Shown: positions 1-64,000 of the stretch, one piece after another | Layout: every line of letters starts with the position of its first letter | How positions within the stretch are numbered: position 1 is the first letter of the stretch | Source: Clostridia bacterium | GTDB taxonomy: Bacteria > Bacillota > Clostridia > RGIG6154 | Assembly: GCA_017626145.1 (NCBI GenBank) | Contig: JAGAJK010000077.1 | Coordinates: forward strand, 125,077-189,076 | DNA length: 64,000 bases | Direction of reading: 5' to 3' | Position numbers and translations under genes: made by a program | The notes under the pieces: model-generated | Databases searched by the model: none | Seen by the model: the letters and a program-made list of their open reading frames with translations, nothing else | What the model was told of the DNA's origin: nothing

Positions 1-1
1 A

Positions 2-196
2 AAGCAGTACATACACGACAAAATAATGTCTGAGGTTGAACAATTACTTATATACTCCGACCTTTCCGTAAGAGAAATATCAGATAAATACGAATTTTGC
101 GAACAAGCTTATTTTACAAGATGGTTCAAAAAATACAAAAACTGTAATCCTACCGAATACAGAAACGCCATACGAAAGGCAACTGTAGGTAAATAG
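2..196 (+). CDS. AraC-family transcriptional regulator, C-terminal HTH fragment (N-terminus upstream of window)
   Basis: Frame-2 translation reads ...FCEQAYFTRWFKKYKNCNPTEYRNAIRKATVGK*. This is the typical second HTH and C-terminal tail of AraC/XylS regulators. Stop TAG at 194-196. Confidence 0.6.
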   Translation, partial: KQYIHDKIMSEVEQLLIYSDLSVREISDKYEFCEQAYFTRWFKKYKNCNPTEYRNAIRKATVGK

Positions 197-471
197 GAAT
201 ACTCCGACAAAATTAATACTTGTCGCAGTATTATTTCTTCAAGAACAGAAATTGGTAATTTTTTGTATCTCGGTACGCCATCTTCTTCATTTTTGAAATC
301 GTCAATAACTACACGGGATATATTGGGAAAATCTTTTGCTTCTTCAATTATCCTATCAATTGTTTCGGGTTTTTCACAAGCGTTGAAGCATTCCCAGCCT
401 ACATTATTGAGAGTTTTGATTGTATCTTCCTTCCGGGTGACCCAAAGCCAGAATTTATCACGTAATAACAT
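109..471 (-). CDS. hypothetical protein (weak call; 3' end overlaps the AraC fragment in antisense)
   Basis: 120-aa ORF from the track with no recognisable motif. An 88-nt convergent overlap is unusual. Confidence 0.25.
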   Translation of the reverse strand: MLLRDKFWLWVTRKEDTIKTLNNVGWECFNACEKPETIDRIIEEAKDFPNISRVVIDDFKNEEDGVPRYKKLPISVLEEIILRQVLILSEYSYLPTVAFRMAFLYSVGLQFLYFLNHLVK

Positions 472-610
472 AAAAAATTTCTTTGATATTAATCAAAGCT
501 GTAAACACAATGTCTACAGCTTCAATATGTATTTATGAATACATTTTATTACTTTAAAACGTAAATATCAATGTAAATATAGATATTAAATATGTAAATA
601 TGAGTATTTT

Positions 611-1546
611 TTATTCAAACTTCGAACGTTTTTTGAATATATCGTCATAGCTTGATAAGAATATGGCAATCATTCCCAGAGTACCACCACAAATTAAGTT
701 AAAATCTAAAGTGTCTTTACCTGACAAAACCGAAAGAATACAAGTAACAACAGCAGAAAAAGGCATAATAGTTGCAACTATTCCTGCGTCAATGTGTTTC
801 ATACAATTCGTTCTTATAACCCAACACATAGAGGATATAATAAGTACGGATAGAGCCAGAAATAATAAATGCATTGGGTCGAAAGATATTTTAATAGGCT
901 CGATTGGGTGTTTAATTCCCGATGTATCTGTTATATACGTAAAGTTTAAAATTAATGAAAATATTCCGCCTGTAATTATGCTGACAATTGATTGTGTAGC
1001 CAGATATAAAGTAGTTTTTAATTCTTTTGCATACACACCTGTAAATGCGATGTTAAATCCATAAAGAAGTCCCGAAATTGCACAAAGTGTTTCACCGATA
1101 CCCCAGCTTGAACTGCTGAACGAAATACCATTTAAAACAAAAGCACTGACTAGACAAACTATTGATGCAAGAGTAGTTGTAAATTTTGGTTTTTGTTTTA
1201 CAAGAAAAAACATAAGTATTGGAACGGTCACACAGGATAAGTTTTCAAGGAAAGCATATTTTGCAGGAGTTGTGTATTGAAGTCCGATTTTTTGAGTAAT
1301 ATTTGCTAAAGCTAAAAATAAGCCTGTAAGAACACCAAGTTTGAGATATTTTAAATTGTATTCTTTTAAATATTTTCTTGATATTATGACAAATGCAATA
1401 AAAGAAAATATTTCTCCGATGCACACTTTTATAGTAGGAGAAAAATATTTATAAAATTCAAGGGTTATCAGAGGAGCAAAGCCCCAAACAAATACAACGA
1501 AAAAGAGTCCTAAGTATGATTTTGCTTTGATGTTTAAAAAATTCAT
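611..1546 (-). CDS. EamA/DMT-superfamily transporter, 10-TM permease
   Basis: Ten hydrophobic segments with the duplicated EamA-type layout. I chose the start at MNFLNIK because GGAG lies 7 nt upstream. The track ORF runs to 1579. Confidence 0.8.
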   Translation of the reverse strand: MNFLNIKAKSYLGLFFVVFVWGFAPLITLEFYKYFSPTIKVCIGEIFSFIAFVIISRKYLKEYNLKYLKLGVLTGLFLALANITQKIGLQYTTPAKYAFLENLSCVTVPILMFFLVKQKPKFTTTLASIVCLVSAFVLNGISFSSSSWGIGETLCAISGLLYGFNIAFTGVYAKELKTTLYLATQSIVSIITGGIFSLILNFTYITDTSGIKHPIEPIKISFDPMHLLFLALSVLIISSMCWVIRTNCMKHIDAGIVATIMPFSAVVTCILSVLSGKDTLDFNLICGGTLGMIAIFLSSYDDIFKKRSKFE

Positions 1547-1691
1547 AAAAATCTCCATTCTGCCGCCATGCGTCGGCACAAATAGTAATCAATTTTCTCT
1601 TATCTGTAGGCAAGGAATGATAAGAACTTTTTTGCCCATGTGCGTTTCTGAACAAGTGTGAAGAAATTTCGCACGGCTGTTTAAATCCGCC

Positions 1692-1730
1692 GGAGGCATA
1701 ACGTGAAATGAATTTTCACGTTATACCTCC
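1692..1730. promoter_or_regulatory. near-perfect palindrome (17-bp arms, 5-nt spacer); candidate operator between divergent LysR and EamA genes
   Basis: GGAGGcATAACGTGAAA-tgaat-TTTCACGTTATaCCTCC has one mismatch. It lies just downstream of the EamA -10 element (TGtTATACT on the minus strand) and about 95 nt upstream of the LysR start. Confidence 0.5.
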
Positions 1731-1825
1731 AATGGCAAATAGTATAACATAACTGTTGATTTTTGTGAATTTTAGGTTTATAATAAGGGTGTGAAAAAAA
1801 TTCAACACTGATAAAGGGGAAAATA

Positions 1826-2665
1826 ATGGATATAAACAGAATTGAAGTTTTAATAAAAGCCATAGAATTAGGCAGTTTGTCTAAGGCTGCAAATGAGTAT
1901 TTGTATACGCCTTCGGCGGCATCTCATATACTTGATGAAATCGAAAGTGAAATAGGTATAAGATTTATTAAACGCAGTTATAAAGGGATCGAGGTTGAAA
2001 AAGGTTGTGAGCAAATTGTAGAAAAGCTTAAACAAATACTTGAGCTAAAAAAAGAAATGGTTGAATTAGCTCAAGAAAAACAAAATAATACAGCTATAAC
2101 AATTGCAACATATGCAAGTTTATCGAAACATGTGCTTCCCGGGATAATAAAAGAATTTAACACTAAATTTCCTCACGTAAGAGTAAATGTTGCAGTTTCG
2201 GATAATATGAAAGATTTTTGTAAAAACAATAAAGTCGATATTTTGTTTAGTGAACAACAAGACTCTGAATATGGTTTGTGGGAACCATTGATAACAGATT
2301 CTTATGTGGCGGTTATGCCTGAAACAGACAAAGCTTTAGATAATATAAATAAAGATGATTTGGATAATTATACGCTTGTTGTTGTAAATGACGGAAAAGT
2401 TTGTTCTTACTTAAATGATAGTAAAAACAATAATATAATAAACGTCGATTCTCATGATGACAGTACTGCAATACATATGGTGAAAGCCGGGATAGGTGTT
2501 GCTGTTCTTCCGAAACTTTCCTTGGATACAGAGGATATTAATTGTGCAGAACTTTCACCAAAACTTACCCGTGTATTGGGACTGACATACAGAAAAGATG
2601 ACTATGAAAACAAATGCCTGCTTCGAGAATTCATTAAATGTATAAAATCAACCATCAAAGGATGA
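1826..2665 (+). CDS. LysR-family transcriptional regulator
   Basis: N-terminal HTH (MDINRIEVLIKAIELGSLSKAANEYLYTPSAASHILDEIESEIGIRF) followed by a substrate-binding domain. AAGGGG RBS. Transcribed divergently from the EamA gene. Confidence 0.85.
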   Translation: MDINRIEVLIKAIELGSLSKAANEYLYTPSAASHILDEIESEIGIRFIKRSYKGIEVEKGCEQIVEKLKQILELKKEMVELAQEKQNNTAITIATYASLSKHVLPGIIKEFNTKFPHVRVNVAVSDNMKDFCKNNKVDILFSEQQDSEYGLWEPLITDSYVAVMPETDKALDNINKDDLDNYTLVVVNDGKVCSYLNDSKNNNIINVDSHDDSTAIHMVKAGIGVAVLPKLSLDTEDINCAELSPKLTRVLGLTYRKDDYENKCLLREFIKCIKSTIKG

Positions 2666-2699
2666 AAATTATGGGAAATATTTGCGGAACGCATTATAA

Positions 2700-2858
2700 A
2701 GACTATATAAATGTATTAAATTAAAACTATTCTGGAATGGTATCGCTAATGTAGACAGTAATTGGAACGGAAGTGTTGTAAATTCTGTTTGTTCAAGACT
2801 CTATTATGTTACAGAAGGTGAGTTTTATGTGATGGTAAACGGTGAAAAAAACGCTTAA
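2700..2858 (+). pseudogene. possible remnant of an AraC-type regulator N-terminal cupin domain (no start codon)
   Basis: Open frame with no ATG encodes ...FWNGIANVDSNWNGSVVNSVCSRLYYVTEGEFYVMVNGEKNA*. This resembles the cupin beta-strands of AraC regulators. Confidence 0.25.
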
Positions 2859-2920
2859 AATCCGGCTTCCGGCATCTTATCCCTTCCGGGTACTCTTATG
2901 AGTTTGGTGCGTCGTCTCCA

Positions 2921-3196
2921 ATGCAGCATTTGTTTTTTCATTTTAATTTCCTGTGTGAAAATGGAAACGACTTTTTCAATAAGAAATTAAATATTATGAG
3001 CATCCAGATTGAGAGGTACAATGAAAATGATATTATTCCTCTTCTTGAGAGTGATAATATCATCGATAAATTAAAGCTTAAAAATTTGATTATGGAAATT
3101 CTTTTGGAATTTGCAACAAAATTTCAAGAAAATTCAAAGCAAAGTTTGGAAAATCTCCAGTCGAGTATAAAAATTCCTGGAATATCTAAATTTTAA
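2921..3196 (+). CDS. small hypothetical ORF (91 aa), possibly a further fragment of the same degraded regulator
   Basis: Track ORF with no motif I recognise. It ends at the bidirectional terminator next to tRNA-Leu. Confidence 0.2.
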   Translation: MQHLFFHFNFLCENGNDFFNKKLNIMSIQIERYNENDIIPLLESDNIIDKLKLKNLIMEILLEFATKFQENSKQSLENLQSSIKIPGISKF

Positions 3197-3217
3197 GATG
3201 AAATATGATATTATACT

Positions 3218-3254
3218 AAAAAAGCATCAATCTTTATTCAAGATTGATGCTTTT
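3218..3254. terminator. bidirectional intrinsic terminator
   Basis: GCATCAATCTT-tattc-AAGATTGATGC stem flanked by an A-run and a T-run. It lies immediately 3' of tRNA-Leu on the minus strand. Confidence 0.7.
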
Positions 3255-3343
3255 TGGTGCCGAAGACCGGAATCGAACCGGTACGAGGTTTAACCCTCGC
3301 AGGATTTTAAGTCCTGTGCGTCTGCCAGTTCCGCCACTTCGGC
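3255..3343 (-). tRNA. tRNA-Leu (anticodon UAA), long variable arm, encoded CCA
   Basis: Reverse complement folds as a cloverleaf. Acceptor GCCGAAG/CTTCGGC, anticodon loop CTTAAAA, long variable stem CGAGG/CCTCG, T-loop TTCGATT, 3' CCA. Confidence 0.95.
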
Positions 3344-3454
3344 TTGACTTGAATATGATACCATTTTTTTTACGATTTGTCAATAGTAAATTTGCAAAAA
3401 ATATTTTCTCTTGAATTTTTTTTATTTTATGGTAGAATTAAGTGGGTGATTTAT

Positions 3455-4447
3455 ATGAAAAGTTCACAACAAAAATTAAAACTTTTGTATCTTTATAAAA
3501 TCTTGTTGGAAAACACGGATGAGCTTCATCCTATGACCATAAATGAAATGATAGATGCGTTATCATCTTATGGAATATCCGCGGAACGTAAAAGTCTGTA
3601 TGATGATTTGGAGTGCCTTAGAATGTTTGGGCTGGATGTTTTATCTGTTAAAGCAAAATCTTACGGTTACTACATAGGTGAGAGAGAATTTGAACTTCCT
3701 GAACTAAAACTTTTAGTTGATTCAGTTCAGGCTTCTAAATTTATTACTCACAAAAAAAGTAATCAGCTTATTAAAAAGCTTGAAAGTCTTACAAGCAGAC
3801 ATAATGCGTACAAACTTCAAAGACAGGTGTATGTTGATGACAGGGCAAAGACATCAAACGAGAAAATTTACTATAATGTTGATAAAATTCAGGATGCAAT
3901 TGCTGAAAATAAGTGTATAACATTTAAGTATTTTGATATTGATGTAAATAAAGAAAAAGCTTACCGCAAAAATGGCGAACTTTATTTTGAGACACCTGTG
4001 TCTCTGATGTGGAACGAAGAGAATTATTATTTAATCACTTATAAACAAAAATATGAGGGGTATACTCATTACCGTGTAGATAGAATGGAAGCTATAGAAA
4101 TAACGAATGAAGCAAGAATATTACCTGAAACAGATTTTGACCCGGCTTCATATTCTAAAAAAATGTTTTCTATGTTTTCCGGGGATGAAACTGAAGTTGA
4201 TATAATTTTTTCCAATGAACTTTCAGGAACAGTTCTTGAAAAATTCGGCACCGATATTTTTATGTATCCTGTTAATGATAAGCAATTTAAAGCTAAACTT
4301 AAAATTTCTGTAAGTCCCTTTTTCTTTTCCTGGATATTAGGTTTAGGTGATAAGGCAGAAATCATTTCGCCGGAGCCGGTTCTTAAAAAAATGTCGGAAT
4401 TTTTGCAAAAAGGACTGGAAAAGTACAATAAAAATCGTAAAAATTAA
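3455..4447 (+). CDS. HTH-WYL domain transcriptional regulator
   Basis: N-terminal wHTH (KLLYLYKILLENTDELHPMTINEMIDAL) and a central WYL-type domain (ITFKYFD...YYLITY..HYRVDRM). I chose the start at MKSSQQ, which has an RBS. The track ORF starts at 3377. Confidence 0.8.
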   Translation: MKSSQQKLKLLYLYKILLENTDELHPMTINEMIDALSSYGISAERKSLYDDLECLRMFGLDVLSVKAKSYGYYIGEREFELPELKLLVDSVQASKFITHKKSNQLIKKLESLTSRHNAYKLQRQVYVDDRAKTSNEKIYYNVDKIQDAIAENKCITFKYFDIDVNKEKAYRKNGELYFETPVSLMWNEENYYLITYKQKYEGYTHYRVDRMEAIEITNEARILPETDFDPASYSKKMFSMFSGDETEVDIIFSNELSGTVLEKFGTDIFMYPVNDKQFKAKLKISVSPFFFSWILGLGDKAEIISPEPVLKKMSEFLQKGLEKYNKNRKN

Positions 4448-4506
4448 AAATATTCATATTTTTATCAAAAATACTTTTAAATATTCAGATATTTTCCTCA
4501 AAACTG

Positions 4507-4535
4507 TTTACAAAAATGAAAATAAGTGTTATAAT
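4507..4535 (+). promoter_or_regulatory. sigma-A-type promoter for the PFOR gene
   Basis: TTTACA, 17-nt spacer, TGtTATAAT (extended -10), about 45 nt upstream of the RBS AAAGGAG. Confidence 0.55.
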
Positions 4536-4578
4536 TAATCGGATATTGATTAGTTAATCTTGAAAGGAGAAGATATAA

Positions 4579-7500
4579 ATGGCAAGAAAAATGAAAACCA
4601 TGGATGGTAATAATGCTGCTGCATGGGCGTCATATGCGTTTACCGATGTTGCTGCAATTTACCCCATCACACCTTCATCAGTTATGGCAGAAGTAACAGA
4701 TGAATGGGCTGTTGAAAACAGAAATAATATTTTCGGACAGCCTGTAAAAGTAGTAGAAATGCAGTCAGAAGCAGGTGCAGCAGGTGCTGTTCACGGCTCA
4801 CTTGCAGCAGGTGCACTCACCACCACTTATACTGCATCACAGGGTTTACTTCTTATGATCCCTAATATGTACAAAATGGCTGGTGAATTACTTCCATCAG
4901 TAATTCATGTAAGTGCACGTTGTGTAGCTTCACACGCATTAAACATTTTTGGTGATCATTCAGACGTTATGGCTTGTCGTCAGACAGGTTATGCAATGCT
5001 CTGTTCAAACAGTGCACAGGAAGTTATGGACCTCGGTGCTGTAGCTCATCTTTCAGCAATCAAAGGTAAGGTTCCTTTCCTTCACTTCTTTGACGGTTTC
5101 AGAACATCACACGAAATTGATAAGATTGAAGTTTGGGATTATGAAGACCTTAAGGAAATGGTTGATATGGATGCGGTTAAGGAATTCAGAAATAATGCCC
5201 TTAATCCTGAACATCCAGTACTCCGAGGTTCAGCTCAGAATCCTGATATTTTCTTCCAGAACAGAGAAGCTTGTAACAAGTACTACAATGAAATTCCTGC
5301 TGTTGTTGAAGAATATATGAACAAGGTTAACGAAAAGATTGGTACAAACTACGGTCTTGTTAACTACTACGGTGCTCCCGATGCAACAAAGGTTATCGTT
5401 GCTATGGGTTCAATCTGTGAAACTATTGAAGAAACAATTGACTATATGGTAGCTAAGGGCGAAAAGGTTGGTTTAATCAAAGTTCGTCTTTACAGACCTT
5501 TCCCTGTTGAAGCATTCTTAAAGGCAGTTCCTGCAACTTGCGAAAAGATCGCTGTTATCGACAGAACAAAAGAACCAGGTTCAATCGGTGAACCTCTTTA
5601 TCTTGATGTTTGCGCTTGCTACGCAGGTAATACTAAGGCTCCAATGATCGTTGGCGGTAGATACGGTCTCGGTTCAAAGGATACTATCCCTGCTGATATC
5701 ATTGCAACATACAAAAATCTTGATGCAAAAGAACCTGTTAAGGGCTTTACACTTGCTATCGAAGATGATGTAACAAATCTTTCGCTCCCAAGAGAAGAAA
5801 ATCCTGATACATCAGCTGAAGGTAACACAGCTTGTAAGTTCTGGGGTCTTGGTTCTGACGGTACTGTTGGTGCTAACAAGAACTCAATCAAGATCATCGG
5901 TGACCATACAGATCTTTATGCTCAGGCATATTTCTCCTATGACTCTAAAAAGTCAGGTGGTATTACAGTATCACACTTAAGATTCGGTAAGAAGCCTATT
6001 AAGTCAACATATCTTATCAATAAGGCAAACTTCGTTGCTTGCCACAACCCATCATATGTTGATAAATATGATATGGTAGAAGATATTGTTCCCGGTGGTA
6101 GCTTCCTTCTTAACTGTGCATGGGATGTTGAAGAACTTTCAAAGAGACTTCCTGCAAAAATGAAGAGCTATATCGCTAAAAACAACATCAACTTTTATAC
6201 AATTGATGCTATCGGCATCGCAAAAGAATTAGGTCTTGGTAACAAGACATCAATCGTTCTCCAGTCAGCATTCTTCAAGATTGCAAACGTAATCCCATTT
6301 GATGATGCTGTTGGCTATATGAAGGAAGCTGTTGTTAAGTCCTTCGGTGCTAAGGGTGAAAAGATTGTTAATATGAACCACGCTGCTATCGCAGAAGGCG
6401 AAAAGAATATCAATAAGATTGATGTTCCTGCAGACTGGGCTAATGCTGTTGATGAAGAAAAGAAAGCTAAAGACGTTCCTGATTATATCAAGAATATCTT
6501 AGAACCATGTAATGCTCAGACAGGTGACAAGATTCCTGTATCTAAGTTTATGGGTATGGTTGACGGTCATCTTCCACAGGGTATGGCTGCATACGAAAAG
6601 AGAGGTATTGCAGTAGACGTTCCTGAATGGGATCCTGCAAAATGTATTCAGTGTAACAAGTGTTCTGTTGTATGTCCTCACGCTGCAATCAGACCTGCTG
6701 TATACAATGCAGATGAAGTAGCTTCAGCTCCTGCAGCTACAAAGCACAAGAAGATGATTGGTAAGGGTATGGAAGTATACGAATTCGGTATTATCATTTC
6801 AACTCTTGACTGTAGCGGTTGCGGAAACTGTGCTAAGGTTTGTCCTGCTAAGGAATCTGCTCTCGTTATGAAGCCAATTGATACACAGATGGATCAGCAG
6901 GAAGTATTTAATTATGGCGTTAAGTTATCATTTAAGCCTGATGTACTCGCAGGTCCTCTTAATCCTAAGTCATCACAGTTCCGTCAGCCATTACTTGAAT
7001 TCTCAGGTGCTTGCGCAGGCTGCGGTGAAACACCTTATGCAAAACTCGTTACACAGATTTGCGGTGAAAGAGCTTATATTTCAAACGCAACAGGTTGTTC
7101 TTCAATCTGGGGTGGCAGTGCTCCTTCAACACCATATACAGTAAACCACGAAGGTCATGGTCCTGCATGGGCTAACTCACTCTTTGAAGATAACGCTGAG
7201 CACGGTCTTGGTATGGCTGTAGCTGCAAAGCAGATTCGTACAAGACTTGCAAATCAGGTTGAAGCTATCGACAATGCTGACGTTAAGACAGCTGCTGAAG
7301 CTTGGAAGGCGACTTATGAAGATGGCGATGCTAACGCACAGGCAACTCTCGACCTCATAGCTGCTCTTGAAAAATGTGGTTGTGACGCAGCAAAAGAAAT
7401 CCTTGACTATAAGGAATTCCTTGCTAAGAAAGCTGTTTGGATCTTCGGTGGTGACGGTTGGGCTTACGATATCGGTTACGGCGGTCTTGACCACGTACTC

Positions 7501-8082
7501 GCTTCAGGTGAAGATGTAAACGTATTCGTATTCGATACAGAAGTTTACTCAAACACAGGCGGACAGGCTTCAAAATCAACACCTACAGGTGCTGTTGCTC
7601 AGTTCGCAGCAGGCGGTAAGCCAATCAGAAAGAAAAACCTTGCTGAAATGGCTATGTCTTATGGCTATGTATATGTAGCTCAGGTAGCTCTCGGTTACGA
7701 TCAGGCTCAGACAGTAAAGGCTATTAAGGAAGCTGTTTCATATAACGGTCCTTCATTAATCATCGGTTATGCTCCATGTATCAACCACGGTATTAAGGGT
7801 GGTATGACTGATACTCAGAAGGTTATCGATAATGCTGTTAAAGCAGGTTATTGGCATACATTCAGATTTAACCCTGCTGAAGAAGCTGATATGTTCCACC
7901 TTGATTCAAAGGATCCTACAGAGTCATACAGAGACTTTATTATGAACGAAGTTCGTTACAGCTCACTTGCTCGTAAGTTCCCTGAAAAGGCTGAAGAACT
8001 CTTCACAGAGGCTGAAAAGCTTGCTAAAGAAAAGTACGAACACCTCAAGAAGTTAGGTGCTCTCTACAGCAATAAAGAATAA
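4579..8082 (+). CDS. nifJ: pyruvate:ferredoxin (flavodoxin) oxidoreductase, single-chain PFOR
   Basis: 1167 aa with a PFOR N-terminus (AAAWASYAFTDVAAIYPITPSS). Two 4Fe-4S ferredoxin motifs (CIQCNKCSVVCPHAA and CSGCGNCAKVCPA) and a TPP-binding GDGW motif. High codon bias. Confidence 0.97.
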   Translation: MARKMKTMDGNNAAAWASYAFTDVAAIYPITPSSVMAEVTDEWAVENRNNIFGQPVKVVEMQSEAGAAGAVHGSLAAGALTTTYTASQGLLLMIPNMYKMAGELLPSVIHVSARCVASHALNIFGDHSDVMACRQTGYAMLCSNSAQEVMDLGAVAHLSAIKGKVPFLHFFDGFRTSHEIDKIEVWDYEDLKEMVDMDAVKEFRNNALNPEHPVLRGSAQNPDIFFQNREACNKYYNEIPAVVEEYMNKVNEKIGTNYGLVNYYGAPDATKVIVAMGSICETIEETIDYMVAKGEKVGLIKVRLYRPFPVEAFLKAVPATCEKIAVIDRTKEPGSIGEPLYLDVCACYAGNTKAPMIVGGRYGLGSKDTIPADIIATYKNLDAKEPVKGFTLAIEDDVTNLSLPREENPDTSAEGNTACKFWGLGSDGTVGANKNSIKIIGDHTDLYAQAYFSYDSKKSGGITVSHLRFGKKPIKSTYLINKANFVACHNPSYVDKYDMVEDIVPGGSFLLNCAWDVEELSKRLPAKMKSYIAKNNINFYTIDAIGIAKELGLGNKTSIVLQSAFFKIANVIPFDDAVGYMKEAVVKSFGAKGEKIVNMNHAAIAEGEKNINKIDVPADWANAVDEEKKAKDVPDYIKNILEPCNAQTGDKIPVSKFMGMVDGHLPQGMAAYEKRGIAVDVPEWDPAKCIQCNKCSVVCPHAAIRPAVYNADEVASAPAATKHKKMIGKGMEVYEFGIIISTLDCSGCGNCAKVCPAKESALVMKPIDTQMDQQEVFNYGVKLSFKPDVLAGPLNPKSSQFRQPLLEFSGACAGCGETPYAKLVTQICGERAYISNATGCSSIWGGSAPSTPYTVNHEGHGPAWANSLFEDNAEHGLGMAVAAKQIRTRLANQVEAIDNADVKTAAEAWKATYEDGDANAQATLDLIAALEKCGCDAAKEILDYKEFLAKKAVWIFGGDGWAYDIGYGGLDHVLASGEDVNVFVFDTEVYSNTGGQASKSTPTGAVAQFAAGGKPIRKKNLAEMAMSYGYVYVAQVALGYDQAQTVKAIKEAVSYNGPSLIIGYAPCINHGIKGGMTDTQKVIDNAVKAGYWHTFRFNPAEEADMFHLDSKDPTESYRDFIMNEVRYSSLARKFPEKAEELFTEAEKLAKEKYEHLKKLGALYSNKE

Positions 8083-8105
8083 TTGGCTATAAATTTGGTG
8101 CATAC

Positions 8106-8148
8106 CAAACAATACCTACCGCTCGGGCGGTAGGTATTGTTTGTTTTT
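8106..8148 (+). terminator. strong intrinsic terminator after PFOR
   Basis: CAAACAATACCTACCGC-tcgg-GCGGTAGGTATTGTTTG followed by TTTTT. Confidence 0.85.
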
Positions 8149-8269
8149 ATAAAGAATTTATCAAAATGCGTAGAGTATATAATGATTTTAAACTTTAATA
8201 TGGGGAACATTTTTTGTGTGAATAACAACTTTTTTGGTGAAGCATAAAATGGATATGAGGTGATTCTTT

Positions 8270-9262
8270 GTGCTTTGTAATGGAGTTTTTTCAGGGGGAG
8301 GAGTAAGAGGAATTGGTCATGTGGGTGCAGCATCTGTGTTTGAGAAAAAAGGTTATAAATTTTATCGGCTCGCAGGCACATCAGCCGGGGCTATAGTTTC
8401 TGCACTTCTTGCAGCAGGCTACACATCGGGGGAACTTTATCAAATAATGAAAAAAGTCGACTATAAGTGTTTTTGCCAGGAAAAGTTGTTGAATAAATTA
8501 GGTTTAATTGGTGATATGTTGTCATTAGTAGTATATTACGGTATATATCACACAGATTATTTTCAAGAGTGGATAGAAACCCTTTTAAAAAGTAAAAACG
8601 TGTATACTTTTTCCGATTTGAAAATTACAGAAGGCGTATATAAGTTACAAGTAACCGCCTGTGACGTATCATCGCAAAGACTTTTAATTTTCCCTCAGGA
8701 TTCTGTATTGTTTGGAATAAAACCTGATAGCATGAGAGTTTCGGAAGCAGTAAAAATGAGTATGTCAATTCCTTTGTTTTATATACCTGCTATTCTGAAA
8801 GATGCTAAAGGTAAAGCGCATTACATCGCTGATGGTGGATTACTAAGTAATTATCCTGTATATCTTGTAGACAGATATATGGATAGTCCAAAAATTCCTA
8901 CGTTCGGATTTAAATTTATTAATCTTGATGGTATTTATACTAAAAGCCGGAATGTCGTTGACAACATTGTTGAGTACTGTAAATTTACATTGGAAACAAT
9001 GCTTGGTGCACAGGATAATATACATATATCAAAATCGAGTGGAGATTTCGAAAGAACTGTATTTACGTCAGTCAATATAAACGTAAATGGTAAAATTAAA
9101 ACGCTTGGTGCTGCAAATTTTGATATAACAGCCGAAGAAAGTGAGGCTATGTATCAAAATGGTGTTATTGCAGCAAATAACTTCCTTAAAAATTGGAACT
9201 TTAATGAATGGAAACAAAAGTACAGAAATTGCAAATTGTCGTTGACAAATGCAGGTAAATAA
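8270..9262 (+). CDS. patatin-like phospholipase
   Basis: GGGVRG oxyanion motif and a G-T-S-A-G serine nucleophile (RLAGTSAGAIVSA). Catalytic Asp is in the DGG motif (YIADGGLLSNYPV). GTG start with an AGGTGA RBS. Confidence 0.85.
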   Translation: MLCNGVFSGGGVRGIGHVGAASVFEKKGYKFYRLAGTSAGAIVSALLAAGYTSGELYQIMKKVDYKCFCQEKLLNKLGLIGDMLSLVVYYGIYHTDYFQEWIETLLKSKNVYTFSDLKITEGVYKLQVTACDVSSQRLLIFPQDSVLFGIKPDSMRVSEAVKMSMSIPLFYIPAILKDAKGKAHYIADGGLLSNYPVYLVDRYMDSPKIPTFGFKFINLDGIYTKSRNVVDNIVEYCKFTLETMLGAQDNIHISKSSGDFERTVFTSVNINVNGKIKTLGAANFDITAEESEAMYQNGVIAANNFLKNWNFNEWKQKYRNCKLSLTNAGK

Positions 9263-9307
9263 TATATCATTATTGTTGTATAAGTGTTTAAGTTAAAGGT
9301 GATACAT

Positions 9308-10213
9308 ATGATAAGAGGAACAGTTTTTAATATACAAAAATTCTCAGTAAATGATGGACCCGGGATAAGAACGACCGTGTTTCTAAAAGGTTGTCCTTTA
9401 AATTGTATCTGGTGTCATAATCCTGAATCCAAATCATCAAAACCCGAGCTTATGTATGATGCAAAAAAATGTATCGGTTGCAGTAAATGTATGGAAGTTT
9501 GTCCGTCAAAATGTCATAGTTTTACGGCCGGTATCCATAGTGTCAAAAGACAGAATTGTGCTGTATGCAGTAAATGTGCCGAAGTATGTCCTGCATCAGC
9601 TTTGGAAATGGCAGGTACACTTAAAACTGTTTCGGAGGTTATGGAAGAAGTCTTGAAAGATAAGGCATTTTATGAAAATTCAGGTGGGGGTATGACAATT
9701 TCAGGTGGCGAGCCTATGTTTCAGTTTGAATTTACATATGAGCTTTTAAAAGAGGCAAAGATAAACGGACTTCATACATGTATTGAAACCTGCGGTTTTA
9801 CTAAAGAAGAACATTATAAAAAAATAATTGATTTAGTTGATATTTTTCTTTTTGACTATAAAGAAACAGATTCAGTAAAGCATAAAGAGTTTACAGGTGT
9901 AGATAATAATTTGATTTTAAGCAATTTAAAAATGCTGGATTCTGAAGGTGCAAAGACTATTCTTCGATGTCCGATTATTCCAACACTAAATGACAATGAA
10001 GAACATTTTGATGGTATTGCTCAAGTGGCAAATAGCTTAAAAAATATTCTTGAAATTAATATAGAGCCTTACCATCCTTTGGGAAGCGGTAAAGCACAAA
10101 TGCTTGGCAAAGATTATCAATTGCAGGATTTAACCTTTCCTGAAAATGAAACTGTTGAAGGATGGATTAAATATATTTCAACAAAGACTAAAACACCTGT
10201 AAAGAAAGCATAA
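9308..10213 (+). CDS. glycyl-radical-enzyme activating enzyme (radical SAM; ferredoxin-insert subfamily)
   Basis: N-terminal GRE-AE signature (VNDGPGIRTTVFLKGCPLNCIWCHNPES) with a CX3CX2C cluster. Two further Cys-rich 4Fe-4S motifs follow (CIGCSKCMEVCP and CAVCSKCAEVCP). RBS AAAGGTGA. Confidence 0.85.
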   Translation: MIRGTVFNIQKFSVNDGPGIRTTVFLKGCPLNCIWCHNPESKSSKPELMYDAKKCIGCSKCMEVCPSKCHSFTAGIHSVKRQNCAVCSKCAEVCPASALEMAGTLKTVSEVMEEVLKDKAFYENSGGGMTISGGEPMFQFEFTYELLKEAKINGLHTCIETCGFTKEEHYKKIIDLVDIFLFDYKETDSVKHKEFTGVDNNLILSNLKMLDSEGAKTILRCPIIPTLNDNEEHFDGIAQVANSLKNILEINIEPYHPLGSGKAQMLGKDYQLQDLTFPENETVEGWIKYISTKTKTPVKKA

Positions 10214-10332
10214 AATAGTTTTCCTTTAGTCTCTGTCCTACACGAGTATTGGTGAACAAAATATGCAATTTTAAATATAATTATGCATAAAAGAGTTAGA
10301 TAAACTTGAATTTGACAAAGGAGTATGCTTTT

Positions 10333-10725
10333 ATGAAAAGGATAATAACATTAGTTTTGGCATTGATTTGTGTATCGGGTTTTGTAGGATATAATAATGC
10401 AACAACAGATTTACGAAAACGTTTTCCTGAATACTATAACCTCAGCGCATTCAAAGGTATAGAAGTTTACGTATGGCAGCTCAATGACGGGACATATAAA
10501 TGTGGTGCTATGACAGGAACAAATCGAACTAAGACATTTGAAGAAATATTAAACTTGAAAAATAATGGTGCGTCATTTGAAGAAATGAGAACTATTCTTT
10601 CTTCGTATGACATAGACAAGGAAGAGTTCATCATAATCCCTATAAATATCAATGCAGAGGATTTTGAAATTATAACTGATGAGTTTGAGTTTGCACGAAT
10701 CAGCGAGGCGTTTTTGAATAACTGA
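10333..10725 (+). CDS. hypothetical secreted small protein
   Basis: N-terminal signal peptide MKRIITLVLALICVSGFVG and an AAAGGAG RBS. I recognise no domain. Confidence 0.5.
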   Translation: MKRIITLVLALICVSGFVGYNNATTDLRKRFPEYYNLSAFKGIEVYVWQLNDGTYKCGAMTGTNRTKTFEEILNLKNNGASFEEMRTILSSYDIDKEEFIIIPININAEDFEIITDEFEFARISEAFLNN

Positions 10726-10863
10726 CCAATTTCAATTTATCGAACTAAATATCTGTATAGGAGCAGGATTGAAACACATATTGCTCCTTTTTATTGGGAA
10801 TTTACAAAAAATGAACAAAATGCATACCTCTACTTATCTGATACAGAGACTTTCTTTATACAT

Positions 10864-10891
10864 AAAAAGCATTGCAGAGCAATGCTTTTTT
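10864..10891. terminator. bidirectional intrinsic terminator at the 3' end of the ABC exporter operon
   Basis: AAGCATTGC-aga-GCAATGCTT flanked by an A-run and a T-run. Confidence 0.75.
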
Positions 10892-10895
10892 ATTA

Positions 10896-12683
10896 TCAAT
10901 CAATATTTAAAAATTTAAACTGAGCCTGATACAAATCGTAATATGCACCTTTCTTTTCGAGAAGTTCTTCGTGTGTACCGCGTTCTGAGATGTTTTTGTT
11001 AGCGATGTGCATAATACAATCACATTGTTTTATTGTTGAAAGTCTGTGAGCTACGATAAACGATGTTCGACCTTTTAAAAGTTCGTGTAAACCTTTTTGG
11101 AGAAGGATTTCGGTTTCTGTATCTATACTTGACGTTGCTTCATCCAGGATGAGAATTTTGGGATTAGAAAGAAGTGTTCTTGCGAACGCAATAAGCTGTC
11201 TCTGACCGACAGAAAGTGAAGAACCTCTTTCGTTTATCATAGTATCGTAACCTTGTGGCATAGCCATAATAAAATCGTGAGCACATACTGTTTTTGCCGC
11301 TTTGATAATTTCTTCATCTGTAGCATCTAATTTACCATAACGTATGTTTTCTTTTATGGTGCCGGAGAAAAGAAAGCTATCCTGAAGCATAACCCCCATT
11401 TGTGTTCTTAATGATTTTAAGGTTGCGTGTTTTATATCATGTCCATCAATTAAAATCTTTCCACCTTGAATATCATAAAATCTCGAAAGAAGATTAATTA
11501 TAGTGGATTTTCCAGCACCTGTTGGTCCAACAAGAGCAATAGATTCTCCTGCTTTTACGCTAAATGAAACATTTTCGAGAACATTGGGTTCGCCCTCTTC
11601 ATATGTAAATGTTACATTATCGAATTCAACATTTCCTTTCATTTCGGGTAAGTCTGTTGCATCTTCTAAATCCGTAATAACTAAAGGCTCATCAAGTGTT
11701 TCGAAAATTCTTTCAATATAAGCTGAACATGTAACTACCTGATTATAATAGTTTGCAAGTGTTGAAATCGGAGTCCAGAAGCGTGTTACATATGATGCAA
11801 ATGCGATAAGTACACCTAACGTAAGCGTGTGTGTGCCTATTCTTGAAGCACCAATTAAATATATAGCAAGAACCGTTACAACAGAGAGTATATTAACAGT
11901 AACAGGGATCGCAAATTCAATGTAACGTGCTTTCATCCAGTATTTTTTATTTTCTCTGCAAAGGCTATCGAAGGTCTCATAGTTCTTTTCTTCACGTGCG
12001 AAAGATTGTGTAACTTTCATACCGGAAATATTTTCGCTTATGTATGCGGTAAGATTACTCTGTTTTGCCGAAAGTGTCTGCCATGCTTTACGGTGTTTTG
12101 ATTTTAAAAGTAAAATAAAGATAATGAAAATCGGGATAGCGAGTAAGCATACAAGTGTAAGCTTTACATCCATAAACAACATAAAAACAATTATTACAAC
12201 TATAGTAAATAAGTTGGCAACAATGTCAACTATGCCGTCAGAAAACAAATGCGCAATAGCATTTATGTAATTAACAACCCTGATTAGAATTTTACCGTGA
12301 GGTCTTGAATCAAAGTAGGAGAGGGGTAGATACTGCATATGATTGTACACATCATATCTTAAATCACGAACAAGACCCATACCTACTTTGTTTATAACCT
12401 TAGCTCTGGCACCGGTATTAATCCATATAAGGATTTCAGAAACAACTATTCCACCTGCAAGCATATAGAGAAGATTAAAATCCTTATTAGGGAGACATAC
12501 GTCTATAACCATTGCTGTCAGGTATGGTGGTAATAAATTAAGGACAGAGTTTATTAACATCAAAACAATAGCCAGATATAAACTCTTTTTAAATTTTACA
12601 ATATAAGACCAAAGTCTTTTAATTTGGGAAAAGTTAATTTCTGATTTTAATTTTTCATCAACGTCAAATTTATTTCTTGCCAT
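10896..12683 (-). CDS. ABC transporter, fused permease/ATP-binding subunit (exporter type), second of a heterodimeric pair
   Basis: Six N-terminal TM helices followed by an NBD with Walker A GPTGAGKST, signature LSVGQRQ, Walker B ILILDEATS and an H-loop. Start overlaps the stop of the upstream gene. Confidence 0.9.
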   Translation of the reverse strand: MARNKFDVDEKLKSEINFSQIKRLWSYIVKFKKSLYLAIVLMLINSVLNLLPPYLTAMVIDVCLPNKDFNLLYMLAGGIVVSEILIWINTGARAKVINKVGMGLVRDLRYDVYNHMQYLPLSYFDSRPHGKILIRVVNYINAIAHLFSDGIVDIVANLFTIVVIIVFMLFMDVKLTLVCLLAIPIFIIFILLLKSKHRKAWQTLSAKQSNLTAYISENISGMKVTQSFAREEKNYETFDSLCRENKKYWMKARYIEFAIPVTVNILSVVTVLAIYLIGASRIGTHTLTLGVLIAFASYVTRFWTPISTLANYYNQVVTCSAYIERIFETLDEPLVITDLEDATDLPEMKGNVEFDNVTFTYEEGEPNVLENVSFSVKAGESIALVGPTGAGKSTIINLLSRFYDIQGGKILIDGHDIKHATLKSLRTQMGVMLQDSFLFSGTIKENIRYGKLDATDEEIIKAAKTVCAHDFIMAMPQGYDTMINERGSSLSVGQRQLIAFARTLLSNPKILILDEATSSIDTETEILLQKGLHELLKGRTSFIVAHRLSTIKQCDCIMHIANKNISERGTHEELLEKKGAYYDLYQAQFKFLNID

Positions 12684-14491
12684 TATTTCGTACCTCCCAT
12701 TTTAAATGAATTAAAATTAGGATAATCTACGTCTATTGTTCCGGTGTTGGTGAAGTCACCGAATTGACTGTCATATACGTGTTTATAGTAACCGTTTTGA
12801 TTAAGAAGCTGATTGTGGTTACCCCATTCAATAAGATGTCCACCGTTCATAACAAGAATCAAGTCAGCATTTTTAACAGAAGATATTCTGTGAGCAATTA
12901 TGATGGTAGTTTTGTTTTTATAGTTGTTTTCGAGAGTCTGTTGAATAGAAAATTCTGTTTCCATATCAACTGCAGAAGTGGTATCATCCAGAATCAGTAT
13001 AGATGGGTTTTTGAGAAGAGCTCTTGCAAGTGAAATTCGTTGTCTTTGTCCGCCTGAAAGACCCACACCGCGTTCACCTACAATTGTGTCATATCCATCG
13101 GGGAGCTTACTTATGAATTCGTGTGCATCTGCGTCTTTTGCAACTTTAATAATATCTTCTCTTGTTGCAGTTGGAATGCCATAGGCAATATTGTTCGCAA
13201 TCGTGTCAGAAAAAAGGAAAATATCCTGCATTGCGATAGCGACACTTTTTCTGACGGTATTTAAATCGATATTTTTTATGTTAATATCATCAATATAAAC
13301 AGTACCTTCTCTTGGGTCGTAGAATCTTGAAATCAAGTTCACTATTGATGATTTTCCTGAACCTGTTGGGCCGATAATAGCAACTGTATCACCTGGATTC
13401 GCAGTAAAATTGATTGATTTTAAAACTCTGTCTTTTTCATATGAGAAGGTAACATTTTTGAAAGTTATTTTACCTTCAATAGCAGTATCTCTTTTAAGTA
13501 CTTTATGATTACGGATATCAGGTGTTGCATCGTAAAGCTTCCTTAATTTGATTGTACTTGCTGATGCCTGTTGAATCTGATTTAAAAGGGTACCAAGTAA
13601 TTGCATTGGACTTACAATGCACCACAGTATTCCGTTAACTGTAGCATACTGTCCGACTGTAGCGTGACCTGTTAATGTCAGATATCCGCCAACGAGAATG
13701 AAGACAACATTAGTTAGATTTACGCTGAATGTGAGACGAGGGTAATACTTAACCCATGTATATACAAAGTGCATATGTTTGTTATAATAATTCTCATTTG
13801 ATTTTTGGAATTTTTCAGTTTCAAATTCTTCTCTTGCATATGCTTTTACAACTTTATTACCATCAATATTTTCCTGAGCAACAGAATTAAGCTCCGAAAT
13901 AGCTTCACGCTGTCCTATGAATGTAGGTTTTAATTTTTTTCCGAGAACAATAGCGAAGTATGCAACTAAAGGTGATACTGCAAATAATGCGATTGCGAGT
14001 ATCGGACTTACGCTGATAACAATACCAAAACCTATAACAAAAAAGCTGAGGCTCTGTACTATCTGAGGAACCGTACCTGTAAGTACGGCTTTTACACTGT
14101 CAATATCACTGGTAAGTCTTGAAAGAATGTCGCCTGTTTTGTTTTTTTCAAAAAAACGACAGTCAAGTGCTTCAAGTCTTGCAAAAAGTTCACAACGTAT
14201 CTGCATAACAATATTCTGAGAAATATGTTCGTTGATACATCCTTTTATGTAGAAACAAGCCTCTTTGCCGATGATAGCTCCTAAAATAACAGCACTATAA
14301 ATAAGCAGCTGATTTTTATCAATCTGAAATGAAGCTGTTTCAACCATATTCTGAATCAAGTCAACAATTTTACCAATTATTATAGGATGAACATAATTGA
14401 AAGCAACATAACCGAATGTAAGAATGATTGTAATAATGAGCAGAATAGAATACTTCTTAAAATACTTACTTAACCATCGCAGTGTATCCAT
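12683..14491 (-). CDS. ABC transporter, fused permease/ATP-binding subunit (exporter type), first of the pair
   Basis: TM domain followed by an NBD with GPTGSGKSS, LSGGQRQR and ILILDDTTSAVD. I chose the start at MDTLRW, which has a GGGAG RBS. The track ORF has a TTG start at 14506. Confidence 0.9.
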   Translation of the reverse strand: MDTLRWLSKYFKKYSILLIITIILTFGYVAFNYVHPIIIGKIVDLIQNMVETASFQIDKNQLLIYSAVILGAIIGKEACFYIKGCINEHISQNIVMQIRCELFARLEALDCRFFEKNKTGDILSRLTSDIDSVKAVLTGTVPQIVQSLSFFVIGFGIVISVSPILAIALFAVSPLVAYFAIVLGKKLKPTFIGQREAISELNSVAQENIDGNKVVKAYAREEFETEKFQKSNENYYNKHMHFVYTWVKYYPRLTFSVNLTNVVFILVGGYLTLTGHATVGQYATVNGILWCIVSPMQLLGTLLNQIQQASASTIKLRKLYDATPDIRNHKVLKRDTAIEGKITFKNVTFSYEKDRVLKSINFTANPGDTVAIIGPTGSGKSSIVNLISRFYDPREGTVYIDDINIKNIDLNTVRKSVAIAMQDIFLFSDTIANNIAYGIPTATREDIIKVAKDADAHEFISKLPDGYDTIVGERGVGLSGGQRQRISLARALLKNPSILILDDTTSAVDMETEFSIQQTLENNYKNKTTIIIAHRISSVKNADLILVMNGGHLIEWGNHNQLLNQNGYYKHVYDSQFGDFTNTGTIDVDYPNFNSFKMGGTK

Positions 14492-14690
14492 AATATCTCC
14501 CTGCAAAAGGTATATTAGCCGTATTATTTGTCTTTTATCAAGACGACCTTTTGCTTTAACTCATATGTATTATAGGATAAAATATCCATAAAAGCAACAC
14601 TTTTTTTTAGTTTAATTGCACAATTTTTTTGTTTATAATTACTTTAAATAAAAAATAACAGAAAATTGATGAAAAAATGTGCGTTTGCTA

Positions 14691-14719
14691 TTGACAAAAT
14701 GTGTTTTGAGATGTAAAAT
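14691..14719 (+). promoter_or_regulatory. sigma-A-type promoter for the isomerase/oxidoreductase/SGNH operon
   Basis: TTGACA, 17-nt spacer, TAAAAT, 30 nt upstream of the GGAGG RBS. Confidence 0.6.
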
Positions 14720-14748
14720 GTAAACGATTACAACATCGGAGGTTTGTT

Positions 14749-15504
14749 ATGGAAAAATTAGGTTTACAGCTTTTTACAGTAAGAAATACAATGGATATAG
14801 AAGAAGGTGTCAGATACACCTTCAAGAAAATAAGTGAAATAGGATATACTCAGGTTCAAACAGCAGGAATTTCAATACCTGCAGAAACTTTCAAATCAAT
14901 TGCCGATGAGTATGGTATTGAAATAGTGGGAACTCATGGAAGCTTTAACAAGCTTATCGAAGATCCTGATAAAGCTATGAGAGAACATGAGATCCTTGGT
15001 ACAAAAAATGTTGGTATCGGTGGTTTTTGGCCTAAATCTTTGGATGATCTTAAGGAATTTATTGAAAAGGCAAATAAGTTTGCTGAAATAATCGGTAAAG
15101 AAGGATATAAATTTACATATCATAACCATGGTCATGAGTTTGCGAAATATACTGACAAAACAATTATGCAGACCTTAGTTGATGAGCTTGATAAAGATAA
15201 TACAAGCTTTGTACTTGACACTTGTTGGGTACAGTATGGTGGTGCTTCACCTGTTGAATGGATTAATAAACTTGCTGGAAGAATTGAAATTATTCATCTT
15301 AAAGATATTTTCTATTCACTTATCGAAAATAAACCGTTAATGACTGAAATCGGTAACGGAAATCTTAATTTCCATGATATTATTGAAGCCTGCAGAAAAA
15401 CAGGTGTTAAATACTATGTTGTTGAGCAGGATATTTGTCCTGTTGATCCATTTGAAAGTATTAAGCAGAGTGCAGATTATCTCACAGAAAATTTTCTTAA
15501 ATAG
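14749..15504 (+). CDS. sugar phosphate isomerase/epimerase family protein (xylose-isomerase-like TIM barrel)
   Basis: 251 aa with the TIM-barrel pattern of the AP-endonuclease-2/IolE family. Motifs include GYTQVQ..., HGSF, IGGFWP, YHNHGHEF and IIHLKD. Confidence 0.8.
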   Translation: MEKLGLQLFTVRNTMDIEEGVRYTFKKISEIGYTQVQTAGISIPAETFKSIADEYGIEIVGTHGSFNKLIEDPDKAMREHEILGTKNVGIGGFWPKSLDDLKEFIEKANKFAEIIGKEGYKFTYHNHGHEFAKYTDKTIMQTLVDELDKDNTSFVLDTCWVQYGGASPVEWINKLAGRIEIIHLKDIFYSLIENKPLMTEIGNGNLNFHDIIEACRKTGVKYYVVEQDICPVDPFESIKQSADYLTENFLK

Positions 15505-15515
15505 GAGACAGTAAA

Positions 15516-16562
15516 ATGAAACATAATTTATGTGTAATAGGATACGGCGGAATGGGTGGATGGCATGTAAGACACGCCCTTGAAAGTGATGTAATAAATT
15601 TAAAAGGTGTATGGGATATTAACCCTGAAAGACTTGAAGTTGCTAAAGAAAACGGAATTTATGCTTATTCTTCACTTGAAGAAGTTTTAAATGATAAAGA
15701 AGTTGATCTTGTTACAATAGCAACACCAAATGACGTTCATATCGATCTTGCGATTAAAGCTTTAGATGCAGGTAAAAATGTTATTTCTGAAAAGCCTGTT
15801 ACGTTAAATGTGAAAGAACTTGAAACTATAATCGAAGCAGCAAAAAGAAATAATAAACTCTTTACTGTTCACCAGAACAGAAGATGGGACACTGACTTTT
15901 TAGCTGTTAAAGACCTTCGTGATAAAAATGAGCTTGGTCATATATTTGAAATCGAATCTCGTGTTCATGGTTCACGTGGTATCCCCGGAGACTGGAGAAA
16001 AGAAGTTGAACATGGTGGCGGTATGCTTTATGACTGGGGCATACATTTAATAGACCAGATTCTTCAGATTATTCCTGAAAAATTAATTTCTGTTAACTGT
16101 GTGTTTGACAATATAACAAACACAGAAGTTGATGACGGATTTAAGCTTCGTATGGTGTTTGAAAATGAAATGTCAGCTTATGTTGAAGTCGGCACATACA
16201 ATTTTATCAATATGCCAAGATTCTATGTTAAAGCTGAAAAAGGCACAGGTATGATTAATGACTGGCAGAATGATATGGATGTAGTAAAAGTTCTTCAGTG
16301 GCATGAAGATGGTGTAATTCCTGTTAAAACTGCAGCAGGTCTTACAAAGACTATGGCACCGAGAACAGAGAAAACAACAGAAAGCTATGTTAAAATTAAA
16401 CCTAAAAGCGATGTTCATGATTTCTATAGAAATTATTGTCGAGCAATTGAAGGAAAGGAAAAACAGCTCGTAAACCACGAAGAAATGATAAGAGTAATGA
16501 AAGTCATTGAAGTTTGCTTCGAATCTGCAAGAACAAATCAGACAATAAAAACAAATCTGTAA
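15516..16562 (+). CDS. Gfo/Idh/MocA-family NAD(P)-dependent oxidoreductase
   Basis: N-terminal Rossmann motif VIGYGGMGGWH, followed by ...VTIATPNDVHIDLAIKALDAGKNVISEKP, which is typical of the family. Confidence 0.85.
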   Translation: MKHNLCVIGYGGMGGWHVRHALESDVINLKGVWDINPERLEVAKENGIYAYSSLEEVLNDKEVDLVTIATPNDVHIDLAIKALDAGKNVISEKPVTLNVKELETIIEAAKRNNKLFTVHQNRRWDTDFLAVKDLRDKNELGHIFEIESRVHGSRGIPGDWRKEVEHGGGMLYDWGIHLIDQILQIIPEKLISVNCVFDNITNTEVDDGFKLRMVFENEMSAYVEVGTYNFINMPRFYVKAEKGTGMINDWQNDMDVVKVLQWHEDGVIPVKTAAGLTKTMAPRTEKTTESYVKIKPKSDVHDFYRNYCRAIEGKEKQLVNHEEMIRVMKVIEVCFESARTNQTIKTNL

Positions 16563-16568
16563 AATTTA

Positions 16569-16600
16569 TTCCGCAAAGACTATGTTTTTGCGGAATTATG
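16569..16600 (+). terminator. intrinsic terminator or attenuator between the oxidoreductase and the SGNH gene
   Basis: TTCCGCAAA-gactatgt-TTTGCGGAA followed by a T-rich tail. Confidence 0.6.
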
Positions 16601-16651
16601 GTTTTTGATTCTTATTGTTTAATTCTATGTACAATAGTAAGGATGGATAAA

Positions 16652-17677
16652 ATGAAAATAGATTTAAATAAAATCAAAGAAATAACAAAAGGTGCTGTAA
16701 GAATTACAGAAGAAAACAATGGTGTTCATTTTTACAGATTTACAAAAGAGCAGGAAGAAATGTATAAAGAGTTTTCTGATAAACACCTTGCAGATTTTTA
16801 CAAAAAATCCTTTGCAACTGCCGGCGTGAAGCTATTATTTAAAACTAACAGTAAAACGTTGAATCTGAAAGGTCATTTGTTCTCTGGTTCATCAAGATTT
16901 TATTATTCGATTGATATTTTTATTAATGGTATATTTTTTGATTGTATTAAAAATTTTGATGAAAGTGTTCTTCCTGATAATTATTCCGCAGAACCCTTTC
17001 CGGTCGATAGATTTTCCAAAAGCTTTGAAATAGGCGAGGGTGATAAAACAGTGTGTATATACTTGCCGTGGAGTATGTGTACTGTGTTAGACGAATTATC
17101 ACTTGATGACTGTTCGTTTATTAAGCCGATTAAAACGAATGAAAAATTGCTTGTCTTCGGTGACTCTATTACACAGGGGTATGACTCTTTGTATCCGTCA
17201 AACAGATATGCCTGCAAGCTTGCCGAAATGATTGGTGCAGAAGAAATTAACAAAGGTATAGGTGGAGAAATGTTTCGTCCGGACCTGGCAAAAATTAAAG
17301 AAGATTTTGAACCCGATTATATAACCGTAGCTTATGGTACTAACGATTGGAGCAGCAGAAATAAAGATGAATTTGTTTCAAACTGTAATAATTTTTTTGA
17401 TGCGCTTTATGAAAATTATCCAAAATCAAAAATATTTGCAATTTCACCTGTGTGGAGAAAAGATTGGGAGTCAAACGAAAAATTCTGCAAGTTCTCTGAG
17501 ATTGAAGAATATATGAAAAAGGTGACTGAAAACCTCGATAACGTAACAGTGATTTCCGGTTTTGAATTTGTTCCTCATGAAGAAGCGTGTTATGGTGATT
17601 TATGGTTACATCCAAATGATAAAGGCTTTGAGCATTATACTCAAAACCTTTATGAGAAAATTAAAAAATTTTTATAA
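16652..17677 (+). CDS. SGNH/GDSL-family hydrolase with an N-terminal extra domain of about 170 aa
   Basis: C-terminal block I GDSITQG, block III GTND and block V DLWLHPNDKGFEHY. I chose the start at MKIDLNK, 8 nt after an AAGGA RBS. The track ORF starts at 16514. Confidence 0.75.
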   Translation: MKIDLNKIKEITKGAVRITEENNGVHFYRFTKEQEEMYKEFSDKHLADFYKKSFATAGVKLLFKTNSKTLNLKGHLFSGSSRFYYSIDIFINGIFFDCIKNFDESVLPDNYSAEPFPVDRFSKSFEIGEGDKTVCIYLPWSMCTVLDELSLDDCSFIKPIKTNEKLLVFGDSITQGYDSLYPSNRYACKLAEMIGAEEINKGIGGEMFRPDLAKIKEDFEPDYITVAYGTNDWSSRNKDEFVSNCNNFFDALYENYPKSKIFAISPVWRKDWESNEKFCKFSEIEEYMKKVTENLDNVTVISGFEFVPHEEACYGDLWLHPNDKGFEHYTQNLYEKIKKFL

Positions 17678-18538
17678 TATGCTTTTGGTGTAAGCTGTGG
17701 GAGACATTCCTACAGCTTTCTTAAATGCACGTGAGAAATTATGTATTGAAGAATATCCCAGCATATCAGAAATCTGACTTATCGAATAATTTTTTTCGCG
17801 TAAAAGCTTTTTCGCTTCTTCATTTTTAAGAGCCGTAAAATAATCCATAGGACTTTGGGATAATGATTCCTTGAATATTTTACATAATTGTGTTTTGCCA
17901 ATAGAAAAATTTGAACATAATTCTTTTATGGAAAGATTAGAATTAACGTTTCTTTTCATATATTCACACATAATTTCACACATGGAATTTTTCACATCGT
18001 TTCTTGATTGTTTTTCGGTTAAATTTGCAAGAGTATTACCACTTCTTATAAGTTTAATAAGGAATTCAGTAAAATGACAGTTTAACAGTTGAACGGAGCC
18101 AAACTGTGCTTTTGAAAAATCAAGAGGCAGATGATTTTGGTAATCATTCGGTATATCTCCCAATGCATTTTTTGCTTCTTGGAGAAATAGCTTAAGAATC
18201 GTCTTTGAGTTTTTATCAAGTGTAAAAGTTTTTCCTTTAAAATATTCCATTGCGTTTCCATAAGCCGAAAACGAAACCACAAGCATATTATTTGCGACTC
18301 TTTTATCTGAGATATGGGAATGTGTTTCCATAGGTTGATGGAAAATAGCCTGCCCCTGGGAAAGGGGATAAACAACGTCGTTGGCAATTGCGTTTACGTT
18401 TCCGTTGTCAACATAAACCATTTCCCAATAATTGTGGCTTTCTGGTTCATGGAAAAAATCCTTGCTGAATTCAAAGTAATAAATGTTGTTGAAATTTTCT
18501 ATAAATATTTCGTTTTCTTTTTTAGATAATAGTTCCAT
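17672..18538 (-). CDS. AraC-family transcriptional regulator (cupin plus HTH)
   Basis: C-terminal dual HTH (SIKELCSNFSIGKTQLCKIFKE...ISQISDMLGYSSIHNFSRAFKKAVGMSPTAYTKS). I chose the start at MELLSK, which has an AAGGTGG RBS. Its stop overlaps the SGNH stop within TTATAA. Confidence 0.85.
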   Translation of the reverse strand: MELLSKKENEIFIENFNNIYYFEFSKDFFHEPESHNYWEMVYVDNGNVNAIANDVVYPLSQGQAIFHQPMETHSHISDKRVANNMLVVSFSAYGNAMEYFKGKTFTLDKNSKTILKLFLQEAKNALGDIPNDYQNHLPLDFSKAQFGSVQLLNCHFTEFLIKLIRSGNTLANLTEKQSRNDVKNSMCEIMCEYMKRNVNSNLSIKELCSNFSIGKTQLCKIFKESLSQSPMDYFTALKNEEAKKLLREKNYSISQISDMLGYSSIHNFSRAFKKAVGMSPTAYTKSIL

Positions 18539-18655
18539 ATAAACCACCTTGCGAACAAAATGATAAAACTTACGTAAATTTTGATAAATACTTATTTATT
18601 AATTTATTATATAATGTAATCGTATAAAAGTCAATAAATATCGGAGGTAAATATA

Positions 18656-19354
18656 ATGAATGTACTTGCAATCGGATGTCATCCCGATGATATTGAAATC
18701 TCTTGTTGCGGAACACTTGCAAAATGTGTTAAACGTAGAGATAAAGTAACAGTTTGCCATGTTGCGAACGGAAATATGGGACACGAAATTATTTCTCCTG
18801 AAGAACTTCGTGAAATCAGAGCAAAAGAAGCTCAGAACGCCGGAGCTCTTGCAGGGATTGAAGTTGTAACACTTGATATCGGCGATTTGCTTCCTAACGG
18901 ATGCAATGTTGAGCAGAGAGATATGGTAGTAGCTTTAATTAAAAAGGTTCAGCCTGATTTTATTATAACACATAGTCCTACAGACTATATGCCCGATCAC
19001 AGGGAAGTATCAAAGCTTGTTTTTGATGCATCATTTGCGGCAAGTGTGCCTCATTACGGTGCTGAAGGTAAAGCTGCGGTTGTACCTCTTTATTATATGG
19101 ACAACCTTGCAGGTATGAATTTCAATCCTACAGAATATGTTGATATTTCTGAAGAAATTGAACTCAAAATTAAAATGCTTGAATGCCACGAAAGCCAGCT
19201 TAAGTGGATGAAGGATCACGATAAGATTGATTTTGCTGAATTTGTACGTACTTGTTCACGTTTCAGAGGTATTCAGTGTGGTGTTCAGTATGCTGAAGCT
19301 TTTTGTCAGGAAATGGTTTGGCCAAAGGTTCTGCCAAAGAGATTATTACCGTAA
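18656..19354 (+). CDS. LmbE/PIG-L-family deacetylase (N-acetyl-sugar deacetylase)
   Basis: N-terminal motif VLAIGCHPDDIEISCCGT and a later HxxH region (HSPTDYMPDHRE), typical of zinc-dependent LmbE-like deacetylases. Confidence 0.8.
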   Translation: MNVLAIGCHPDDIEISCCGTLAKCVKRRDKVTVCHVANGNMGHEIISPEELREIRAKEAQNAGALAGIEVVTLDIGDLLPNGCNVEQRDMVVALIKKVQPDFIITHSPTDYMPDHREVSKLVFDASFAASVPHYGAEGKAAVVPLYYMDNLAGMNFNPTEYVDISEEIELKIKMLECHESQLKWMKDHDKIDFAEFVRTCSRFRGIQCGVQYAEAFCQEMVWPKVLPKRLLP

Positions 19355-19386
19355 AATAATAAATTTTATATACAGGAGGAAAAACT

Positions 19387-20328
19387 ATGTTAGTTAATAT
19401 GAATGAAGTATTAAGACCGGCAAAAGAAAATCACTATGCTGTCGGCTTATTTAACGCAGTAAATTTAGAACTGGCAAGAGGTATTATTGCAGCTGCAGAA
19501 TCAACCCGTTCACCGGTTATTATGGGTACAGCAGAAATCCTGCTTCCATACGGACCTTTGGATGAGGTATCTTACTATCTTATCCCAATGGCTAAGAAAG
19601 CATCTGTTCCTGTTGTTGTACATCTTGACCACGGTCTTACATACGATACATGTATCAAGGCTTTAAAGCTTGGTTTCAGTTCAATTATGTATGATTGCTC
19701 AACAGATTCTTATGAAGAAAATGTTCGCAAGGTTAAGGAAATGGCTGATATAGCTCATTCTTACGGTGCAACAATTGAAGGTGAACTCGGTCATGTTGGT
19801 GATAATGAAGGTTCAGCGGAAGGAAGCTCACATCTTGCAGATCCTTCACAGTTCTTTACAGATCCAAAGCTTGCAAAAGACTTTGTTGATAAGACAGGTG
19901 TTGACGCACTTGCGATTGCAGTAGGTAACGCACACGGTGCATATAAGTTACCACCAAAACTTGATTTTGAAAGAATCCGTACAATTGCAAAAACAGTTGA
20001 TGTTCCTCTGGTTCTTCACGGCGGTTCGGGTCTTACGGATAATGACTTTAAGCAGGCAATCAAAGAAGGTATCAGCAAAGTTAATATCTTTACCGATATC
20101 AATGTTGCAGCTGTTGAAGCAGAATTCAAGAAGTTCCAGAGTATGGATAAGGGCTTGATTGATCTTATTCCTGCAGCTGTTGAAGCTGTAAAACAGGAGA
20201 GTATGAAGAAAATGGAACTCTTTAGCAGTAACGGAAAAGCAGGCGGTGCAGCACCGGTTTCAGCAGATAATATTGAAATGATAACAAAGCTTGTAGCTGC
20301 AGAAGTTGCAAAGTATTTAAACAAATAA
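19387..20328 (+). CDS. class II ketose-bisphosphate aldolase (FbaA/GatY/KbaY family)
   Basis: NHYAVGLFNAVN N-terminus, a metal-binding VHLDHG, and GELGHVG and HGGSG motifs. AGGAGG RBS. Confidence 0.8.
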   Translation: MLVNMNEVLRPAKENHYAVGLFNAVNLELARGIIAAAESTRSPVIMGTAEILLPYGPLDEVSYYLIPMAKKASVPVVVHLDHGLTYDTCIKALKLGFSSIMYDCSTDSYEENVRKVKEMADIAHSYGATIEGELGHVGDNEGSAEGSSHLADPSQFFTDPKLAKDFVDKTGVDALAIAVGNAHGAYKLPPKLDFERIRTIAKTVDVPLVLHGGSGLTDNDFKQAIKEGISKVNIFTDINVAAVEAEFKKFQSMDKGLIDLIPAAVEAVKQESMKKMELFSSNGKAGGAAPVSADNIEMITKLVAAEVAKYLNK

Positions 20329-20332
20329 AGAA

Positions 20333-20375
20333 AAAGTGACATACCCGACTGGATCGGCGTATGTCACTTTTTTAT
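20333..20375. terminator. bidirectional intrinsic terminator between the aldolase and melA
   Basis: AAAGTGACATAC-ccgactggatcggc-GTATGTCACTTT followed by TTTT. Confidence 0.8.
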
Positions 20376-20376
20376 G

Positions 20377-21693
20377 TTAAAGTATTTTGAAACCTGCATT
20401 TTCGTGAGCTTCAAACATTTCATCACACATAGCAACAATGTCGTCTATTGAAAGAACTGCTGCTGTATGGGGATCAAGCATCGCTGCGTGGTAAATGTGT
20501 TCCTTTTTACCTGTTACCGCTGCTTCAATTGTAAGAAGCTGTGGATTTATGTTTGTTATATTTATAGCTGCAAGCTGTGGTGGGAGAGCACCAACATATG
20601 TAGGAAGTATTCCGTTTGCATCAACCATACAAGGTACTTCAACGCAAGCATCAGCGGGAAGGTTTGTAATAAGACCGTTGTTAATTACGTTACCGCCGAT
20701 TTTGTACGGAACATTTGTAACCATAGCTTCAACAATACGTGATGCGTATTCGTGGCTTCTTGTGTGTTCAATATCGCCGCCGTTTAACAACTCTTCACGC
20801 TGTTTACCCCAGTTGTCAATCTGTCTTATACAACGTCTGATATATTCATCAATAGGAATGTTGAATTTGTCAATTAATTCAGGATAGTTAGGCTTAATAA
20901 AGAATGGATTGTATTCGGCGTTGTGTTCACTTGATTCTGTGCAGTAATAACCAAGATGCTTGATATATTCAAATCTTACCATATCGCCATGCTTTTCGTT
21001 TGCATTCTTTTCAGCGGCTCTTTTCTTGATTTCGGGATACAAATCGTTACCCTTTGCATCTTTAATTTCAAGAAGCCATGCCATGTGGTTGATACCTGCG
21101 ATTTTGTCAACAAAGCCGTCAACTTGTATATCAAGAGATTTTAAAAGATTTTCGGAGCAAACCTGAACGCTGTGACAAAGACCTATGGTTTTAACATTTG
21201 TGTATCTCTGCATATAACCGGAAATAATTGCCATAGGATTTGTGTAGTTAAGAAGCCATGCATTCGGGCAAACCTCTTCCATATCTCTTGCGATGTCTTT
21301 CATAACATAAATAGTTCTTAAGCCTCTGAAAATACCACCTATTCCGAGGGTGTCTGCAATAGTTTGCTTAAGACCGTATTTTTTAGGAATTTCAAAGTCA
21401 ATAACTGTACAAGGCTCGTATCCGCCAACCTGAATTGCGTTAATAACAAAGTCAGCATCCTTTAAAGCTTCTTTTCTGTTTTCTACACCAACGTAGCACT
21501 TGATTTTTGCTCTGTTTTCATTGTATTTTTTGTTAATAGCTTCAACGATAAGACGTGAATCTTCAACTCTTTGAGCATCAATGTCATATAATGCAATATC
21601 AACGTCGTGTGTTGCATCTGCAAACATAATATCACCAAGTACGTTTTTACAGAAAATAGTACTTCCTGCACCAATAAATGTAACCTTAATCAT
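20377..21693 (-). CDS. melA: GH4 alpha-galactosidase (NAD/Mn-dependent)
   Basis: Near-colinear with Bacillus MelA. Motifs include MIKVTFIGAGSTIF.KNVLGD (Rossmann), NAIQVGGY, TIGLCHSVQ (the catalytic Cys-His region) and the C-terminal AAMLDPHTAA. Confidence 0.9.
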   Translation of the reverse strand: MIKVTFIGAGSTIFCKNVLGDIMFADATHDVDIALYDIDAQRVEDSRLIVEAINKKYNENRAKIKCYVGVENRKEALKDADFVINAIQVGGYEPCTVIDFEIPKKYGLKQTIADTLGIGGIFRGLRTIYVMKDIARDMEEVCPNAWLLNYTNPMAIISGYMQRYTNVKTIGLCHSVQVCSENLLKSLDIQVDGFVDKIAGINHMAWLLEIKDAKGNDLYPEIKKRAAEKNANEKHGDMVRFEYIKHLGYYCTESSEHNAEYNPFFIKPNYPELIDKFNIPIDEYIRRCIRQIDNWGKQREELLNGGDIEHTRSHEYASRIVEAMVTNVPYKIGGNVINNGLITNLPADACVEVPCMVDANGILPTYVGALPPQLAAINITNINPQLLTIEAAVTGKKEHIYHAAMLDPHTAAVLSIDDIVAMCDEMFEAHENAGFKIL

Positions 21694-21803
21694 TTTTTAC
21701 CTCCTTAGAGTATGTTTGATTACATTATACAATAATAATTATAAAAAGCCATTGAAATAAGTAACAAAAATATGTTATAATGTAACATGAGGAGAGTGTG
21801 GAG

Positions 21804-22568
21804 ATGCAGGAAGCGTTTATTTTTGAAGACAGAAAGTTTAAAGATATTAACCCTATTCATGTAGGTCACGAAGCTTGTGCACCAAAACATAGCTTTGGTC
21901 CGGCTATCAGAATAAATTATCTTATTCACTATGTGTTGTCGGGAGAAGGTGTTTTATATGCGCCAAATGGAGAATTCAAGGTGAAGGAAGGACAGCTTTT
22001 TCTTATAAAACCAGGTGAAATTAATACATATACAGCCGATGAAAAAAAACCATGGGATTATATATGGATAGAATTTAACGGTGAAGTTGCAAATAAACTT
22101 TCACATATTGATAATCCTGTTATAGAATGCGACAGGAATATTTTTACTAATTTATGGAACTTGAGAACTAAAAAAGAATTTGCTGAAGAATATGCCGCTT
22201 CCTACATATTTTCGCTTATTCCTGTATTGCTGGGAAAAGATGTCGAAAAAGATATATCAGGACGAATTGTAAATTACATACACTCTAATTATATGAGAAA
22301 TATAAGTGTTGAGGAATTATCAAAAAGTATGGGGTACAGCCGTCAGCATATCTCACGAGTGTTTAAAAACGACATTGGTTGCCCGATACAGCAATATTTA
22401 ATTAAAACAAGACTTTCAAATGCAAAAACACTTCTTTCTAAAGGCTTTACAGTTTATGAAACTGCATTTATGTGTGGATATAATGATTCATTCAACTTTT
22501 CCAAAAGTTTTAAAGAAGAATACAAAATAAGCCCTAAACAATGGCAAAGCAAAAAGGATGTCAATTGA
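21804..22568 (+). CDS. AraC-family transcriptional regulator (cupin plus HTH), divergent from melA
   Basis: N-terminal cupin (HYVLSGEGVLYAPNGEFKVKEGQLFLIKPGE) and C-terminal HTH (VEELSKSMGYSRQHISRVFKNDIGCPIQQYL...TAFMCGYNDSFNFSKSFKEEY). Upstream promoter is TTGAAA, 17-nt spacer, TGTTATAAT. Confidence 0.85.
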   Translation: MQEAFIFEDRKFKDINPIHVGHEACAPKHSFGPAIRINYLIHYVLSGEGVLYAPNGEFKVKEGQLFLIKPGEINTYTADEKKPWDYIWIEFNGEVANKLSHIDNPVIECDRNIFTNLWNLRTKKEFAEEYAASYIFSLIPVLLGKDVEKDISGRIVNYIHSNYMRNISVEELSKSMGYSRQHISRVFKNDIGCPIQQYLIKTRLSNAKTLLSKGFTVYETAFMCGYNDSFNFSKSFKEEYKISPKQWQSKKDVN

Positions 22569-22578
22569 CATCCTTTTT
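22551..22578. terminator. bidirectional terminator hairpin formed by a perfect 18-bp palindrome that contains both convergent stop codons
   Basis: AAAAA-GGATGTCAATTGACATCC-TTTTT. The AraC stop TGA is at 22566-22568 and the esterase stop is at 22561-22563 on the minus strand. Confidence 0.6.
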
Positions 22579-23325
22579 CAGACTATCTATGTAGTTGTAA
22601 ACAATTTCACCAAATACGGGGATATTATTTTCGTTGATCTTTCTTACATATTCGCAGTGTTTACCATGCATCACTATATGGTTGATTTTAGGTTCAGTAT
22701 GTCCGAAATGTTTTAATGTGGAAATCATAAGCATAGTTTGTTCATATCTGTTTTCCATATCGTTATCTGAAACTATAAAAAGCATATCAGGATATGTATC
22801 ACTTGTGCCTATATGATAAAGAGGAGCAGAGGAATCAATGATAACTCTTTTTTTGTCAATTCCTCTTTCTCTTAAAACATTAAAATGACACGTAGGTTGT
22901 CCTGCATCGTGAATAAATGCTTTAATATCCATTGGAGATATTTTATAAGGAGCAAGAAATCTGCTGTCGAAACACAGCATCATCGACAGATACCCACCAG
23001 CCGAACTGCCGCCCACATAAATATCTGTGCAGTTACCGTAATTTGAAATGTTATTTTTAATCCAGGCTACAGATTCAGCAGCATCCATTATAAACTCTGG
23101 ATAAATAGCCTGAGGGTACATTCTGTAATTTACAGATGCAATAGCTATACCTTTATCTGCAAGGTAGGGTGCAAAGGCTTCTGCAGACTGTTTGTCTCCT
23201 TTTTCTATACCACCACCGTGAAAATAAACAAATATAGGAAAATTATCTGATTTTGGTAAATATAAATCAAGTTTCTTATCAATATTATCATATTTACTGT
23301 ACGAAATATCTTTAATTATTTTCAT
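22561..23325 (-). CDS. alpha/beta-hydrolase-fold esterase (BD-FAE / acetyl-esterase-like)
   Basis: Oxyanion HGGG motif (VYFHGGGIEKGDK) and nucleophile elbow G-x-S-x-G (YVGGSSAGGYLSMML). Confidence 0.8.
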   Translation of the reverse strand: MKIIKDISYSKYDNIDKKLDLYLPKSDNFPIFVYFHGGGIEKGDKQSAEAFAPYLADKGIAIASVNYRMYPQAIYPEFIMDAAESVAWIKNNISNYGNCTDIYVGGSSAGGYLSMMLCFDSRFLAPYKISPMDIKAFIHDAGQPTCHFNVLRERGIDKKRVIIDSSAPLYHIGTSDTYPDMLFIVSDNDMENRYEQTMLMISTLKHFGHTEPKINHIVMHGKHCEYVRKINENNIPVFGEIVYNYIDSLKKDVN

Positions 23326-23328
23326 AGC

Positions 23329-23607
23329 TTACTCCTTATCATAAACTGCTTTATTATAATAATAAGCAATAATGCAAGCACCTACCATAATTAAGTTGAT
23401 AACGTAGAATATCGATGGGAGAGTAAAGAATTTATTTCCTATGATTTTAGAGCCGATTCCTGCAATGTATCCGAAAAAGATAAGATAATAGAATGAAAGA
23501 CTTTTGCCTTTTGCAGTCTTTGATTTAACAGAATTGATTAAGTTCATAGGCCACGAAAGACCAAAACTGATAATCATAAGTGTTTCTAATATTTCCGGTA
23601 TTGACAT
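23329..23607 (-). CDS. small 3-TM PQ-loop-like membrane protein (SemiSWEET / LAB_N-like)
   Basis: 92 aa with 3 TM helices. TM1 motif LSWPMNLINSVKSKTAKGKSLSF resembles the PQ-loop signature (S..PQ....K.K....S). I chose the ATG start, which has an AAAGGA RBS. The track ORF has a TTG start at 23625. Lies 3 nt upstream of the esterase. Confidence 0.45.
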   Translation of the reverse strand: MSIPEILETLMIISFGLSWPMNLINSVKSKTAKGKSLSFYYLIFFGYIAGIGSKIIGNKFFTLPSIFYVINLIMVGACIIAYYYNKAVYDKE

Positions 23608-23741
23608 AATAAAACATCCTTTCAATAAATTATTACAGATATATTAACATAAAAAGCTCATAATGTAAATAATTAAATATAGTAACCCACTATACGTTGA
23701 CAGTTATGCTGAAACATGTTAAGATTAACATGGTGATTACA

Positions 23742-24587
23742 ATGGAACTATTACAATTAAAATATTTCTGTCATGCAGCAGAAACACAGAATTTTTCAAA
23801 AACAGCAAAAGAGTTTGAGGTCCCGGCTTCCAATATATCTCAAATGATTCACCGACTCGAGAAAGAACTTGAGACAACGCTTTTTGACAGAAGTGCAAAT
23901 CGTGTGCAGCTTAATGAAAAAGGAACCGCGTTTTACAAAAAAGTAAAGGAAGCATTAATATGTCTTGATGAAGCACAACGTATAGCACTTGATCATAATG
24001 AGACCGGTGGAGAAATACACCTTCGTATATGTACTAACCGTCGTCTTATAACTGATGTTATAGGTCAGTTTCGTAAACTTTTTCCAAAAGTAACATTTGT
24101 ACTTAATTTTGATAACAGCTCTGATAACAGCTTAGATGATTTCGATTTATTAATAAGTGAAGACGTTGATGATTCCAATCTGGAGAAAATCAAACTCATC
24201 GATGAAAAAATACTTCTTGCAGTAGAAAACAAACAAAGCAAATATGTTAACAAAAAAGATTTCAGTAATTTGAAATTTATTACTATGAGTAAAGGTAGCA
24301 GTATACATAAAATAACACGTAATATTTGTAATTTACAAGGATTTGAACCTAACATAGTAATACAAAGCGATGATCCGTTTTATCTCAGGAAATATGTCTC
24401 GTTAGGACTTGGTGTAGCCTTTTTCCCTGAAAAGTCCTGGAAGGGTCAGTTTGCAGACAATGTAAAGCTTATGGATGTAACAGATTTTAAGAGATCAACG
24501 TATGTTTTCAGACATAAAAACAGATATATGACAAAACCGCTTAAAGCTTTTCTTGAAATGCTTATCATCGGGGCTAAAAAATATTAA
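23742..24587 (+). CDS. LysR-family transcriptional regulator, divergent from the PQ-loop/esterase operon
   Basis: HTH directly at the N-terminus (MELLQLKYFCHAAETQNFSKTAKEFEVPASNISQMIHRLEKEL). The track ORF starts 15 codons earlier. Confidence 0.85.
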   Translation: MELLQLKYFCHAAETQNFSKTAKEFEVPASNISQMIHRLEKELETTLFDRSANRVQLNEKGTAFYKKVKEALICLDEAQRIALDHNETGGEIHLRICTNRRLITDVIGQFRKLFPKVTFVLNFDNSSDNSLDDFDLLISEDVDDSNLEKIKLIDEKILLAVENKQSKYVNKKDFSNLKFITMSKGSSIHKITRNICNLQGFEPNIVIQSDDPFYLRKYVSLGLGVAFFPEKSWKGQFADNVKLMDVTDFKRSTYVFRHKNRYMTKPLKAFLEMLIIGAKKY

Positions 24588-24665
24588 AAAACTATTGAAA
24601 ATTAGTTCAAAAAAAAGTATAATATAATAGAGTATATTTGTTAATTGATTTTTGGAGGCAAATTG

Positions 24666-27284
24666 ATGTATACACCAATGATGATGCAGTATTTTGAAAT
24701 AAAAAAACAACATGAGGATTGTATAGTTTTTTACAGACTTGGCGATTTTTATGAAATGTTTTTTGATGATGCAAAAAAAGCATCTAAAATATTAGGATTA
24801 ACGCTTACAGGCAGAGATTGCGGACAGCCTGAGCGTGCACCTATGTGCGGTGTTCCGTATCATAGTTGTGATACATATATTGCCAAACTAATCAAGGCAG
24901 GTTGTAAAGTAGCAATCTGCGAACAGGTAGAGGATCCGAAAACAGCCAAAGGAATAGTTAAGAGAGATATTGTCAGAGTAGTAACACCCGGAACTATTAC
25001 TATTCCTGATGTGGTAGAAGAATCGAAAAATAATTTTTTAGTTTGTGGTATAAAAAGTGGTGCAAATTTTGCACTTTCTGCTGTTGATGCATCAACCGGT
25101 GAATTATATGCAACCGAATATACGGGTGAGTCTGCTAAGCTTGATTTTATGAATGAGCTTTCAAAATATACTCCTTCGGAAGTTATATACAATCAAAGTC
25201 TGGCTGAGGATAAAGTGGTTGTTAAATATATTTCTGATAAATTTTCTGCTTTTACTCAAAGAATTACTTATGAATGTGAAAAATATGACTTAGCTGTAAA
25301 TAAACTTAAAGATCATTTTGGTGTGAATTACCATAGTCGTGAGGTTGAGGATAATCAGCTTGCATCTGTAGCTGTAGCTGTTCTTTTATGTTATCTTGAG
25401 GAAACACAGATGAACTCAATTGAACATATTGGAAAGACGGAATATTATTCCTCAGGTCAATATCTTGGTATCGATAGTGTAGCAAGATATAATTTAGAGC
25501 TTACAAAAACTATGCGTGACGGAGTTAAAAGAGGATCACTTTTGGGCGTTTTGGATAAAACCTGTACAGCTATGGGAGCAAGAATGCTTAACAGCTGGAT
25601 AAGTCAGCCGCTTGTGTCCTGCGGTCATATTAAGCGCAGACAGGATGCTGTTGAGGAGTTTTCTAAAAACATTTCGCTTCGTGAAGAATTACGCTCACAT
25701 CTGAAAGAAATTTATGATATGGAAAGAATCATTTCCAAAATCGAATACAGAACTGTAAACGCAAGGGATTTGCTTGCACTACGTGCATCTGTTTCGCATT
25801 TACCTGCTATAAGTAAGTGCTTTTCCGAATGCACAAGCAGTCTGCTAATGGAAGTATTTACCGATCTTGATTTACTTGAAGATATCTTAACACTTATTGA
25901 CTCTTCAATTGAAACAGAAAATACTCCGTTTTCAATACGCGAGGGCGGAATAATAAAGCAAGGTTACGATGAACAGCTTGATACATGGAAGGATGCTAAA
26001 AATAACGGAGCGGATAGGCTTCATGAACTTGAAGCAAGAGAAAGAGAAATTACAGGTATCAAAAATTTAAAAGTAACCTACAATAAGGTTTTTGGATACT
26101 ATATTGAAGTTACTAAATCATATCTTGATCAGGTTCCTGATAGGTATATAAGAAAGCAGACTCTTACTAATGCCGAAAGATATATAACTGAAGAACTGAA
26201 AGAACTTGAAGATTTGGTGTTAAGGTCAACGGAAAAGATAGTTGCACGTGAATATAATATTTTCTGTGAAATAAGGGATACAATAAAAAAACACACGGAA
26301 AGACTACAAAAGACTGCAAAAGTTATAAGCACAATAGATGTTCTTGCTTCCCTGGGGCTTGTAGCGGCTGAAAACAATTATGTTAAGCCACTTATAGATA
26401 CTTCTATGGAGATTGAAATAAAAGACGGAAGACATCCTGTAGTAGAGGATGTCTCCAAAGATGTGCTTTTTGTACCTAACGATACTTTACTTGATGATAA
26501 AGACAATACTTTTTGTATTATAACCGGTCCTAATATGGCAGGTAAATCAACGTATATGCGTCAGGTTGCAATAATAGTTATAATGGCTCAGATGGGGAGC
26601 TTTGTTCCTGCTACCTATGCAAAAATCGGAATAGTTGACAGAGTATTTACGAGAATAGGTGCATCTGACGATCTTGCATCGGGACAAAGTACTTTTATGG
26701 TTGAAATGAATGAGGTTTCCAATATTCTCAATAATGCAACCCAAAGAAGTTTGCTTATTTTGGATGAGATAGGAAGAGGAACTTCTACTTTTGATGGCCT
26801 TTCAATTGCCTGGGCTATAGTGGAATATATATCTAACAAAAAGAAGGTAGGGGCAAGAACTTTATTTGCTACACATTATCATGAATTAACTGTTCTCGAG
26901 GAAAAGATAAAATCAGTTAAAAATTATTATATAACGGCTAAAAAACGCGGTGACGACATTGTATTTTTAAGAAAAATAGTGAGAGGTGGTGCAGATGAAA
27001 GCTATGGTATTGAGGTAGCAAAACTGGCGGGAATCTGTGACGATGTAATTACAAACGCTAAAAAAATTCTTGCCACTCTCGAAACCGATGAACAAAAACC
27101 CAAGAAGAAAAAACAGGTTGAAGATTGTTCTGTTGTTCAGGAAAATGAGTTTCAGCTCGATATGCTTTCAGGTGCAAAGGATGAACTAATTGAGCAGATT
27201 AAGAAAATTGATATAAATATTTTGTCACCTATTGAGGCAATGAATAAGCTTTTTGAATTGAAAAAAGAAGCTGAAAAATTATAA
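24666..27284 (+). CDS. mutS: DNA mismatch repair protein MutS
   Basis: N-terminal YTPMMMQYFEIKKQHEDCIVFYRLGDFYEMFFDDA, Walker A GPNMAGKST and the ...STFMVEM... region. RBS GGAGG. Confidence 0.97.
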   Translation: MYTPMMMQYFEIKKQHEDCIVFYRLGDFYEMFFDDAKKASKILGLTLTGRDCGQPERAPMCGVPYHSCDTYIAKLIKAGCKVAICEQVEDPKTAKGIVKRDIVRVVTPGTITIPDVVEESKNNFLVCGIKSGANFALSAVDASTGELYATEYTGESAKLDFMNELSKYTPSEVIYNQSLAEDKVVVKYISDKFSAFTQRITYECEKYDLAVNKLKDHFGVNYHSREVEDNQLASVAVAVLLCYLEETQMNSIEHIGKTEYYSSGQYLGIDSVARYNLELTKTMRDGVKRGSLLGVLDKTCTAMGARMLNSWISQPLVSCGHIKRRQDAVEEFSKNISLREELRSHLKEIYDMERIISKIEYRTVNARDLLALRASVSHLPAISKCFSECTSSLLMEVFTDLDLLEDILTLIDSSIETENTPFSIREGGIIKQGYDEQLDTWKDAKNNGADRLHELEAREREITGIKNLKVTYNKVFGYYIEVTKSYLDQVPDRYIRKQTLTNAERYITEELKELEDLVLRSTEKIVAREYNIFCEIRDTIKKHTERLQKTAKVISTIDVLASLGLVAAENNYVKPLIDTSMEIEIKDGRHPVVEDVSKDVLFVPNDTLLDDKDNTFCIITGPNMAGKSTYMRQVAIIVIMAQMGSFVPATYAKIGIVDRVFTRIGASDDLASGQSTFMVEMNEVSNILNNATQRSLLILDEIGRGTSTFDGLSIAWAIVEYISNKKKVGARTLFATHYHELTVLEEKIKSVKNYYITAKKRGDDIVFLRKIVRGGADESYGIEVAKLAGICDDVITNAKKILATLETDEQKPKKKKQVEDCSVVQENEFQLDMLSGAKDELIEQIKKIDINILSPIEAMNKLFELKKEAEKL

Positions 27285-27297
27285 TTCAGGAGATCTT

Positions 27298-29151
27298 ATG
27301 GGAAAGATTAATATACTTGATATAGATACTGTAAATAAAATATCTGCAGGTGAAGTAGTTGAGCGTCCTGCCTCAGCTATCAAGGAGATGATAGAAAATT
27401 CTATTGATGCCGGAGCAAATAAAATCACTGTTGAAATTAAAAACGGTGGTGTATCATTTATGCGTGTGACAGATAATGGTGGCGGTATCGAGCGGGATGA
27501 TATAGAAAAAGCATTTTTACCTCATTCTACAAGCAAAATCACAAAAATTGAAGATTTAAGTGAACTTTACACAATGGGGTTTCGAGGAGAGGCGTTAGCA
27601 AGTATTTCTTCCGTATCAAAGGTGGAACTGATTACCAAAACTAAAAATGAGGAATGTGGAACAGCGGCAATTCTTGAGGGTGGAAAATTCATAAGCAAAG
27701 ATGATGCCGGTTGTCCTGACGGCACAACAATTGTTGTAAGTGAGCTTTTTTATAATACTCCTGCACGTATGAAGTTTTTGAAAAAGGACTCCACAGAAGG
27801 AGCTCATATTGCTGACGTTGTTGATAAGATGATTCTTGGTAATCCGGGTGTATCAATCAAATTCATAAATAACGGACGTGTTGTAAGAATGTCACCCGGA
27901 AACGGAGACGTATGTGATGCTTTCGCTTGTGTATTTGGAAGAGATATTGTAAATGATTGTATTAAAATTAATTATGAGTACCAAGGGGTTAAAGTAACCG
28001 GACTTGTGGGACAACCTTTTGCTTCAAGACCGAATCGTTCTATGCAGGTGTTTTTTGTAAACAAACGAGCTGTACGTTCCAAAACTATATGTTTTGCCGC
28101 CGAACAAGCTTATGAAACAATGCTTATGAACGGAAAATACCCGATTTTACTGATATATGTTGAACTTAATGCTTCACATACAGATGTAAATGTTCATCCG
28201 TCAAAACTTGAAGTTAAATTCAGTAATGAAAAAATTATACATGATGCAGTTTTCTGGGGAGTTCAGAATGCAATATTTTCTTCTCAGGAGGTTAAGGAAG
28301 TAAAGTATTCTGAAAAGAAAACTGTTACCGGTATCAAAAGCACGTATTCGGACTATAATTTTAAAAATGATGTGTCTTCTGTGAATGCTGTGCAAAAAGA
28401 AACAAGCACTATTATAAATGAAAATCCGGTTAGCAACGTTGATATAAAGCCTGAAGAATTGTTTTCTAAAGATGTAATAGAATTTTTTAAGCCTATTGAG
28501 TTGCAAAATGCACCAAAAACCACGACTTGTGAAAAGATTGAAACTCCGATGAAATTTTCCGATAGTGCTGTTGAATATGTTGAGGAAGAGAATTATTATA
28601 AAATTATAGGACAAATATTTGAGTCATATATAATTGTTGAGCAAAATAATAAAATGTTGTTAATTGATCAACATGCGGCTCACGAAAGAATTAATTTTAA
28701 TAAGCTTTCTGCAAATAAACAGATTGATTCTCAGGTTCTTTTAAGTTCTGAAATGGTAACTGTTACAGATTTGGAAGCTGATACCATTTTAAGCAATATT
28801 GATATTTATGAAAAACTTGGTTTCGAAATAGAAAATTTTGGAGATAATAAGCTAATCGTAAGACAAGCACCATGTGATGTAGATGTCGAGTTTATAGAAT
28901 CTGCAATCCATGAAATTGCTGATATAATATTAAAAGGCTCCGAACCTGAACAATTGTGGGATAAAGCTTTATTCAGCGTTGCATGCAAAAGTGCAATTAA
29001 GGCTAATACAAGACTTGGGGATAAAGAGCTTGAACATCTTGTAAATATTGTTCTTAACGATGATAAGGTTAAAACTTGTCCCCACGGAAGACCTGTTGTT
29101 ATTTCTTTTGATAAAAAATTTATTGAGAAAGAGTTTAAACGTATATTATGA
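27298..29151 (+). CDS. mutL: DNA mismatch repair protein MutL
   Basis: GHKL ATPase N-terminus (NKISAGEVVERPASAIKEMIENSIDAGA..., DNGGGI, GFRGEAL) and a C-terminal dimerisation domain. Confidence 0.97.
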   Translation: MGKINILDIDTVNKISAGEVVERPASAIKEMIENSIDAGANKITVEIKNGGVSFMRVTDNGGGIERDDIEKAFLPHSTSKITKIEDLSELYTMGFRGEALASISSVSKVELITKTKNEECGTAAILEGGKFISKDDAGCPDGTTIVVSELFYNTPARMKFLKKDSTEGAHIADVVDKMILGNPGVSIKFINNGRVVRMSPGNGDVCDAFACVFGRDIVNDCIKINYEYQGVKVTGLVGQPFASRPNRSMQVFFVNKRAVRSKTICFAAEQAYETMLMNGKYPILLIYVELNASHTDVNVHPSKLEVKFSNEKIIHDAVFWGVQNAIFSSQEVKEVKYSEKKTVTGIKSTYSDYNFKNDVSSVNAVQKETSTIINENPVSNVDIKPEELFSKDVIEFFKPIELQNAPKTTTCEKIETPMKFSDSAVEYVEEENYYKIIGQIFESYIIVEQNNKMLLIDQHAAHERINFNKLSANKQIDSQVLLSSEMVTVTDLEADTILSNIDIYEKLGFEIENFGDNKLIVRQAPCDVDVEFIESAIHEIADIILKGSEPEQLWDKALFSVACKSAIKANTRLGDKELEHLVNIVLNDDKVKTCPHGRPVVISFDKKFIEKEFKRIL

Positions 29152-30080
29152 TAAACAAAAAGCCTTTGGTAGTAATTATGGGTCCCACTGCATCGGGAAA
29201 GACGTCTTTGGCTGTTGATATTTGTAAAAAAATTGGTGGTGAAGTGATTACTGCTGATTCTATGCAGGTTTATAAGAAAATGAATATCGGAACAGCCAAG
29301 CCCACTATAGAAGAGATGCAAGGAATAAAACATCATATGATTGATATAGTTGAACCCGAAAATTCTTATTCACTTGCGGATTACGTAAAAGATGCAACAC
29401 AGGCGATTGAATGTGTATACGAAAATGGCAATATACCGGTTCTTGCAGGTGGCACAGGTTTGTATATTGATACACTTATAAACGGTGTAGAACTTAACGA
29501 TAGCAACAATGATGAAAATTACCGTAAAGAACTTTATGATATGGCGGCTGATAAAGGAAATGAGGCTGTCCATAAATTACTTGCAAAAATCGATATTAAA
29601 TCTGCAGAAAATATTCACCCAAATAATCTTAAAAGAGTAATAAGAGCTCTTGAATTTTATAAGACAACAGGTATTAAGCAAAGCGAACATATCTCAAAAG
29701 GAGAACGCAACTCTTTGTATAACACATGCAAATTCTGTTTATTTCCGGAAAGAAATACTCTTTATGAAAAGATAAATAAAAGAGTTGATATTATGCTTAT
29801 GCAAGGGCTTGTTGATGAGGTGAAGTCACTTATTGACGGAGGAGTAAGTAATGTATGTACCTCTATGCAGGGGATAGGGTACAAGGAAATAGCTATGTAT
29901 CTTGATAATACAATTTCACTTTCGGAAGCTATTGAATTGATTAAAACTGGTACAAGAAGATATGCAAAACGACAAATAACTTGGTTTAAAAGAGAGGAAA
30001 AGACGGATTTTGTCGATAATACTTTCGGAATAAATTTGGATTATTTTGTCAAAAGTATAGAATTATCTTTTAAAATATAG
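29148..30080 (+). CDS. miaA: tRNA dimethylallyltransferase MiaA
   Basis: P-loop [15 protein letters not shown] and ...[19 protein letters not shown].... Start overlaps the mutL stop. Confidence 0.95.
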
Positions 30081-30111
30081 TATAATGAGTAAAAAGACAA
30101 AGGAGAGCATT

Positions 30112-30357
30112 ATGAAACAGCTTAATTTACAGGACACAGTATTAAATTATGCAAGACGTGAGCATATACCGGTTACTATATATCTTATGAACGGGTTTCA
30201 ATTTAAAGGACTCGTTTGCGGATTTGATAATTTTACTGTAATTATCGAATGTGATGGCAAACAGCAGCTTGTGTACAAGCATGCAATTTCTACTATCACG
30301 CCATCTAAAAAAATTGATATTTTAGAAATTACTAATAACGGAAATAACAATGAGTAA
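30112..30357 (+). CDS. hfq: RNA chaperone Hfq
   Basis: Sm1/Sm2 motifs ([40 protein letters not shown]...VYKHAISTI). I chose the start at MKQL, which has an AAAGGAGAG RBS. The track ORF starts at 30085. Confidence 0.9.
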
Positions 30358-31555
30358 GCTTTCAAAATTTTTAGTAGCTATTGTTGCTGTAATTCTGATA
30401 ATTATTTTTGCTTTTAATATTTTCGGATTTATGAATAACAGAATAACGACACAGGTTGCTTCTTTGGGTAAAATAGAGAAAAATATTGATGCTGATGGGT
30501 ATATAATCCGTGACGAATATATTATTGTCAGTAAGATAGGTTGTTTTATTGACAGTATGGTTTCAGAAGGAGAGAGAGTATCTAAAAATGAGGTTCTCGC
30601 GACCGTATACGAGGATGCTTCTAATGCAGCTATTCATAACGATATCAAGACTCTGAATGAACGCATTATGAGTCTTGAAAAACTTATAATGGCGGAAGGC
30701 GGTATACAGGATGTCCAGGATACAGATAATTTTTTAAAGAGCAAGGTTACTGATGTTATTGAATATTCTCATAGAGGTAATGGAAATATACTGAACGAAG
30801 TTTATTATGAATTAATAAACAATATTGATGAGAATACTGCGACTGATAATAACAGTATTCAAAACCTTATTAATGAATTGAAATCGGAAAAAGAACAGCT
30901 TGAATCACAACTTATGGGAGAAAAGACTACTATAGTTGCTGATAGCGCAGGATTATACTTCTCTTATGCGGACGGTTATGAAACTTTGTTGTACCCCGAA
31001 ATGATACCTGAACTTAGCGTTTCTGCATTTAATCAATTACCTGATGGCTTTGAAAATAGTGAGGATAACAAGGCATCTGCAAAACTCGTGACAGGATATG
31101 ATTGGTACTACTCATTTGTTGCCGATGCTTCTCTTATTGATGATTTTGATTATGCCGCAGTTATTACTCTTAACTTTGATGAACATACCGATGAGGATAT
31201 TAAAGCATATGTTTACAACATTTCTGAGGAAGAGAACGGAAAATGTGTTATTACATGCAGGATTGAAAAATATGTGCATCATGCTTTTACAAACAGAAAA
31301 CTTTCAGCAACCGTAATACTTGACAGCACCGATGGTCTTAAAATTCCACGTGAAGCAATTCGCGTTGTTGACGGACAAACCGGTGTTTATATTTCCAAAC
31401 AGTCTATCGCAAGATTCAGAAGCGTTAATATATTAGCTCAGGACGAAAATTATGTTATTGTATCACCGGGTCAGGAAAACAGTGGTGAACTTATGATATA
31501 TGATGAAGTTATTATTAAAGGAAATATAGAAAAGGACGGTCAGTCTTTGGAATAA
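30350..31555 (+). CDS. HlyD-like membrane-anchored protein (membrane-fusion / periplasmic-adaptor-like)
   Basis: N-terminal TM helix, then a biotin-lipoyl-like hairpin segment ([17 protein letters not shown]...[12 protein letters not shown]), a long coiled coil and a C-terminal beta domain. ATG overlaps the hfq stop. Confidence 0.55.
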
Positions 31556-31569
31556 GGAGTGTAGTATAT

Positions 31570-32025
31570 ATGAGTTTTTTTCAGGAAAAAATGTCTTCAA
31601 TTCTAAGTTATCTTGAAAATAAAGACGAGGATGAAGATATTCTGATTAACACAGTCAAAGAAAAAGAAAGAGACTATCAGAAGAGAAGTAATGTCAACGT
31701 TGTTACAAATACTAAAAAAGGAAAAATTGTCGATATACATGCGACCACACAGTTACAGGTTGTTGTAATAAAGACTCAGAGGTTTGAAGATGTGCAGGAA
31801 ATTGCTGTGCACCTGAAAGAACGCAAGCCCGTCGTTGTAAATATGGAGGAAACGCCTCCGGATGTAGCGAGACGTATACTTGATTTTGTCACTGGTGTAA
31901 TTTATGCTATTGACGGAAGTGTTCAAAAAATTTCCAAAGTAATATTACTTGCAACACCGTATAATGTTAATATAATGGGAAATTTCGAGGATGAGCTTCG
32001 TAATGGTATTTTTCCTTGGGATTAG
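31570..32025 (+). CDS. sepF: cell division protein SepF
   Basis: C-terminal SepF/DUF552 core (VVVIKTQRFEDVQEIAVHLKERKPVVVNMEETPPDVARRILDFVTGVIYAIDGSVQKIS). Confidence 0.85.
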   Translation: MSFFQEKMSSILSYLENKDEDEDILINTVKEKERDYQKRSNVNVVTNTKKGKIVDIHATTQLQVVVIKTQRFEDVQEIAVHLKERKPVVVNMEETPPDVARRILDFVTGVIYAIDGSVQKISKVILLATPYNVNIMGNFEDELRNGIFPWD

Positions 32026-32037
32026 AGGTGTGGATAA

Positions 32038-32328
32038 ATGTCTTTAAGTGCGATACTATCAATTTCAGTTTCTATATTATGTGAGATTTTAAGCTATTTA
32101 ATACTTATAAGGTGTATATTGTCTTATATACCTATGTCTAAAGGTAACATATTTACTAATGCTGTTTACAATCTCACAGAACCTTTATTGTCGCCTGTAA
32201 GAAGGATTCTTGGTAATTTTGGAAGAGGGCATATGATGCTTGACTTTTCACCGGTTATTGTCCTTTTACTTATACCATACGTTATAGAACCGGCACTGAT
32301 ATACTTTATACAATTTATTTTCAGATAG
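32038..32328 (+). CDS. YggT-family membrane protein
   Basis: 96-aa protein with 2 TM helices in the conserved position between sepF and divIVA. Confidence 0.8.
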   Translation: MSLSAILSISVSILCEILSYLILIRCILSYIPMSKGNIFTNAVYNLTEPLLSPVRRILGNFGRGHMMLDFSPVIVLLLIPYVIEPALIYFIQFIFR

Positions 32329-32339
32329 GAGAGAAGAAT

Positions 32340-32783
32340 ATGTTAACACCGATTGATATACAAAATAAAGAATTTTCAAAGTCATTAAGTGGTTATAATA
32401 AAGATATGGTTGACGATTTTATGTCCGAGGTTGCTAATGAATTTGAAAAGCTTTATAAGGAAAATATTGAGTTAAAAGACAGACTTTCTGTTTTAAATGA
32501 TTCATTAAAAAAGTACAGAGCTATGGAGGATTCGCTGCAGAATACACTTATGTTTGCTCAGAATACTGCAGAGGATGTCAAGAAAAATGCTAAAGAGAAA
32601 GCTGATTTCATAGTAGGTGAAGCAAGCACAAGAGCAGAAACAATAATACGTGATGCTGAACGTAAATGTGAGGAAATTCAGAAAAAATACGATTCAGTCT
32701 TAGCTGAATTTGTTACCTTTAAAACTAAATTTAATTCTTTGTTGGATTCAGAGAAAAATTTGATGGAGGAAATGTTCAAATAA
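32340..32783 (+). CDS. divIVA: DivIVA-domain cell division protein
   Basis: N-terminal DivIVA motif (MLTPIDIQNKEFSKSLSGYNKDMVDDFMSEVANEFEKLYKENIELK) followed by a coiled coil. Confidence 0.85.
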   Translation: MLTPIDIQNKEFSKSLSGYNKDMVDDFMSEVANEFEKLYKENIELKDRLSVLNDSLKKYRAMEDSLQNTLMFAQNTAEDVKKNAKEKADFIVGEASTRAETIIRDAERKCEEIQKKYDSVLAEFVTFKTKFNSLLDSEKNLMEEMFK

Positions 32784-32789
32784 AGAATT

Positions 32790-33251
32790 ATGGAGTACTT
32801 GATTATTGCTTTAGGAATAATTATTGATCAGATTTCCAAATGGTTTGCAGTTAAATTTCTCTCAGAGGGTTCTTTTAACATTATTAAGGATTTTTTTTCG
32901 TTAACATTAGTTAAAAATTATAATGGTGCTTTTGGGTTGTTTGGTAGTGTAAATAGTTTCCTTCTACCAATTTCAATTATCATTTCAGTAGCTTGTTTTT
33001 GGTTTATGAAAAAGGCAAAGAAAAACTCCTATCATCTTTTAACCATTTCAGTTGCTTGTATAATTTCAGGAGCTATCGGTAATATAATTGACAGAATTGC
33101 TTACGGATTTGTAGTGGATTTCATAAGAATTCATTTATTTGATTTTCCTGTTTTTAATGTAGCTGATATATTGGTTGTCGTTGGGGCCTTTTCTGCAGTG
33201 CTCTTGTTGTGTTTTAGTAAGGCTGGTGATATCTTTGACAATCATAAGTGA
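32790..33251 (+). CDS. lspA: lipoprotein signal peptidase II
   Basis: Conserved boxes NYNGAFGLFG, NIIDRIAYGFVVDFI and FPVFNVADI. Confidence 0.9.
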   Translation: MEYLIIALGIIIDQISKWFAVKFLSEGSFNIIKDFFSLTLVKNYNGAFGLFGSVNSFLLPISIIISVACFWFMKKAKKNSYHLLTISVACIISGAIGNIIDRIAYGFVVDFIRIHLFDFPVFNVADILVVVGAFSAVLLLCFSKAGDIFDNHK

Positions 33252-34125
33252 CTGTGATGGAATAAGATTAGATGCTTTTATTACCGAAAGGACAGATTTG
33301 TCACGCTCTTTGGTAAAAAACATCGCTGATTCCGGGAATGTTTTTGTTAACGGAAAAGTAGCTAAGTGTAGTTACAAGATTAAATCAGGTGATATCGTTG
33401 AATTTGAAGAGCCTGAAATCAGAAAGCTTGATGCCATACCGCAGGAGATGGATTTAGATATTGTTTATGAGGATGAACATTTAATTGTGGTTAATAAACC
33501 TCAGGGAATGGTAGTTCATCCTGCACCGGGAAATTTTGAAGATACACTTGTTAATGGAATTTTAGCTCATTGTCATGGGAATTTATCCACGATTAATTCT
33601 GTTCAGCGTCCGGGTATAGTACATAGAATTGATAAAGATACCTCAGGCCTTTTGGTTGTAGCCAAAAATGATGTTGCACATAACGGACTTGCTGAACAAT
33701 TTAAAGTTCATTCTATCAACCGAGTGTATACTTGTATTGCTAAGGGACATTTTAAGGAAACTAACGGTACTGTTGATGCTCCGATAGGAAGACATCCTGT
33801 TGATCGTAAAAAGATGGCTGTCACTGCAAAAAATAGTAAAAATGCCGTTACTCACTTTCAGGTGGTTGAAGAACTTAATGGTTACACTCTTTTGAAATGC
33901 AAGCTTGAAACAGGCAGAACACACCAGATAAGAGTTCATATGGCATATATCGGTCATCCGTTGCTTGGCGATCCTGTTTATGGTATGAAAAATAATTTAG
34001 GGTTAAATGTTCAGATGCTTCATGCAGGACTTTTAGGCTTTATACATCCGGTTACAGGCGAATATATAGAGTTTTCATCTCCACCACCGGAGTTGTTTAA
34101 TATAACTTTAGAAAAATTAAGATAA
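33226..34125 (+). CDS. rluD: RluA-family 23S rRNA pseudouridine synthase (RluD-like)
   Basis: S4 domain (RLDAFITERTDLSRSLVKNIADSGNVFVNGK) and catalytic motifs HRIDKDTSGLLVVAK and a later HQIRVH. The start is uncertain: GTG at 33226 or TTG at 33235. The track ORF begins at 33175, inside lspA. Confidence 0.85.
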   Translation: MISLTIISDCDGIRLDAFITERTDLSRSLVKNIADSGNVFVNGKVAKCSYKIKSGDIVEFEEPEIRKLDAIPQEMDLDIVYEDEHLIVVNKPQGMVVHPAPGNFEDTLVNGILAHCHGNLSTINSVQRPGIVHRIDKDTSGLLVVAKNDVAHNGLAEQFKVHSINRVYTCIAKGHFKETNGTVDAPIGRHPVDRKKMAVTAKNSKNAVTHFQVVEELNGYTLLKCKLETGRTHQIRVHMAYIGHPLLGDPVYGMKNNLGLNVQMLHAGLLGFIHPVTGEYIEFSSPPPELFNITLEKLR

Positions 34126-34184
34126 ATTAAAAGTTGTTTTGCTATATAGCGAAACAACTTTTTTATAAGTAAAACAGAAATTAT

Positions 34185-35549
34185 TTATTTTCTTTTGTCA
34201 AGTGGAACATATATGCTTTTTGTAGTAACACTTTTATAAGCAGGTCGTATAATTCTTCCACCTGAAACAATTTCTTCTATTCTGTGAGCGCACCACCCAA
34301 CAACTCTTGACATAGCGAAAAGGGGAGTATAAAGCTCTTCACTAATTCCAAGCATACTATATACAAATCCGGAATAAAAGTCAACATTCGAACATATCAT
34401 TTTATCGGAATGCTTTACCTCTGCAAAAACTTCAGGTGCAAGTCTTTCAACAGCATCATATAGTAAAAATTCTTTTTCTCTGTTTTTGGTTTGTGCAAGC
34501 TTTGAAGCTTTGGCTTTCAGTAATACAGCACGCGGATCGGATTTAGTATAAATAGCGTGTCCCATTCCGTATATAAGACCGCTTCTGTCAAAGGCTTCAC
34601 CTTTGACGATTTTAGTAAGGTATGCTTTGATTTCGGCTTCGTCAGACCAATCCTTGACATTTTCTTTAATTTCATTGAACATAAGTGCAACAGTTGTTGA
34701 TGCACCGCCGTGTTTTGGGCCTTTAAGTGAATTTACAGCCGAAGAGATTGCAGCATACGTGTCTGTGCCTGATGAAGAAACAACGTGAGTAGTAAATGCT
34801 GAATTATTACCGCCACCGTGTTCTGCGTGTATTGCAAGGCACAAATCCAGTGTTTCTACTTCTTCTTTTGTATATTCATGTGACGGTCTTAACATATAAA
34901 GAAAATTTTCAGCAGTTGAAAGCTTATCGCTGGGAGTATGTATAATTAAGCTTTCATCATTATATACGTGACGTTTAGCGGAATATGAATTAGCAATCAA
35001 TATTGGAAATTTTGAAATAAGACTTATAGATTGCATAATAACATTAGAAATTTCTGTACTGTCAGGGTTATTATCGTATGAATATAGCGATAAGATATTT
35101 CTTGCCAGCTTGTTCATTATATCAGGACTTGGTGCCTTAATAATCATATCCTCGACAAAGTTGGGTGGTAGCTTTCTAAGTGATACTAAAAGTTCACTAA
35201 AAGCCTGAAGTTCATCACGTGTTGGAAGTTTACCGAAAAGTATAAGAAAGCAAACTTCCTCAAAAGCATATCTCTTTTCAGCAACAGCCCCTTTAAGAAT
35301 TTCTTTAAGCTGAATGCCTCTGTACAATAATTTACCGTCAGACGGGATTTTATCACTATCTTCAATCATATAACCGTGTACTTCACCAATAGCAGTTAAG
35401 CCAACAAGAACGCCTGTTCCGTCAGAGTTTCTTAACCCTCGTTTAACATTATATTTGTGATACAACTCCGGAGATATGGCATCCCTTTGTGTTACAGAGT
35501 CAATTAATGTAGATATTATTTCTTTATTTTGTTCTATACAGTTTTTCAT
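34185..35549 (-). CDS. citrate synthase
   Basis: Catalytic His region AIHAEHGGGNNSAFTTHVV, GPKHGGAS, IYGMGHAIYTKSDPR and the C-terminal WCAHRIEE. I chose the start at MKNCIEQ, which has an AAAGGGG RBS. Confidence 0.9.
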   Translation of the reverse strand: MKNCIEQNKEIISTLIDSVTQRDAISPELYHKYNVKRGLRNSDGTGVLVGLTAIGEVHGYMIEDSDKIPSDGKLLYRGIQLKEILKGAVAEKRYAFEEVCFLILFGKLPTRDELQAFSELLVSLRKLPPNFVEDMIIKAPSPDIMNKLARNILSLYSYDNNPDSTEISNVIMQSISLISKFPILIANSYSAKRHVYNDESLIIHTPSDKLSTAENFLYMLRPSHEYTKEEVETLDLCLAIHAEHGGGNNSAFTTHVVSSSGTDTYAAISSAVNSLKGPKHGGASTTVALMFNEIKENVKDWSDEAEIKAYLTKIVKGEAFDRSGLIYGMGHAIYTKSDPRAVLLKAKASKLAQTKNREKEFLLYDAVERLAPEVFAEVKHSDKMICSNVDFYSGFVYSMLGISEELYTPLFAMSRVVGWCAHRIEEIVSGGRIIRPAYKSVTTKSIYVPLDKRK

Positions 35550-35698
35550 AATTATGCCCCTTTTGCAATTTTGCAAAAACAAAAATTCATTTTTGCGTGT
35601 TTCAAAAAACAATGTACATATAAGTAATTATATATGATTTTCGCTTAAAAGTCAATGAAAAACGTAATTATTATTTAAATTTAAATAAGGAATCTGAA

Positions 35699-36619
35699 AT
35701 GAAAAATACAGGAATTGTAATTTTGTGTTGCATTTTTGTTGTTGCAATAATACCAATGATCAATGTTAAAACGATTATATCTCAAGAAAATTCAATAAAA
35801 ATGATAAGTGTATACAATACAATAGAATCGAAAACTGAAACAATGAATATTGAAGAATATGTTTTAAAGGTTCTTGAAGAGGAAATGCCGGCATCTTATG
35901 AAATGGAAGCACTCAAAGCTCAGGCAATCGCTATAAGAACATATGCGCTAAGAAAAATGGATTCCGATGCTGAAAATCACTTTGGTGCCGATGTTTGCAC
36001 AGATTACAAGCATTGTATGGCTTATATGTTTAATCCAACTGAAAAGTGGGGAGATAAAGCAAATGAATATATATATAAATATCAAAGAGCAGTTGATGAA
36101 ACCGCTGGAATGATTTTAACTTATAATAATGAACTTGCGGCTACTTTTTTCTTTTCTTTATCTGCCGGGAAAACTCAGAATTGTTATGATGTTTGGGGAA
36201 AAGATATTCCGTATTTAAGAAGTGTTGATAGTAAGGTAGATAAACTAAGAAAAAATTATGAAACATTTTTAGAATTTAGTGATATAGAATTAAATAAAAA
36301 ATTAGGAATTAATTTAGAAGAAAATTTTTATATAGAACATTTTGAAAATGGCTATGTGAAAAATCTGATATCGGGCGATGACAAACTTTCAGGAACTGAA
36401 GTAAGAGAGAAGCTTGATTTGAGATCTTCTGCATTTCAAATAGAAAAAAAAGACACAAAATATAAATTTACTGTTTATGGTTATGGTCATGGGGTTGGTA
36501 TGAGCCAGCAAGGCGCTGATGAAATGGCAAAGCAAGGGAGTAATTATCAAGAGATACTTTATCACTATTACAACGGAACTACTATTAATAATTTTAATTA
36601 TAAAAAGCCGGGCAATTAG
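35699..36619 (+). CDS. spoIID: SpoIID/LytB-domain protein (stage II sporulation protein D-like)
   Basis: N-terminal TM helix and the SpoIID signature LKAQAIAIRTYALRK...FFFSLSAGKT. Confidence 0.85.
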   Translation: MKNTGIVILCCIFVVAIIPMINVKTIISQENSIKMISVYNTIESKTETMNIEEYVLKVLEEEMPASYEMEALKAQAIAIRTYALRKMDSDAENHFGADVCTDYKHCMAYMFNPTEKWGDKANEYIYKYQRAVDETAGMILTYNNELAATFFFSLSAGKTQNCYDVWGKDIPYLRSVDSKVDKLRKNYETFLEFSDIELNKKLGINLEENFYIEHFENGYVKNLISGDDKLSGTEVREKLDLRSSAFQIEKKDTKYKFTVYGYGHGVGMSQQGADEMAKQGSNYQEILYHYYNGTTINNFNYKKPGN

Positions 36620-36630
36620 CCCGGCTTAAA
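36602..36630. terminator. bidirectional terminator shared by spoIID and the SLH gene
   Basis: AAGCCGGGC-aatta-GCCCGGCTT with flanking A and T runs. The spoIID stop codon lies in the loop. Confidence 0.8.
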
Positions 36631-36644
36631 ATTAATTATATGAA

Positions 36645-39386
36645 CTATTTTTTCATAATTACAACAAATTTTGTGGAACCGTTTGATACACGAGCGAAAA
36701 TCTGAGAAGCACCTGTTTTAGCACTTGTATATCCGGCAATAGAATTAATTGTAGTAGTTGTGACAGTATTCTTAGCTGCATCGAACAAGTAATACTTTGT
36801 ATTTGCATTACATGTTACAGGGATTGTTTCGCTACCATTAAGATTTCCGTTAGAATCAATGTCATAGAGTGAAATTGTCATTACAGATTCTTCACGGCTG
36901 TAAACATTACCAAATACTGTCATATAATCAGCAGTTGATGTTGTTGGAGTTGAAGTAGCCCCGTCTTTGAGTACAAGTCTGTCAGAAAGATCAGGAAGTG
37001 TATTAGCACCATACATTACTTTTACCTTATTAACTTCACCTGTTGAATTAAACTGGAGTCTTATAATATCACCTGTCTTAACACCTGTGAGTACAGAAGT
37101 TGTTGAAGTATAGTATGTTGACTGGTTTCCATTTTCGTAACAAACTAATTTGTTAACAGTATTTCCATTGTTAGTAGTTTGTGTAATTGTATCAACAATA
37201 ACTAATGGAGCTTCAAGATCATCTACAGTTATAGTACCTGAATTACCATAAACAATTACAACAGCAGCGGTATTGGTTGTTGTTGCATTGTATGATTCGA
37301 ATTCATAAGTTTTATTGTGCTTAAGTGCAGATTTTGTTTTTACTGAATATGCTTCTGTTTCAGCTCTGTCTGTAGGAACAAAGAAAATCTTTGTATTTGC
37401 ATTAAGTAAAACGTTAGATCCGAGCATTGAGGATGTTGATGTGTATTTACCATCAGCACAAGCTTTTGAAAGAACAAGCTCATTTGTAATATCACCGCTG
37501 GTTTTAATTGTTATAATGTTATCAATTTTGCCTGAAGAGTTTACAGAGAATTTGATTAACTGTGAAATATTGTATCCTGCTGAGTCGGTAGCCGGAGTAG
37601 GATTCTGCGAATCAGTTCCGTTGTCTTTATTTGTAAGTGATAAAGCACCTGCTTCACGGATGGCAGTTACTGAATCAGAGTAAGCTACAGTTTCACCGTT
37701 AATTCTGATTTTTTCAGCACCTTTGTAAACCTTGCTTGTGTTATCTTCTGCATAAATACGGAATTCTGCAATTTCGTTTCTTGTGTTAACTTCTGCAGCA
37801 ATAAGATATCCGTACTTAAAGGTTGATGTAGCTGCTACAGAAGTAACCTTTGCTGCTACAATTTTGTTGCTGTCATCAAGATAACATGTTACCTTATTGT
37901 CAATTGCAAAATTGAATGAAGGTGTTTTCTTGATATAATTTATAAACTTGTTGCTAAGCTGATATGATTTATTGCTGATAACAACTTCCTCATAATCAGA
38001 ACCAAGCTGTGAGATAGTACCGGAAACGGTATTTGTAATAATTTTAACGTTCTTTGTTAATGAACCTGTTGCATTTGAACTTTGTGATACGAGAAGAACA
38101 TCACCCTTCTGTATGCTGCTGAATTCAACTCTGTTTCCGTTTTTGGTGATATTTATAATATCATTAGACTCAGGATTGAGTTCTACTTTGTTAGACTGAT
38201 CATAAGCATCATAAATGATATAATTTGCTGTGTCAACAGCATCAACCATAACAGTAACTGATGCTTCAACGATGATTACGTTTACTGAACCGTCGGAATC
38301 GTTATCAATAAGTTTTGCAGAACCTGTTTCGATTGTTATAGGATTATCAAGTGAAGCCTTTGCACCGTTGTAAATCAAGTATGCAGGTCTGTTAAGTGTA
38401 ATGGTCTGAAGTATAGAAGTATCATTAGGATCTTCATAATACTCAACCTTGTTTGAATCGATTGTTTTAATGTTGTCACTTGAAAGTTCTACGATTACAT
38501 TGTTATTTGTAGGAACAACAGAAACGAGAGTTTTTACATCATTTTCATTTTTGTAATAATATGTAACACTCTGACCGAAGTATTCGTTAGCATTGGTATC
38601 ACCGAGCTTGAATTTAGTTAAAAAATCAATTTTCACCTCGTCTGCATCAACACCTACAGCATCAGCACCTAAAGAAGAGTTCTGTATAGCTGTTACAACA
38701 CCGGTTTCTTTTGTAAGTTTAAGCTTCTGATTAAGAAGATTCTGACCGGGAACACTTGAAAATCTCTGAACACCCTGGTTGTCCATATATGCTGTCATAA
38801 GATCAACATCAAGTGCATTGTAAATAAGTTGTGCTATAACACCTCTTGCAGCAGGTTCGGTCTGTGCTGCTTCAGCTCTTTTTGTAACACCGAGGTCTCT
38901 TGCTACAGCAATATAACCATTAGGCCAACCGCCCTGATTAAGAGCATGGTGTTCATAACCGAGTGCACATACAATCATTTTAACAGCCTGTTCGTATGTT
39001 ACGTCAGCCTTTGGAGCAAATGTTCCGTCACCCATACCTTTTATAATACCCTGGTCATAAGCTATCTTTGTAGCATTGATACTCCAGTCGGCACAGGTCT
39101 GAGGTGTAACATCTGTGAAGGGATATTCGGTAATATTTACCTTAAGTTCCCCAAGACCTAAACAACGAACCATAATAACGCTGAATTCCTCACGACTGAT
39201 ACCGTCATTTGGTCTGAATGTGTCTGATCCGGCATCACCTTTGATGATACCAAAGTCAGCTAATGTGTAAATAGCAGTTGAGAACTGATTGTCTTCAGCA
39301 ACATCACCAAACTGCTTAGCGGCCATTGCGACAGTTGAAGGTAAAATCATCAAAAGCGCAATTGCAAGACATAAAAATCTTTTCAT
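36645..39386 (-). CDS. S-layer-homology (SLH) domain cell-surface protein
   Basis: Signal peptide MKRFLCLAIALLMILPSTVAMA, then three SLH repeats (FGDVAEDNQFSTAIYTLADFGIIKGD..., FTDVTPQTCADWSINATKIAYDQGIIKGMGDGTFAP...) and a roughly 700-aa T/S/N-rich beta region. Confidence 0.8.
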   Translation of the reverse strand: MKRFLCLAIALLMILPSTVAMAAKQFGDVAEDNQFSTAIYTLADFGIIKGDAGSDTFRPNDGISREEFSVIMVRCLGLGELKVNITEYPFTDVTPQTCADWSINATKIAYDQGIIKGMGDGTFAPKADVTYEQAVKMIVCALGYEHHALNQGGWPNGYIAVARDLGVTKRAEAAQTEPAARGVIAQLIYNALDVDLMTAYMDNQGVQRFSSVPGQNLLNQKLKLTKETGVVTAIQNSSLGADAVGVDADEVKIDFLTKFKLGDTNANEYFGQSVTYYYKNENDVKTLVSVVPTNNNVIVELSSDNIKTIDSNKVEYYEDPNDTSILQTITLNRPAYLIYNGAKASLDNPITIETGSAKLIDNDSDGSVNVIIVEASVTVMVDAVDTANYIIYDAYDQSNKVELNPESNDIINITKNGNRVEFSSIQKGDVLLVSQSSNATGSLTKNVKIITNTVSGTISQLGSDYEEVVISNKSYQLSNKFINYIKKTPSFNFAIDNKVTCYLDDSNKIVAAKVTSVAATSTFKYGYLIAAEVNTRNEIAEFRIYAEDNTSKVYKGAEKIRINGETVAYSDSVTAIREAGALSLTNKDNGTDSQNPTPATDSAGYNISQLIKFSVNSSGKIDNIITIKTSGDITNELVLSKACADGKYTSTSSMLGSNVLLNANTKIFFVPTDRAETEAYSVKTKSALKHNKTYEFESYNATTTNTAAVVIVYGNSGTITVDDLEAPLVIVDTITQTTNNGNTVNKLVCYENGNQSTYYTSTTSVLTGVKTGDIIRLQFNSTGEVNKVKVMYGANTLPDLSDRLVLKDGATSTPTTSTADYMTVFGNVYSREESVMTISLYDIDSNGNLNGSETIPVTCNANTKYYLFDAAKNTVTTTTINSIAGYTSAKTGASQIFARVSNGSTKFVVIMKK

Positions 39387-39505
39387 TTTTATCATCCTTT
39401 CGTATAATTATAAAAGTACAGATATATTCTACCATTAAATTTGGCTTATGTCAATTGAATATAACTGAAAAAATCTGGTTTTATCGGAATTTAGTGTAAT
39501 TGTAA

Positions 39506-39955
39506 TCATTTTGTTAATATATTACTTACAATCTGATTAACAATTCCGCCGTCTGCTTTACCTGAAACCTTTGGCATAAGATTTTTCATAATCAATCCTT
39601 TCTCTTTAATACCCGGGTTATCGAGACCCAGGTCTTCTATAACAGATTTGATAATTTCTGTAATTTCTTCTTCACTCAGGCTCTTGGGAGCAAATTCCTG
39701 CATAACTGAAATTTTGAATTTGCATTGCTCAATTATATCAACTCTATCCTCAGGTGCAGACTCCATAGTCTCTTTAGTTTGTTTAATTTCTTTTGAAATT
39801 ACCATATTTTCTTCATCTTCTGTTAATGGTTCACGTTTATCCTTTTCCTTTGCTTTTAAAGCAGCAAGTAATAGTGAAAGTGCATTTTTTCTTTCTGTAT
39901 CCTTTGCTTTTAAAGCATTCATCATTTCACTTCGTACCTGTTCAATTTTGCTCAT
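39506..39955 (-). CDS. GatB/YqeY-domain protein
   Basis: 149 aa. The YqeY-type N-terminus MSKIEQVRSEMMNALKAKDTERKNALSLLLAALK and the C-terminal ...GKADGGIVNQIVSNIL. Confidence 0.8.
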   Translation of the reverse strand: MSKIEQVRSEMMNALKAKDTERKNALSLLLAALKAKEKDKREPLTEDEENMVISKEIKQTKETMESAPEDRVDIIEQCKFKISVMQEFAPKSLSEEEITEIIKSVIEDLGLDNPGIKEKGLIMKNLMPKVSGKADGGIVNQIVSNILTK

Positions 39956-40088
39956 TTTATATTACCTCTTTTCTTGTTATTACTTAAGTATAACATTTTT
40001 TATCAATAATGCAAGTATTTTTTTTATTTCTATTGAAAAAAACACCTGACTTTGTTATAATACTTATGATCAGAAAGGAAGTTCACAA

Positions 40089-42176
40089 ATGAAATTGATT
40101 ATTGCTGAAAAACCAAGTCTTGCACGTAATATAGTTGCAGGGATAGATGATAAATTTACGAAGAAGAACGGTTTTTTTGAAGGGAGTAATTATATTGTTA
40201 CCTGGGCAATCGGTCATTTGTTTTCCTTGGCTGATATTGAAACTTATTCACCTAATCCTGATGGGTCGGTCAAATGGTCTATGAATAATATTCCGTGTTT
40301 TCCTGAAAAATTTCAATTTGAAATAAAAAAAGATAAGAATAAGCAACCTGATTCAGGTATAAAACGACAGTTTGAAATTATAAAATCACTTTGTAACAGA
40401 AATGATGTTGAAACGATAGTAAATGCAGGCGATGCTGACCGTGAGGGCGAAATCATTATACGTATTTGTGTCGATAAAGCACTTGATAACGCAAAGCCTT
40501 TTAAGCGTTTGTGGCTTCCGGATCAGACACCTCAGACCATTAAAACTGCTATCGATTCAATGGAGGATGAAAATTCTTACGATAATCTTGCAGCTGAAGG
40601 ATATGCACGTACATATATCGATTGGCTATACGGAGTGAATCTGACCCGGTATGCAACTTTGAAGTCAGGAACTTTGCTTAGAGTTGGTCGTGTAATTGTA
40701 CCTATTGTTAAAGCTATTTACGACAGAGATATGAGTATACGAAATTTCAAACCCGATATATATTATGCAATTATAAGTAAAGAACTGACCAAGGACGAGG
40801 AAATAGAACTTGTAAGTAAGCTTAAGTTTGATAAGCAAAAACTAAAAGATGCAGAATCTGTCTGTGAGAACTATAATTCTGTTATATGGAAAGTTACAGG
40901 CAAAAAAAGTAAAAAAGATACATTGGCCCCGGGAAAGCTCTACTCTTTATCAAAATTACAGAATGTGCTTGGCAAAAAATTTAAAATGTCAATGGATGAA
41001 AGCTTGTCCATCGTTCAGGGCCTGTATGAAAAAGGATATGTAACATATCCAAGAACTAATTCTGAATATCTTGCAGAAGCTGAACAGGGGAAAGTAAAGA
41101 CAATTATTGAGTCAATAAAAAAACTTGGATATCCAATTGAATTCAAACATAAAAAAACAATTTTTGATGATTCTAAAATTGAGTCGCATTCCGCCCTAAC
41201 TCCTACATATAAAATACCTGTAAAAACAGAATTGAGTGATAAGGAGTTTATGGTATATAGTACAATTATGCGACGATTTGTTGCTGTTTTTTGCAGCGAG
41301 GAATGTACGGTTGCAAAGACGGAAATTACTATATCATCGGAACTGGAAGAAAGCTTTGTTCTTAAAGGTACTGTTATGCTTGAACCGGGATGGACAAAGT
41401 ATGATGATTACAATAAGAAGGACAAAATATTACCGGCTCTTGAAAAGGGTGATGAAGTAAACGTTAATTTTAAGCCGGTTGAAAAGGAGACCTCACCACC
41501 AAAACATTATACAATTGAAACACTTAATAATTATCTTAAAAACCCTTTCAGGGATGAAAAAAATGCAGTTGAGAATGAAAATGACGAAGAAGAATACAAA
41601 GCGATGTTTGAAGGGCTTGAACTTGGAACAGAAGCAACAAGAACAGGGATTATTGATAATGCAGTTAAAAGCAGATACATAGAATTGAAAAAGGACGTGT
41701 ATAAAATTCTTCCTGACGGTGAGTATTTGATTAATTCGCTTCAGTTATTGCATATTAGTATGGACAAATATAAAACTGCTGAAGTTGGAAAAGCATTGAA
41801 GAAAGTGTATAGGGGAGAATTTGATATAAGTCAGAGTATAGAAATTGCCAGGAACGAAATTAAAAGTATTTTTGAATATCAATTTACTGAGGACGAAGAT
41901 ATCGGATTTTTCGGAGATAAAGTCGGGGTGTGCCCCATTTGCGGAAAAGATGTGGCAAGAAACAAATTCGGGTATGGTTGTACCGGTTACAAAGATGGTT
42001 GCAGATTTTCAGTAGGAAGTAGGATTTGTGGCAAAATAATTTCGTTGAATGCAGTGAGAATTTTACTGGAAAAAGGCAGAAGCCCGCAGATTAACGGATT
42101 TGTATCCAAAAATGGCAAGAATTTTTCCGCAGCGTTAAAAATAGAAAATGATAAAGTAGTATTTGATTTTAATTAG
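40089..42176 (+). CDS. topB: DNA topoisomerase III
   Basis: TOPRIM N-terminus MKLIIAEKPSLARNIV..., DADREGE, catalytic Tyr region (GYVTYPRTNSEYL) and C-terminal Cys4 zinc ribbons (CPICGKD...CTGYKDGC). Confidence 0.9.
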   Translation: MKLIIAEKPSLARNIVAGIDDKFTKKNGFFEGSNYIVTWAIGHLFSLADIETYSPNPDGSVKWSMNNIPCFPEKFQFEIKKDKNKQPDSGIKRQFEIIKSLCNRNDVETIVNAGDADREGEIIIRICVDKALDNAKPFKRLWLPDQTPQTIKTAIDSMEDENSYDNLAAEGYARTYIDWLYGVNLTRYATLKSGTLLRVGRVIVPIVKAIYDRDMSIRNFKPDIYYAIISKELTKDEEIELVSKLKFDKQKLKDAESVCENYNSVIWKVTGKKSKKDTLAPGKLYSLSKLQNVLGKKFKMSMDESLSIVQGLYEKGYVTYPRTNSEYLAEAEQGKVKTIIESIKKLGYPIEFKHKKTIFDDSKIESHSALTPTYKIPVKTELSDKEFMVYSTIMRRFVAVFCSEECTVAKTEITISSELEESFVLKGTVMLEPGWTKYDDYNKKDKILPALEKGDEVNVNFKPVEKETSPPKHYTIETLNNYLKNPFRDEKNAVENENDEEEYKAMFEGLELGTEATRTGIIDNAVKSRYIELKKDVYKILPDGEYLINSLQLLHISMDKYKTAEVGKALKKVYRGEFDISQSIEIARNEIKSIFEYQFTEDEDIGFFGDKVGVCPICGKDVARNKFGYGCTGYKDGCRFSVGSRICGKIISLNAVRILLEKGRSPQINGFVSKNGKNFSAALKIENDKVVFDFN

Positions 42177-42187
42177 GAGGAATAGAT

Positions 42188-43312
42188 ATGAAATTTTATA
42201 ACGGAAATGTGTTGTGTGATGATTTTAAATTCAGAACAGCTTCTTTTGAGGTTGAAAATGGGAAATTTAAAAATATCAGTACCGATAATAAGGAAGAGGG
42301 AACTAATCTTGAAGGTAAATATGTAATACCGGGTCTTATTGATACTCATATGCACAGTGCTTATGGGAAAATGTTTATTGATTTTGATGAAGAAACAGCT
42401 GATGTTATAGCTGAAATTGAAGCCAAGAATGGTACGACAACACTTTGTCCTGCCATTTCAGCTGCACCGCTTAAGAAAATGCTTGGATGTGTAAAGTATC
42501 TGGTTGATTACGAAAATAAGGAGAATATGGCTAAAATCTCCGGCATTCACCTTGAGGGACCATTCTTTGCTGAAAAATTCAAAGGTGCACATTTACCTGA
42601 AAATATCAGAAAGCCAACTGTAGATGAAGCAAAAGCACTTGTTGAAGAAGGTAAGGGTATGGTTAAACTCATTACTATGGCACCGGAACTTGAAGGAGCA
42701 GAAGAAACAATTAAATATCTTAGAGATCAGAATGTCGTAGTATCAATAGGTCATACAGCGGCTACATTCGAAGAAGCAATCAAGGGGGTAGATTGGGGTG
42801 CTACTCAGTCAACGCACACTTTTAATGCTATGTCAGGACTTAATCACAGAGCCCCAGGAACCGTGGGAGCTGTTCTTAGCGATGACAGAGTAAAATGTGA
42901 ATTTATTTGTGACTTTTTCCATGTATCTCCTGATGTAGTGAAGCTTGCTTATAAGCTTAAAGGTGATGATTTAATAAATATGATTACAGACAGCGAGCTT
43001 GGAACCGGAAGACCTGACGGAGAATTCATTGTTAACGGTCGAAAGATTATAGTTAAAGATAAGAAAACTTATACAGAAGACGGAACAATTGCCGGTGGTT
43101 CGACTTTTCTTATTGACGGCGTAAGAAATCTTGTGTCCATAGGAATTCCATTGGAAAGTGCTGTGAAAATGGCTACAATTAATCCTGCTAAGACATTAGG
43201 TATGGAAAATGAAATAGGAAGTATAAAAGAAAATAAGTTTGCTGATTTTATAATACTTGATGAAAAACTTGATATATGCAATGTGTATATAAATGGCAAC
43301 AAGACTGTCTGA
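42188..43312 (+). CDS. nagA: N-acetylglucosamine-6-phosphate deacetylase
   Basis: Amidohydrolase fold with metal ligands (IPGLIDTHMH, HLEGPF, IGHTAA) and the C-terminal ...FIILDE. Confidence 0.9.
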   Translation: MKFYNGNVLCDDFKFRTASFEVENGKFKNISTDNKEEGTNLEGKYVIPGLIDTHMHSAYGKMFIDFDEETADVIAEIEAKNGTTTLCPAISAAPLKKMLGCVKYLVDYENKENMAKISGIHLEGPFFAEKFKGAHLPENIRKPTVDEAKALVEEGKGMVKLITMAPELEGAEETIKYLRDQNVVVSIGHTAATFEEAIKGVDWGATQSTHTFNAMSGLNHRAPGTVGAVLSDDRVKCEFICDFFHVSPDVVKLAYKLKGDDLINMITDSELGTGRPDGEFIVNGRKIIVKDKKTYTEDGTIAGGSTFLIDGVRNLVSIGIPLESAVKMATINPAKTLGMENEIGSIKENKFADFIILDEKLDICNVYINGNKTV

Positions 43313-43325
43313 ACTTCAAATGAAA

Positions 43326-43360
43326 GGAACTGTAAAAAAATCATCGATTTTTTACAGTTC
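43326..43360 (+). terminator. intrinsic terminator after nagA
   Basis: GAACTGTAAAAAA-tcatcga-TTTTTTACAGTTC. Confidence 0.65.
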
Positions 43361-43394
43361 TTCATTTTGGGGAATAGGAAAAAATGTTTCAGAA

Positions 43395-43484
43395 TGGACG
43401 AACTGAGCTGTAAATGCCTGGTCAAAGGCATTTACAGGTACCCGAAGGCGTATGTGATACGCCGAGTTAGGCGAAGTTCGTTCG
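43395..43484 (+). ncRNA. candidate structured small RNA (three-way junction), unclassified
   Basis: Closing stem GGACGAACT/AGTTCGTTC (9 bp) encloses an 11-bp hairpin (CTGTAAATGCC...GGCATTTACAG) and a 7-bp hairpin (GGCGTAT-gtg-ATACGCC). It lies between two terminators in a convergent intergenic region, and no plausible ORF covers it. Confidence 0.3.
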
Positions 43485-43506
43485 AGCAAAAAGGCTTATT
43501 TAATAG

Positions 43507-43535
43507 AAAAAATATCGTACAAAAACGATATTTTT
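43507..43535. terminator. AT-rich hairpin terminator, most likely serving the minus-strand amidase gene and possibly the candidate RNA
   Basis: AAAATATCGT-acaaaa-ACGATATTTT with a flanking T-run on the minus strand. Confidence 0.5.
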
Positions 43536-43642
43536 CCTTAAGTGTGTATTTTTTTGTCGATTTTGACAAACGTACCACATTATAGATAATATTATTTAAG
43601 ACTTCTTGCGGTTATGAACTTTTTTTACATTCCCGTTCATTT

Positions 43643-44215
43643 CTATAATTCTGAAAAACTCAAATATTCAAGTATGCCTCTGTATATTGCATAAGCAAAC
43701 AGATATTGGTTATCACGCAACTTTTCAGCATCCTGCGTATTTGTGATATATGCAAGTTCAATTAAAATTGCAGGCATTGTGGTTCTGCGTAAAACGTATA
43801 GTGTTCTGTTTACTCTTACACCGTTATCACGAGTGCCTACAATAGTTACTATATTGTTCAGTACGTCTTCTGCTAATTCATAAGCCGGAGTTTCTTCGCT
43901 GTATACATAAACTTCGGAACCGTTTAGTTGAGGATTTTCTGACGCATTTGTATGAATGCTTATAAAATAGTCTGCGTTCCATGAATTTGCCATATTTACT
44001 CGTTGTGCCAGACTTGTTCGATTGTTCGTTCCTAAAATAGTATCTATAGTTTCCCTTGAAACCATAGATTCAAATCTGTAATCGTTGTTCAAAAGCTGAT
44101 TAAGATATATCCCAACATTATAGGTTACATCCTGCTCAAGTAATCCATTTCCTTCTGCTCCGCCGTTGATTCCTCCTGGGTTGTGTCCCTGATCAATAAA
44201 AATTTTTATTGGCAT
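43643..44215 (-). CDS. N-acetylmuramoyl-L-alanine amidase (Amidase_3, CwlD-like)
   Basis: IKIFIDQGHNPGG, ...YFISIHTNA... and a Glu-containing LIELAYITN. I chose the start at MPIKIF, which has an AAAGGA RBS. The track ORF runs to 44224. Confidence 0.85.
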   Translation of the reverse strand: MPIKIFIDQGHNPGGINGGAEGNGLLEQDVTYNVGIYLNQLLNNDYRFESMVSRETIDTILGTNNRTSLAQRVNMANSWNADYFISIHTNASENPQLNGSEVYVYSEETPAYELAEDVLNNIVTIVGTRDNGVRVNRTLYVLRRTTMPAILIELAYITNTQDAEKLRDNQYLFAYAIYRGILEYLSFSEL

Positions 44216-44351
44216 AATCATCATCCTTTCTTTATATTATATTTAAAAATGAATATTTTTTTACTTTTTTCAAAAAAAGTCTTTACAAATTCATTTTTGT
44301 GTGATATAATACTTTTTGTCGGTTAGCCAAAGACATAAAAATGGCACATAT

Positions 44352-44426
44352 GCGGGAGTGGCTCAGTGGTAGAGCGTCACCTTGCCAAGGTGAACGTCGC
44401 GAGTTCGAATCTCGTCTTCCGCTCCA
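44352..44426 (+). tRNA. tRNA-Gly (anticodon GCC), encoded CCA
   Basis: Cloverleaf with acceptor GCGGGAG/CTTCCGC, D-arm GCTC-AGTGGTAGA-GAGC, anticodon loop TTGCCAA and T-arm GCGAG-TTCGAAT-CTCGT. Upstream promoter is TTTACA, 17-nt spacer, TATAAT. Confidence 0.95.
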
Positions 44427-44427
44427 T

Positions 44428-44459
44428 AAATCCCAAGGAATTTTTCTTGGGATTTTTTA
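44428..44459 (+). terminator. intrinsic terminator after tRNA-Gly
   Basis: AAATCCCAAG-gaattttt-CTTGGGATTT followed by TTT. Confidence 0.8.
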
Positions 44460-44485
44460 TTCTTTAAAATAACAGGTGTAATACT

Positions 44486-46312
44486 ATGAAAATAAAAAAT
44501 AAAAAACTAAGTTATAAGATGTTAAATAGTTTTTTGCTTACTGTAAGTATGTTGGTTTTTCTGGTTTCTTTTATGTTTGAATCTCCTGTAAGCTCATGGG
44601 TGATTTTATCAGGAATAATAATAAACTGTATTGCAGTTATTCTTCGCATTATGCTTCAGTATACAAAGATGAAGTCTGTAATTTTTGAAGTTACAACTAT
44701 TTTAATTTCTATATATATGTTTTCTTTTGGATATGTTTATCAGGCATATTGGGTAGGTTTGATATCAGTTATATTTTCTTATATAAATCATTCTAATCTG
44801 TTTATTAAACCATTGTTAAATGAAACCTTTTCTAAAATATGCTCTTGTACTTACAGAAGATATTTTAACAGTGATACCGAATTTGTGAATGTTTCTGAAA
44901 TACGTGTTGGAGATTTTCTGCAATTATTTTCCGGTGAAACCGTTCCATGTGATGGTATTGTTAAGGCGGGGTCCGGAACAGTTAACGCAACTTGTGTAAC
45001 CGGAGATAACCGAATATTAAATATAAATAAGGGAGACAAAATTTTTGCCGGATTCACTGTTTTAAGTGGAAAGCTCATAGTTGAATCGACTAATACTGTT
45101 CTTGAAAGCAGCCTTAGTAAAACAATACATTGTGTTATGGATATAAATAAAACAAAAACACCGAAAGAGAAAAAGATATCCGCAATTAGTGTAGTTGTTT
45201 CTTTGGTTTTGTTTGCTGTGTTAGCTATTTTTATACTTGTTTCAGGGATCAGTTCAGAAAACTATGTTTTCATAGCACACTCTTTGCCTCTTTGTCTTTT
45301 GTTTTCATTTGAAATTGCGGGAAGCGGTCTTATTAGTGATATTTATGAATCTGTTGCAGTAAATCTTGCATCTAAAGGTATTGTTGTAAAAAGCAAACAG
45401 TTTATCGAAAATACTCTTGAATTTGAAAATGTAGGGTTTTCAGTCAAAGGAGTTCTCGGTGGTAAAAAGCCATTAATTTCCAATGTGAAAAGTGAATTAA
45501 GCATAACCGAAGATGAGCTTATAAAGGTTGCTGCATACGCACTTTTCAGAACAGGTTCATCAATGGCAAAGGTTATTGTCGCAAAAAGTAATTCAGATAT
45601 CAATATAGCTGATATAAGAGATTTTAAACCGGTAGGTGAATATGGCGGATATGTTAAAATTTGTGGCGATGTTGAAGTTGTGGCAGGAAGTGTCGAAGAT
45701 CTGAATTCTTATGGGATAATTGTAGGACTCGATAATTCAGAAGATACAATTTATATAGGTGTTGATGGCAAATTTGCAGGATTTATACAGTTTGAAACTC
45801 CGTTAAATGAAGACATTTTTCAGTGTATGAATAATTTGAGGTTTGCCGGTATTAAGAATATATTTGTATATTCTCATTGTAATTCAGAAATTGCAAATCA
45901 GATATCTAAAGTGGGTAATCTCAAAGAAGTTAACGGTAACCTTAACGATGATCAGATAAGATATAGATTAAAACAGTTATCAGGCAATACTCTTATGTTC
46001 CGTTACGGAAGTAATTGTGCTGACTATAGTGAGTATGTCAATGAAATAGGCTTTGGAGGTTATGATGTGTTTGACAGGTATGATGCAGTTATTCTTACCG
46101 ACAATTTACTTTCGACCGTCAACTTTGTAAATGTACTAAAGGATGCTAAAGGCTTAATTTTAAAAAACATTTTGATTTCTGTTATAATAAAACTCATTCT
46201 TTTAATTATGTTAATTTTTAATGTTAAGTACGTGTGGCTTGCTGTTATTTTAATTGGAATTTCTTTGTTATTGATGCGTATAAATAATTTAAAATTCAGA
46301 TATAAACTATGA
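44486..46312 (+). CDS. degenerate P1B-type P-type ATPase homolog (all catalytic motifs substituted); predicted non-catalytic membrane protein
   Basis: Four N-terminal TM helices. Actuator-like domain (EIRVGDFLQLFSGETVPCDGIVKAGSGTVNATCVTGDN) with TGDN in place of TGES. TM region with SFE where the CPC metal site would be. GFSVKGVLGGKKP in place of FDKTGTLT. No HP motif. SHCN where TGDN would be. GSNCAD where GDGxND would be. Two C-terminal TM helices. Own RBS. Confidence 0.7.
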   Translation: MKIKNKKLSYKMLNSFLLTVSMLVFLVSFMFESPVSSWVILSGIIINCIAVILRIMLQYTKMKSVIFEVTTILISIYMFSFGYVYQAYWVGLISVIFSYINHSNLFIKPLLNETFSKICSCTYRRYFNSDTEFVNVSEIRVGDFLQLFSGETVPCDGIVKAGSGTVNATCVTGDNRILNINKGDKIFAGFTVLSGKLIVESTNTVLESSLSKTIHCVMDINKTKTPKEKKISAISVVVSLVLFAVLAIFILVSGISSENYVFIAHSLPLCLLFSFEIAGSGLISDIYESVAVNLASKGIVVKSKQFIENTLEFENVGFSVKGVLGGKKPLISNVKSELSITEDELIKVAAYALFRTGSSMAKVIVAKSNSDINIADIRDFKPVGEYGGYVKICGDVEVVAGSVEDLNSYGIIVGLDNSEDTIYIGVDGKFAGFIQFETPLNEDIFQCMNNLRFAGIKNIFVYSHCNSEIANQISKVGNLKEVNGNLNDDQIRYRLKQLSGNTLMFRYGSNCADYSEYVNEIGFGGYDVFDRYDAVILTDNLLSTVNFVNVLKDAKGLILKNILISVIIKLILLIMLIFNVKYVWLAVILIGISLLLMRINNLKFRYKL

Positions 46313-46317
46313 TTTGG

Positions 46318-46345
46318 AAAATACTCGCAAAAGCGAGTATTTTCT
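46318..46345 (+). terminator. intrinsic terminator
   Basis: AAAATACTCGC-aaaa-GCGAGTATTTT. Confidence 0.8.
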
Positions 46346-46418
46346 ATTGTAAATTTTTTTAAAAAGTGTTATAATAAAAAGATGAACAAAGAGATTTAAA
46401 AGGAATAATGAATTAATT

Positions 46419-48371
46419 ATGGCTGAATTTCATGTAGTTTCTCCATATGAACCTTCCGGCGACCAACCAAAGGCTATTAAAGAATTGTCACAAGGTGTAA
46501 TGGATGGTTATTGTGGGCAGGTTCTTAAGGGAGTTACCGGTTCCGGAAAAACTTATACTATTGCTAAAGTTATTGAGCAGGTTCAGAAACCTACTCTTGT
46601 TTTGGCGCACAATAAAACGTTAGCTGCACAGCTGTATAGTGAATTCAGGGAATTCTTTCCGGATAATGCTGTGGAATTTTTTGTTTCATATTATGATTAT
46701 TATCGACCGGAAGCATATATACCTAATACAGATACGTATATTGAAAAAGATTCATCCGTTAATGATGAAATAGATAAACTAAGACATAGTGCTACATTTT
46801 CTTTGTTTGAACGCAGAGATGTTATAATTGTTGCTTCAGTTTCGTGTATATACGGACTTGGTGACCCCGAAGACTATAATACGCTTGTACTTTCATTACG
46901 AGTTGGTATGCTTAAGGAACGTGACGATGTCATAATGCGTCTTGTAGATATGCAGTATGAAAGAAATGATATTGATTTTTCCCGCGGAAAATTCAGAGTA
47001 CGTGGAGATATTATTGAAATTTTCCCATCAAATACAAGTGAAAATTCTATTCGAGTAGAGTTTTTTGGAGATGAAATTGACAGAATTACTGAAATAGATA
47101 TTGTGACGGGTGAGGTTATAGCACACAGAAATCACGTTGCTATTTATCCTAACTCACATTATGTTACAACCAAAGATAAAATGGACAGGGCTATTGAAAC
47201 AATTAAACTTGAACTTGAGGAAAGAATTAAGTACTTCCAGGATAACGGTAAACTTGTGGAAGCTCAAAGGATAGAGCAAAGAACAAATTATGATATAGAA
47301 ATGATGCAGGAGACAGGTTTTTGTCAGGGAATAGAAAATTATTCAAGACATATGAGTAATCGAAAGCCCGGAAGTCCACCATATACGCTCATTGATTATT
47401 TTCCGGATGATTTTTTACTTGTAGTTGATGAAGCACACGTAACAATACCTCAGGTCAGAGCGATGTTTGCAGGTGACAGATCACGAAAAAAGAATCTTAT
47501 AGATTTTGGTTTTCGTTTACCAAGTGCTTATGATAACAGACCACTATGCTTTGATGAATTTGAACGTAAAATTGGACAAGTAATATATGTTTCAGCTACG
47601 CCTGCTGATTATGAAAAAGATTTAAGTGAGCAGATTGTTGAACAGATAATTCGCCCGACAGGACTTGTAGATCCGGAAATTTCAGTAGTGCCTACAAAGG
47701 GACAAATAGATCATCTTTTATCTGAGATTAATACAAGAGTTGACAAAAACGAAAGAGTTCTTGTTACAACACTTACAAAGAGAATGGCAGAAAGTTTAAC
47801 TGACTTTTTAACTGAAATGGGAGTAAAAGTAAGATATTTGCATTCAGATGTAAAAACTATCGAGAGAATGGAAATTATAAAAGATTTAAGAGAAGGAATA
47901 TTTGATGTTCTTGTTGGAATTAATCTTTTAAGAGAAGGTCTTGATATTCCTGAGGTTTCTTTGGTGGCGATTCTTGATGCTGATAAGGAAGGCTTTTTAA
48001 GAAGTGAAACATCACTTGTTCAGACAATAGGTAGAGCTGCGAGAAACGCAGACGGAAAAGTAATTATGTATGCTGATGTAGTGACTGATAGCATGAAAAA
48101 TGCAATTGATGAGACAGAAAGAAGAAGAAAAATACAGAAAGAATATAATGAGAAGCATGGAATTGTTCCTAAAACTGTCAAAAAGGATATAAGAAGTGTT
48201 ATTGAAGCGTCTATAATGGTAGAAGAACAACAGATAGTCGAGGATAATTATGATAAAGATAAGCTTCTTGAGTTATTGAGAGCAGAAATGCAGATTGCAG
48301 TTAAAAAACTTGAATTTGAGAAAGCTGCATCAATACGTGACAGAATCATAGAATTAGAAAAAGGAAACTAA
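46419..48371 (+). CDS. uvrB: excinuclease ABC subunit B
   Basis: N-terminal GDQP, Walker A GVTGSGKT, helicase motifs and the C-terminal UVR domain ([17 protein letters not shown]). Confidence 0.97.
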
Positions 48372-48372
48372 A

Positions 48373-51204
48373 ATGTCAAAGAATAATTTAATTGTAAATG
48401 GAGCAAAAGTTCATAACTTGAAAAATGTATCTGTGGAAATCCCGCGTGATAAACTCGTAGTTCTGACCGGTTTAAGCGGCTCTGGTAAATCCTCACTTGC
48501 ATTTGATACAATTTACGCTGAAGGACAACGCAGATATGTCGAGTCACTTTCTGCTTACGCCAGACAGTTTCTTGGTTTGATGGAAAAGCCGGATGTTGAA
48601 AGTATAGAAGGTCTTTCACCGGCAATTTCAATAGATCAGAAAACAACAAGCAAGAATCCTCGTTCAACAGTAGGAACGGTAACTGAGATTCATGATTATT
48701 TGAGACTTTTATATGCCAGAATTGGTGTGGTTCACTGTCCAGAATGCGGTAAAGAAATAAATCAACAATCTGTTGATGAAATTGTAGACAGAATAATGAC
48801 ACTTGAAGAAAATACTAAATTCCAAGTGTTGGCACCTGTTATACGTGGAAGAAAAGGTGAACATTTAAAAATATTTTCCGATGCGAGAAAATCCGGTTAT
48901 GTGCGTGTAAGAATAGATGGAATTATTTACGATATTAACGATATTCCTCTGTTGGACAAGAATCAAAAGCATAATATTGAGATTGTGATCGACAGACTTG
49001 TAGTAAAGTCAAATATGAATAAGCGTCTTGCGGATTCCGTTGAAACAGCACTGAAATTAGCAAAGGACATTGTTATAATAGATGTAATAGATGGTGAAGA
49101 AATGTTTTTCTGTCAAAGCTACGCGTGTCCTGATTGCGGTATCAGTATCGAGAAGCTTGAACCGAGAATGTTCTCCTTTAACAGTCCGTTTGGTGCATGT
49201 ACAGAATGTACAGGTCTTGGTGAGCAGCTTAGAATTGACCCATCTATTATAGTACCTGATCCTGATAAGTCTCTTATCGAAGGGGCTGTTGTTGCAAGTG
49301 GATGGAATACTGTTGATAATAAACAAAGTGTTGCTTATACAACATACCTCGGGCTTTCTGAAAAGTATGGTTTTGATTTAAATACATCGTTTAAAGATTT
49401 ACCTGAGGATATTCAGAATAAAATTTTTTATGGTACAAATGGTGAAAAAATTAAAATAGCGTATCAGCGTGCTTATGGTGGCGGAACCTTTAATGTTCCA
49501 TTTGAAGGCGTTATTACTCAGCTTGAAAGGCGATATCGTGATACAAATTCTGACTATGCTAAGGCTGAAATTGAGTCTTTAATGACAAATGTTGTATGTT
49601 CTGAATGTCATGGAAAGAGATTAAAACCTGAAACACTTGCAGTAACAGTAGGTGGACTTAATATTATCGAGCTTTCGGATTTGTCCATCAGTGAGATCAG
49701 ACATTTTCTCAATAATCTTGAATTGACGGAAAATGAAAAAATTATTTCAAAACAAATACTGAAAGAAATAAATTCCCGTCTTGGTTTTTTGCTTGATGTA
49801 GGTCTTGAATATCTTACTCTTTCAAGAGCGTCCGGAACTCTTTCTGGTGGCGAAGCTCAAAGAATAAGACTGGCAACACAAATTGGTTCAAGTCTTATGG
49901 GAGTACTTTATATATTAGATGAGCCAAGTATAGGATTACACCAACGTGATAACGGAAAATTGATAAAAACTCTTAAACAGCTTCGCGATTTGGGAAATAC
50001 TGTACTTGTTGTTGAACACGATGAAGAAACTATGACAGAAGCTGATTTTATCGTAGATGTTGGACCGGGTGCAGGTGTTCACGGTGGCAATATTGTGTAT
50101 GCAGGTTCTGTAGAAGGTATTAAAAAATGTAAAAACAGCTATACCGGCAAGTACTTGTCCGGAGAACTTAAAATTGAAATTCCTGAAAACAGACGTGAGA
50201 TTTCAGATAACAGACTTATTGTTAAAGGTGCAAAAGAAAATAATCTTAAGAATATTGATGTGGAATTCCCATTAGGGGTCATCAATGTTGTAACGGGCGT
50301 TTCGGGTTCGGGAAAAAGTACATTAGTTAATGAAATACTATATAAGAAGCTTGCTACAAAGCTAAATGGCGCAAAGAAAAAGTGGGGAAAACACGATACG
50401 ATTGAGGGTATTGAACAGCTTGATAAAGTAATTAATATTGACCAGGCTCCGATTGGAAGAACACCACGTTCAAACCCGGCAACTTACACAGGTTTATTTA
50501 ATGATTTACGTGAACTTTTTGCATCAACGCAGGAAGCGAAAGCACGTGGTTATACAGCCGGAAGATTCAGTTTTAACGTTAAAGGTGGGCGTTGTGAAGC
50601 ATGTTGTGGTGATGGTATTAAAAAAATTGAAATGCATTTTCTTCCTGATATATATGTTCCTTGTGATGTTTGTAACGGCAGACGATATAACAGAGAAACA
50701 CTTGAGGTAAAATATAAAGGTAAGAATATTTATGACGTTCTTGAAATGACATGCGAGGAAGCTTTGGGATTTTTTGAGAATATGCCAAGAATTAAAAGGA
50801 AACTTCAGACAATAAACGACGTAGGTCTTGGATATGTGAAACTCGGTCAGCCCTCCACAACACTTTCGGGTGGTGAAGCACAGAGAGTTAAGCTCGCTAC
50901 TGAGCTTTCTAAGAAAGCAACAGGCAGAACAGTTTACATTCTTGATGAACCTACCACCGGACTTCACTCATTCGACGTTCATAAATTAATTGAAGTTATT
51001 GACAGACTTGCTGAAAACGGTAATACAATTATTATTATCGAACACAATCTTGATGTAATTAAAACGGCAGATTATATCATTGATATGGGACCTGAAGGCG
51101 GGGATAAAGGTGGAAATGTGGTAGTGTCAGGCACACCGGAAGAAGTTGCTGAGTGTAAGGAGTCTTATACAGGACAATACCTGAAGAAATTATTAATGAA
51201 ATAA
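48373..51204 (+). CDS. uvrA: excinuclease ABC subunit A
   Basis: Tandem ABC ATPase modules ([14 protein letters not shown] and [13 protein letters not shown]) and zinc fingers ([29 protein letters not shown]). Confidence 0.97.
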
Positions 51205-51222
51205 TAAACGGAGGATAAATAT

Positions 51223-51720
51223 ATGGATAATATTACTGAATTACTGGTAAAAAAAGAAAAAAATGGTTTTGATAATTTTAAAAAATTCGGATTGTTTGCA
51301 GGCATTTTAATAATTTGCCTTGTTGCCGCTATTTTTCTGAGCGGTTCAGCATTTTTACTGCCTGTATGGGCTTGTTTCATTTTCCTTGGATATAAAATTA
51401 ATGATCGTTTTAGTGTAGAGTTTGATTATTGTCTTATAGAAGGTAGTCTCGATGTTGATAAGGTGTTTTCAGAAAAAACAAGAAAAAAATATCTTAGTAT
51501 TGATCAGTCAACTGTGGAATTGGTAGCACCTCTTGGCGACAATGCCCTCGGAGAATTCTCAAAGCTTAAAACATTTTACGCTACAAACAAAAATGAAGAT
51601 AATTGTTATGTTGTTGTTGGTGTTAATAATGGTTCAAAATGTAAGGTTGTAATCAGAGGCGACGAGAAACTGATTAATCAATATAAAAGATGTATGCCCC
51701 GAAAGGTTATTGTAAAATGA
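51223..51720 (+). CDS. hypothetical membrane-anchored protein
   Basis: 165 aa. Two N-terminal TM helices (FGLFAGILIICLVAAIFL, FLLPVWACFIFLGY) followed by a soluble domain with no motif I recognise. GGAGG RBS. Its stop overlaps the acpS start (ATGA). Confidence 0.5.
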   Translation: MDNITELLVKKEKNGFDNFKKFGLFAGILIICLVAAIFLSGSAFLLPVWACFIFLGYKINDRFSVEFDYCLIEGSLDVDKVFSEKTRKKYLSIDQSTVELVAPLGDNALGEFSKLKTFYATNKNEDNCYVVVGVNNGSKCKVVIRGDEKLINQYKRCMPRKVIVK

Positions 51721-52049
51721 GTAAAATAGGGTGTGATATTCTCAGAATTAAAAGGATTGAGGATAAGTTAAAGGATGAAAAGTTTCTTGAACGTTTTTTT
51801 AGTGATAATGAAATAAAAATGTTTAACGAGAGAAATATTCGTGCTCAGACTGTTACGGGAAATTTTTGTGCAAAAGAAGCTTATGTGAAGGCTTTAGGAT
51901 GTGGTTTCGGTAAAATCAGACCAAAAGATGTTGAAGTTCTGAGAAATGAAAACGGTGTGCCGTATATCTTGCATAATGGTAATAAATACAGCACTTCAAT
52001 TTCTCATGATGGAGAATATGCTTTTGCGGTAGTTGTCCTGGAGGAGTAA
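51717..52049 (+). CDS. acpS: holo-[acyl-carrier-protein] synthase
   Basis: MSKIGCDILRIKRIE..., FSDNEI and ...GNFCAKEAYVKALGCG.... I chose the start at 51717. The track ORF starts at 51690. Confidence 0.85.
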   Translation: MSKIGCDILRIKRIEDKLKDEKFLERFFSDNEIKMFNERNIRAQTVTGNFCAKEAYVKALGCGFGKIRPKDVEVLRNENGVPYILHNGNKYSTSISHDGEYAFAVVVLEE

Positions 52050-52907
52050 ATGGAATATATCAGTATAGAATATGCAAAAAATCTTTTACCGAAGAATAAT
52101 GTTAATCAACATAAAGGTGATTGTGGCAAAGTAATGATTTGTGGTGGAAGCATAGGACTTACAGGTTCTGTTTGTATGTCGGCAATGGCAGCACTTCGTA
52201 CCGGTAGTGGACTTGTTACTGTTGCTGTTCCCGGTTCGCTTAACAGTATTTATGAAATTAAGCTTACCGAAGCGATGAGTCTTCCTTTGGATGATAATTG
52301 CGGTCAGTTTACTTCTGAATCCTATCAGAAAGCGCTTAAGTTTTCAGAAAGCTGTCACGCTGTGGCTATAGGTCCCGGTGGTGGTGATAATTTCATCGAA
52401 ACTACTAGAAATTTTGTTTGTGAATGCAAGATACCTCTTGTTATTGATGCAGACGGTTTGAATTCCCTTTCTACAAATCCGGATATGCTGTATAATAAAA
52501 AATGCCCGGTTATTTTGACTCCGCATATTGGTGAAATGAGCAGATTGACCGGGAAAAGTATTGAATATATAATCACAAATAAAGTTGCCGTTGCACAAGA
52601 ATTCGCACGAAAGTATAATGTTATACTTGTTCTTAAAGGTCCCGGAACGATAGTAACAAATGGCGAAAAAACATATGTGAATACGACCGGAAATGAAGGG
52701 ATGGCTACAGGTGGTTCCGGTGATGTTTTGAGTGGAATAATTTTATCATTACTCGGACGGAAAATGGATTGTTTTGAAAGTGCGGTGCTTGGTGTATATC
52801 TGCATGGACTTGCAGGTGATATTGCTAAAAGTAAAGTCGGGGCGTATTCTTTAATTGCTACCGATATAATAAATAACATTTCAGAAGCTTTTAATAAATT
52901 GTTATAA
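52050..52907 (+). CDS. nnrD: ADP-dependent NAD(P)H-hydrate dehydratase (YjeF C-terminal domain)
   Basis: HKGDCGKVMICGGSIGLTGSVCMSAMAALRTGSGLVTV, ...VIDADGLN..., ILTPHIGEMSRL and GMATGGSGDVLSG. Confidence 0.85.
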   Translation: MEYISIEYAKNLLPKNNVNQHKGDCGKVMICGGSIGLTGSVCMSAMAALRTGSGLVTVAVPGSLNSIYEIKLTEAMSLPLDDNCGQFTSESYQKALKFSESCHAVAIGPGGGDNFIETTRNFVCECKIPLVIDADGLNSLSTNPDMLYNKKCPVILTPHIGEMSRLTGKSIEYIITNKVAVAQEFARKYNVILVLKGPGTIVTNGEKTYVNTTGNEGMATGGSGDVLSGIILSLLGRKMDCFESAVLGVYLHGLAGDIAKSKVGAYSLIATDIINNISEAFNKLL

Positions 52908-52918
52908 GGAGAGATATA

Positions 52919-54097
52919 ATGTCTGATAGGTTAAGAACGTGGGCTGAAGTGAATCTTGATAGTCTGGGTTTCAATTATTATAATATAAGAAAACATGTTG
53001 GTTCAGGCACTAAGATTATGTCTGTAATTAAATCCAACGGTTATGGTCATGGATGCTTGGAAATTGCACGTAAGCTTTTGCAGTGCGGAACTGACTGCTT
53101 TGCAGTAGCTTGCGGTGACGAAGCTCTTGTTTTAAGAAATAATGGAATAACAATACCTATTCTGATATTGGGTTACACTCCATATGATATGATAGATGAA
53201 TTGCTTAATGCTGATATTACATTTACTGTATTTGATATTGAATTTGCAAAGGAACTTTCAAAGAGAGCATCTTGTTTGAATAAAATTGCCAAAATACATA
53301 TAAAACTTGATGTCGGTATGGGTAGAATCGGTTTTTTATATGGTTATAATGAAGTTGATGATAAAAAAACTATTATAGATATTAAAGAAATTTCAAAACT
53401 TAAAATGTTGGAATTAGAGGGGATATTTACTCATTTTCCTTGTGCTGATGAAGAAAAAACAGAATTAACCTATAATCAATTTTCTGTTTTTATGAAAGCA
53501 ATTTCAGAACTTGAAAACAATGGTATAGTTTTTAAACTCAAGCATTGTTGCAATAGTGCTGCATTGATACGTTTTCCGGAAATGCATCTGGATATGGTTC
53601 GTCCCGGAATTATTTTGTATGGTTGCTATCCGTCTGAATTTTGTGACAATGACACTATTTCGTTAACTCCTGTTATGGAACTAAAAACAAAGATAACTCA
53701 TTTAAAAAACCTTGAAAAAGGACATAGGATTAGTTATGGTGGGATATACGAGACTTCAGGTTGTTGCAAAATAGCAACACTGGGAATTGGTTATGCAGAT
53801 GGTTTTTCAAGAAAATTATCCAATTGCTATGAAGTACTCGTTAATGATACAAAAGTTAAAATTATAGGCAGAATTTGTATGGATCAATGTATGATAGATG
53901 TAACAAATGTCAATAATATAGCTGTAGGGCAGATTGTAACTGTTTTTGGTAAAGATTTATCTGTAGATATATGCTCTCAATTGAATGGTACCATCAATTA
54001 TGAAACTTTATGCAGTATAGGGATGCGTGTGCCACGTATTTATATTGATGACAATAAAGTTAAATATACTGTAAATTATCTTTCAGATAAGCTTTAA
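52919..54097 (+). CDS. alr: alanine racemase
   Basis: PLP-Lys region (MSVIKSNGYGHG), ...HLDMVRPGIILYG and ...ICMDQCMIDVT. Typical 392-aa length. Confidence 0.95.
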   Translation: MSDRLRTWAEVNLDSLGFNYYNIRKHVGSGTKIMSVIKSNGYGHGCLEIARKLLQCGTDCFAVACGDEALVLRNNGITIPILILGYTPYDMIDELLNADITFTVFDIEFAKELSKRASCLNKIAKIHIKLDVGMGRIGFLYGYNEVDDKKTIIDIKEISKLKMLELEGIFTHFPCADEEKTELTYNQFSVFMKAISELENNGIVFKLKHCCNSAALIRFPEMHLDMVRPGIILYGCYPSEFCDNDTISLTPVMELKTKITHLKNLEKGHRISYGGIYETSGCCKIATLGIGYADGFSRKLSNCYEVLVNDTKVKIIGRICMDQCMIDVTNVNNIAVGQIVTVFGKDLSVDICSQLNGTINYETLCSIGMRVPRIYIDDNKVKYTVNYLSDKL

Positions 54098-54130
54098 GAA
54101 CAAAATTTGAAATTTTGCATATATTTGTTA

Positions 54131-54159
54131 TTGACCCACATTACTTTTAAGTGTATAAT
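54131..54159 (+). promoter_or_regulatory. sigma-A-type promoter for the mazE-mazF pair
   Basis: TTGACC, 17-nt spacer, TGTGTATAAT (extended -10). Confidence 0.6.
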
Positions 54160-54238
54160 AGTAAACAGGATAAGCGTATACTAAGTCCGGCCTTGGTATA
54201 TGTCCCAAATAGAAAGATATGCGGGGGCAGGAGTAACT

Positions 54239-54526
54239 ATGGCACAGCTTGATAAATTAGAGTTATTACTCCCGGTAGGCCTGAAAACAGAGCTCAAAAG
54301 AATTGCAAAAGAAAAAGATAAAGATATTAATGAAATTCTTTGTGATGCTATAAGGTTTTATGTGGGTAAGGAAAAAAAGAAAAATTATAAAGAAGAATTG
54401 AAAAAAGGGTATTTAGAGATGGCACAGATAAATAGTGCCTACGCCGAAATGTGTTTAGATGCTGATAATGAATGTTTATCTGCATGTGAGGAAAAACTTT
54501 CGGAGAGTGAATTAAGTGGTTGTTAA
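54239..54526 (+). CDS. mazE: antitoxin EndoAI (MazE-like)
   Basis: Strong colinear similarity to B. subtilis EndoAI ([24 protein letters not shown]...[24 protein letters not shown]). I chose the start at MAQLDK, which has an AGGAGT RBS. The track ORF starts at 54200. Confidence 0.85.
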
Positions 54527-54860
54527 AAGAGGCGAGATTTATTACGCAGACCTTAGTCCGGTAATCGGCTCTGAACAGGGTGGTATAAGACCGGTTCTTG
54601 TAGTGCAGAATGATGTTGGTAACAAATACAGTCCTACTGTTATTGTTGCAGCTATAACATCGCAGATAAATAAAGCAAAAATGCCTACTCATGTTGAAAT
54701 TGATGCAAAGGAGTATGGACTTGTTAAAGATTCTGTAATACTTTTAGAACAGGTCAGGACTATTGATAAAAAAAGGTTAAAGGAAAAAATCGGAAAAATT
54801 GATGTTGATTTATCCGAAAAAGTCGATGAAGGCTTATTGATAAGCTTTGGTCTTGTATAA
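54516..54860 (+). CDS. mazF: mRNA interferase toxin EndoA (MazF/PemK family)
   Basis: Near-identical in pattern to EndoA ([68 protein letters not shown]). GTG start overlaps the antitoxin stop. Confidence 0.95.
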
Positions 54861-54871
54861 AGAGGTGCTTT

Positions 54872-55294
54872 ATGATAAAAAACAAATTGAAAATAGCTTT
54901 AGTCACGATGGTGCTTTGTATATGTGTAGTTGCTACATATATCGCAAATGCACAGATTGGCAGTGATAGTGATCCTGTCATATCACTAAGCTATTTAAAA
55001 CAGGTTTTCCAGCCGGAAATAACAGAACAGATGTCTTTTAAGGTCGTGTCATTGGAAAATGGTCATACTTTAGAGTGTAGTGCCGGAGCTGAGCTTATCC
55101 TGAGAATGGGAACAGCGAATATAGTAGCTACAACCAAAGGTGGTCTGGCTGATGTTACAGCTGGTTACGACCTTCAAAATGGTGCGTCTATGCCTGCGAA
55201 TCATCATTTGATTGTGCCTGTAGGAGATGGACGTGGTGTAAAAGCAACATCTGACTGTTTGGTTATGGTTAAAGGTGAGTATGAAATTAAATGA
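54872..55294 (+). CDS. hypothetical secreted/membrane-anchored protein
   Basis: 140 aa. N-terminal signal/anchor IALVTMVLCICVVATYIANA followed by a domain of about 110 aa. No motif I recognise. Confidence 0.5.
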   Translation: MIKNKLKIALVTMVLCICVVATYIANAQIGSDSDPVISLSYLKQVFQPEITEQMSFKVVSLENGHTLECSAGAELILRMGTANIVATTKGGLADVTAGYDLQNGASMPANHHLIVPVGDGRGVKATSDCLVMVKGEYEIK

Positions 55295-55297
55295 TAT

Positions 55298-55325
55298 AAA
55301 AACCGCTCAAAAGAGCGGTTTTTAT
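55298..55325 (+). terminator. intrinsic terminator
   Basis: AAAACCGCTC-aaaa-GAGCGGTTTTT. Confidence 0.85.
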
Positions 55326-55353
55326 TGACTTTTAACAAGTAATCTGTTACAAT
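55325..55353 (+). promoter_or_regulatory. sigma-A-type promoter driving the riboswitch leader
   Basis: TTGACT, 17-nt spacer, TACAAT. Confidence 0.55.
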
Positions 55354-55399
55354 ATGTAAGAAAACAGAATAAATTCATACAGAGTGTCGTGTATACCGT

Positions 55400-55590
55400 A
55401 AAACTGATGTTTAGGTATAAACGGTGAAAAGGGAATGAGGTGTGAATCCTCAGCGATAACTGTCGGTGTATGCGTTGAAATTTTTGTATTCGTCGGTGAA
55501 AGCCGGTCATTGGGAAACTGAGAAGGCAGGAAACAAAAGTGTTAGGTCGTTAGCCTTATATAACGCAAGTCACAAGACCTGCTTTGATAT
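55400..55590 (+). promoter_or_regulatory. cobalamin (B12) riboswitch
   Basis: GGTGAAAAGGGAA and GGTGTGAATCC, then ...CTGTCGG..., TCATTGGGAAACTGAGAAGGCAGG and a B12-box-like AGTCACAAGACCTGC. A possible terminator or sequester hairpin (TTATTCC...GGAATAA plus T-run) lies at about 55593-55640. Confidence 0.65.
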
Positions 55591-55792
55591 TATTCCGTAA
55601 TAGATATGCTGCACAGGAATAATGTTTTTATTTGTATTAACTTTAATTGCTTTAAGGATAATTTGGTTACTTTATTACAGATAAAATGTGAATAATCACA
55701 GAAATGACAGCTGTGATAATTTTTAAATTACCATAGCTCTTTTATATTGTAAATTTAAATATGATCGCTTAATAGAAATGGAGGTTGACAGG

Positions 55793-56680
55793 ATGAATGA
55801 ATTTAAGAATTATCACCCTTTTGTGAATTTTATATATTTTATGTTGGTAATAGGTTATACGATGCTTATTATGCACCCTTTGTATCTTGTTGTAGCTTTT
55901 TCTTGTTCTTTTATATATTCAGCTATTCTCGGTGGCATAAAAGTTGTAAAGAAAAATTTGTTTTATATGGTACCGTTGTTACTGATTATGGCTCTTGTAA
56001 ATCCTCTGTTTAATCATAAAGGGGCTACAATCCTTTGGTATTTTCCAAACGGGAATCCTTTGACTTTAGAAGCTGTTATATATGGCATTTTGGCTTCCGT
56101 TATGATAGTTAGTGTAATATGGTGGTTCTCTTGCTTCAATAACGTTATGTCAAGTGATAAATTTGTATATTTGTTTGGCAGAATTGTTCCTTCATTGTCG
56201 CTGATCTTTTCTATGACTTTGAGATTTGTACCAAGATTTTCATATCAATTGAAACGGATTTCTGACTCACAGAGGTGTATTGGCAGAGATATTTCGAAAG
56301 GTGGAATATTAAAACGTATTAAATCGGGACTTTCTATTCTGTCGATAATGACAACGTGGGCTTTGGAAAATGCAGTAGAAACTGCTGATAGTATGAAATC
56401 ACGCGGATATGGATTGAAAGGAAGAACTGCATTTTCAATTTACAGATTTGACAAAAGAGATAAAGTTACATTACTATTAATTGTTTTATTGTCAATATAT
56501 ATTTTTGTTGGTGTTATTTCCGGTAATTTACATTGTAGCTTTTATCCAAATATAAAAATAAGTGGTTATTCATTGTATAATTTAAGTCTATTTGTAATTT
56601 ATACAATATTTTGCATATTACCTGTTATAATTGAATTGTGGGAGGTGAAGAAATGGAAACATACAGAATCGAAAATTTAA
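55793..56680 (+). CDS. ecfT: ECF transporter transmembrane (T) component, EcfT/CbiQ family
   Basis: Multi-TM protein with an EcfT-like C-terminal segment (...RISDSQRCIGRDIS...ILSIMTTWALENAVETADSMKSRGY). I chose the start at MNEFKNY, which has a GGAGG RBS. The track ORF starts at 55778. Confidence 0.8.
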   Translation: MNEFKNYHPFVNFIYFMLVIGYTMLIMHPLYLVVAFSCSFIYSAILGGIKVVKKNLFYMVPLLLIMALVNPLFNHKGATILWYFPNGNPLTLEAVIYGILASVMIVSVIWWFSCFNNVMSSDKFVYLFGRIVPSLSLIFSMTLRFVPRFSYQLKRISDSQRCIGRDISKGGILKRIKSGLSILSIMTTWALENAVETADSMKSRGYGLKGRTAFSIYRFDKRDKVTLLLIVLLSIYIFVGVISGNLHCSFYPNIKISGYSLYNLSLFVIYTIFCILPVIIELWEVKKWKHTESKI

Positions 56681-59340
56681 GCTTTACATATCCCGGAAAA
56701 TCTTATAAAGCTCTTGATAATGTAAATATAAAAATTACATGCGGAGATTTTATAACTATTTGCGGTAAGTCCGGATGCGGTAAAACTACACTTTTGCGTC
56801 TTTTGAAAACTTCACTTGCACCTTGCGGGAAAATCGAAGGCAATATTCTTTTTGATGATAAGGCGTTAGATGAAATTGATACAAGAACCCAGTCTTCGGA
56901 AATAGGATTTGTCAGTCAGAATCCGGATAATCAGATTGTAACAGATATGGTATGGCATGAATTAGCTTTTGGGCTTGAAAGTCTTGGCTATTCTACTCCC
57001 GAAATAAGAAGCAGAGTAGCAGAAATGGCTTCGTTTTTCGGTATTCAGACGTGGTTTAATAAAAAAGTTACTGAGCTTTCAGGTGGACAGAAGCAATTGC
57101 TTAATTTAGCATCTGTGATGGTTATGCATCCATCTGTAATTATTCTTGACGAGCCTACGAGTCAACTTGATCCAATTGCTGCAAGTGAATTTATGAACAC
57201 TTTATCCAAGATAAACCAAGAAACAGGTACGACGGTAATTTTAAGTGAGCACAGACTTGAGGATGCCATTTCACTTTCAGATCGTGTAATTGTTTTAGAT
57301 GAAGGGAAGATTATTGTTGACAGTAGTCCTGAAAATGCAGCTAAAATTTTAAAAAGTATAAATAATGATATGTATATGGCAATGCCTGTTCCTATGAGAA
57401 TTTACGGTACTGTCGAAGGGGGAGATAAGTACCCGCTTACTGTTCGTGATGGCAGATTGTGGTTTGAACAATATGTTAAGGACAATACTGTTACATGTAA
57501 GAAAGCTGTAAAAAAGATAATAGAACATAAATCAGATGAAGCTGTTATTCAACTCAAGGATGTGTGGTACAGATACGAAAAAAACACGCCTGATATTTTA
57601 AAAGGCTTGAATATTAGTGTAAACAAGGGTGAATTTTTCGCAATCCTTGGCGGTAATGGTACAGGAAAAACAACTATGCTGTCGCTAATGAGCGGACTTT
57701 ATAAGCCTTATAGGGGAGAAGTTAAAGTTTTCGGTGAAAAATTGTCAGAAATAGAAAATTTATATACCGATATTCTCGGAGTGCTTCCTCAGGATCCTAA
57801 AACACTTTTTGTGAAAAAAACTGTAAAACTCGACTTGTTGGATATATTGTCAGACAAAAAAATATCAGTTTTACAAAAAGAAGAACTCATAAAAACTGTT
57901 ATTTCACTTTGCAGGATAGAAGAATTAATAAATAACCATCCGTATGATTTATCAGGAGGTGAACAGCAACGTGCAGCACTTGCAAAAATTCTTCTGAAAT
58001 CACCTGAAATTTTAATTCTTGATGAACCTACTAAAGGAATGGACGCACATTTTAAGAAAGAATTCGCAGATATATTAAGTGATTTAAAATCTGAAGGTGT
58101 TACCATTGTTATGGTATCGCACGATATTGAATTTTGTGCAGAAAATGCTGACAGATGTGCACTTATGTTTGATGGGAATATAATATCCTCGGATGAGCCT
58201 GAAGCATTTTTTTCAGGAAAAAGTTTTTATACCACAGCTGCAAATCGTATGGTGCGCTCAGTATTTCCTGAACTGATTCTTGCACGTGATGTTATATATG
58301 CTTGCAAAGGGAATGTTTATGCTACCGATAAACATACTGCTGAAACAGAAAATAAAAAACTTGAATTTAACAATAAAATTGTTGAATCTAAGGGACAAAA
58401 TACAAACAAATCGTTTGTGAAAATCACCTTTGGAACTATATTTTTGCTCCTGTTTATTATTACAACTTCTGCTCAGCTAACTGATATGTATATACCATAT
58501 TTTTCATCTTTAAAGCTGACGAATACTATTGCTTTTCAGTTAATATCAATTGTGGAAATAACAGCGGTTTTGATTTGTTTTTTGCCATCAGGGAAGGTAA
58601 GTAGTCATAAAATTATTCATACCGAATTTAATGGAAATTTATCCAAGAGAAGTATTGTTGCAACCTTTATGAGCCTTTTTGCAGTCCCGCTTACTATATA
58701 CATTGGTATGGTTTATTTTAACGATAAAAAGTATTATTTTATTAGTATGATTATAATTCTTGAAACTATGATGCCTTTTTTAGTGGCATTTGAAAATCGC
58801 AGACCTCAGGCCAGAGAGCTTGTTGTAATCAGTGTGATGTGTGCTATAGCGGTTGCCGGAAGAACTGCCTTTTTTATGCTACCACAGTTTAAACCTGTTA
58901 CTGCTTTAATAATAATAACCGGTGTATGCTTTGGAAGTGAGACAGGCTTTTTGGTAGGAGTTGTTACGGGATTTGTATCTAACTTCTTTTTTGGACAAGG
59001 CCCCTGGACTCAATGGCAGATGCTTGCTTGGGGTTTAATTGGATTTATTTCAGGTGTTTTTTCAAAAACAGGGCTTTTAAAAGTAAATAAGATTTCACTT
59101 TCTCTTTTTGGTGGAATAGTCACATTTGTTATTTATGGAGGTATCATAAATCTTTCTTCGGTATTTATGATGGAGAGCGATCCTTCGATAGAAATGTTTT
59201 TATCTTATTATGTTGCCGGTGCACCCTTTGACTTAATTCATGCTGCATCAACAGCGTTTTTTATGTGGTTTACTTCTGAAACTATGATAGAGAAAATTGA
59301 GAGGGTTAAAACAAAATATGGGCTTGTCGGCAGTAAATAA
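56653..59340 (+). CDS. ECF transporter duplicated ATPase (A-A') fused to a C-terminal S-component-like membrane domain
   Basis: Two NBDs (GKSGCGKTT, LSGGQKQ, ILDEPTSQLD, then GGNGTGKTT, LSGGEQQR, LILDEPTKGMD), followed by about 310 aa with at least 8 TM helices. The last part includes the S-component-like GQGPWTQWQMLAWGLIGF. Start overlaps the ecfT stop. Confidence 0.8.
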   Translation: METYRIENLSFTYPGKSYKALDNVNIKITCGDFITICGKSGCGKTTLLRLLKTSLAPCGKIEGNILFDDKALDEIDTRTQSSEIGFVSQNPDNQIVTDMVWHELAFGLESLGYSTPEIRSRVAEMASFFGIQTWFNKKVTELSGGQKQLLNLASVMVMHPSVIILDEPTSQLDPIAASEFMNTLSKINQETGTTVILSEHRLEDAISLSDRVIVLDEGKIIVDSSPENAAKILKSINNDMYMAMPVPMRIYGTVEGGDKYPLTVRDGRLWFEQYVKDNTVTCKKAVKKIIEHKSDEAVIQLKDVWYRYEKNTPDILKGLNISVNKGEFFAILGGNGTGKTTMLSLMSGLYKPYRGEVKVFGEKLSEIENLYTDILGVLPQDPKTLFVKKTVKLDLLDILSDKKISVLQKEELIKTVISLCRIEELINNHPYDLSGGEQQRAALAKILLKSPEILILDEPTKGMDAHFKKEFADILSDLKSEGVTIVMVSHDIEFCAENADRCALMFDGNIISSDEPEAFFSGKSFYTTAANRMVRSVFPELILARDVIYACKGNVYATDKHTAETENKKLEFNNKIVESKGQNTNKSFVKITFGTIFLLLFIITTSAQLTDMYIPYFSSLKLTNTIAFQLISIVEITAVLICFLPSGKVSSHKIIHTEFNGNLSKRSIVATFMSLFAVPLTIYIGMVYFNDKKYYFISMIIILETMMPFLVAFENRRPQARELVVISVMCAIAVAGRTAFFMLPQFKPVTALIIITGVCFGSETGFLVGVVTGFVSNFFFGQGPWTQWQMLAWGLIGFISGVFSKTGLLKVNKISLSLFGGIVTFVIYGGIINLSSVFMMESDPSIEMFLSYYVAGAPFDLIHAASTAFFMWFTSETMIEKIERVKTKYGLVGSK

Positions 59341-59361
59341 ACTTATGATACGAGGTGTGAG

Positions 59362-60132
59362 ATGGGAAAATTTGACGGATATTTGATATGTTCAGATTTA
59401 GATGGAACATTTAGAAATAAAATTGATATTGAGCCAAACTTACGGGCTGTAAAATATTTTACTGATAATGGCGGTAAGTTTACATTCGCAACAGGCAGAA
59501 CTGTATCGCATCTTGAAAAATTAAATTATAATCATATTATTAACGCACCTGCCTGTATCTGTAATGGTGCAGTTGTTTATGATGGCACAACTCAAAAAGT
59601 TCTTCGTGAAGCACGTCTTGAATTTAAGGTGATGGATTTTATTGATGTAATAAAAAGATATAATGGAAGCATTCAGGGGGTAAGTATATACAACAGCTGC
59701 TTTGAGGATGAATATAATTGCCGGGAAATTAATAGCATTTCAAACGATATAATGTGTTTAAATCCATTAAAAATTGTATGTGTTTTTTTGACACCTGAAG
59801 AAACGGAAGAATTTAAAAATTTTGCAAGAAATGAATATTTATTTGAAACCAGCTATATAGGCAGATCCTGGAGTACAGGTGTAGAATTTAACTCAATTAA
59901 TGCAACTAAAGGATGTGCTCTTGATTTTATTAAATCACAACTTGATAACATCCACACCACTATTGGAATCGGTGATTATGAGAATGATATTCCGCTTCTT
60001 AGTCATGCAGATATAGGTGTTGCTGTAAACAATGCCTTAGAAATAGTAAAGAGCTCTGCAGACATAATGGTTAAACCTTGCGAAGAATCTGCTGTTGCTG
60101 ATTTAATAAGTATACTCGACAGTAAAATTTGA
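59362..60132 (+). CDS. Cof-type HAD-IIB family hydrolase
   Basis: Motif I (ICSDLDGTF), motif II (FTFATGR) and motif IV (GIGDYENDIPLLSHADIGVAVNNA). Confidence 0.8.
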   Translation: MGKFDGYLICSDLDGTFRNKIDIEPNLRAVKYFTDNGGKFTFATGRTVSHLEKLNYNHIINAPACICNGAVVYDGTTQKVLREARLEFKVMDFIDVIKRYNGSIQGVSIYNSCFEDEYNCREINSISNDIMCLNPLKIVCVFLTPEETEEFKNFARNEYLFETSYIGRSWSTGVEFNSINATKGCALDFIKSQLDNIHTTIGIGDYENDIPLLSHADIGVAVNNALEIVKSSADIMVKPCEESAVADLISILDSKI

Positions 60133-60326
60133 AATTTTAAATATATATGTCTAAAACAGTAAAATGAATGCAAATGACGGATTACTTGCAAAATAATCTT
60201 TAAAAATTCATGTTTTAACCTGATTTGTAATTAATTTTGAAATTTAAATCATTAAAAAATGCAAAATATGGTTGACAAATTCCAGAACATGAGTTACAAT
60301 GTATATAATGTTTAGGAGGTTTTATT

Positions 60327-61073
60327 ATGAAAAAGATTTTAGGAATTGTGCTCGCAGTTTTGTTATGTTTAAGCTTTGCGGGCTGTGGAGAACAGAAAGC
60401 AGATTATGTTATCGGAACAGATAAAGGTTTTAGTCCATTCGAGTTTCAGGATGCAGACGGAAATATTGTAGGTATTGATATGGATATATTAGCTGCTATT
60501 GCTGAAGATCAGGGATTTACTTATGAATTACAGTATATCGGTTGGGATGCAGCTATTGCAGCTTGTCAGGCAGGACAGGCTGATGGTATGATCGCCGGTG
60601 CTTCTATTACAGATGAAAGAAAAGCAAGCGGCTGGATTTTCTCAGATGGTTATTATGATGCAACTCAGGGTATGGCAGTAGCTAGTGATTCTGACATTAC
60701 AGGTTTTGAAGATTTGAAGGGCAAGAAGGTTGCTGTTAAAAATGGTACAATGAGCAATCAGTATGCTGAAGAAATTAAAGATAAATATGGCTTTGAGGTA
60801 GTTACATTCTCAACATCTCCTGATATGTATCAGGCAGTTACCGGTGGACAGGTAGAAGCATGTTTCGATGATACTCCTATTCTTAAGTATAATATTAAGA
60901 TCGGCGAATTAGATATGAAATTTGTTGAAGGCACAGAAAATGAACCTGCACAGTATGGTTTCGCTATTTTCGACAGTAACAATCAGGAACTCGTTGATCG
61001 TTTCAATGCAGGACTTAAGAATATCCGTGAAAACGGAAAATATGACGAGATTATAGCTAAATATCTCGGATAA
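60327..61073 (+). CDS. amino-acid ABC transporter substrate-binding lipoprotein
   Basis: Lipobox LSFAGC, followed by a type-II periplasmic-binding fold (YVIGTDKGFSPFEF...GIDMDILAAIA). Promoter is TTGACA, 17-nt spacer, TACAAT. Confidence 0.85.
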   Translation: MKKILGIVLAVLLCLSFAGCGEQKADYVIGTDKGFSPFEFQDADGNIVGIDMDILAAIAEDQGFTYELQYIGWDAAIAACQAGQADGMIAGASITDERKASGWIFSDGYYDATQGMAVASDSDITGFEDLKGKKVAVKNGTMSNQYAEEIKDKYGFEVVTFSTSPDMYQAVTGGQVEACFDDTPILKYNIKIGELDMKFVEGTENEPAQYGFAIFDSNNQELVDRFNAGLKNIRENGKYDEIIAKYLG

Positions 61074-61157
61074 TTAAAAAAATATTCCAATAATTTTAAT
61101 GATTCAGGGCGTTGGACAATCCGATGCCCTTGAAAATTGTTAGGAGGATTTTATTCT

Positions 61158-61829
61158 ATGATTGGTATTATGACCACCTATGGTCCTCTTTTGCTCCAGG
61201 CTATGGGGCAGACATTGTTACTTGCACTTCTTGGACTTTTTTTTGGTTGTATACTTGGTATAATTTTCGGACTTGCAAGTGTTGTTGATAATAAGTTAAG
61301 CAGAACTATTTCTGCAATTTACGTTAACGTTATAAGAGGCGTACCTATGATAGTACTTGCTTTCTTTGTGTTTTACGGTGTTCCATACGGATTGCGCACA
61401 TTATTTGACACACGTTACGTATTGACATCATTACAGGCAGGTACGATTTGTCTTGCACTTAATTGTGGAGCATATATGTCTGAAATTATACGTGCGGGAA
61501 TTCAGGCAATTGATCCCGGACAAATGGAAGCAGCAAGAAGCCTTGGTTTATCATATTGGAGATCGATGTTTCGTGTTGTTTTGCCTCAGGCAATTAAAAA
61601 TATGATTCCAAGTATAGTTAATCAGTTTATTATCACGCTAAAAGATACATCGATTCTTTCGGTTATCGGATTTCCGGAATTGGTTAATAAAGCTCAGAAT
61701 GTTATTGCTATTACATTTAAATCTTTTGAGATGTGGGCGATAGTTGCGGTGATGTACCTTGTGGTAATACTGGCTCTTCAGCAGGTAGCTAAAGCACTTG
61801 AAAGGAGATTAAACCGTGGTCGCAGATAA
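61158..61829 (+). CDS. amino-acid ABC transporter permease (His/Gln/Arg/opine family)
   Basis: EAA-type loop ([29 protein letters not shown]). I chose the start at MIGIMTT, which has an AGGAGG RBS. The track ORF starts at 61137. Confidence 0.85.
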
Positions 61830-62562
61830 AAATAAAGTTAAAATCAGTGTGAAAAACCTGACAAAAAAATTCGGACACAATAATGTTTTAAATGGAATAT
61901 CAATTGATATTTATGAGGGTGAAGTTGTTTGCGTAATTGGTCCGTCGGGTTCAGGCAAGTCAACTTTTTTAAGATGTATTAATAAGCTTGAAAATGCTAC
62001 TTCGGGTGAAATTGTTGTAGGCGAACATCATATTAATGATAAAAAATTAAATATTAATAAGGTTCGTGAAAATATAGGTATGGTTTTTCAACATTTTAAT
62101 TTGTTTGCAAATATGAATGTTCTTGATAACCTTATGCTTGCTCCTGTTGATTTAAAAAAGAAATCTAAGGAAGAAGCAAGAGAGAATGCTTTAAGACTTT
62201 TAGAAACTGTTGGACTTTCTGACAAGACCGAAAGTTATCCATCGCAGCTTTCCGGAGGTCAGAAACAAAGAGTTGCCATTGCACGAGCTCTTGCAATGTC
62301 ACCTGATATTATGCTTTTTGATGAACCTACAAGTGCACTTGATCCTGAAATGGTAGGAGAGGTGCTTGCTGTAATGAAGGATCTTGCTAAAAAAGGAATG
62401 ACTATGGTAGTGGTTACACATGAAATGGGATTCGCTCGTGAGGTAGCAGATCGTGTATTATTCATTGATGAAGGTGTTATATTGGAGGAAGGTTCTCCTG
62501 AAGAAATTTTTTCATCTCCTAAACACCCAAGAACCATAGATTTTCTGAATAAAGTATTATAA
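61816..62562 (+). CDS. amino-acid ABC transporter ATP-binding protein
   Basis: Walker [11 protein letters not shown]-loop, signature [15 protein letters not shown] and Walker [15 protein letters not shown] start overlaps the permease stop. Confidence 0.9.
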
Positions 62563-62624
62563 TTATTTGAGGCAGTTTTTATTTTGTAAAGATTACCTTG
62601 TATTTTTGATAATTAAGGTGTTAG

Positions 62625-62660
62625 AAAACCTCTGAAGTTGAAAGACTTCAGAGGCTTTTT
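62625..62660. terminator. bidirectional intrinsic terminator
   Basis: CCTCTGAAGT-tgaaag-ACTTCAGAGG followed by CTTTTT. Confidence 0.85.
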
Positions 62661-62669
62661 GTTGTAATA

Positions 62670-64000
62670 CTATTTTAGATTTTCAAGTGAGTTTTTTGCA
62701 CTTTCTACAGATAAATTATATCGTTGCCATCTGGATGGAATTTGAGAATTAGTATTATTAATAAGAAAATTTTTAATGCGTTCTTTTAAAGCTAAATCAT
62801 TTGTATTTCTGTATAAATATTCCAACGGTTTAGAGGCATCGGCTGAAAGGGTAAATACATAGTCAATGCTTTCTCTTTCTCCGTTGAGATATTTATTTAT
62901 CTGGTTTTGTGCAATAATTGTATCTGTAGGTAACAAATTCAAAAATAAGTAATATGCAAGTGAGATGCAGAGATAAATTAAAGTTATATTAAACTGCGGT
63001 TTAGCTATATAAAAATATGTAACAATAAGTCCAATAGTTTCAAATACTAAAAATAACATAACAAAGGTTCTCAGTCGAGTCAGTCCGTCATCGTTAGTAT
63101 AAAGCCACATGCGATAAAATGATGAAATAAGTAATATCATTGTTATACTGCACATATAGTGGCATAAGAATTTAGTAACGATTGCCCAGATTCCGCGGCT
63201 TTGTTTTGTAAATTGAACTGAAGCGAGAATTCCTATAATATTAATTACAGTCAACAAAAGTAATTCGAAAAAACCTTTTCTTGCATATTCTGTGTATGTA
63301 AGATTGTTGGGGAGTTGAGTGCCGGCAAACAAGTACTTAAATTGAATTACAACAAATGCAGTGTATATTGTCAGAAGTACTGTAAGCAGTATGTTTATTA
63401 TAATTAAATCGCCACTACATTCCATAGGCTTGATATTCTTGATTTTATCATCACGATTATAAGTACTATAAATAACACCAAATGCATATAATCCGGTTAT
63501 AATTCCGCATATTATAAGAAAAACAGTGTGTAAGTTTATTTTGCTGAATATGTTTTTTATAAAGGCTTCGGCTTTTAATGAGAAAACCATATCGGCATTA
63601 GCGAGAATCAATGTCAGGAATATGGCACACGGAAGTGCCAGCACTAAAGCCATCGCTATTCTTTTTAACACTGTTGTTTTAGTAGTCCCTATTTTAAATG
63701 CCCATTCAAAAGGTAATTTAAAATAGTTAAAAGGAGATAAAATTTTTCTTGTGATATCTTCCAGATAAACAGTTGTATCAACTTTAAAATTAAATTCTTG
63801 CGATATACATGCAAATAACGCAAGGCATATTATCAAATTTGTTAATTTCCATATTTCGTTTGCACTTATAAATGAATTTAGTGACATAATAAATATTGGC
63901 AAGAAAGTTATAATTGTTTTTTTACCGGGTATAAAAAAACGTGCAAATGAAAATTGTATTATTACAAAAATAACCGGACCGATACCTGAATTTTCCGGCA
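62670..64000 (-). CDS. polytopic membrane protein (DUF4153-like), N-terminus beyond the window
   Basis: More than 10 TM helices. The reading frame stays open upstream of the track's first Met, through 64000. Confidence 0.55.
   Translation of the reverse strand, partial: PENSGIGPVIFVIIQFSFARFFIPGKKTIITFLPIFIMSLNSFISANEIWKLTNLIICLALFACISQEFNFKVDTTVYLEDITRKILSPFNYFKLPFEWAFKIGTTKTTVLKRIAMALVLALPCAIFLTLILANADMVFSLKAEAFIKNIFSKINLHTVFLIICGIITGLYAFGVIYSTYNRDDKIKNIKPMECSGDLIIINILLTVLLTIYTAFVVIQFKYLFAGTQLPNNLTYTEYARKGFFELLLLTVINIIGILASVQFTKQSRGIWAIVTKFLCHYMCSITMILLISSFYRMWLYTNDDGLTRLRTFVMLFLVFETIGLIVTYFYIAKPQFNITLIYLCISLAYYLFLNLLPTDTIIAQNQINKYLNGERESIDYVFTLSADASKPLEYLYRNTNDLALKERIKNFLINNTNSQIPSRWQRYNLSVESAKNSLENLK

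Follow-up and report, generated by a model that had tools for sequence, protein, structure and literature searches.

How can two convergent genes that run into one another each still end a transcript of their own? The question is raised by a junction in a 64-kb window (the whole 64,000-nucleotide stretch of DNA that was analysed), in which the gene of an AraC-family regulator on the plus strand and that of an esterase on the minus strand meet inside a perfect palindrome. This palindrome is probably a bidirectional Rho-independent terminator that is common to the AraC gene and to the minus-strand operon encoding a 98-aa protein and the esterase. The host genome is of the gut type and uncultured, and its genome group is one of small, AT-rich Clostridia. 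The genes around the junction are:

21798..22568, plus strand: AraC-family regulator with AraC_binding and HTH_18 domains (ORF list, domain search)
22561..23325, minus strand: alpha/beta-hydrolase, a BD-FAE / Abhydrolase_3 esterase (ORF list, domain search)
23329..23625, minus strand: 98-aa predicted membrane protein, whose gene opens the operon, 3 nt ahead of the esterase gene (ORF list)
23697..24587, plus strand: LysR-family regulator, divergent from the 98-aa/esterase operon (ORF list, domain search)
20377..21693, minus strand: GH4 alpha-galactosidase (NF011657, 634 bits), divergent from the AraC gene

The AraC-family and esterase genes are convergent and, judging from their domain content, both are real genes. 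The AraC-family gene starts at GTG 21798 or at ATG 21804; gene callers use the latter, which gives a product of 254 aa, and for this reason no record exists of the 256-aa product that the GTG start would give. The esterase gene is the last of a two-gene operon, whose first product, the 98-aa protein, matched no Pfam family. The conserved adjacency of the LysR-family gene makes it a probable regulator of this operon, and the GH4 alpha-galactosidase gene is the probable target of the AraC-family regulator.

Anatomy of the junction

The junction sequence read from the window is CAAAAAGGATGTCAATTGACATCCTTTTTC, and its features are:

22551..22578, no strand: 28-bp perfect palindrome, A5 + 18-bp core + T5 (AAAAAGGATGTCAATTGACATCCTTTTT; inverted-repeat search)
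22556..22573, both strands: core hairpin, a predicted terminator, the same RNA from either strand
22556-22562 / 22567-22573: stem of the core hairpin (GGAUGUC/GACAUCC), with the loop at 22563-22566 (AAUU)
22561..22568, no strand: 8-bp ORF overlap (TCAATTGA) with both TGA stops inside (ORF coordinates)
22574..22581, plus strand: U-tract of the plus-strand transcript (UUUUUCAG; from the sequence)
22545..22555, minus strand: U-tract of the minus-strand transcript (UUUUUGCUUUG; from the sequence)

The initial annotation had described a perfect 18-bp palindrome flanked by AAAAA and TTTTT. The 18-bp core, GGATGTCAATTGACATCC at 22556-22573, is borne out, and the description proves to be an understatement, since the full palindrome is 28 bp long with 14-nt arms, 100% complementarity and no spacer; the range of 22548-22581 that had been assigned to it encloses the whole feature at 22551-22578. 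The hairpin is ordered as A5, a 7-bp stem containing four G-C pairs, a 4-nt AATT loop, the return stem and T5, and on both strands a U-tract of five U begins at the first base past the stem. The stem is short, its G+C content is moderate and the U-tract is only 5 nt long. The core hairpin alone folds at -9.4 kcal/mol, and pairing between the A- and U-tracts extends the stem to 12 bp, with energies of -14.7 (plus strand) and -15.3 kcal/mol (minus strand) and z-scores of -5.4 and -7.2 respectively.

This symmetry is not random. The palindrome is the longest perfect one in the window, and arms of 14 nt were reached in none of 200 dinucleotide-preserving shuffles, in which the maximum was 12 and was attained once. 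It is single-copy in the window when up to 3 mismatches are allowed, and an Rfam search of the palindrome gave no match.

The plus-strand TGA occupies 22566-22568 and the minus-strand stop is the complement of 22561-22563, each stop codon consisting of the final loop base and the two bases that open the 3′ arm. The stem begins 13 nt before the end of each ORF and both TGA codons precede the U-tracts. Both strands are coding over the whole signal with its A- and U-tracts, and the intergenic gap is -8 bp; the bases 22545..22555, for example, encode the AraC residues ...S-K-K on the plus strand. The phase of the overlap is 1:1, 2:3, 3:2, which is the commonest phase for convergent overlaps of at least 5 nt (PMC2174442).

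The ORF translations confirm the earlier observation that both proteins end in KKDVN and that both stops lie at the centre of the palindrome (within TCAATTGA), the AraC-family ORF terminating in ...QSKKDVN-TGA and the alpha/beta-hydrolase ORF in ...SLKKDVN-TGA. Because the palindrome is perfect and the two ORFs run into it in one and the same phase, they necessarily obtain an identical peptide and an identical stop codon. The shared KKDVN is a geometric by-product and not a functional motif, and it is more likely that the ORFs simply run into the hairpin up to the first in-frame stop. Recoding of the TGA codons was considered and rejected, as TGA is the stop codon of 12 ORFs among the 56 called in the window, and the homologues end at the same place.

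Both tails are dispensable. HTH_18 ends at residue 251 of the 256 residues of the AraC-family protein, whilst the esterase homologues mostly end 3-12 residues earlier than the window esterase; one that is 83% identical ends in ...YISGK, the window tail being longer. Among AraC and esterase homologues, neither the length nor the sequence of the C-terminus is constant past the last conserved residues. Since the KKDVN tails lie beyond the conserved domains, the coding cost of the hairpin is small, and the statement in the initial annotation that the terminator constrains two coding sequences at once goes too far, the five shared codons being tails beyond the conserved folds.

A putative terminator for both strands

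In the proposed mechanism the RNA of either strand would fold into GGAUGUC and GACAUCC arms around an AAUU loop, directly followed by UUUUU, and the A-tract of one strand provides the template for the U-tract of the other. With the space between the genes shrunk to -8 bp, both ORFs enter the hairpin, each reading AAA-AAG from the A-tract, GAU-GUC from the 5′ arm and AAU from the loop before UGA is reached. Going by the usual layout of intrinsic terminators, the AraC mRNA is expected to end at about 22579-22582, and the 98-aa/esterase operon mRNA at about 22547-22550. The stops would be located 11-14 nt upstream of these expected RNA ends, so that terminated transcripts would keep complete ORFs.

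A-tract hairpins are able to terminate transcription on both strands (PMC4824070; Ju et al. 2019, as cited in PMC8237595). At the junction the stem and loop, the adjacent U-tract and the position at the 3′ end are those of an intrinsic terminator, and the A-tract that mirrors the U-tract and the convergent genes are those of a bidirectional one, so that the bidirectional terminator predicted earlier agrees with the locus in every feature of its sequence. The hairpin is not, however, clear of the terminating ribosome. As the stem begins 13 nt before the ORFs end, the predicted function would require transcription uncoupled from translation, and hairpin formation would need the leading ribosome to be far behind the RNA polymerase, a situation termed 'runaway' transcription. 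In E. coli the trailing ribosome represses terminators that lie less than about 27 nt from a stop codon (PMC4824070). For the present locus we infer termination in both directions, with transcription uncoupled from translation.

Clostridioides difficile is the best-studied member of the class Clostridia. Its terminators seldom overlap stop codons, and runaway transcription was judged to be no determining feature in this organism (PMC8237595). Many of the terminators of B. subtilis, a large fraction of the total, extend over coding sequence, which is attributed to runaway transcription (Johnson et al. 2020, as reported in PMC8237595 and PMC7858274). Runaway transcription has also been put forward for numerous other bacteria. 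Terminators have also been located inside the convergent overlaps of E. coli (PMC2174442).

The design of the junction hairpin is found elsewhere in the window. A scan for the class defined by an A-run, a perfect stem of at least 6 bp and a T-run returned nine structures; in 60 shuffles the mean was 0.05 and no shuffle gave more than 1, which makes the class approximately 180 times commoner in the window than in the shuffles. The eight structures other than the junction hairpin are all outside long ORFs, six of them just past the 3′ end of a gene (3225, 8113, 10869, 46322, 55303 and 62629). The same design occupies the intergenic gap at other convergent junctions of the window (20336-20367, 34133-34158, 10869-10885 and 62629-62654). 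Terminator candidates in the window span -7.6 to -27 kcal/mol, a range that includes the -9.4 kcal/mol of the junction core.

About eight of 17 candidate terminators, all from this one window, start no more than 10 nt past a stop codon or overlap it, with stop-to-stem distances of -13, -13, 7, 7, 8, 9, 9 and 10 nt. The stop codon of a SpoIID-like gene, TAG, is placed at the junction of the loop and the 3′ arm of a hairpin at 36605-36627. Going by such sequences, ORFs that stop inside predicted terminator hairpins are not unusual for this genome group.

A generic promoter/terminator scan did not list the junction hairpin, most likely because its greedy stem extension consumes the T-run. TransTermHP explicitly handles the extension of stems into A/T tracts (PMC1852404). 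The locus therefore carries a warning for annotation, as terminator finders that are confined to intergenic regions or that extend greedily into A/T tracts miss such sites.

Relatives of the locus and rival explanations

The identical junction was found in independent ENA, Logan and NCBI assemblies, and an assembly artefact was rejected because the same junction was recovered from independent assemblers and samples. At 28 bp the palindrome is also shorter than the usual assembly k-mers. The esterase is carried by 14 contigs, and the three that were fetched (L001-L003) are 100% identical to the window. As all these copies of the junction are identical, they offer no polymorphism within the species by which compensatory change or selection on pairing could be judged.

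Metagenome and genome scans with the AraC alignment yielded 10 loci, none of which contains the araC/esterase junction, and these scans produced no direct orthologue of the palindrome outside the species. Among related loci the palindrome is absent except from L001-L003, which are duplicates of the window. A comparison of orthologous loci had been suggested at the outset, and it reveals that neither the palindrome nor the C-terminal peptide is conserved, the tails of the relatives being different. Since the orthologues stop elsewhere the palindrome is specific to its lineage, which does not in itself disprove a role as a terminator.

The melA/araC pairing is kept in L004, L005, L007, L009, L011, L013, L014 and L016, L019/L020 likewise contain the LysR/98-aa/esterase module, and L017 has LysR/esterase. 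The partner gene varies, being a small protein gene in L004/L005/L007 and EamA in L020, and close relatives differ in whether they have the esterase and LysR genes. In L005/L007, where AraC is 68% identical and the flanking melA and mutS are 87-91% identical, the araC 3′ end has the same AAAAAGG, but a different hairpin, AGGUCUGUAAA...UUUACAGACCU, begins there, and the araC TAA lies within the 5′ arm of that hairpin. The esterase stop of L006 is located in an A-run directly ahead of a hairpin of -27.9 kcal/mol. In L020 the esterase (63% identical) and EamA share an overlap of 11 bp within the hairpin AAAAACAGCUUAC-UGA-GUAAGCUGUUUUUU, and the two proteins end in KQLTE* and KQLTQ*; the LysR stops of L020 and L017 fall within hairpin loops. 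In the loci compared, the hairpin architecture recurs whereas its sequence is not conserved.

Hairpins absorbed into ORF ends have been observed at 22556 and 36605 of the window, in L005/L007, in L017 and at two L020 junctions, and both ORFs enter the hairpin at 22556 and at the esterase/EamA junction of L020. A match in alignment columns between CTTTTTCAGAC and CTTTTACAGACC was considered as an esterase remnant in L007 and discarded, as the best local matches are elsewhere and are not significant. As the LysR/98-aa/esterase module is conserved in L019/L020, the difference in esterase and LysR content leans towards a loss in the L004/L005/L007 lineage rather than an insertion in that of the window.

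The restriction of the palindrome to one lineage is consistent with a non-functional relic, whose symmetry would have arisen from replication template switching (quasi-palindrome correction) or from the indel that brought in or took out the esterase gene, and would be tolerated in dispensable tails, with termination occurring elsewhere or by Rho. Template switching both creates and perfects hairpins (PMC8794818; PMC7202029), and the varying presence of esterase and LysR genes among close relatives points to a recently rearranged junction. Such a mutational origin is nevertheless compatible with function as a terminator, and when the L007 spacer was aligned locally, with no constraint, to the esterase region, no significant esterase remnant and no rearrangement scar came to light. 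Self-complementarity extends even to the 4-nt loop, where a terminator does not require it, and this fits the history of a relic, but by our own estimate from base composition a palindromic loop is expected by chance in roughly 8% of AT-rich hairpins. Furthermore, the A5/T5 flanks and the exact placement at two gene ends argue for a maintained function, as does the retention in relatives of another hairpin at this point of araC, and a relic is regarded as unlikely.

The proximity of the hairpin to the stop codons would also be in keeping with a translation-sensitive terminator, in which a ribosome finishing either ORF melts the hairpin and the efficiency of termination is set by the distance between ribosome and RNA polymerase. 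Masking of the hairpin would then send antisense transcription into the partner gene, and the regulator and the esterase operon would interfere with each other at the level of transcription or through antisense RNA. The 13 nt between stem start and ORF end are within the ~10-27 nt zone of ribosome repression in E. coli, where read-through of a terminator yields antisense RNA (PMC4824070), and the partner genes contain no strong backup terminator on either strand, the only candidate being a weak one at 22829-22865 (plus strand). Against this, the many window terminators that lie 7-10 nt from stops argue that masking by ribosomes is generally no problem here, and the exchange of the partner gene in relatives makes the arrangement look opportunistic rather than designed. 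There is no evidence for a regulatory logic that ties the control of alpha-galactosidase to the esterase operon, and this explanation is considered improbable, somewhat more so than a relic.

Finally, a DNA-level site is very improbable, be it an operator for a dimeric AraC or LysR regulator, the end of a mobile element or recombination site, or a palindrome of the restriction type around CAATTG. A perfect dyad free of any spacer is typical of protein-binding sites and two regulator genes adjoin it, but the palindrome is placed where both genes end, more than 700 bp from either promoter region. Its sequence is absent from related loci, where hairpins of the same shape are unrelated in sequence and thus point to selection on RNA structure and not on DNA recognition. 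With a single match in 64 kb (3 mismatches allowed) it is not a repeated palindromic element such as a REP, a MITE or an IS end, and Rfam has no match for it.

Significance and comparison with known systems

Read as a bidirectional terminator and taken alone, the locus is of little weight, a tidy limiting case of two described phenomena. It would mark the limit of convergent-gene compaction with the terminator kept, at a gap of -8 bp and with the signal coding on both strands. Together with the other cases it hints that the lineage tolerates stops inside terminator hairpins, in contrast to the report on C. difficile, and this would be expected only if ribosomes lag behind the RNA polymerase. 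It may be speculated, with rather more doubt than confidence, that this genome group routinely absorbs bidirectional terminators into one or both convergent ORF ends and acquires mirror-image tails where both enter. If true genome-wide, this would offer a marker of transcription uncoupled from translation that can be read from sequence alone, as well as a small recurrent source of new C-terminal peptides derived from terminator hairpins.

Like the bidirectional terminators between convergent genes that have been described before, the junction combines an A-tract, a stem-loop and a T-tract, with one hairpin for both strands (Ju, Li and Liu 2019, as cited in PMC8237595; PMC4824070; PMC1852404). 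Ordinary examples are present in the window at 10869, 20336, 34133 and 62629. Unlike these, the junction has no intergenic space and both stops are inside the structure. The coding-end terminators of B. subtilis likewise have stems that begin before or a few nt past the stop, but in the accounts given by PMC8237595 and PMC7858274 they involve one gene and its own terminator, whereas here two ORFs on opposite strands enter one hairpin (Johnson, Lalanne, Peters and Li 2020). Either arrangement can work only where the ribosomes do not follow RNA polymerase closely.

In the convergent overlaps of E. coli the terminators are also necessarily in coding sequence and the commonest phase is the same. 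There the terminator lies in the coding sequence of the partner, with 19 overlaps containing one terminator and two containing two different ones, whereas the present junction has a single shared hairpin that is centred on the overlap and gives identical C-terminal peptides (Lillo and Krakauer 2007, PMC2174442). The 3′-coding hairpins of the arfA type resemble it in having a stem-loop in the end of the ORF and a tail-to-tail gene (Garza-Sanchez 2011 and Schaub 2012, as described in PMC10070815). According to that description the arfA transcript ends before its stop, which leads to a non-stop mRNA and to control by tmRNA; here both TGA codons are upstream of the U-tracts, which sets the junction apart from arfA-like non-stop hairpins. 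An operator palindrome differs as well, since the junction is at 3′ gene ends and the hairpins that relatives carry have unrelated sequences. Terminators that act on both strands and terminators that reach into the end of a coding sequence have each been described already, and the locus is an extreme example of known genome compaction rather than a new mechanism.

Anatomy of the shared gene end

The AraC-family regulator gene and the esterase gene converge and, as the initial annotation had proposed, overlap within a palindrome, by 8 bp (22561-22568, TCAATTGA). ORF calls on the plus and minus strands bear out that both proteins end in KKDVN.

21798 (GTG) or 21804 (ATG) to 22568, plus strand: AraC-family regulator gene (AraC_binding and HTH_18), ending ...PKQWQSKKDVN-TGA
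23325 to 22561, minus strand: alpha/beta-hydrolase (esterase) gene of the BD-FAE/Abhydrolase_3 type, ending ...NYIDSLKKDVN-TGA
22551-22578, both strands: palindrome containing the hairpin 22556-22573

The perfect symmetry claimed for the palindrome holds but its length of 18 bp does not, as the full perfect palindrome covers 28 bp including A5 and T5. Window positions 22550-22579 read C-AAAAA-GGATGTC-AATT-GACATCC-TTTTT-C, and a repeat finder returns two 14-nt arms (22551-22564 and 22565-22578) that are 100% complementary with no spacer. This is the longest perfect palindrome of the 64-kb window (G+C 34%), the runner-up having arms of 9 nt, and 14-nt arms were reached in none of 200 dinucleotide-preserving shuffles (maximum 12, once). 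No further copy of the 18-mer was found in the window with up to 3 mismatches allowed. The hairpin RNA is the same from either strand, with a 7-bp stem containing four G-C pairs, an AAUU loop and U5 directly 3' of the stem, and each TGA spans the junction of loop and 3' arm, its T being the final base of the loop and its GA the start of the arm. The core has an energy of -9.4 kcal/mol, which reaches -14.7 (plus strand) and -15.3 kcal/mol (minus strand) with A-tract/U-tract pairing (z = -5.4 and -7.2 against shuffles). The same junction is present in independent ENA, Logan and NCBI assemblies, three contigs duplicating it are 100% identical to the window, and the esterase is found in 14 contigs.

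The gene order is fba(+), GH4 alpha-galactosidase(-), araC(+), esterase(-), 98-aa membrane protein(-), lysR(+), mutS(+), mutL(+). araC is divergent from the alpha-galactosidase gene (melA), a pairing retained in eight related loci. The 98-aa gene is followed 3 nt on by the esterase gene in a two-gene operon divergent from lysR, and the hairpin would therefore close the monocistronic araC transcript on the plus strand and the transcript of the two-gene operon on the minus strand. A Pfam search with the 98-aa predicted membrane protein (23329-23625, minus strand) gave no family, the best E-value being 0.017.

A probable bidirectional terminator and its coding cost

The palindrome is likely to be a bidirectional Rho-independent terminator common to both convergent transcription units. 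The initial annotation had read it in this way, and the textbook anatomy (G-C stem, AAUU loop and U5 on both strands) is present, termination itself being deduced from sequence. A generic terminator scan of the window did not list the hairpin, most likely because the stem is extended maximally and absorbs the T-run; TransTermHP carries an explicit rule against such T-run loss in bidirectional terminators (PMC1852404). A custom scan for an A-run, a perfect stem of at least 6 bp, a loop of 3-8 and a T-run found nine sites in the window, where 60 shuffles gave 0.05 on average and 1 at most. The other eight are all outside long ORFs, six of them just past a gene 3' end; given this excess and these positions, the class is genuine and associated with gene ends in this genome. 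Its sole member wholly within confidently called coding sequence, and this on both strands, is the hairpin 22556-22573. A second scan allowing imperfect stems adds the junctions 20336-20367 and 34133-34158.

The SpoIID-domain gene (35699-36619, plus strand) ends in ...KKPGN-TAG, with its TAG at the loop/3'-arm junction of a G+C-rich hairpin (36605-36627, AAGCCGGGC-AATTA-GCCCGGCTT) whose U-tract is on the minus strand only and which appears to terminate the convergent SLH-domain gene. At 17672-17677 a lipase-type GDSL gene (plus) and an AraC-family regulator gene (minus) form another overlapping convergent pair, sharing 6 bp with both TAA stops in the palindrome TTATAA, and the terminator-like hairpin of the GDSL gene (17694-17716) lies within the regulator coding sequence. 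At 44431-44452 an A-run/hairpin/T-run structure (UCCCAAGGAAUUUUUCUUGGGA followed by UUUUUU) lies between two divergent genes, shortly before the one whose start is at 44486; instead of closing a gene, it may act as a leader terminator or attenuator.

The suggestion that the terminator constrains two coding sequences goes too far, as little constraint is seen. The shared KKDVN is apparently a dispensable tail, since the HTH_18 match stops at residue 251 of the 256 of the AraC protein and homologue C-termini vary. AraC homologues (alignment of 44) differ freely in length and sequence after a conserved ...SP..W/Y, the closest relatives ending in QKEKGKS and QKEKGL; among the best 60 of 120 esterase homologues most chains are 3-12 residues shorter at the C-terminus than the window protein, and the 83%-identical esterase ends in ...NYISGK. 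Only one of the three phases of the palindrome holds a stop codon (AAA AAG GAT GTC AAT TGA), and an ORF entering in it from either side must therefore end in KKDVN*; in the remaining two the ORF would continue for tens of codons into the partner antisense. The identical peptides are thus, on this reading frame argument, a matter of geometry and not of function. The overlap phase (1:1, 2:3, 3:2) is the commonest among convergent overlaps of at least 5 nt (PMC2174442).

Related loci and alternative readings

In the nearest relatives (L004, L005 and L007) identity is 90-92% for melA, 87-89% for mutS, 79-87% for the 98-aa protein and 68-69% for AraC. As AraC lies far below the flanking melA and mutS (68-69% against 87-92%, window versus L004 and L007), the regulator seemingly evolves much faster than its neighbours. 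Their order is melA-araC-98aa-mutS: the 98-aa gene stands alone, and its two neighbours in the window, esterase and lysR (22561-24587), are both missing. In L019-L021, from another organism with a 63%-identical esterase, the lysR/98-aa/esterase module is conserved, with the 98-aa gene upstream of the esterase as in the window (L019/L020), which suggests that the trio may be a functional module.

Comparison of orthologous loci, which the initial annotation had suggested as a test of conservation, shows none of the palindrome or of KKDVN: the 28-mer was not found in any locus outside the species, and the tails differ. The architecture is retained all the same. L005 and L007 carry a different hairpin (AGGUCUGUAAA and UUUACAGACCU, -14 to -16 kcal/mol) starting at the AAAAAGG that their araC 3' end has in common with the window, with the araC TAA within the 5' arm and the opposite-strand U-tract (UUUUUCUUUUUG) encoded by araC codons. 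L004 has a separate, intergenic hairpin, and in L006 the 83%-identical esterase stops in an A-run directly 5' of a bidirectional hairpin of -27.9 kcal/mol. At L020 3237-3266, and likewise in L019 and L021, the esterase shares 11 bp with a convergent EamA-family gene inside an A-run/hairpin/T-run, AAAAACAGCUUAC-UGA-GUAAGCUGUUUUUU, the proteins ending in ...QKQLTE* and ...KKQLTQ*; this is an independent second case with its own hairpin and partner. LysR stop codons lie within terminator hairpin loops at L020 1190-1216 and L017 1501-1540. At the former, the stop codon of a convergent aldo/keto-reductase gene falls within the A-tract of the LysR hairpin, leaving an intergenic gap of 9 bp. The 17-bp overlap that an AraC homologue (51% identical) in L014 (2707-2723) apparently has with a convergent putative 158-aa ORF contains no hairpin. 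The same shape at the same position with different sequences points to selection on RNA structure rather than on a DNA recognition sequence.

A purely mutational, non-functional palindrome is improbable. Template switching can perfect hairpins (PMC8794818) and could account for the origin and the self-complementary loop; however, a mutational origin is no argument against function, and a search for a rearrangement scar gave none demonstrable. Mutual antisense control of the regulator and the esterase operon by translation-sensitive read-through is permitted by the geometry but rather less probable still, for the partner gene differs among relatives and nothing connects the two functions. A DNA-level operator, mobile-element end or restriction-type site is very improbable at a single-copy site in the window that lies at gene 3' ends, has no Rfam match and is not conserved in sequence in related loci.

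Mechanism and comparison with known systems

Terminators within a few bp of an upstream stop codon are almost fully repressed in E. coli, with efficiency reaching its maximum at a distance of about 27 nt. The repression arises because the 5' arm is covered by the terminating ribosome, and it disappears when translation is uncoupled from transcription (PMC4824070). Here the stem begins 13 nt ahead of each ORF end, and a terminator reading is therefore workable only if RNA polymerase is far ahead of the leading ribosome. The polymerase would leave the ribosome well behind ("runaway transcription"), freeing the hairpin to fold. According to the accounts in PMC8237595 and PMC7858274 of Johnson et al. 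(2020), a large share of the terminators in B. subtilis, where transcription is of this kind, lies partly in coding sequence; by contrast, few such terminators are reported in C. difficile (PMC8237595). Six further candidate terminators in the window begin only 7-10 nt past the stop codon, a small sample that fits runaway transcription. Transcription may thus be uncoupled from translation in this lineage.

Both stops precede the U-tracts, and terminated RNAs would therefore keep complete ORFs, whereas arfA-type hairpins reportedly yield non-stop mRNAs. Bidirectional terminators between convergent genes have already been described, and so have Firmicute terminators that overlap the 3' end of a coding sequence. 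No paper describing the exact shared-hairpin/double-stop configuration was found in the literature searched; it derives directly from known parts, however, and recurs in the few related loci examined. The feature is real, and the initial annotation read it correctly. Among E. coli convergent overlaps with terminators inside, 19 have one and two have two different ones (PMC2174442), whereas this site has one shared hairpin centred on the overlap. Particular to it is the limiting geometry, in which both stops lie at the loop and the entire signal falls within coding sequence on both strands, with identical tails as the result.

Follow-up and report, generated by a model that had tools for sequence, protein, structure and literature searches.

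The three-way junction predicted in the spacer between two convergent genes is best read, at about even confidence, as the GC-rich centre of a MITE-like insertion of about 270-310 nt, which is specific to the lineage, non-coding and rich in hairpins, and its fold as mostly incidental. An inserted DNA element is likelier than a conserved small RNA because only some strains carry the insertion. The host of the insert is one uncultured ruminant-gut Clostridia species. The window, i.e., the whole stretch of DNA that was analysed, comprises 64,000 nt, and the features of the locus are the following.

42188-43312, + strand: nagA-like amidohydrolase gene (open reading frame; Pfam Amidohydro_1, E = 2.9e-26)
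43318-43367, both strands: H1, a complete bidirectional terminator-type hairpin, AAATGA(AA)GGAACTGTAAAAAA - loop - TTTTTTACAGTTC TTCATTT
43326-43635, no strand assigned: strain-variable segment of 310 nt, delimited by blastn of strain L008 against the window
43348-43367, + strand: left flanking imperfect direct repeat, TTTTTTACAGTTC--TTCATTT, which doubles as the 3' arm of H1
43367-43585, + strand: 72-codon ORF with a TTG start, reading through the element; the search for related DNA made use of its translation
43369-43393, + strand: left inverted-repeat end of the inner element of ~268 nt, GGGAATAGGAAAAAATGTTTCAGAA (inverted repeat I7)
43396-43483, + strand: three-way junction composed of P1, P2 and P3
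43396-43404/43475-43483, + strand: P1, GGACGAACT with AGTTCGTTC, 9 bp including one G·U (G43397·T43482)
43408-43437, + strand: P2, CTGTAAATGCCT/AGGCATTTACAG (43408-43419/43426-43437), a perfect stem of 12 bp closing a loop of 6 nt
43447-43463, + strand: P3, GGCGTAT/ATACGCC (43447-43453/43457-43463), a perfect stem of 7 bp closing a loop of 3 nt
Junction strands between P1, P2 and P3: GAG, GTACCCGAA and GAGTTAGGCGA
43505-43538, - strand: H3, a 14-bp hairpin, rich in AT and flanked by T/A runs on both sides
43612-43635, - strand: right inverted-repeat end, reverse complement GGGAATGTAAAAAAAGTTCATAA
43621-43642, + strand: right flanking direct repeat, TTTTTTACATTCCCGTTCATTT
43643-44215, - strand: convergent downstream gene for an N-acetylmuramoyl-L-alanine amidase (Amidase_3; Pfam E = 2.9e-45)

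The upstream gene product (MBO5454343.1) carries the NCBI name N-acetylglucosamine-6-phosphate deacetylase, and the amidase gene encodes 190 aa as called in public contigs. The spacer between the two genes measures 330 nt, the length of non-coding DNA given in the original prediction. The GC-content is 0.48 at 43400-43499 versus 0.22-0.34 in the remaining spacer.

The segment is present in some strains and absent from others. In strain L008, 23 nt (CTCCCGACATTTTAGTCGGGAGT) occupy the place of the 310 nt of the window; the blastn alignment is 99.5% identical to either side and is interrupted exactly at 43326/43635. These 23 nt form the interior of a single perfect 16-bp hairpin. Since the core of this hairpin too differs from that of H1, L008 is not a clean empty site, and at least two events, or a recombinational replacement of the whole spacer, would be needed to connect the two sequences. 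Hairpin cores are exchanged, and outer stems kept, between L008 and the window. The sister species (L021) has the same nagA/amidase order, with a 110-nt spacer, one 16-bp hairpin and no insert. The insert is also absent after the amidase gene of relatives L020, L022 and L023, which have simple terminators there, and the segment was not found after nagA in six GTDB relatives. A conserved structured RNA is hard to reconcile with its absence from L008, L021 and three more relatives. Contig breaks inside the element were considered as a sign of a repeat and dismissed; the breakpoints are scattered, and low coverage would fit.

A third strain, L019, does have the insert, with 8 of the 310 positions changed (2.6%). 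The flanking coding sequence of this strain differs at 9/1575 positions, and eight of the nine changes are synonymous (dS ≈ 2.3%), so that the insert evolves at about the synonymous rate. The two changes located within the junction, G43416T in P2 and T43477C in P1, are both pair-breaking and uncompensated. The MFE of the junction is -40.3 kcal/mol (z = -5.5) in the window but only -31.1 kcal/mol (z = -2.6) in L019.

H1 and H3 bound the junction, as had been proposed for a nagA terminator upstream and a hairpin with a T-tract downstream. H1 lies at 43327-43360 (extendable to 43318-43367), and its core is a perfect 13-bp stem (43327-43339/43348-43360). It reaches -17.8 kcal/mol on the + strand and -18.2 on the - strand (z = -5.7 and -7.7), was scored as terminator-like by the terminator scan and was also recovered as inverted repeat I4. 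H3 (43505-43538) is more stable on the - strand (-15.0 kcal/mol, z = -4.8) than on the + strand (-10.1 kcal/mol, z = -2.0), with pair probabilities of 0.97-0.98 and about 0.7, respectively. For ~100 nt downstream of the amidase stop codon there is no stable hairpin. H3 is the first one to follow and hence the likely amidase terminator. On the + strand, its predicted fold could end an RNA containing the junction.

Long perfect hairpins serve as terminators in this genome, and H1 and H3 are terminator-like for nagA and amidase, respectively. Both facts would suit a reading of the whole region as tandem terminators, in which all hairpins are stacked intrinsic terminators of the two convergent genes; this reading is, however, very improbable. 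P2 is followed by GTACCCGA on the + strand and CTCAGTTC on the - strand, P3 by GAGTTAGG and TTCGGGTA, respectively, and neither was flagged by the terminator scan. As no U-tract follows either hairpin on either strand, P2 and P3 are not terminators. P1 encloses P2 and P3, which is unlike tandem terminators, and the relatives manage with one hairpin at this place. The single hairpins of L008, L021, L020, L022 and L023 share with H1, H3 and bidirectional intrinsic terminators in general their long perfect stems and A-/T-runs. The P1-P2-P3 junction, in contrast, is branched and lacks a U-tract, being an addition to the terminator and no part of it.

The ends of the inserted DNA are compatible with a small mobile element. 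The inverted ends match at 20/25 positions (empirical p = 0.0008), although they are imperfect and of low complexity, and the left one closes a multibranch fold on the - strand. The direct repeats gave a local alignment score of 13 (empirical p = 0.001). Both p values were obtained against GC-matched pairs from the window, and the two statistics are not independent, because the right inverted end overlaps the right direct repeat. Two copies of TTCATTT are present, at 43361-43367 and 43636-43642, and their extension gives an imperfect direct repeat of ~22 nt, of ambiguous length; the second copy is part of the flank common to the window and L008. No IS was found within the sequence examined.

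Under the favoured reading of a MITE-like insertion, the ancestral spacer would have been short and have contained a single long perfect hairpin, as in L008 and L021, and the insertion would have taken place at this bidirectional terminator common to the nagA-like and amidase genes. In the window lineage, H1 with TTCATTT would still be a complete nagA-like terminator, with the element of ~268 nt (43368-43635) directly after it. The imperfect inverted ends of ~20-25 nt and the bracketing direct repeats (the 7-nt TTCATTT, extendable to ~22 nt) would then be the signature of a miniature non-autonomous element. Alternatively, the integration may have duplicated the 3' arm of the hairpin, and a tandem duplication of the terminator followed by insertion into the loop of the second copy would fit equally well. 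The element would have no promoter of its own and be transcribed by read-through only. It would have moved the amidase gene away from its old terminator, and H3 would now terminate amidase transcription on the - strand. P1, P2 and P3 would represent internal palindromes that fold in any read-through RNA, where they could block exonucleases or insulate both convergent genes, and the three-way architecture itself would probably not be under selection.

The spacer might instead have grown locally, without any mobile DNA, by palindrome replication errors (arm duplication and template switching), leaving neutral junk between two terminators. Four copies of the motif GGAAyTGTAAAAAA, alternating in orientation (43326, 43347, 43370 and 43620), are in keeping with such a process, and the swapping of hairpin cores within kept outer stems (L008 versus the window, and P2 in the window versus the homologue P0127 described below), the perfection of all the hairpins and the divergence at a neutral rate point the same way. 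Pieces of the L021 spacer align to 43372-43393, 43540-43556 and 43617-43675, suggesting that ancestral flanks were duplicated, but these alignments are short and of low complexity. However, no sequence from which the GC-rich core of ~90 nt could derive was found in the 81 kb examined, and a homologue diverged by ~10% is found on another contig, though the sister species has the locus without the element. A local origin is considered quite unlikely.

The junction itself is a genuine structural prediction. The closed three-way junction of about 90 nt described originally is present in both pairing and fold, far better than chance: the 90-nt segment has an MFE of -40.3 kcal/mol (z = -5.46), and 0/200 dinucleotide shuffles were equally good. 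A 116-nt version gave z = -4.65 on the + strand and -4.80 on the - strand. In a scan of both strands, the junction region ranked within the top ~10 of 2558 100-nt windows, the others at the top being mostly long perfect terminator hairpins. P1 pairs as claimed, over 9 bp with one G·U, P3 is the expected perfect 7-bp hairpin, and the stem of P2, given as 11 bp, needs correction to a perfect 12 bp. The centroid structure is the three-way junction with P3; in the MFE structure, P3 is exchanged for two small alternative helices. Mean pair probabilities on the + strand were 0.96-0.99 for P1, 0.97 for P2 and 0.84 for P3 in RNAs ending at or before 43545. With the RNA extended to 43650, the probability of P1 falls to 0.23 and long-range pairs compete. 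The lone G·U of P1 is a weak argument for the + strand. Apart from this pair, all helices are perfect Watson-Crick palindromes, which are typical of young DNA palindromes and terminators and not of old RNAs.

Related DNA was sought with the translated 72-codon frame. The word-indexed search of 5.8 billion clusters returned no match for the 72-aa ORF, nor for a composite of stop-free six-frame segments. An exhaustive HMMER search of 1.84 billion representatives returned one real match, P0127, an intact 59-aa ORF call on a 621-nt ENA contig, with 52% identity to the window frame. P0126 was rejected as a homologue; its 10 repeats score only 3-5 bits each and it matches nine unrelated Pfam families, a case of repeat inflation. 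Neither P0127 nor P0126 had a match by tblastn against plasmids and phages or in the IMG/VR scans.

The arms of P1 and H3 are retained in P0127, but the 21 nt carrying P3 are missing and the P2 region, longer by 6 nt, is unrelated in sequence, with flanks about 90% conserved. With P3 gone and P2 altered, the architecture of three helices is not maintained. The core of P2 is replaced between the window and P0127, and its outer parts are kept. The P1 and H3 arms are more conserved than the sequence next to them, with forced changes at 1/46 versus 11/77 (p = 0.03). The visible changes in P1, one-sided and inferred from codons, strengthen the pairing, as G·U becomes A-U and U·G becomes C-G; H3 keeps both arms, with both forced changes in the loop. 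The pattern hints at some constraint on the P1 and H3 helices. The P2 region of P0127 encodes LSQA-KR-GLAE, as an in-frame perfect palindrome would (null p = 0.05 only), and therefore a hairpin of up to 14 bp may persist there with new sequence. In the few sequences compared, conservation and covariation in relatives are nevertheless largely missing, given the purely pair-breaking junction changes of L019 and the loss of P3 in P0127.

The intact ORF of P0127 raises the question of a small protein gene, encoding 59 residues from an ATG. The copy in the window would then be either a pseudogene with a frameshift or translated from the TTG. In addition to the 52% identity between the two frames, the window has the same ATG (43384), located 4 nt after AGGA, where an extra T leads out of frame into a 9-codon ORF. 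This interpretation can hardly be maintained against a single homologue in 1.84 billion representatives, none in 5.8 billion clusters and no Pfam or PHROGs family for ORF 43367-43585. Moreover, the peptide mirrors DNA palindromes, its 7-residue gap falls exactly on hairpin P3, the L019 changes in frame are three non-synonymous and three synonymous (counted by hand), and the long frame in the window has no ATG or RBS. ORF 43367-43585 was judged non-coding; the earlier assessment of this only ORF across the segment, as having no RBS and an implausible composition, holds, and the ORF starts at TTG and matches no protein family.

The suggestion of a novel RNA motif survives in part: the fold is strong and has no Rfam family, but it is not conserved in relatives. 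A role as an sRNA or a 3'UTR is possible but unsupported. The corresponding rival explanation, which we regard as unlikely, is a rare sRNA gene on the + strand, with a scaffold closed by P1, variable modules P2 and P3, a linker and H3 as terminator, either acquired horizontally or carried by a mobile cassette beside the nagA terminator. It would account for the strong fold, robust to context, and for the high GC-content of the core within an AT-rich spacer, which is expected of a structured RNA in an AT-rich genome. The G·U of P1 on the + strand, the conserved P1 and H3 arms of P0127 with their pairing-compatible changes and the possible persistence of a hairpin in its P2 region fit as well, as does the C-rich single-stranded junction GUACCCGAA; C-rich seeds are in use by several Firmicute sRNAs. 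However, no credible sigma-70-type promoter precedes the junction. No site with at least 9/12 matches was found upstream on the + strand, and the best box found by hand, TTGGGG-17-CAGAAT, has 7/12 matches and a -10 T that is changed in P0127. The strong-looking sequence TTGACA-16-GATAAT (43563-43590) was rejected as a promoter, as it points antisense into the amidase gene, has two -35 bases changed in P0127 and is attributable to chance. Also against an sRNA gene are the weakness of H3 on the + strand compared with the - strand, the absence from a 99.5%-identical strain and from the sister species, the divergence of L019 at the synonymous rate with pair-breaking changes, the loss of P3 and replacement of P2 in the only homologue, and the lack of an Rfam family. 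RsaE/RoxS-type RNAs are trans-acting intergenic Firmicute sRNAs with C-rich seeds. The element is similar to them in its ~100-150 nt of highly structured sequence, C-rich unpaired stretch and downstream hairpin with a T-run, and differs in that its promoter is not conserved, relatives do not share it and Rfam has no match for it.

A bolder version, a rare horizontally moving sRNA cassette, seems distinctly improbable. Here, a conserved frame of P1 and H3 would form a slot for exchanged or gained hairpin modules (P2 replaced and P3 added relative to P0127), and the cassette would insert at the foot of an intrinsic terminator, duplicating its 3' arm; core swapping would extend to the host terminator as well (L008 versus the window). 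If true, it would imply an undescribed process that targets and rewrites palindromes.

The earlier failure to assign a known RNA family was reproduced with Rfam 15, which gave no family at the gathering threshold. Over 42800-44300, the best matches were miRNA-like ones on H1 (~20 bits), and for the junction alone the best was a 12.7-bit M-box fragment. Over the whole window, the gathering search returned two tRNAs, one cobalamin riboswitch and nothing else. The element contains GAGUUAGGCGAAG, resembling the 5' signature GUUAGGUGAGGCU of the M-box (Mg2+) riboswitch (RF00380). This candidate was rejected, since 12.7 bits compare with a gathering threshold of 44 and the match is truncated to 40/169 positions, was not recovered in the 1.5-kb search and has no downstream gene to regulate. 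A REP/BIME array was discarded because hairpins H1, P2, P3 and H3 are unrelated in sequence. A type I toxin-antitoxin was set aside (no hydrophobic small ORF), along with an IS200/IS605 PATE (the direct repeats do not fit) and group II intron domain V or a retron (the features misfit or Rfam would detect them).

Further copies of the element were sought as well. There was no second copy in ~81 kb of the same genome (the window extended by 17 kb in all, with mismatches allowed and a repeat scan), and blastn of the element against plasmid and phage collections gave none. Neither an exact 22-mer of the element nor six 8-mers back-translated from its frame occurred in IMG/VR and JGI metagenomes. 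Covariance model R1 of the junction, run over ~190 kb, recovered only the element itself.

The nearest known counterparts are bacterial MITEs and other intergenic repeats that form stem-loops (Correia, ERIC, RUP, BOX, bcr1 and Tn3-derived TIMEs); a survey of stem-loop families is available (PMC2267715), as is a paper on TIMEs (PMC4133298). At 268-310 nt and with no coding capacity, the element is MITE-like in both size and coding, and terminal inverted repeats, a further MITE feature, are present. Like MITEs and stem-loop repeats, it is small (~270 nt) and non-coding with imperfect terminal inverted repeats, is flanked by short direct repeats in a 3' intergenic position between convergent genes, and is present or absent between near-identical strains. 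Its predicted RNA/DNA structure is likewise very stable and may carry a terminator-like hairpin. Unlike MITEs, it is not multi-copy in the data examined, as no second copy was found in 81 kb and public data yielded one remote, diverged homologue, P0127. It also has no known partner transposase or matching IS ends, the "empty" site of L008 is inexact, and the direct repeat may be of 7 nt or ~22 nt, although transposases seldom duplicate targets as long as 22 nt.

This locus may serve as a caution: an excellent fold of one sequence (z about -5, a GC island and a closed three-way junction) is no evidence for a functional RNA. If the favoured reading of a MITE-like insertion is true, the locus would be an ordinary example of turnover between genes, in which a small piece of hairpin-rich DNA entered a terminator. 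Of mild interest are the swapping of hairpin cores with the outer stems preserved and an insertion that apparently gave the amidase gene a new terminator in place of its old one. Should the rarer reading hold, the element would represent a new family of mobile sRNAs or hairpin cassettes.

The junction lies between convergent nagA-like and amidase genes, and the following features were located there:

42188-43312, plus strand: amidohydrolase gene (NCBI name N-acetylglucosamine-6-phosphate deacetylase), upstream of the junction
43318-43367, both strands: H1, left flanking 20-bp hairpin interrupted by a 2-nt bulge, -18 kcal/mol on each strand
43396-43404/43475-43483, plus strand: P1, GGACGAACT paired with AGTTCGTTC, 9 bp including one G·U
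43408-43419/43426-43437, plus strand: P2, perfect 12-bp hairpin
43447-43453/43457-43463, plus strand: P3, perfect 7-bp hairpin
43505-43538, both strands: H3, AT-rich right flanking hairpin, -15.0 kcal/mol (z = -4.8) on the minus strand and -10.1 kcal/mol (z = -2.0) on the plus strand
43643-44215, minus strand: Amidase_3 N-acetylmuramoyl-L-alanine amidase gene, downstream and convergent, with tRNA-Gly next

The original prediction placed a closed three-way junction at this site, and P1, P2 and P3 are all present in the sequence; P2 is a perfect hairpin as described, one pair longer than the 11 bp claimed. The 90-nt segment folds on the plus strand with an MFE of -40.3 kcal/mol (z = -5.46), a value reached by 0 of 200 dinucleotide shuffles; on the minus strand z is -5.2 and two P1 pairs are lost. 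In the centroid structure the three-way junction forms; in the MFE structure small alternative helices replace P3. For a plus-strand RNA ending by 43545, pair probabilities are 0.96-0.99 for P1, 0.97 for P2 and 0.84 for P3; in an RNA reaching 43650, with competing long-range pairs, that of P1 falls to 0.23. The junction region is among the approximately 10 most extreme of the 2558 100-nt windows in a fold scan, the remainder being mostly long perfect terminator hairpins, and its GC-content is 0.48, compared with 0.22-0.34 elsewhere in the spacer. The fold is confirmed and is no chance feature.

P2 and P3 were ruled out as terminators, since no U-tract follows either of them on either strand, and it is highly unlikely that the array, flanked by H1 and H3, represents plain tandem terminators. 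A fold check of the interval from the amidase stop codon to H3 found no stable hairpin. The neighbouring tRNA-Gly(GCC) gene (44352-44426, plus strand) has its own terminator hairpin (44428-44455) and is preceded by a promoter-like TTTACA-17-TATAAT (44282-44310) with a TG before it.

The Rfam search proposed with the original prediction was run and assigned no family to the junction region; an M-box match was a truncated fragment of 12.7 bits and is not credible. The ORF spanning the element has no Pfam or PHROGs family. A mini-ORF of nine codons, MFQNGRTEL (43384-43413, plus strand), begins 4 nt downstream of AGGA and has its stop codon within the 5′ arm of P2. A small protein gene is a most improbable explanation of the region.

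Other structured elements occur in the window. A multi-stem structure at 1631-1740 (plus strand; -45.8 kcal/mol, z = -5.1), containing a 16-bp hairpin, sits in the divergent spacer between the genes for an EamA-like transporter (611-1579, minus strand) and a LysR-type regulator (1826-2665, plus strand), and has no Rfam match. A cobalamin riboswitch (RF00174, 54 bits) is located at 55385-55600 (plus strand), upstream of genes marked as CbiQ and ABC-transporter (ECF-type) by the contig gene calls.

Four haplotypes of the species, an uncultured Clostridia bacterium, were obtained via exact-protein look-ups. Contig names (XIEF21-1_SAMN…) suggest that the samples come from the survey of ruminant guts by Xie et al. 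2021 (PMC8199421). The window-type haplotype is 100% identical in many samples, strain L018 differs from it by one SNP in 8.5 kb, and strain L019, at 99.24% identity, has the insert. Strain L008 is 99.5% identical and lacks it: 23 nt stand in place of exactly 43326-43635 (310 nt), and the spacer is one perfect 16-bp hairpin (AAATGAAACTCCCGAC-ATTTTA-GTCGGGAGTTTCATTT, -26 kcal/mol). The sister species L021 (amidase 89% identical) keeps the topA-nagA/amidase order, and its 110-nt spacer contains a single 16-bp hairpin and no junction. Three other relatives, L020, L022 and L023 (91%, 92% and 81%), have one simple hairpin after the amidase gene, and in six GTDB relatives identified by their NagA (55-88% identity) the genes downstream are different and the element is absent. 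Hence, a short spacer with one hairpin is the ancestral state, and the 310 nt represent a derived, lineage-specific state. The expectation of a conserved structured RNA is not supported by these strains and relatives.

Seven metagenome contigs from several samples (L009-L013, L016, L017) break off within the insert between 43393 and 43593, from the left at 43393, 43451, 43472 and 43476 and from the right at 43445, 43522 and 43593, for which low coverage, the hairpins themselves and repeats in other parts of the genome are possible causes. In three related MAGs (L002 4150-4215, L003 4165-4235, L004 4160-4240), a common conserved stretch of about 60 nt (CATACGCCGTCGCTTTTTCAAAYGGYAATCTGAA…TTTTCYTAAAGACT) lies between nagA upstream and an ORF starting MKRFELDMTKG downstream, and could act as a leader or a regulatory element. 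We take this ORF, recognised by eye, to be MatE-like.

L019 and the window differ at 17 of 2237 nt. Nine differences are coding, eight of them synonymous over 344 synonymous sites (dS ≈ 2.3%). The insert has 8 differences in 310 nt (2.6%; p = 0.003 versus all coding sites by Fisher's test), and the junction has 2 in 90 nt (2.2%); therefore, the insert, including the junction, diverges at about the synonymous rate. Compensatory change, proposed as a check on the junction, was not seen: G43416T disrupts the P2 pair G43416:C43429 and T43477C the P1 pair A43402:T43477, both Watson-Crick and both uncompensated. The L019 junction is less stable, with an MFE of -31.1 kcal/mol (z = -2.6) against -40.3 kcal/mol (z = -5.5) in the window, and the register of P1 is shifted. 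These changes, small in number, argue against strong structural constraint.

No second copy was found in the window with mismatches allowed or by a window-wide repeat search, in about 17 kb of further sequence of the same genome, among all recovered loci with a covariance model of the junction, in plasmids and phages (blastn), in IMG/VR and JGI metagenomes (exact 22-mer or six back-translated seeds), or in 5.8 billion protein clusters (ORF and six-frame composite queries). The frame translation, run as an exhaustive HMMER query against 1.84 billion representatives, gave two matches. P0126, a 597-aa ORF on a 100-kb NCBI contig, is built of ten nearly identical units, each 55 or 62 residues long, which inflate its resemblance to the element; it seems to be a reading frame across tandemly repeated DNA (period 165 or 186 nt), and was rejected as an artefact (3-5 bits per repeat, with nine unrelated Pfam families matched in like manner).

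P0127, a 59-aa ORF on a 621-nt ENA contig, shares 52% identity across 62 residues and is a real homologue. Its nucleotide differences were inferred from codons, and the counts are minimum forced changes: at least 12 of 129 aligned nt outside P2/P3, with 1 of 46 in the P1 and H3 arms versus 11 of 77 elsewhere (p = 0.03). The only P1 change, G43397A, turns G·U into A-U; T43395C makes an extra C-G pair possible below P1, and both H3 changes are in the loop. A 7-codon gap corresponds to the loss of the 21 nt bearing P3. The stretch corresponding to P2 has another sequence and 6 nt more. The peptide read from it, LSQA-KR-GLAE, would result from an in-frame perfect palindrome, whose stem could have up to 14 bp; the null probability is only 0.05, because codon degeneracy is permissive. 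The T-run of P0127 appears one base shorter, fusing the mini-ORF ATG to the long frame. The element family thus has at least two members, with P1, the linker and H3 in common. The predicted three-way architecture as such is not conserved, P3 being an indel and P2 a replaced hairpin.

A promoter scan found no site with at least 9/12 matches on the plus strand upstream of the junction. Within the insert, a near-consensus TTGACA-16-GATAAT (43563-43590, plus strand, 11/12 matches) faces into the 3′ end of the amidase gene in the antisense direction; it is probably a chance occurrence, because two of its -35 bases are altered in P0127, as is the -10-like CAGAAT (codon-inferred). A rare mobile sRNA gene would accord with the GC island, the conserved P1 and H3 arms and the pairing-compatible changes in P0127. 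It is nevertheless unlikely, given the absent promoter, the weakness of H3 as a plus-strand terminator and the demonstrated presence/absence polymorphism, derived state, end repeats, neutral-rate divergence and lack of conserved architecture.

The end repeats border the inner part of the insert, 43368-43635. Its imperfect inverted ends, GGGAATAGGAAAAAATGTTTCAGAA on the left and, as reverse complement, GGGAATGTAAAAAAAGTTCATAA on the right, match at 20/25 positions (empirical p = 0.0008), and imperfect direct repeats, TTTTTTACAGTTC--TTCATTT and TTTTTTACATTCCCGTTCATTT, bracket it (p = 0.001); because they overlap at the right end, these two signals are not independent. The whole 338 nt gives z = -7.5 on the plus and -9.9 on the minus strand. 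H1 with TTCATTT forms a complete terminator built like the hairpin of L008: the outer stem AAATGAA/TTCATTT is common to 43318-43367 and L008 4131-4168, and the inner stems and loops are unrelated. This difference is a "hairpin-core swap", and a similar swap seems to separate P2 from its counterpart in P0127. A modular, terminator-targeting small-RNA or hairpin cassette is very doubtful. Parts of the L021 spacer, all short, can be aligned with 43372-43393, 43540-43556 and 43617-43675, so some flanking motifs may be duplicated ancestral sequence; a local palindrome-generating duplication with no mobility is quite unlikely. Two histories fit: a MITE-like insertion at the terminator foot with target duplication, or a terminator unit that was first duplicated and then received an insertion in the loop of its second copy.

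The best-supported reading, to which we give about even credence, is a lineage-specific, non-coding, hairpin-rich insertion at a bidirectional terminator, which may be MITE-like or the remnant of an integration. Its closest counterparts in behaviour are bacterial MITEs and other intergenic repeats that form stem-loops (PMC2267715, PMC4133298), and it resembles MITEs in size, non-coding nature and inverted ends. The bracketing direct repeats are a candidate target duplication, and the L008 spacer is a candidate empty site; since the element is not multi-copy in the sequence data searched, it should be called MITE-like rather than a MITE. Such an element would be transcribed by read-through only, H3 may serve as a replacement amidase terminator, and the fold may have some stabilising or insulating effect.

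Follow-up and report, generated by a model that had tools for sequence, protein, structure and literature searches.

The 64-kb window analysed here, that is the whole stretch of 64,000 nucleotides, very probably encodes an ECF-type importer of group I, self-contained and dedicated, that takes up vitamin B12 or related corrinoids. It is predicted to be under the control of a riboswitch and to consist of CbrV (the T component), CbrU (the duplicated ATPase) and CbrT (the S-component), with cbrU and cbrT as one gene (Table 1). A first-pass annotation of this DNA had read the locus as a B12-dedicated importer of the CbrT type. All the elements that it listed were recovered where it had placed them, and the CbrT-specific homology, the riboswitch and the genes for T and A-A' described below all support that reading.

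Table 1. Features of the predicted importer locus and its leader, with positions in the 64,000-nucleotide window
Feature	Position	Strand	Basis or remarks
Intrinsic terminator of the preceding gene (54872-55294)	55296-55325	+	13-bp stem with 5 GC pairs, then T-run
Candidate sigma-70 promoter	55325-55353	+	TTGACT, 17-nt spacer, TG-TACAAT; 10/12 consensus positions, extended -10 TG
RF00174 cobalamin riboswitch aptamer	55385-55600	+	54.0 bits, gathering score 31.5, E=1.2e-10
Hairpin H-A with U-tract, terminator-like T1	55586-55634	+	Directly 3' of aptamer; 11-bp outer stem
Hairpin H-B	55627-55685	+	T1 U-tract 55627-55635 pairs with ACAGATAAA 55677-55685
Small hairpin H-C	55687-55700	+	TGTGA/TCACA; leader alignment and RNAalifold
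Second terminator H-D/T2	55709-55749	+	Conserved in sequence; AGCTGTGATAATT...AATTACCATAGCT plus CTTTTATATT
T component, EcfT/CbiQ family, CbrV by position	55793-56680	+	295 aa; alternative start 55778 gives 300 aa
ATPase domain 1 (A)	56653-57492	+	PF00005, TIGR04520; Walker A GKSGCGKT, LSGGQ, VIILDEP, SEHR
ATPase domain 2 (A')	57523-58317	+	PF00005; GGNGTGKT, LSGGE, ILILDEP, VSHD
Flexible polar linker, ~30 aa (aa 556-585)	58318-58407	+	pLDDT 30-42 (full-length model)
Membrane helices 1-2 (aa 586-643), an optional addition of low conservation	58408-58581	+	Hydropathy, AlphaFold2 helices
Membrane helices 3-4 (aa 665-713), conserved helix pair within 8-helix CbrT-like core	58645-58791	+	pLDDT 86-93
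Six-helix CbrT-like S-component domain (aa 716-890)	58798-59322	+	

The last six helices of the fusion protein are identified by homology as a specific relative of the B12 S-component CbrT. The C-terminal part of the protein, in which a resemblance to S-components had been noted earlier, scored 36.8 bits against PF07155 (cutoff 26.7) and, more specifically, matched chain A of PDB 6FNP over chain residues 6-178 of 182 with an E-value of 2.8e-12 as a single sequence and 1.2e-13 as a profile; the corresponding values for the next-best solved S-component, 4HZU_S, were 6.1 and 0.013. The 6FNP entry is the structure of ECF-CbrT, for which transport of both cobalamin and cobinamide has been demonstrated (PMC5997447). 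Alignment with hhalign against 13 Lactobacillales CbrT sequences gave a probability of 98.9% (E=1.2e-17, 169 columns). The fusion protein retains the motifs PxxQ/KPV, SNxxxGxGxWTxxQ and FDxxHA that are invariant in CbrT, with P-x-x-Q/K-P-V, S-N, G-x-G-x-W-T-x-x-Q and F-D-x-x-H invariant in the alignments of both the family and the Lactobacillales CbrT proteins, and GQGPWTQWQMLAWG falls within the family's most conserved block. An AxxxA motif in S helix 1, which serves docking on EcfT (PMC11109136), can be recognised at the sequence level as CAIAVAGR at aa 730-737 (A731-x-x-x-A735), and the nearby residues A165, G170 and R171 (domain numbering) vary little or not at all across the family.

Hydropathy and AlphaFold2 (pLDDT 84, pTM 0.78) concur on ten membrane helices over ~310 aa, four of which come before the S-like part, as the first-pass annotation had described. 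The front half of ~120 aa that was then left unexplained is not one unit, however: helices 3-4 belong to the conserved 8-helix core, and helices 1-2 are a variable add-on. The latter show 32-44% identity or no BLAST hit in relatives and are missing from 18 of 75 fused loci. Helices 3-4 have invariant residues, among them P113, T115, G119, Y129, F143 and E148 (domain numbering), and are also found in free-standing homologues of ~235-250 aa from Clostridia and Bacilli; in these groups they would form part of the working S core. A role as a mere spacer is disfavoured by a Glu and a Pro in helix 4 that lie within the membrane and are invariant. The even number of extra helices would keep the N-terminus of the S domain cytoplasmic, as in free S-components. 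The full-length AlphaFold2 model has low confidence over the membrane region (pLDDT 33-70, aa 560-760) and thus says nothing on how the domains dock. CbrS was considered as the identity of the front helices and rejected, as PF14478 does not match the first 130 residues of the membrane domain, and an internal repeat or a relation to the S core was rejected on hhalign probabilities below 1%.

The four front helices could instead make up a separate functional domain, such as a docking site for B12 handed over from a surface DUF4430/CbrS protein or a fused subunit like CbiN, the accessory subunit of cobalt ECF transporters, rather than a leash and a core extension. We regard this as unlikely, although helices 3-4 are conserved as strongly as the S core, invariant Glu and Pro included, and a gene for a membrane-anchored protein of the DUF4430 (CbrS) family lies immediately 5' of the T gene, in the same operon, in 57 of 80 relatives. 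DUF4430 is the family of lactobacillar CbrS, a protein of 136-149 aa encoded in nrdJ-cbrS-cbrT-pduO, and transcobalamins carry it too, as their C-terminal domain (PMC4350170). Yet all four helices are retained in the 64-kb window, where tblastn with 11 DUF4430 proteins found no credible DUF4430 gene, and Lactobacilli possess CbrS but no extra helices. Moreover, searches of Pfam and NCBIfam gave no family for the front region (the sole match, PF03596 with E=0.0018, is below its cutoff), which is unrelated to the S core or to itself and can dispense with helices 1-2 in the 18 fused loci mentioned above. A leash formed by helices 1-2 and a core extended by helices 3-4 is therefore the reading that we prefer.

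Instead of cobalamin, the transporter might be specific for a different cobamide or for a corrinoid that is incomplete (candidates are cobinamide, cobyrinic acid a,c-diamide and pseudo-B12), in which case helices 3-4 would fit the binding site to the ligand. In one review, cbrUVT is placed with the uptake of cobyrinate diamide (PMC8123684), L. delbrueckii CbrT transports cobinamide too (PMC5997447), and the S domain here has two conserved helices absent from lactobacillar CbrT, to which it is only 28% identical; its exact corrinoid preference is not readable from the sequence. Specificity of this kind nevertheless appears improbable, as the riboswitch senses the finished cofactor class and the partner genes of relatives (DUF4430/transcobalamin-like and the BtuR adenosyltransferase) act on complete corrinoids. 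BtuR genes are associated with loci L020, L055 and L086; in L086 the CobA/BtuR adenosyltransferase gene lies 5' of T, with diol dehydratase genes nearby. Uptake of B12 or related corrinoids remains the favoured assignment.

The gene assigned to the T component encodes a protein that scored 34.3 bits against PF02361 CbiQ (cutoff 25), in line with its description as EcfT-like; an NCBIfam model search of the same protein gave no match. Its ATG at 55793 is preceded by GGAGG at 8 nt. Of the two coupling-helix Ala-Arg-Gly motifs, the second is present as SRG at aa 203-205, and the first is degenerate (IGRD). Homologues with 48-63% identity lie immediately 5' of the fusion gene in nearly all of the 80 loci, in the same order of T then fusion. 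The long ORF that follows, 56638-59340 (+), has 900 codons, but the true start of the gene is likely the ATG at 56653, with GGAGG 8 nt upstream, giving 895 aa; the T gene and the fusion gene share a 28-nt overlap. Two PF00005 domains were found in the product, together with matches to TIGR04520 ECF_ATPase_1 (367.5 bits, cutoff 315) and TIGR04521 (337.7 bits, cutoff 330), and Walker A, signature motif, Walker B and H-loop are found in both domains. Both are accordingly classed by their sequences as ECF-type ATPases with complete catalytic motifs, in keeping with the original description of one long protein with two complete nucleotide-binding domains.

The cobalamin riboswitch proposed for the leader was recovered as a match to RF00174 that exceeds the gathering score and spans the full model (positions 1-189). 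The B12-box-like element is AGTCACAAGACCTGC at 55568-55582, which aligns with the conserved AGCCAGGAGACCuGCC block of the model. The aptamer is in the 5' leader of the T gene, which starts on the same strand 192 nt downstream of the aptamer's 3' end. Upstream, the terminator of the preceding gene insulates the operon from upstream transcription. The proposed TTGACT/TACAAT promoter is present as a motif, but matches to the promoter consensus are not enriched in this AT-rich region (19 observed versus 21 expected from shuffles), and it is therefore plausible only by virtue of its position. Homologous aptamers occur at the same place, directly 5' of T, in 10 of 12 related T-first operons, and RF00174 aptamers also precede btuR-T-fusion in L055 and L086 and DUF4430-T-fusion in L034. 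The leader arrangement of an aptamer with terminator-like hairpins recurs at 12 loci in related genomes, and L086 shows it too. A riboswitch was detectable in only 1 of 24 DUF4430-first operons, each with ~1 kb of upstream sequence available, so control by riboswitch is not universal in the family.

Four hairpins follow the aptamer. The T1 fragment has a whole-fragment MFE of -17.6 kcal/mol (z=-2.1), and its hairpin H-A is kept in 7 relatives, with compensatory changes in 5 pairs followed by an invariant TTTT. In H-B, 7 of 9 pairs show compensatory changes in the RNAalifold consensus of 8 leaders, and H-C is the opening part of a nearly invariant leader block. T2 is less stable in the window (MFE -10.9 kcal/mol, z=-2.2, one A.C mismatch) than in relatives (-18 to -25 kcal/mol); its block is nearly invariant across loci and is also found behind RF00174 aptamers that precede other genes. 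We propose that plentiful intracellular cobalamin would bind the aptamer and that transcription of the bound leader would stop at T1 or T2, whereas under scarce B12 the T and fusion genes would be transcribed and, through their overlap, translationally coupled. As the P1 stem assigned by Rfam has many non-canonical pairs here and its 3' strand is overlapped by H-A, this OFF logic is drawn by analogy, not derived from the structure. The overlap could also be taken to point to a riboswitch that controls translation or that turns expression on, since a ligand-stabilised P1 would then compete with the terminator, but we consider this even less probable than a preference for incomplete corrinoids: the mostly non-canonical P1 is probably misassigned, two conserved hairpins are followed by T-runs, the second ending ~40 nt 5' of a ribosome-binding site that is not sequestered, and an importer of the sensed ligand would be expected to be repressed by it. 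Premature termination of transcription is thus the mechanism that we favour for this leader.

Like the group I cobalt ECF transporter CbiMNQO, the predicted system has a dedicated module in one operon, but it differs in substrate and S family, and the ATPases of CbiMNQO are not fused to the S unit. CbiMNQO requires the two-helix accessory protein CbiN. The extra helices here have no detectable similarity to anything in the Pfam/NCBIfam and hhalign comparisons. With ECF-CbrT of Lactobacillus delbrueckii (PDB 6FNP; Santos et al. 2018, PMC5997447) it shares the six-helix S fold with the same invariant motifs, the ECF-type layout of a T scaffold and two ATPases, and, in relatives, the DUF4430/CbrS partner family. 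The L. delbrueckii system belongs to group II, its CbrT being a free protein of 182 aa that shares a general EcfAA'T module with other S-components and exchanges on it (PMC12075633). In the window, by contrast, the module is dedicated and in the same operon, both ATPases are in one chain with the S domain covalently joined, the S domain has two conserved and two variable extra helices, and the locus is predicted to be riboswitch-controlled and is not in an nrdJ-pduO cluster. BtuM, a solitary S-component-like B12 transporter that works without an ECF module (PMC6072759), shows no significant similarity, being absent from the sequence matches, and differs from the full module found here, which is fused or adjacent.

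In the proposed transport cycle, the CbrT-like domain would take up a corrinoid outside the cell and topple against the T scaffold, letting the corrinoid go inside, and the A-A' pair would reset the complex by binding and hydrolysing ATP. Throughout, the S domain would be leashed to A' by the flexible linker together with helices 1-2.

A dedicated cobalamin ECF system associated with B12 regulation, CbrUVT/CbrTUV, was reportedly predicted by Rodionov et al. in 2009. Like the system known by this name (PMC6593275, PMC8123684), the present locus combines coding sequences for a dedicated T, a duplicated ATPase and an S-component of the CbrT type. It differs in that cbrU and cbrT form one ORF here, as they do at 75 of 80 related genome loci. 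An A-A'-S fusion was not found in the literature searched. An assembly or sequencing artefact, in which a lost stop or a frameshift joined the two genes, is refuted in practice: four relatives (L033, L066, L072 from Lutispora thermophila and L074 from Bacillus sp.) do have a cbrU-like gene (550-575 aa) that is separate from a cbrT-like one (241-357 aa), with the three genes in the same order, but the identical 895-aa protein occurs on 7 contigs held by three sources, NCBI, Logan and ENA, the best 120 homologue clusters are all 876-901 aa long with 99-100% coverage, 72 complete fused ORFs were found among the 80 loci, which come from different species and include isolate genomes, and the linker stays in frame throughout despite having no sequence conservation in the family alignment. 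Other assemblies thus gave no sign of a split ORF. Cultured Paenibacillus and Sporobacter have the fusion as well, and so do at least 72 of the 150 top-ranking representatives at 50% identity. The view in the first-pass annotation that this architecture is unusual therefore does not hold, as A-A'-S is the dominant form in the subfamily. Since such fusions are the norm for this group of bacteria, the locus represents an under-described variant of a known system rather than a new one.

The T gene at this locus, which encodes an EcfT/CbiQ-family T component, is followed by a long open reading frame whose start is most likely the ATG at 56653 rather than the GTG at 56638. The frame that opens at this ATG is preceded by GGGAGG, shares 28 nt with the T gene, and yields the 895-aa form present in public collections (NCBI MBO5454356.1, 'MAG: Clostridia bacterium'), where the protein is labelled merely 'ATP-binding cassette domain-containing protein'. 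Its ATPase part contains two PF00005 domains, in each of which the Walker A, signature, Walker B, and H-loop motifs are complete, and both NCBIfam ECF-ATPase equivalogs were matched above their curated cutoffs. The last six of its ten membrane helices matched PF07155 above cutoff, which bears out the S-component-like C-terminal domain proposed in the first-pass annotation, and a PDB-wide sequence search returned 6FNP chain A as the sole significant match, over residues 6-178 of 182 (E=2.8e-12 with the single sequence and 1.2e-13 with a 67-sequence profile, the next S-component reaching only 6.1 and 0.013). This structure is ECF-CbrT of Lactobacillus delbrueckii, for which uptake of cobalamin and cobinamide has been proven experimentally (PMC5997447). 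When profiles were compared, the domain aligned with 13 Lactobacillales CbrT sequences over 169 columns (98.9% probability, E=1.2e-17), and the CbrT-invariant motifs PxxQ/KPV, SNxxxGxGxWTxxQ, and FDxxHA were likewise invariant in the family of the fusion protein; the segment GQGPWTQWQMLAWG singled out earlier is a portion of the second motif.

The leader of the operon had been assigned to a cobalamin riboswitch, and a scan with Rfam identified a full-length RF00174 aptamer scoring 54.0 bits against a gathering score of 31.5 (E=1.2e-10), the sole cis-regulatory RNA in the 64-kb window. Matches to the promoter consensus were no commoner around the candidate promoter than in shuffled sequence, and this promoter is thus recommended by its position alone. 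Every element described in the first-pass annotation was found in the window, and the observation held in every particular. Coordinates of the locus and of the features used for comparison are collected in the table.

Features of the locus, its leader, the fusion protein (895-aa numbering), and upstream genes in related loci
Feature	Position	Strand	Details
140-aa protein	54872-55294	+	N-terminal signal or anchor; immediately upstream of riboswitch promoter
Terminator of preceding gene	55296-55325		Strong
Candidate promoter	55325-55353		TTGACT-17-TGnTACAAT; 10/12 consensus positions
RF00174 aptamer	55385-55600	+	Full length
B12 box	55568-55582		As quoted in the first-pass annotation
Tandem terminator-like hairpins and ~40-nt block	55586-55749		Also in loci L016, L019, L029, L033, L040, L042, L055, L086, L087-L095
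Hairpin H-A (T1)	55586-55626		Terminator-like; five pairs with compensatory changes, then invariant TTTT
Hairpin H-B	55627-55635 with 55677-55685		5' strand re-uses the T1 U-tract; seven compensatory pairs
Hairpin H-C	55687-55700		Small hairpin, TGTGA/TCACA
Hairpin H-D (T2)	55709-55738 plus CTTTTATATT		Second terminator
T gene	55793-56680		GGAGG 8 nt upstream; PF02361 (CbiQ) above cutoff; NCBI record uses alternative start 55778
Cof-type HAD hydrolase gene	59362-60132	+	PF08282, E=1.4e-32; 22 nt after fusion gene
Linker	aa 556-585		Unconserved; low-confidence in model
Helix 1	aa 586-610
Helix 2	aa 625-643
Helix 3	aa 665-689
Helix 4	aa 694-713
Six further helices (S domain)	aa 716-890
DUF4430 gene, locus L004	997-1899
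DUF4430 gene, locus L048	981-1916
DUF4430 gene, locus L072	1039-1962

To place the operon among its relatives we analyzed 80 loci from species-representative genomes, in which the order T followed by A-A'-S was nearly universal. Directly upstream of T, with a gap of at most 10 nt, 57 of the 80 carry a gene whose membrane-anchored product ends in a DUF4430 domain and is of the same family as the lactobacillar CbrS; vertebrate transcobalamins likewise have DUF4430 as their C-terminal domain (PMC4350170). In one relative (L084, 1-7814), giant SLH-anchored surface proteins with DUF4430 are additionally encoded upstream, and the operon includes a MatE gene. A CobA/BtuR corrinoid adenosyltransferase takes the place of the DUF4430 protein in three loci (L020, L055, and L086), the last of which also has diol dehydratase genes near the operon. 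Aside from the riboswitch, the presence of DUF4430 and CobA/BtuR genes in these loci is independent support for a corrinoid as the substrate. A DUF4430-T-fusion operon 56-60% identical to those of Clostridia was also found in a MAG labelled 'Nitrososphaerota archaeon' (L071, JAITCR010000088.1); this contig is most likely a binning contaminant rather than an archaeal instance.

The operon studied here belongs to a minimal class with no partner gene, and its neighbours are housekeeping genes. By tblastn, no DUF4430 gene was found within the 64-kb window; recurrent weak matches at 7438-7572 (E 0.3-4) are spurious, lying inside a 1167-aa ORF (4579-8082) that from its sequence reads as a putative pyruvate:ferredoxin oxidoreductase. 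The 140-aa secreted protein encoded upstream is not a substitute for CbrS, as it falls outside the DUF4430 family, matches nothing in Pfam at E<=0.1, and is separated from the operon by a terminator. The HAD hydrolase gene is preceded by a GAGG ribosome-binding site of its own, with no terminator between it and the fusion gene, and it is probably co-transcribed with the latter under riboswitch control in the window; as none of the 80 loci encodes a homologue (0/80), the hydrolase does not belong to the transport system. A probable toxin/antitoxin pair (54200-54860) sits between the B12 operon and alr. It consists of a MazF/PemK-type toxin gene (54516-54860, plus strand; PF02452, E=2.8e-38) and an overlapping upstream ORF of 108 aa (54200-54526), which probably encodes the antitoxin. 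Elsewhere in the window, a 608-aa ORF (44486-46312, plus strand) has the E1-E2 ATPase actuator domain of P-type ATPases as its only match, and a DUF4153 membrane protein (62670-63902, minus strand; E=2.1e-64) is encoded downstream of an amino-acid ABC transporter.

Homology of the S domain to CbrT, the riboswitch, and the corrinoid-related gene context of relatives together uphold the earlier interpretation of the locus as a B12-dedicated ECF importer, and we consider it very probably a riboswitch-repressed corrinoid ECF importer. In function it corresponds to the dedicated cobalamin ECF system termed CbrUVT or CbrTUV in the comparative-genomics literature (PMC6593275, PMC8123684). Relative to ECF-CbrT of L. 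delbrueckii, a group II system, the system described here is of group I, has its two ATPases joined in one chain to which the S domain is covalently attached, carries two conserved and two optional extra helices in that domain, and is under riboswitch control.

The fusion had been described as unusual, a description that did not survive comparison with relatives. The 895-aa protein occurs in identical form on 7 contigs (NCBI, Logan, and ENA), and the best 120 homologue clusters at the 90% identity level are all 876-901 aa long with 99-100% query coverage and, the near-identical P0122 apart, 58-63% identity, showing that the fusion is real and not the product of a frameshift. The genes are fused in 75 of the 80 loci, 72 of these as complete ORFs, while four (L033, L066, L072 from Lutispora thermophila, and L074 from Bacillus sp. 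REN16) have separate cbrU-like (550-575 aa) and cbrT-like (241-357 aa) genes and one is interrupted by a contig end. An exhaustive search with the eight-helix core described below yielded 2474 clusters at 50% identity (E<=1e-3), and at least 72 of the best 150 representatives from these clusters are full A-A'-S fusions, defined by a core that starts beyond residue 535. The A-A'-S fusion is thus the conserved and dominant architecture of the subfamily, found mainly in Clostridia (Oscillospiraceae, Monoglobaceae, Peptococcaceae, and others) and in Paenibacillus.

The front half of the membrane domain, helices 1-4, had been regarded as unexplained and resolves into two parts: helices 3-4 belong to a conserved S core, and helices 1-2 are poorly conserved (32-44% identity by BLAST, or no match) and optional. 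In an alignment with free-standing relatives, helices 3-4 and the basic segment that runs into S helix 1 were as conserved as the S core, with the consensus LSKRT...IPLTI..G...LNDRKYYFISLLIIIETMIPF.M.FE.RKPQARE. These helices also occur in Clostridium bornimense, Hathewaya histolytica, Paenibacillus, Ectobacillus, and other bacteria, in 'ECF transporter S component' proteins that stand alone and measure 235-250 aa. As this conservation includes the free-standing proteins, the core of the family comprises eight helices, and the Lactobacillales CbrT (165-182 aa) represents a short six-helix form. Invariant Glu and Pro residues in helix 4 suggest that helices 3-4 are more than a spacer. The extra helices are even in number, so that the N-terminus of the S core would stay cytoplasmic, as in free S-components; the loops at 644-664 and 714-720 are basic.

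In fused proteins, the distance from the end of the second ATPase domain to helix 3 is bimodal. A spacer of 27-58 aa corresponds to proteins of about 775-850 aa without helices 1-2 (18 loci, including three Paenibacillus species and Lachnospiraceae MD329), and one of 90-138 aa to proteins with these helices (57 loci), the type found here. Both size classes contain split and fused forms, and fusion or fission therefore occurred more than once. Free-standing proteins of about 440 aa form a third class, in which the N-terminal membrane extension is longer still; one protein of this size, P0404, proved to be a fragment, and the remainder are not truncated fusions but a genuine class. In four of these proteins (P0405, P0412, P0481, and P0483) the eight-helix core is preceded by a multi-helix extension of ~200 aa with no Pfam match. 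Two other homologues have further architectures: P0434 (1263 aa) has three matched ABC stretches ahead of an eight-helix CbrT-like core, and P0451 (463 aa) carries a ~220-aa, extracellular-looking C-terminal extension on this core. Two other origins of the front helices were considered. They are not a fused CbrS, since the lactobacillar protein, encoded upstream of cbrT (136-149 aa), is a DUF4430 protein and the front region has no DUF4430 match; nor are they duplicated copies of one another or of a segment of the S core, hhalign probabilities being only 0.1-0.4%.

The stretch that follows the aptamer contains four hairpins, H-A to H-D, common to the eight leaders aligned. The P1 assigned by Rfam in the window consists mostly of non-canonical pairs and overlaps H-A. 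T2 has a predicted stability of -18 to -25 kcal/mol in relatives and is weaker in the window (-10.9 kcal/mol, with one A.C mismatch). From H-C to the 5' arm of H-D the nucleotide sequence is almost invariant, although the encoded proteins are only about 60% identical; in relatives this near-invariant leader block of ~40 nt (55687-55725 in the window) reads AATGTGATTCATCACAGAAAAACTCAGCTGTGGTAATTTTT. No Rfam family was found for it, E-value mode giving chance matches only (E>4), and its identity with a known RNA family was rejected. Scanning metagenomes with the block revealed 9 further loci, with an RF00174 aptamer just upstream in 7 of them. The downstream gene is T in two (L092 and L095), and in others it appears, on reading of the sequences, to encode a CbiK-like lipoprotein (L093), a LicD-like protein (L090), or small secreted proteins. 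Recurrence behind aptamers and ahead of unrelated genes argues that the block is a clade-wide expression platform of B12 riboswitches and not operon-specific. Binding of B12 to the aptamer would lead to premature termination of transcription. Across 41 related genome loci scanned with Rfam, RF00174 lay directly upstream of T in 10 of 12 T-first operons, upstream of one of two btuR-first operons as well as of L086, and, in the ~1 kb that was available upstream, of one of 24 DUF4430-first operons (L034). Riboswitch control is therefore typical of the operon class found here and not family-wide. The layout of L084 suggests that a riboswitch may lie farther upstream in DUF4430-first operons.

ECF subunits have been noted in general terms to be 'sometimes fused into multidomain proteins' (PMC12075633), and a full-text search, which did not cover Rodionov 2009, turned up no account of either the extra helices or an A-A'-S fusion. 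The fusion is abundant in databases, uncharacterised, and a variant within a known transporter type. Whether the S-component is released from the motor in every cycle is contentious and has been studied with CbrT; work with the free L. delbrueckii protein has led to the argument that release and exchange are an integral part of ECF transport, and comparison with group I systems has been explicitly called for (PMC12075633). If the S-component of a fused transporter is permanently leashed to its ATPase, complete release or exchange would be impossible during the transport cycle. We tentatively propose a joint reading, in which the tether bars full release and exchange in most members of the subfamily and the clade shares a two-terminator riboswitch platform. 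If this is correct, either toppling combined with 'expulsion on a leash' over a short range would be enough for transport, or the conserved helices 3-4 would provide a distinct, non-dissociating mode of coupling; two tandem terminators with a near-invariant 40-nt block across a clade would be a smaller novelty. A-A'-S with T would then be a fixed-stoichiometry system with which to decide between 'fixed' and 'dynamic' models of subunit composition, and its 1:1 stoichiometry would be convenient for cryo-EM. The split loci L066, L072, and L074 versus the fused remainder, and proteins with versus without helices 1-2, form natural comparison sets.

B12 uptake is still poorly mapped in Gram-positive anaerobes, and this locus can now be confidently annotated as a corrinoid importer. 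Because the only solved CbrT lacks helices 3-4, the structural picture of how ECF transporters capture B12 may be incomplete for most Clostridia and Bacilli. The main value of the fusion family lies in the natural test it offers of whether the S-component has to be released from the motor.
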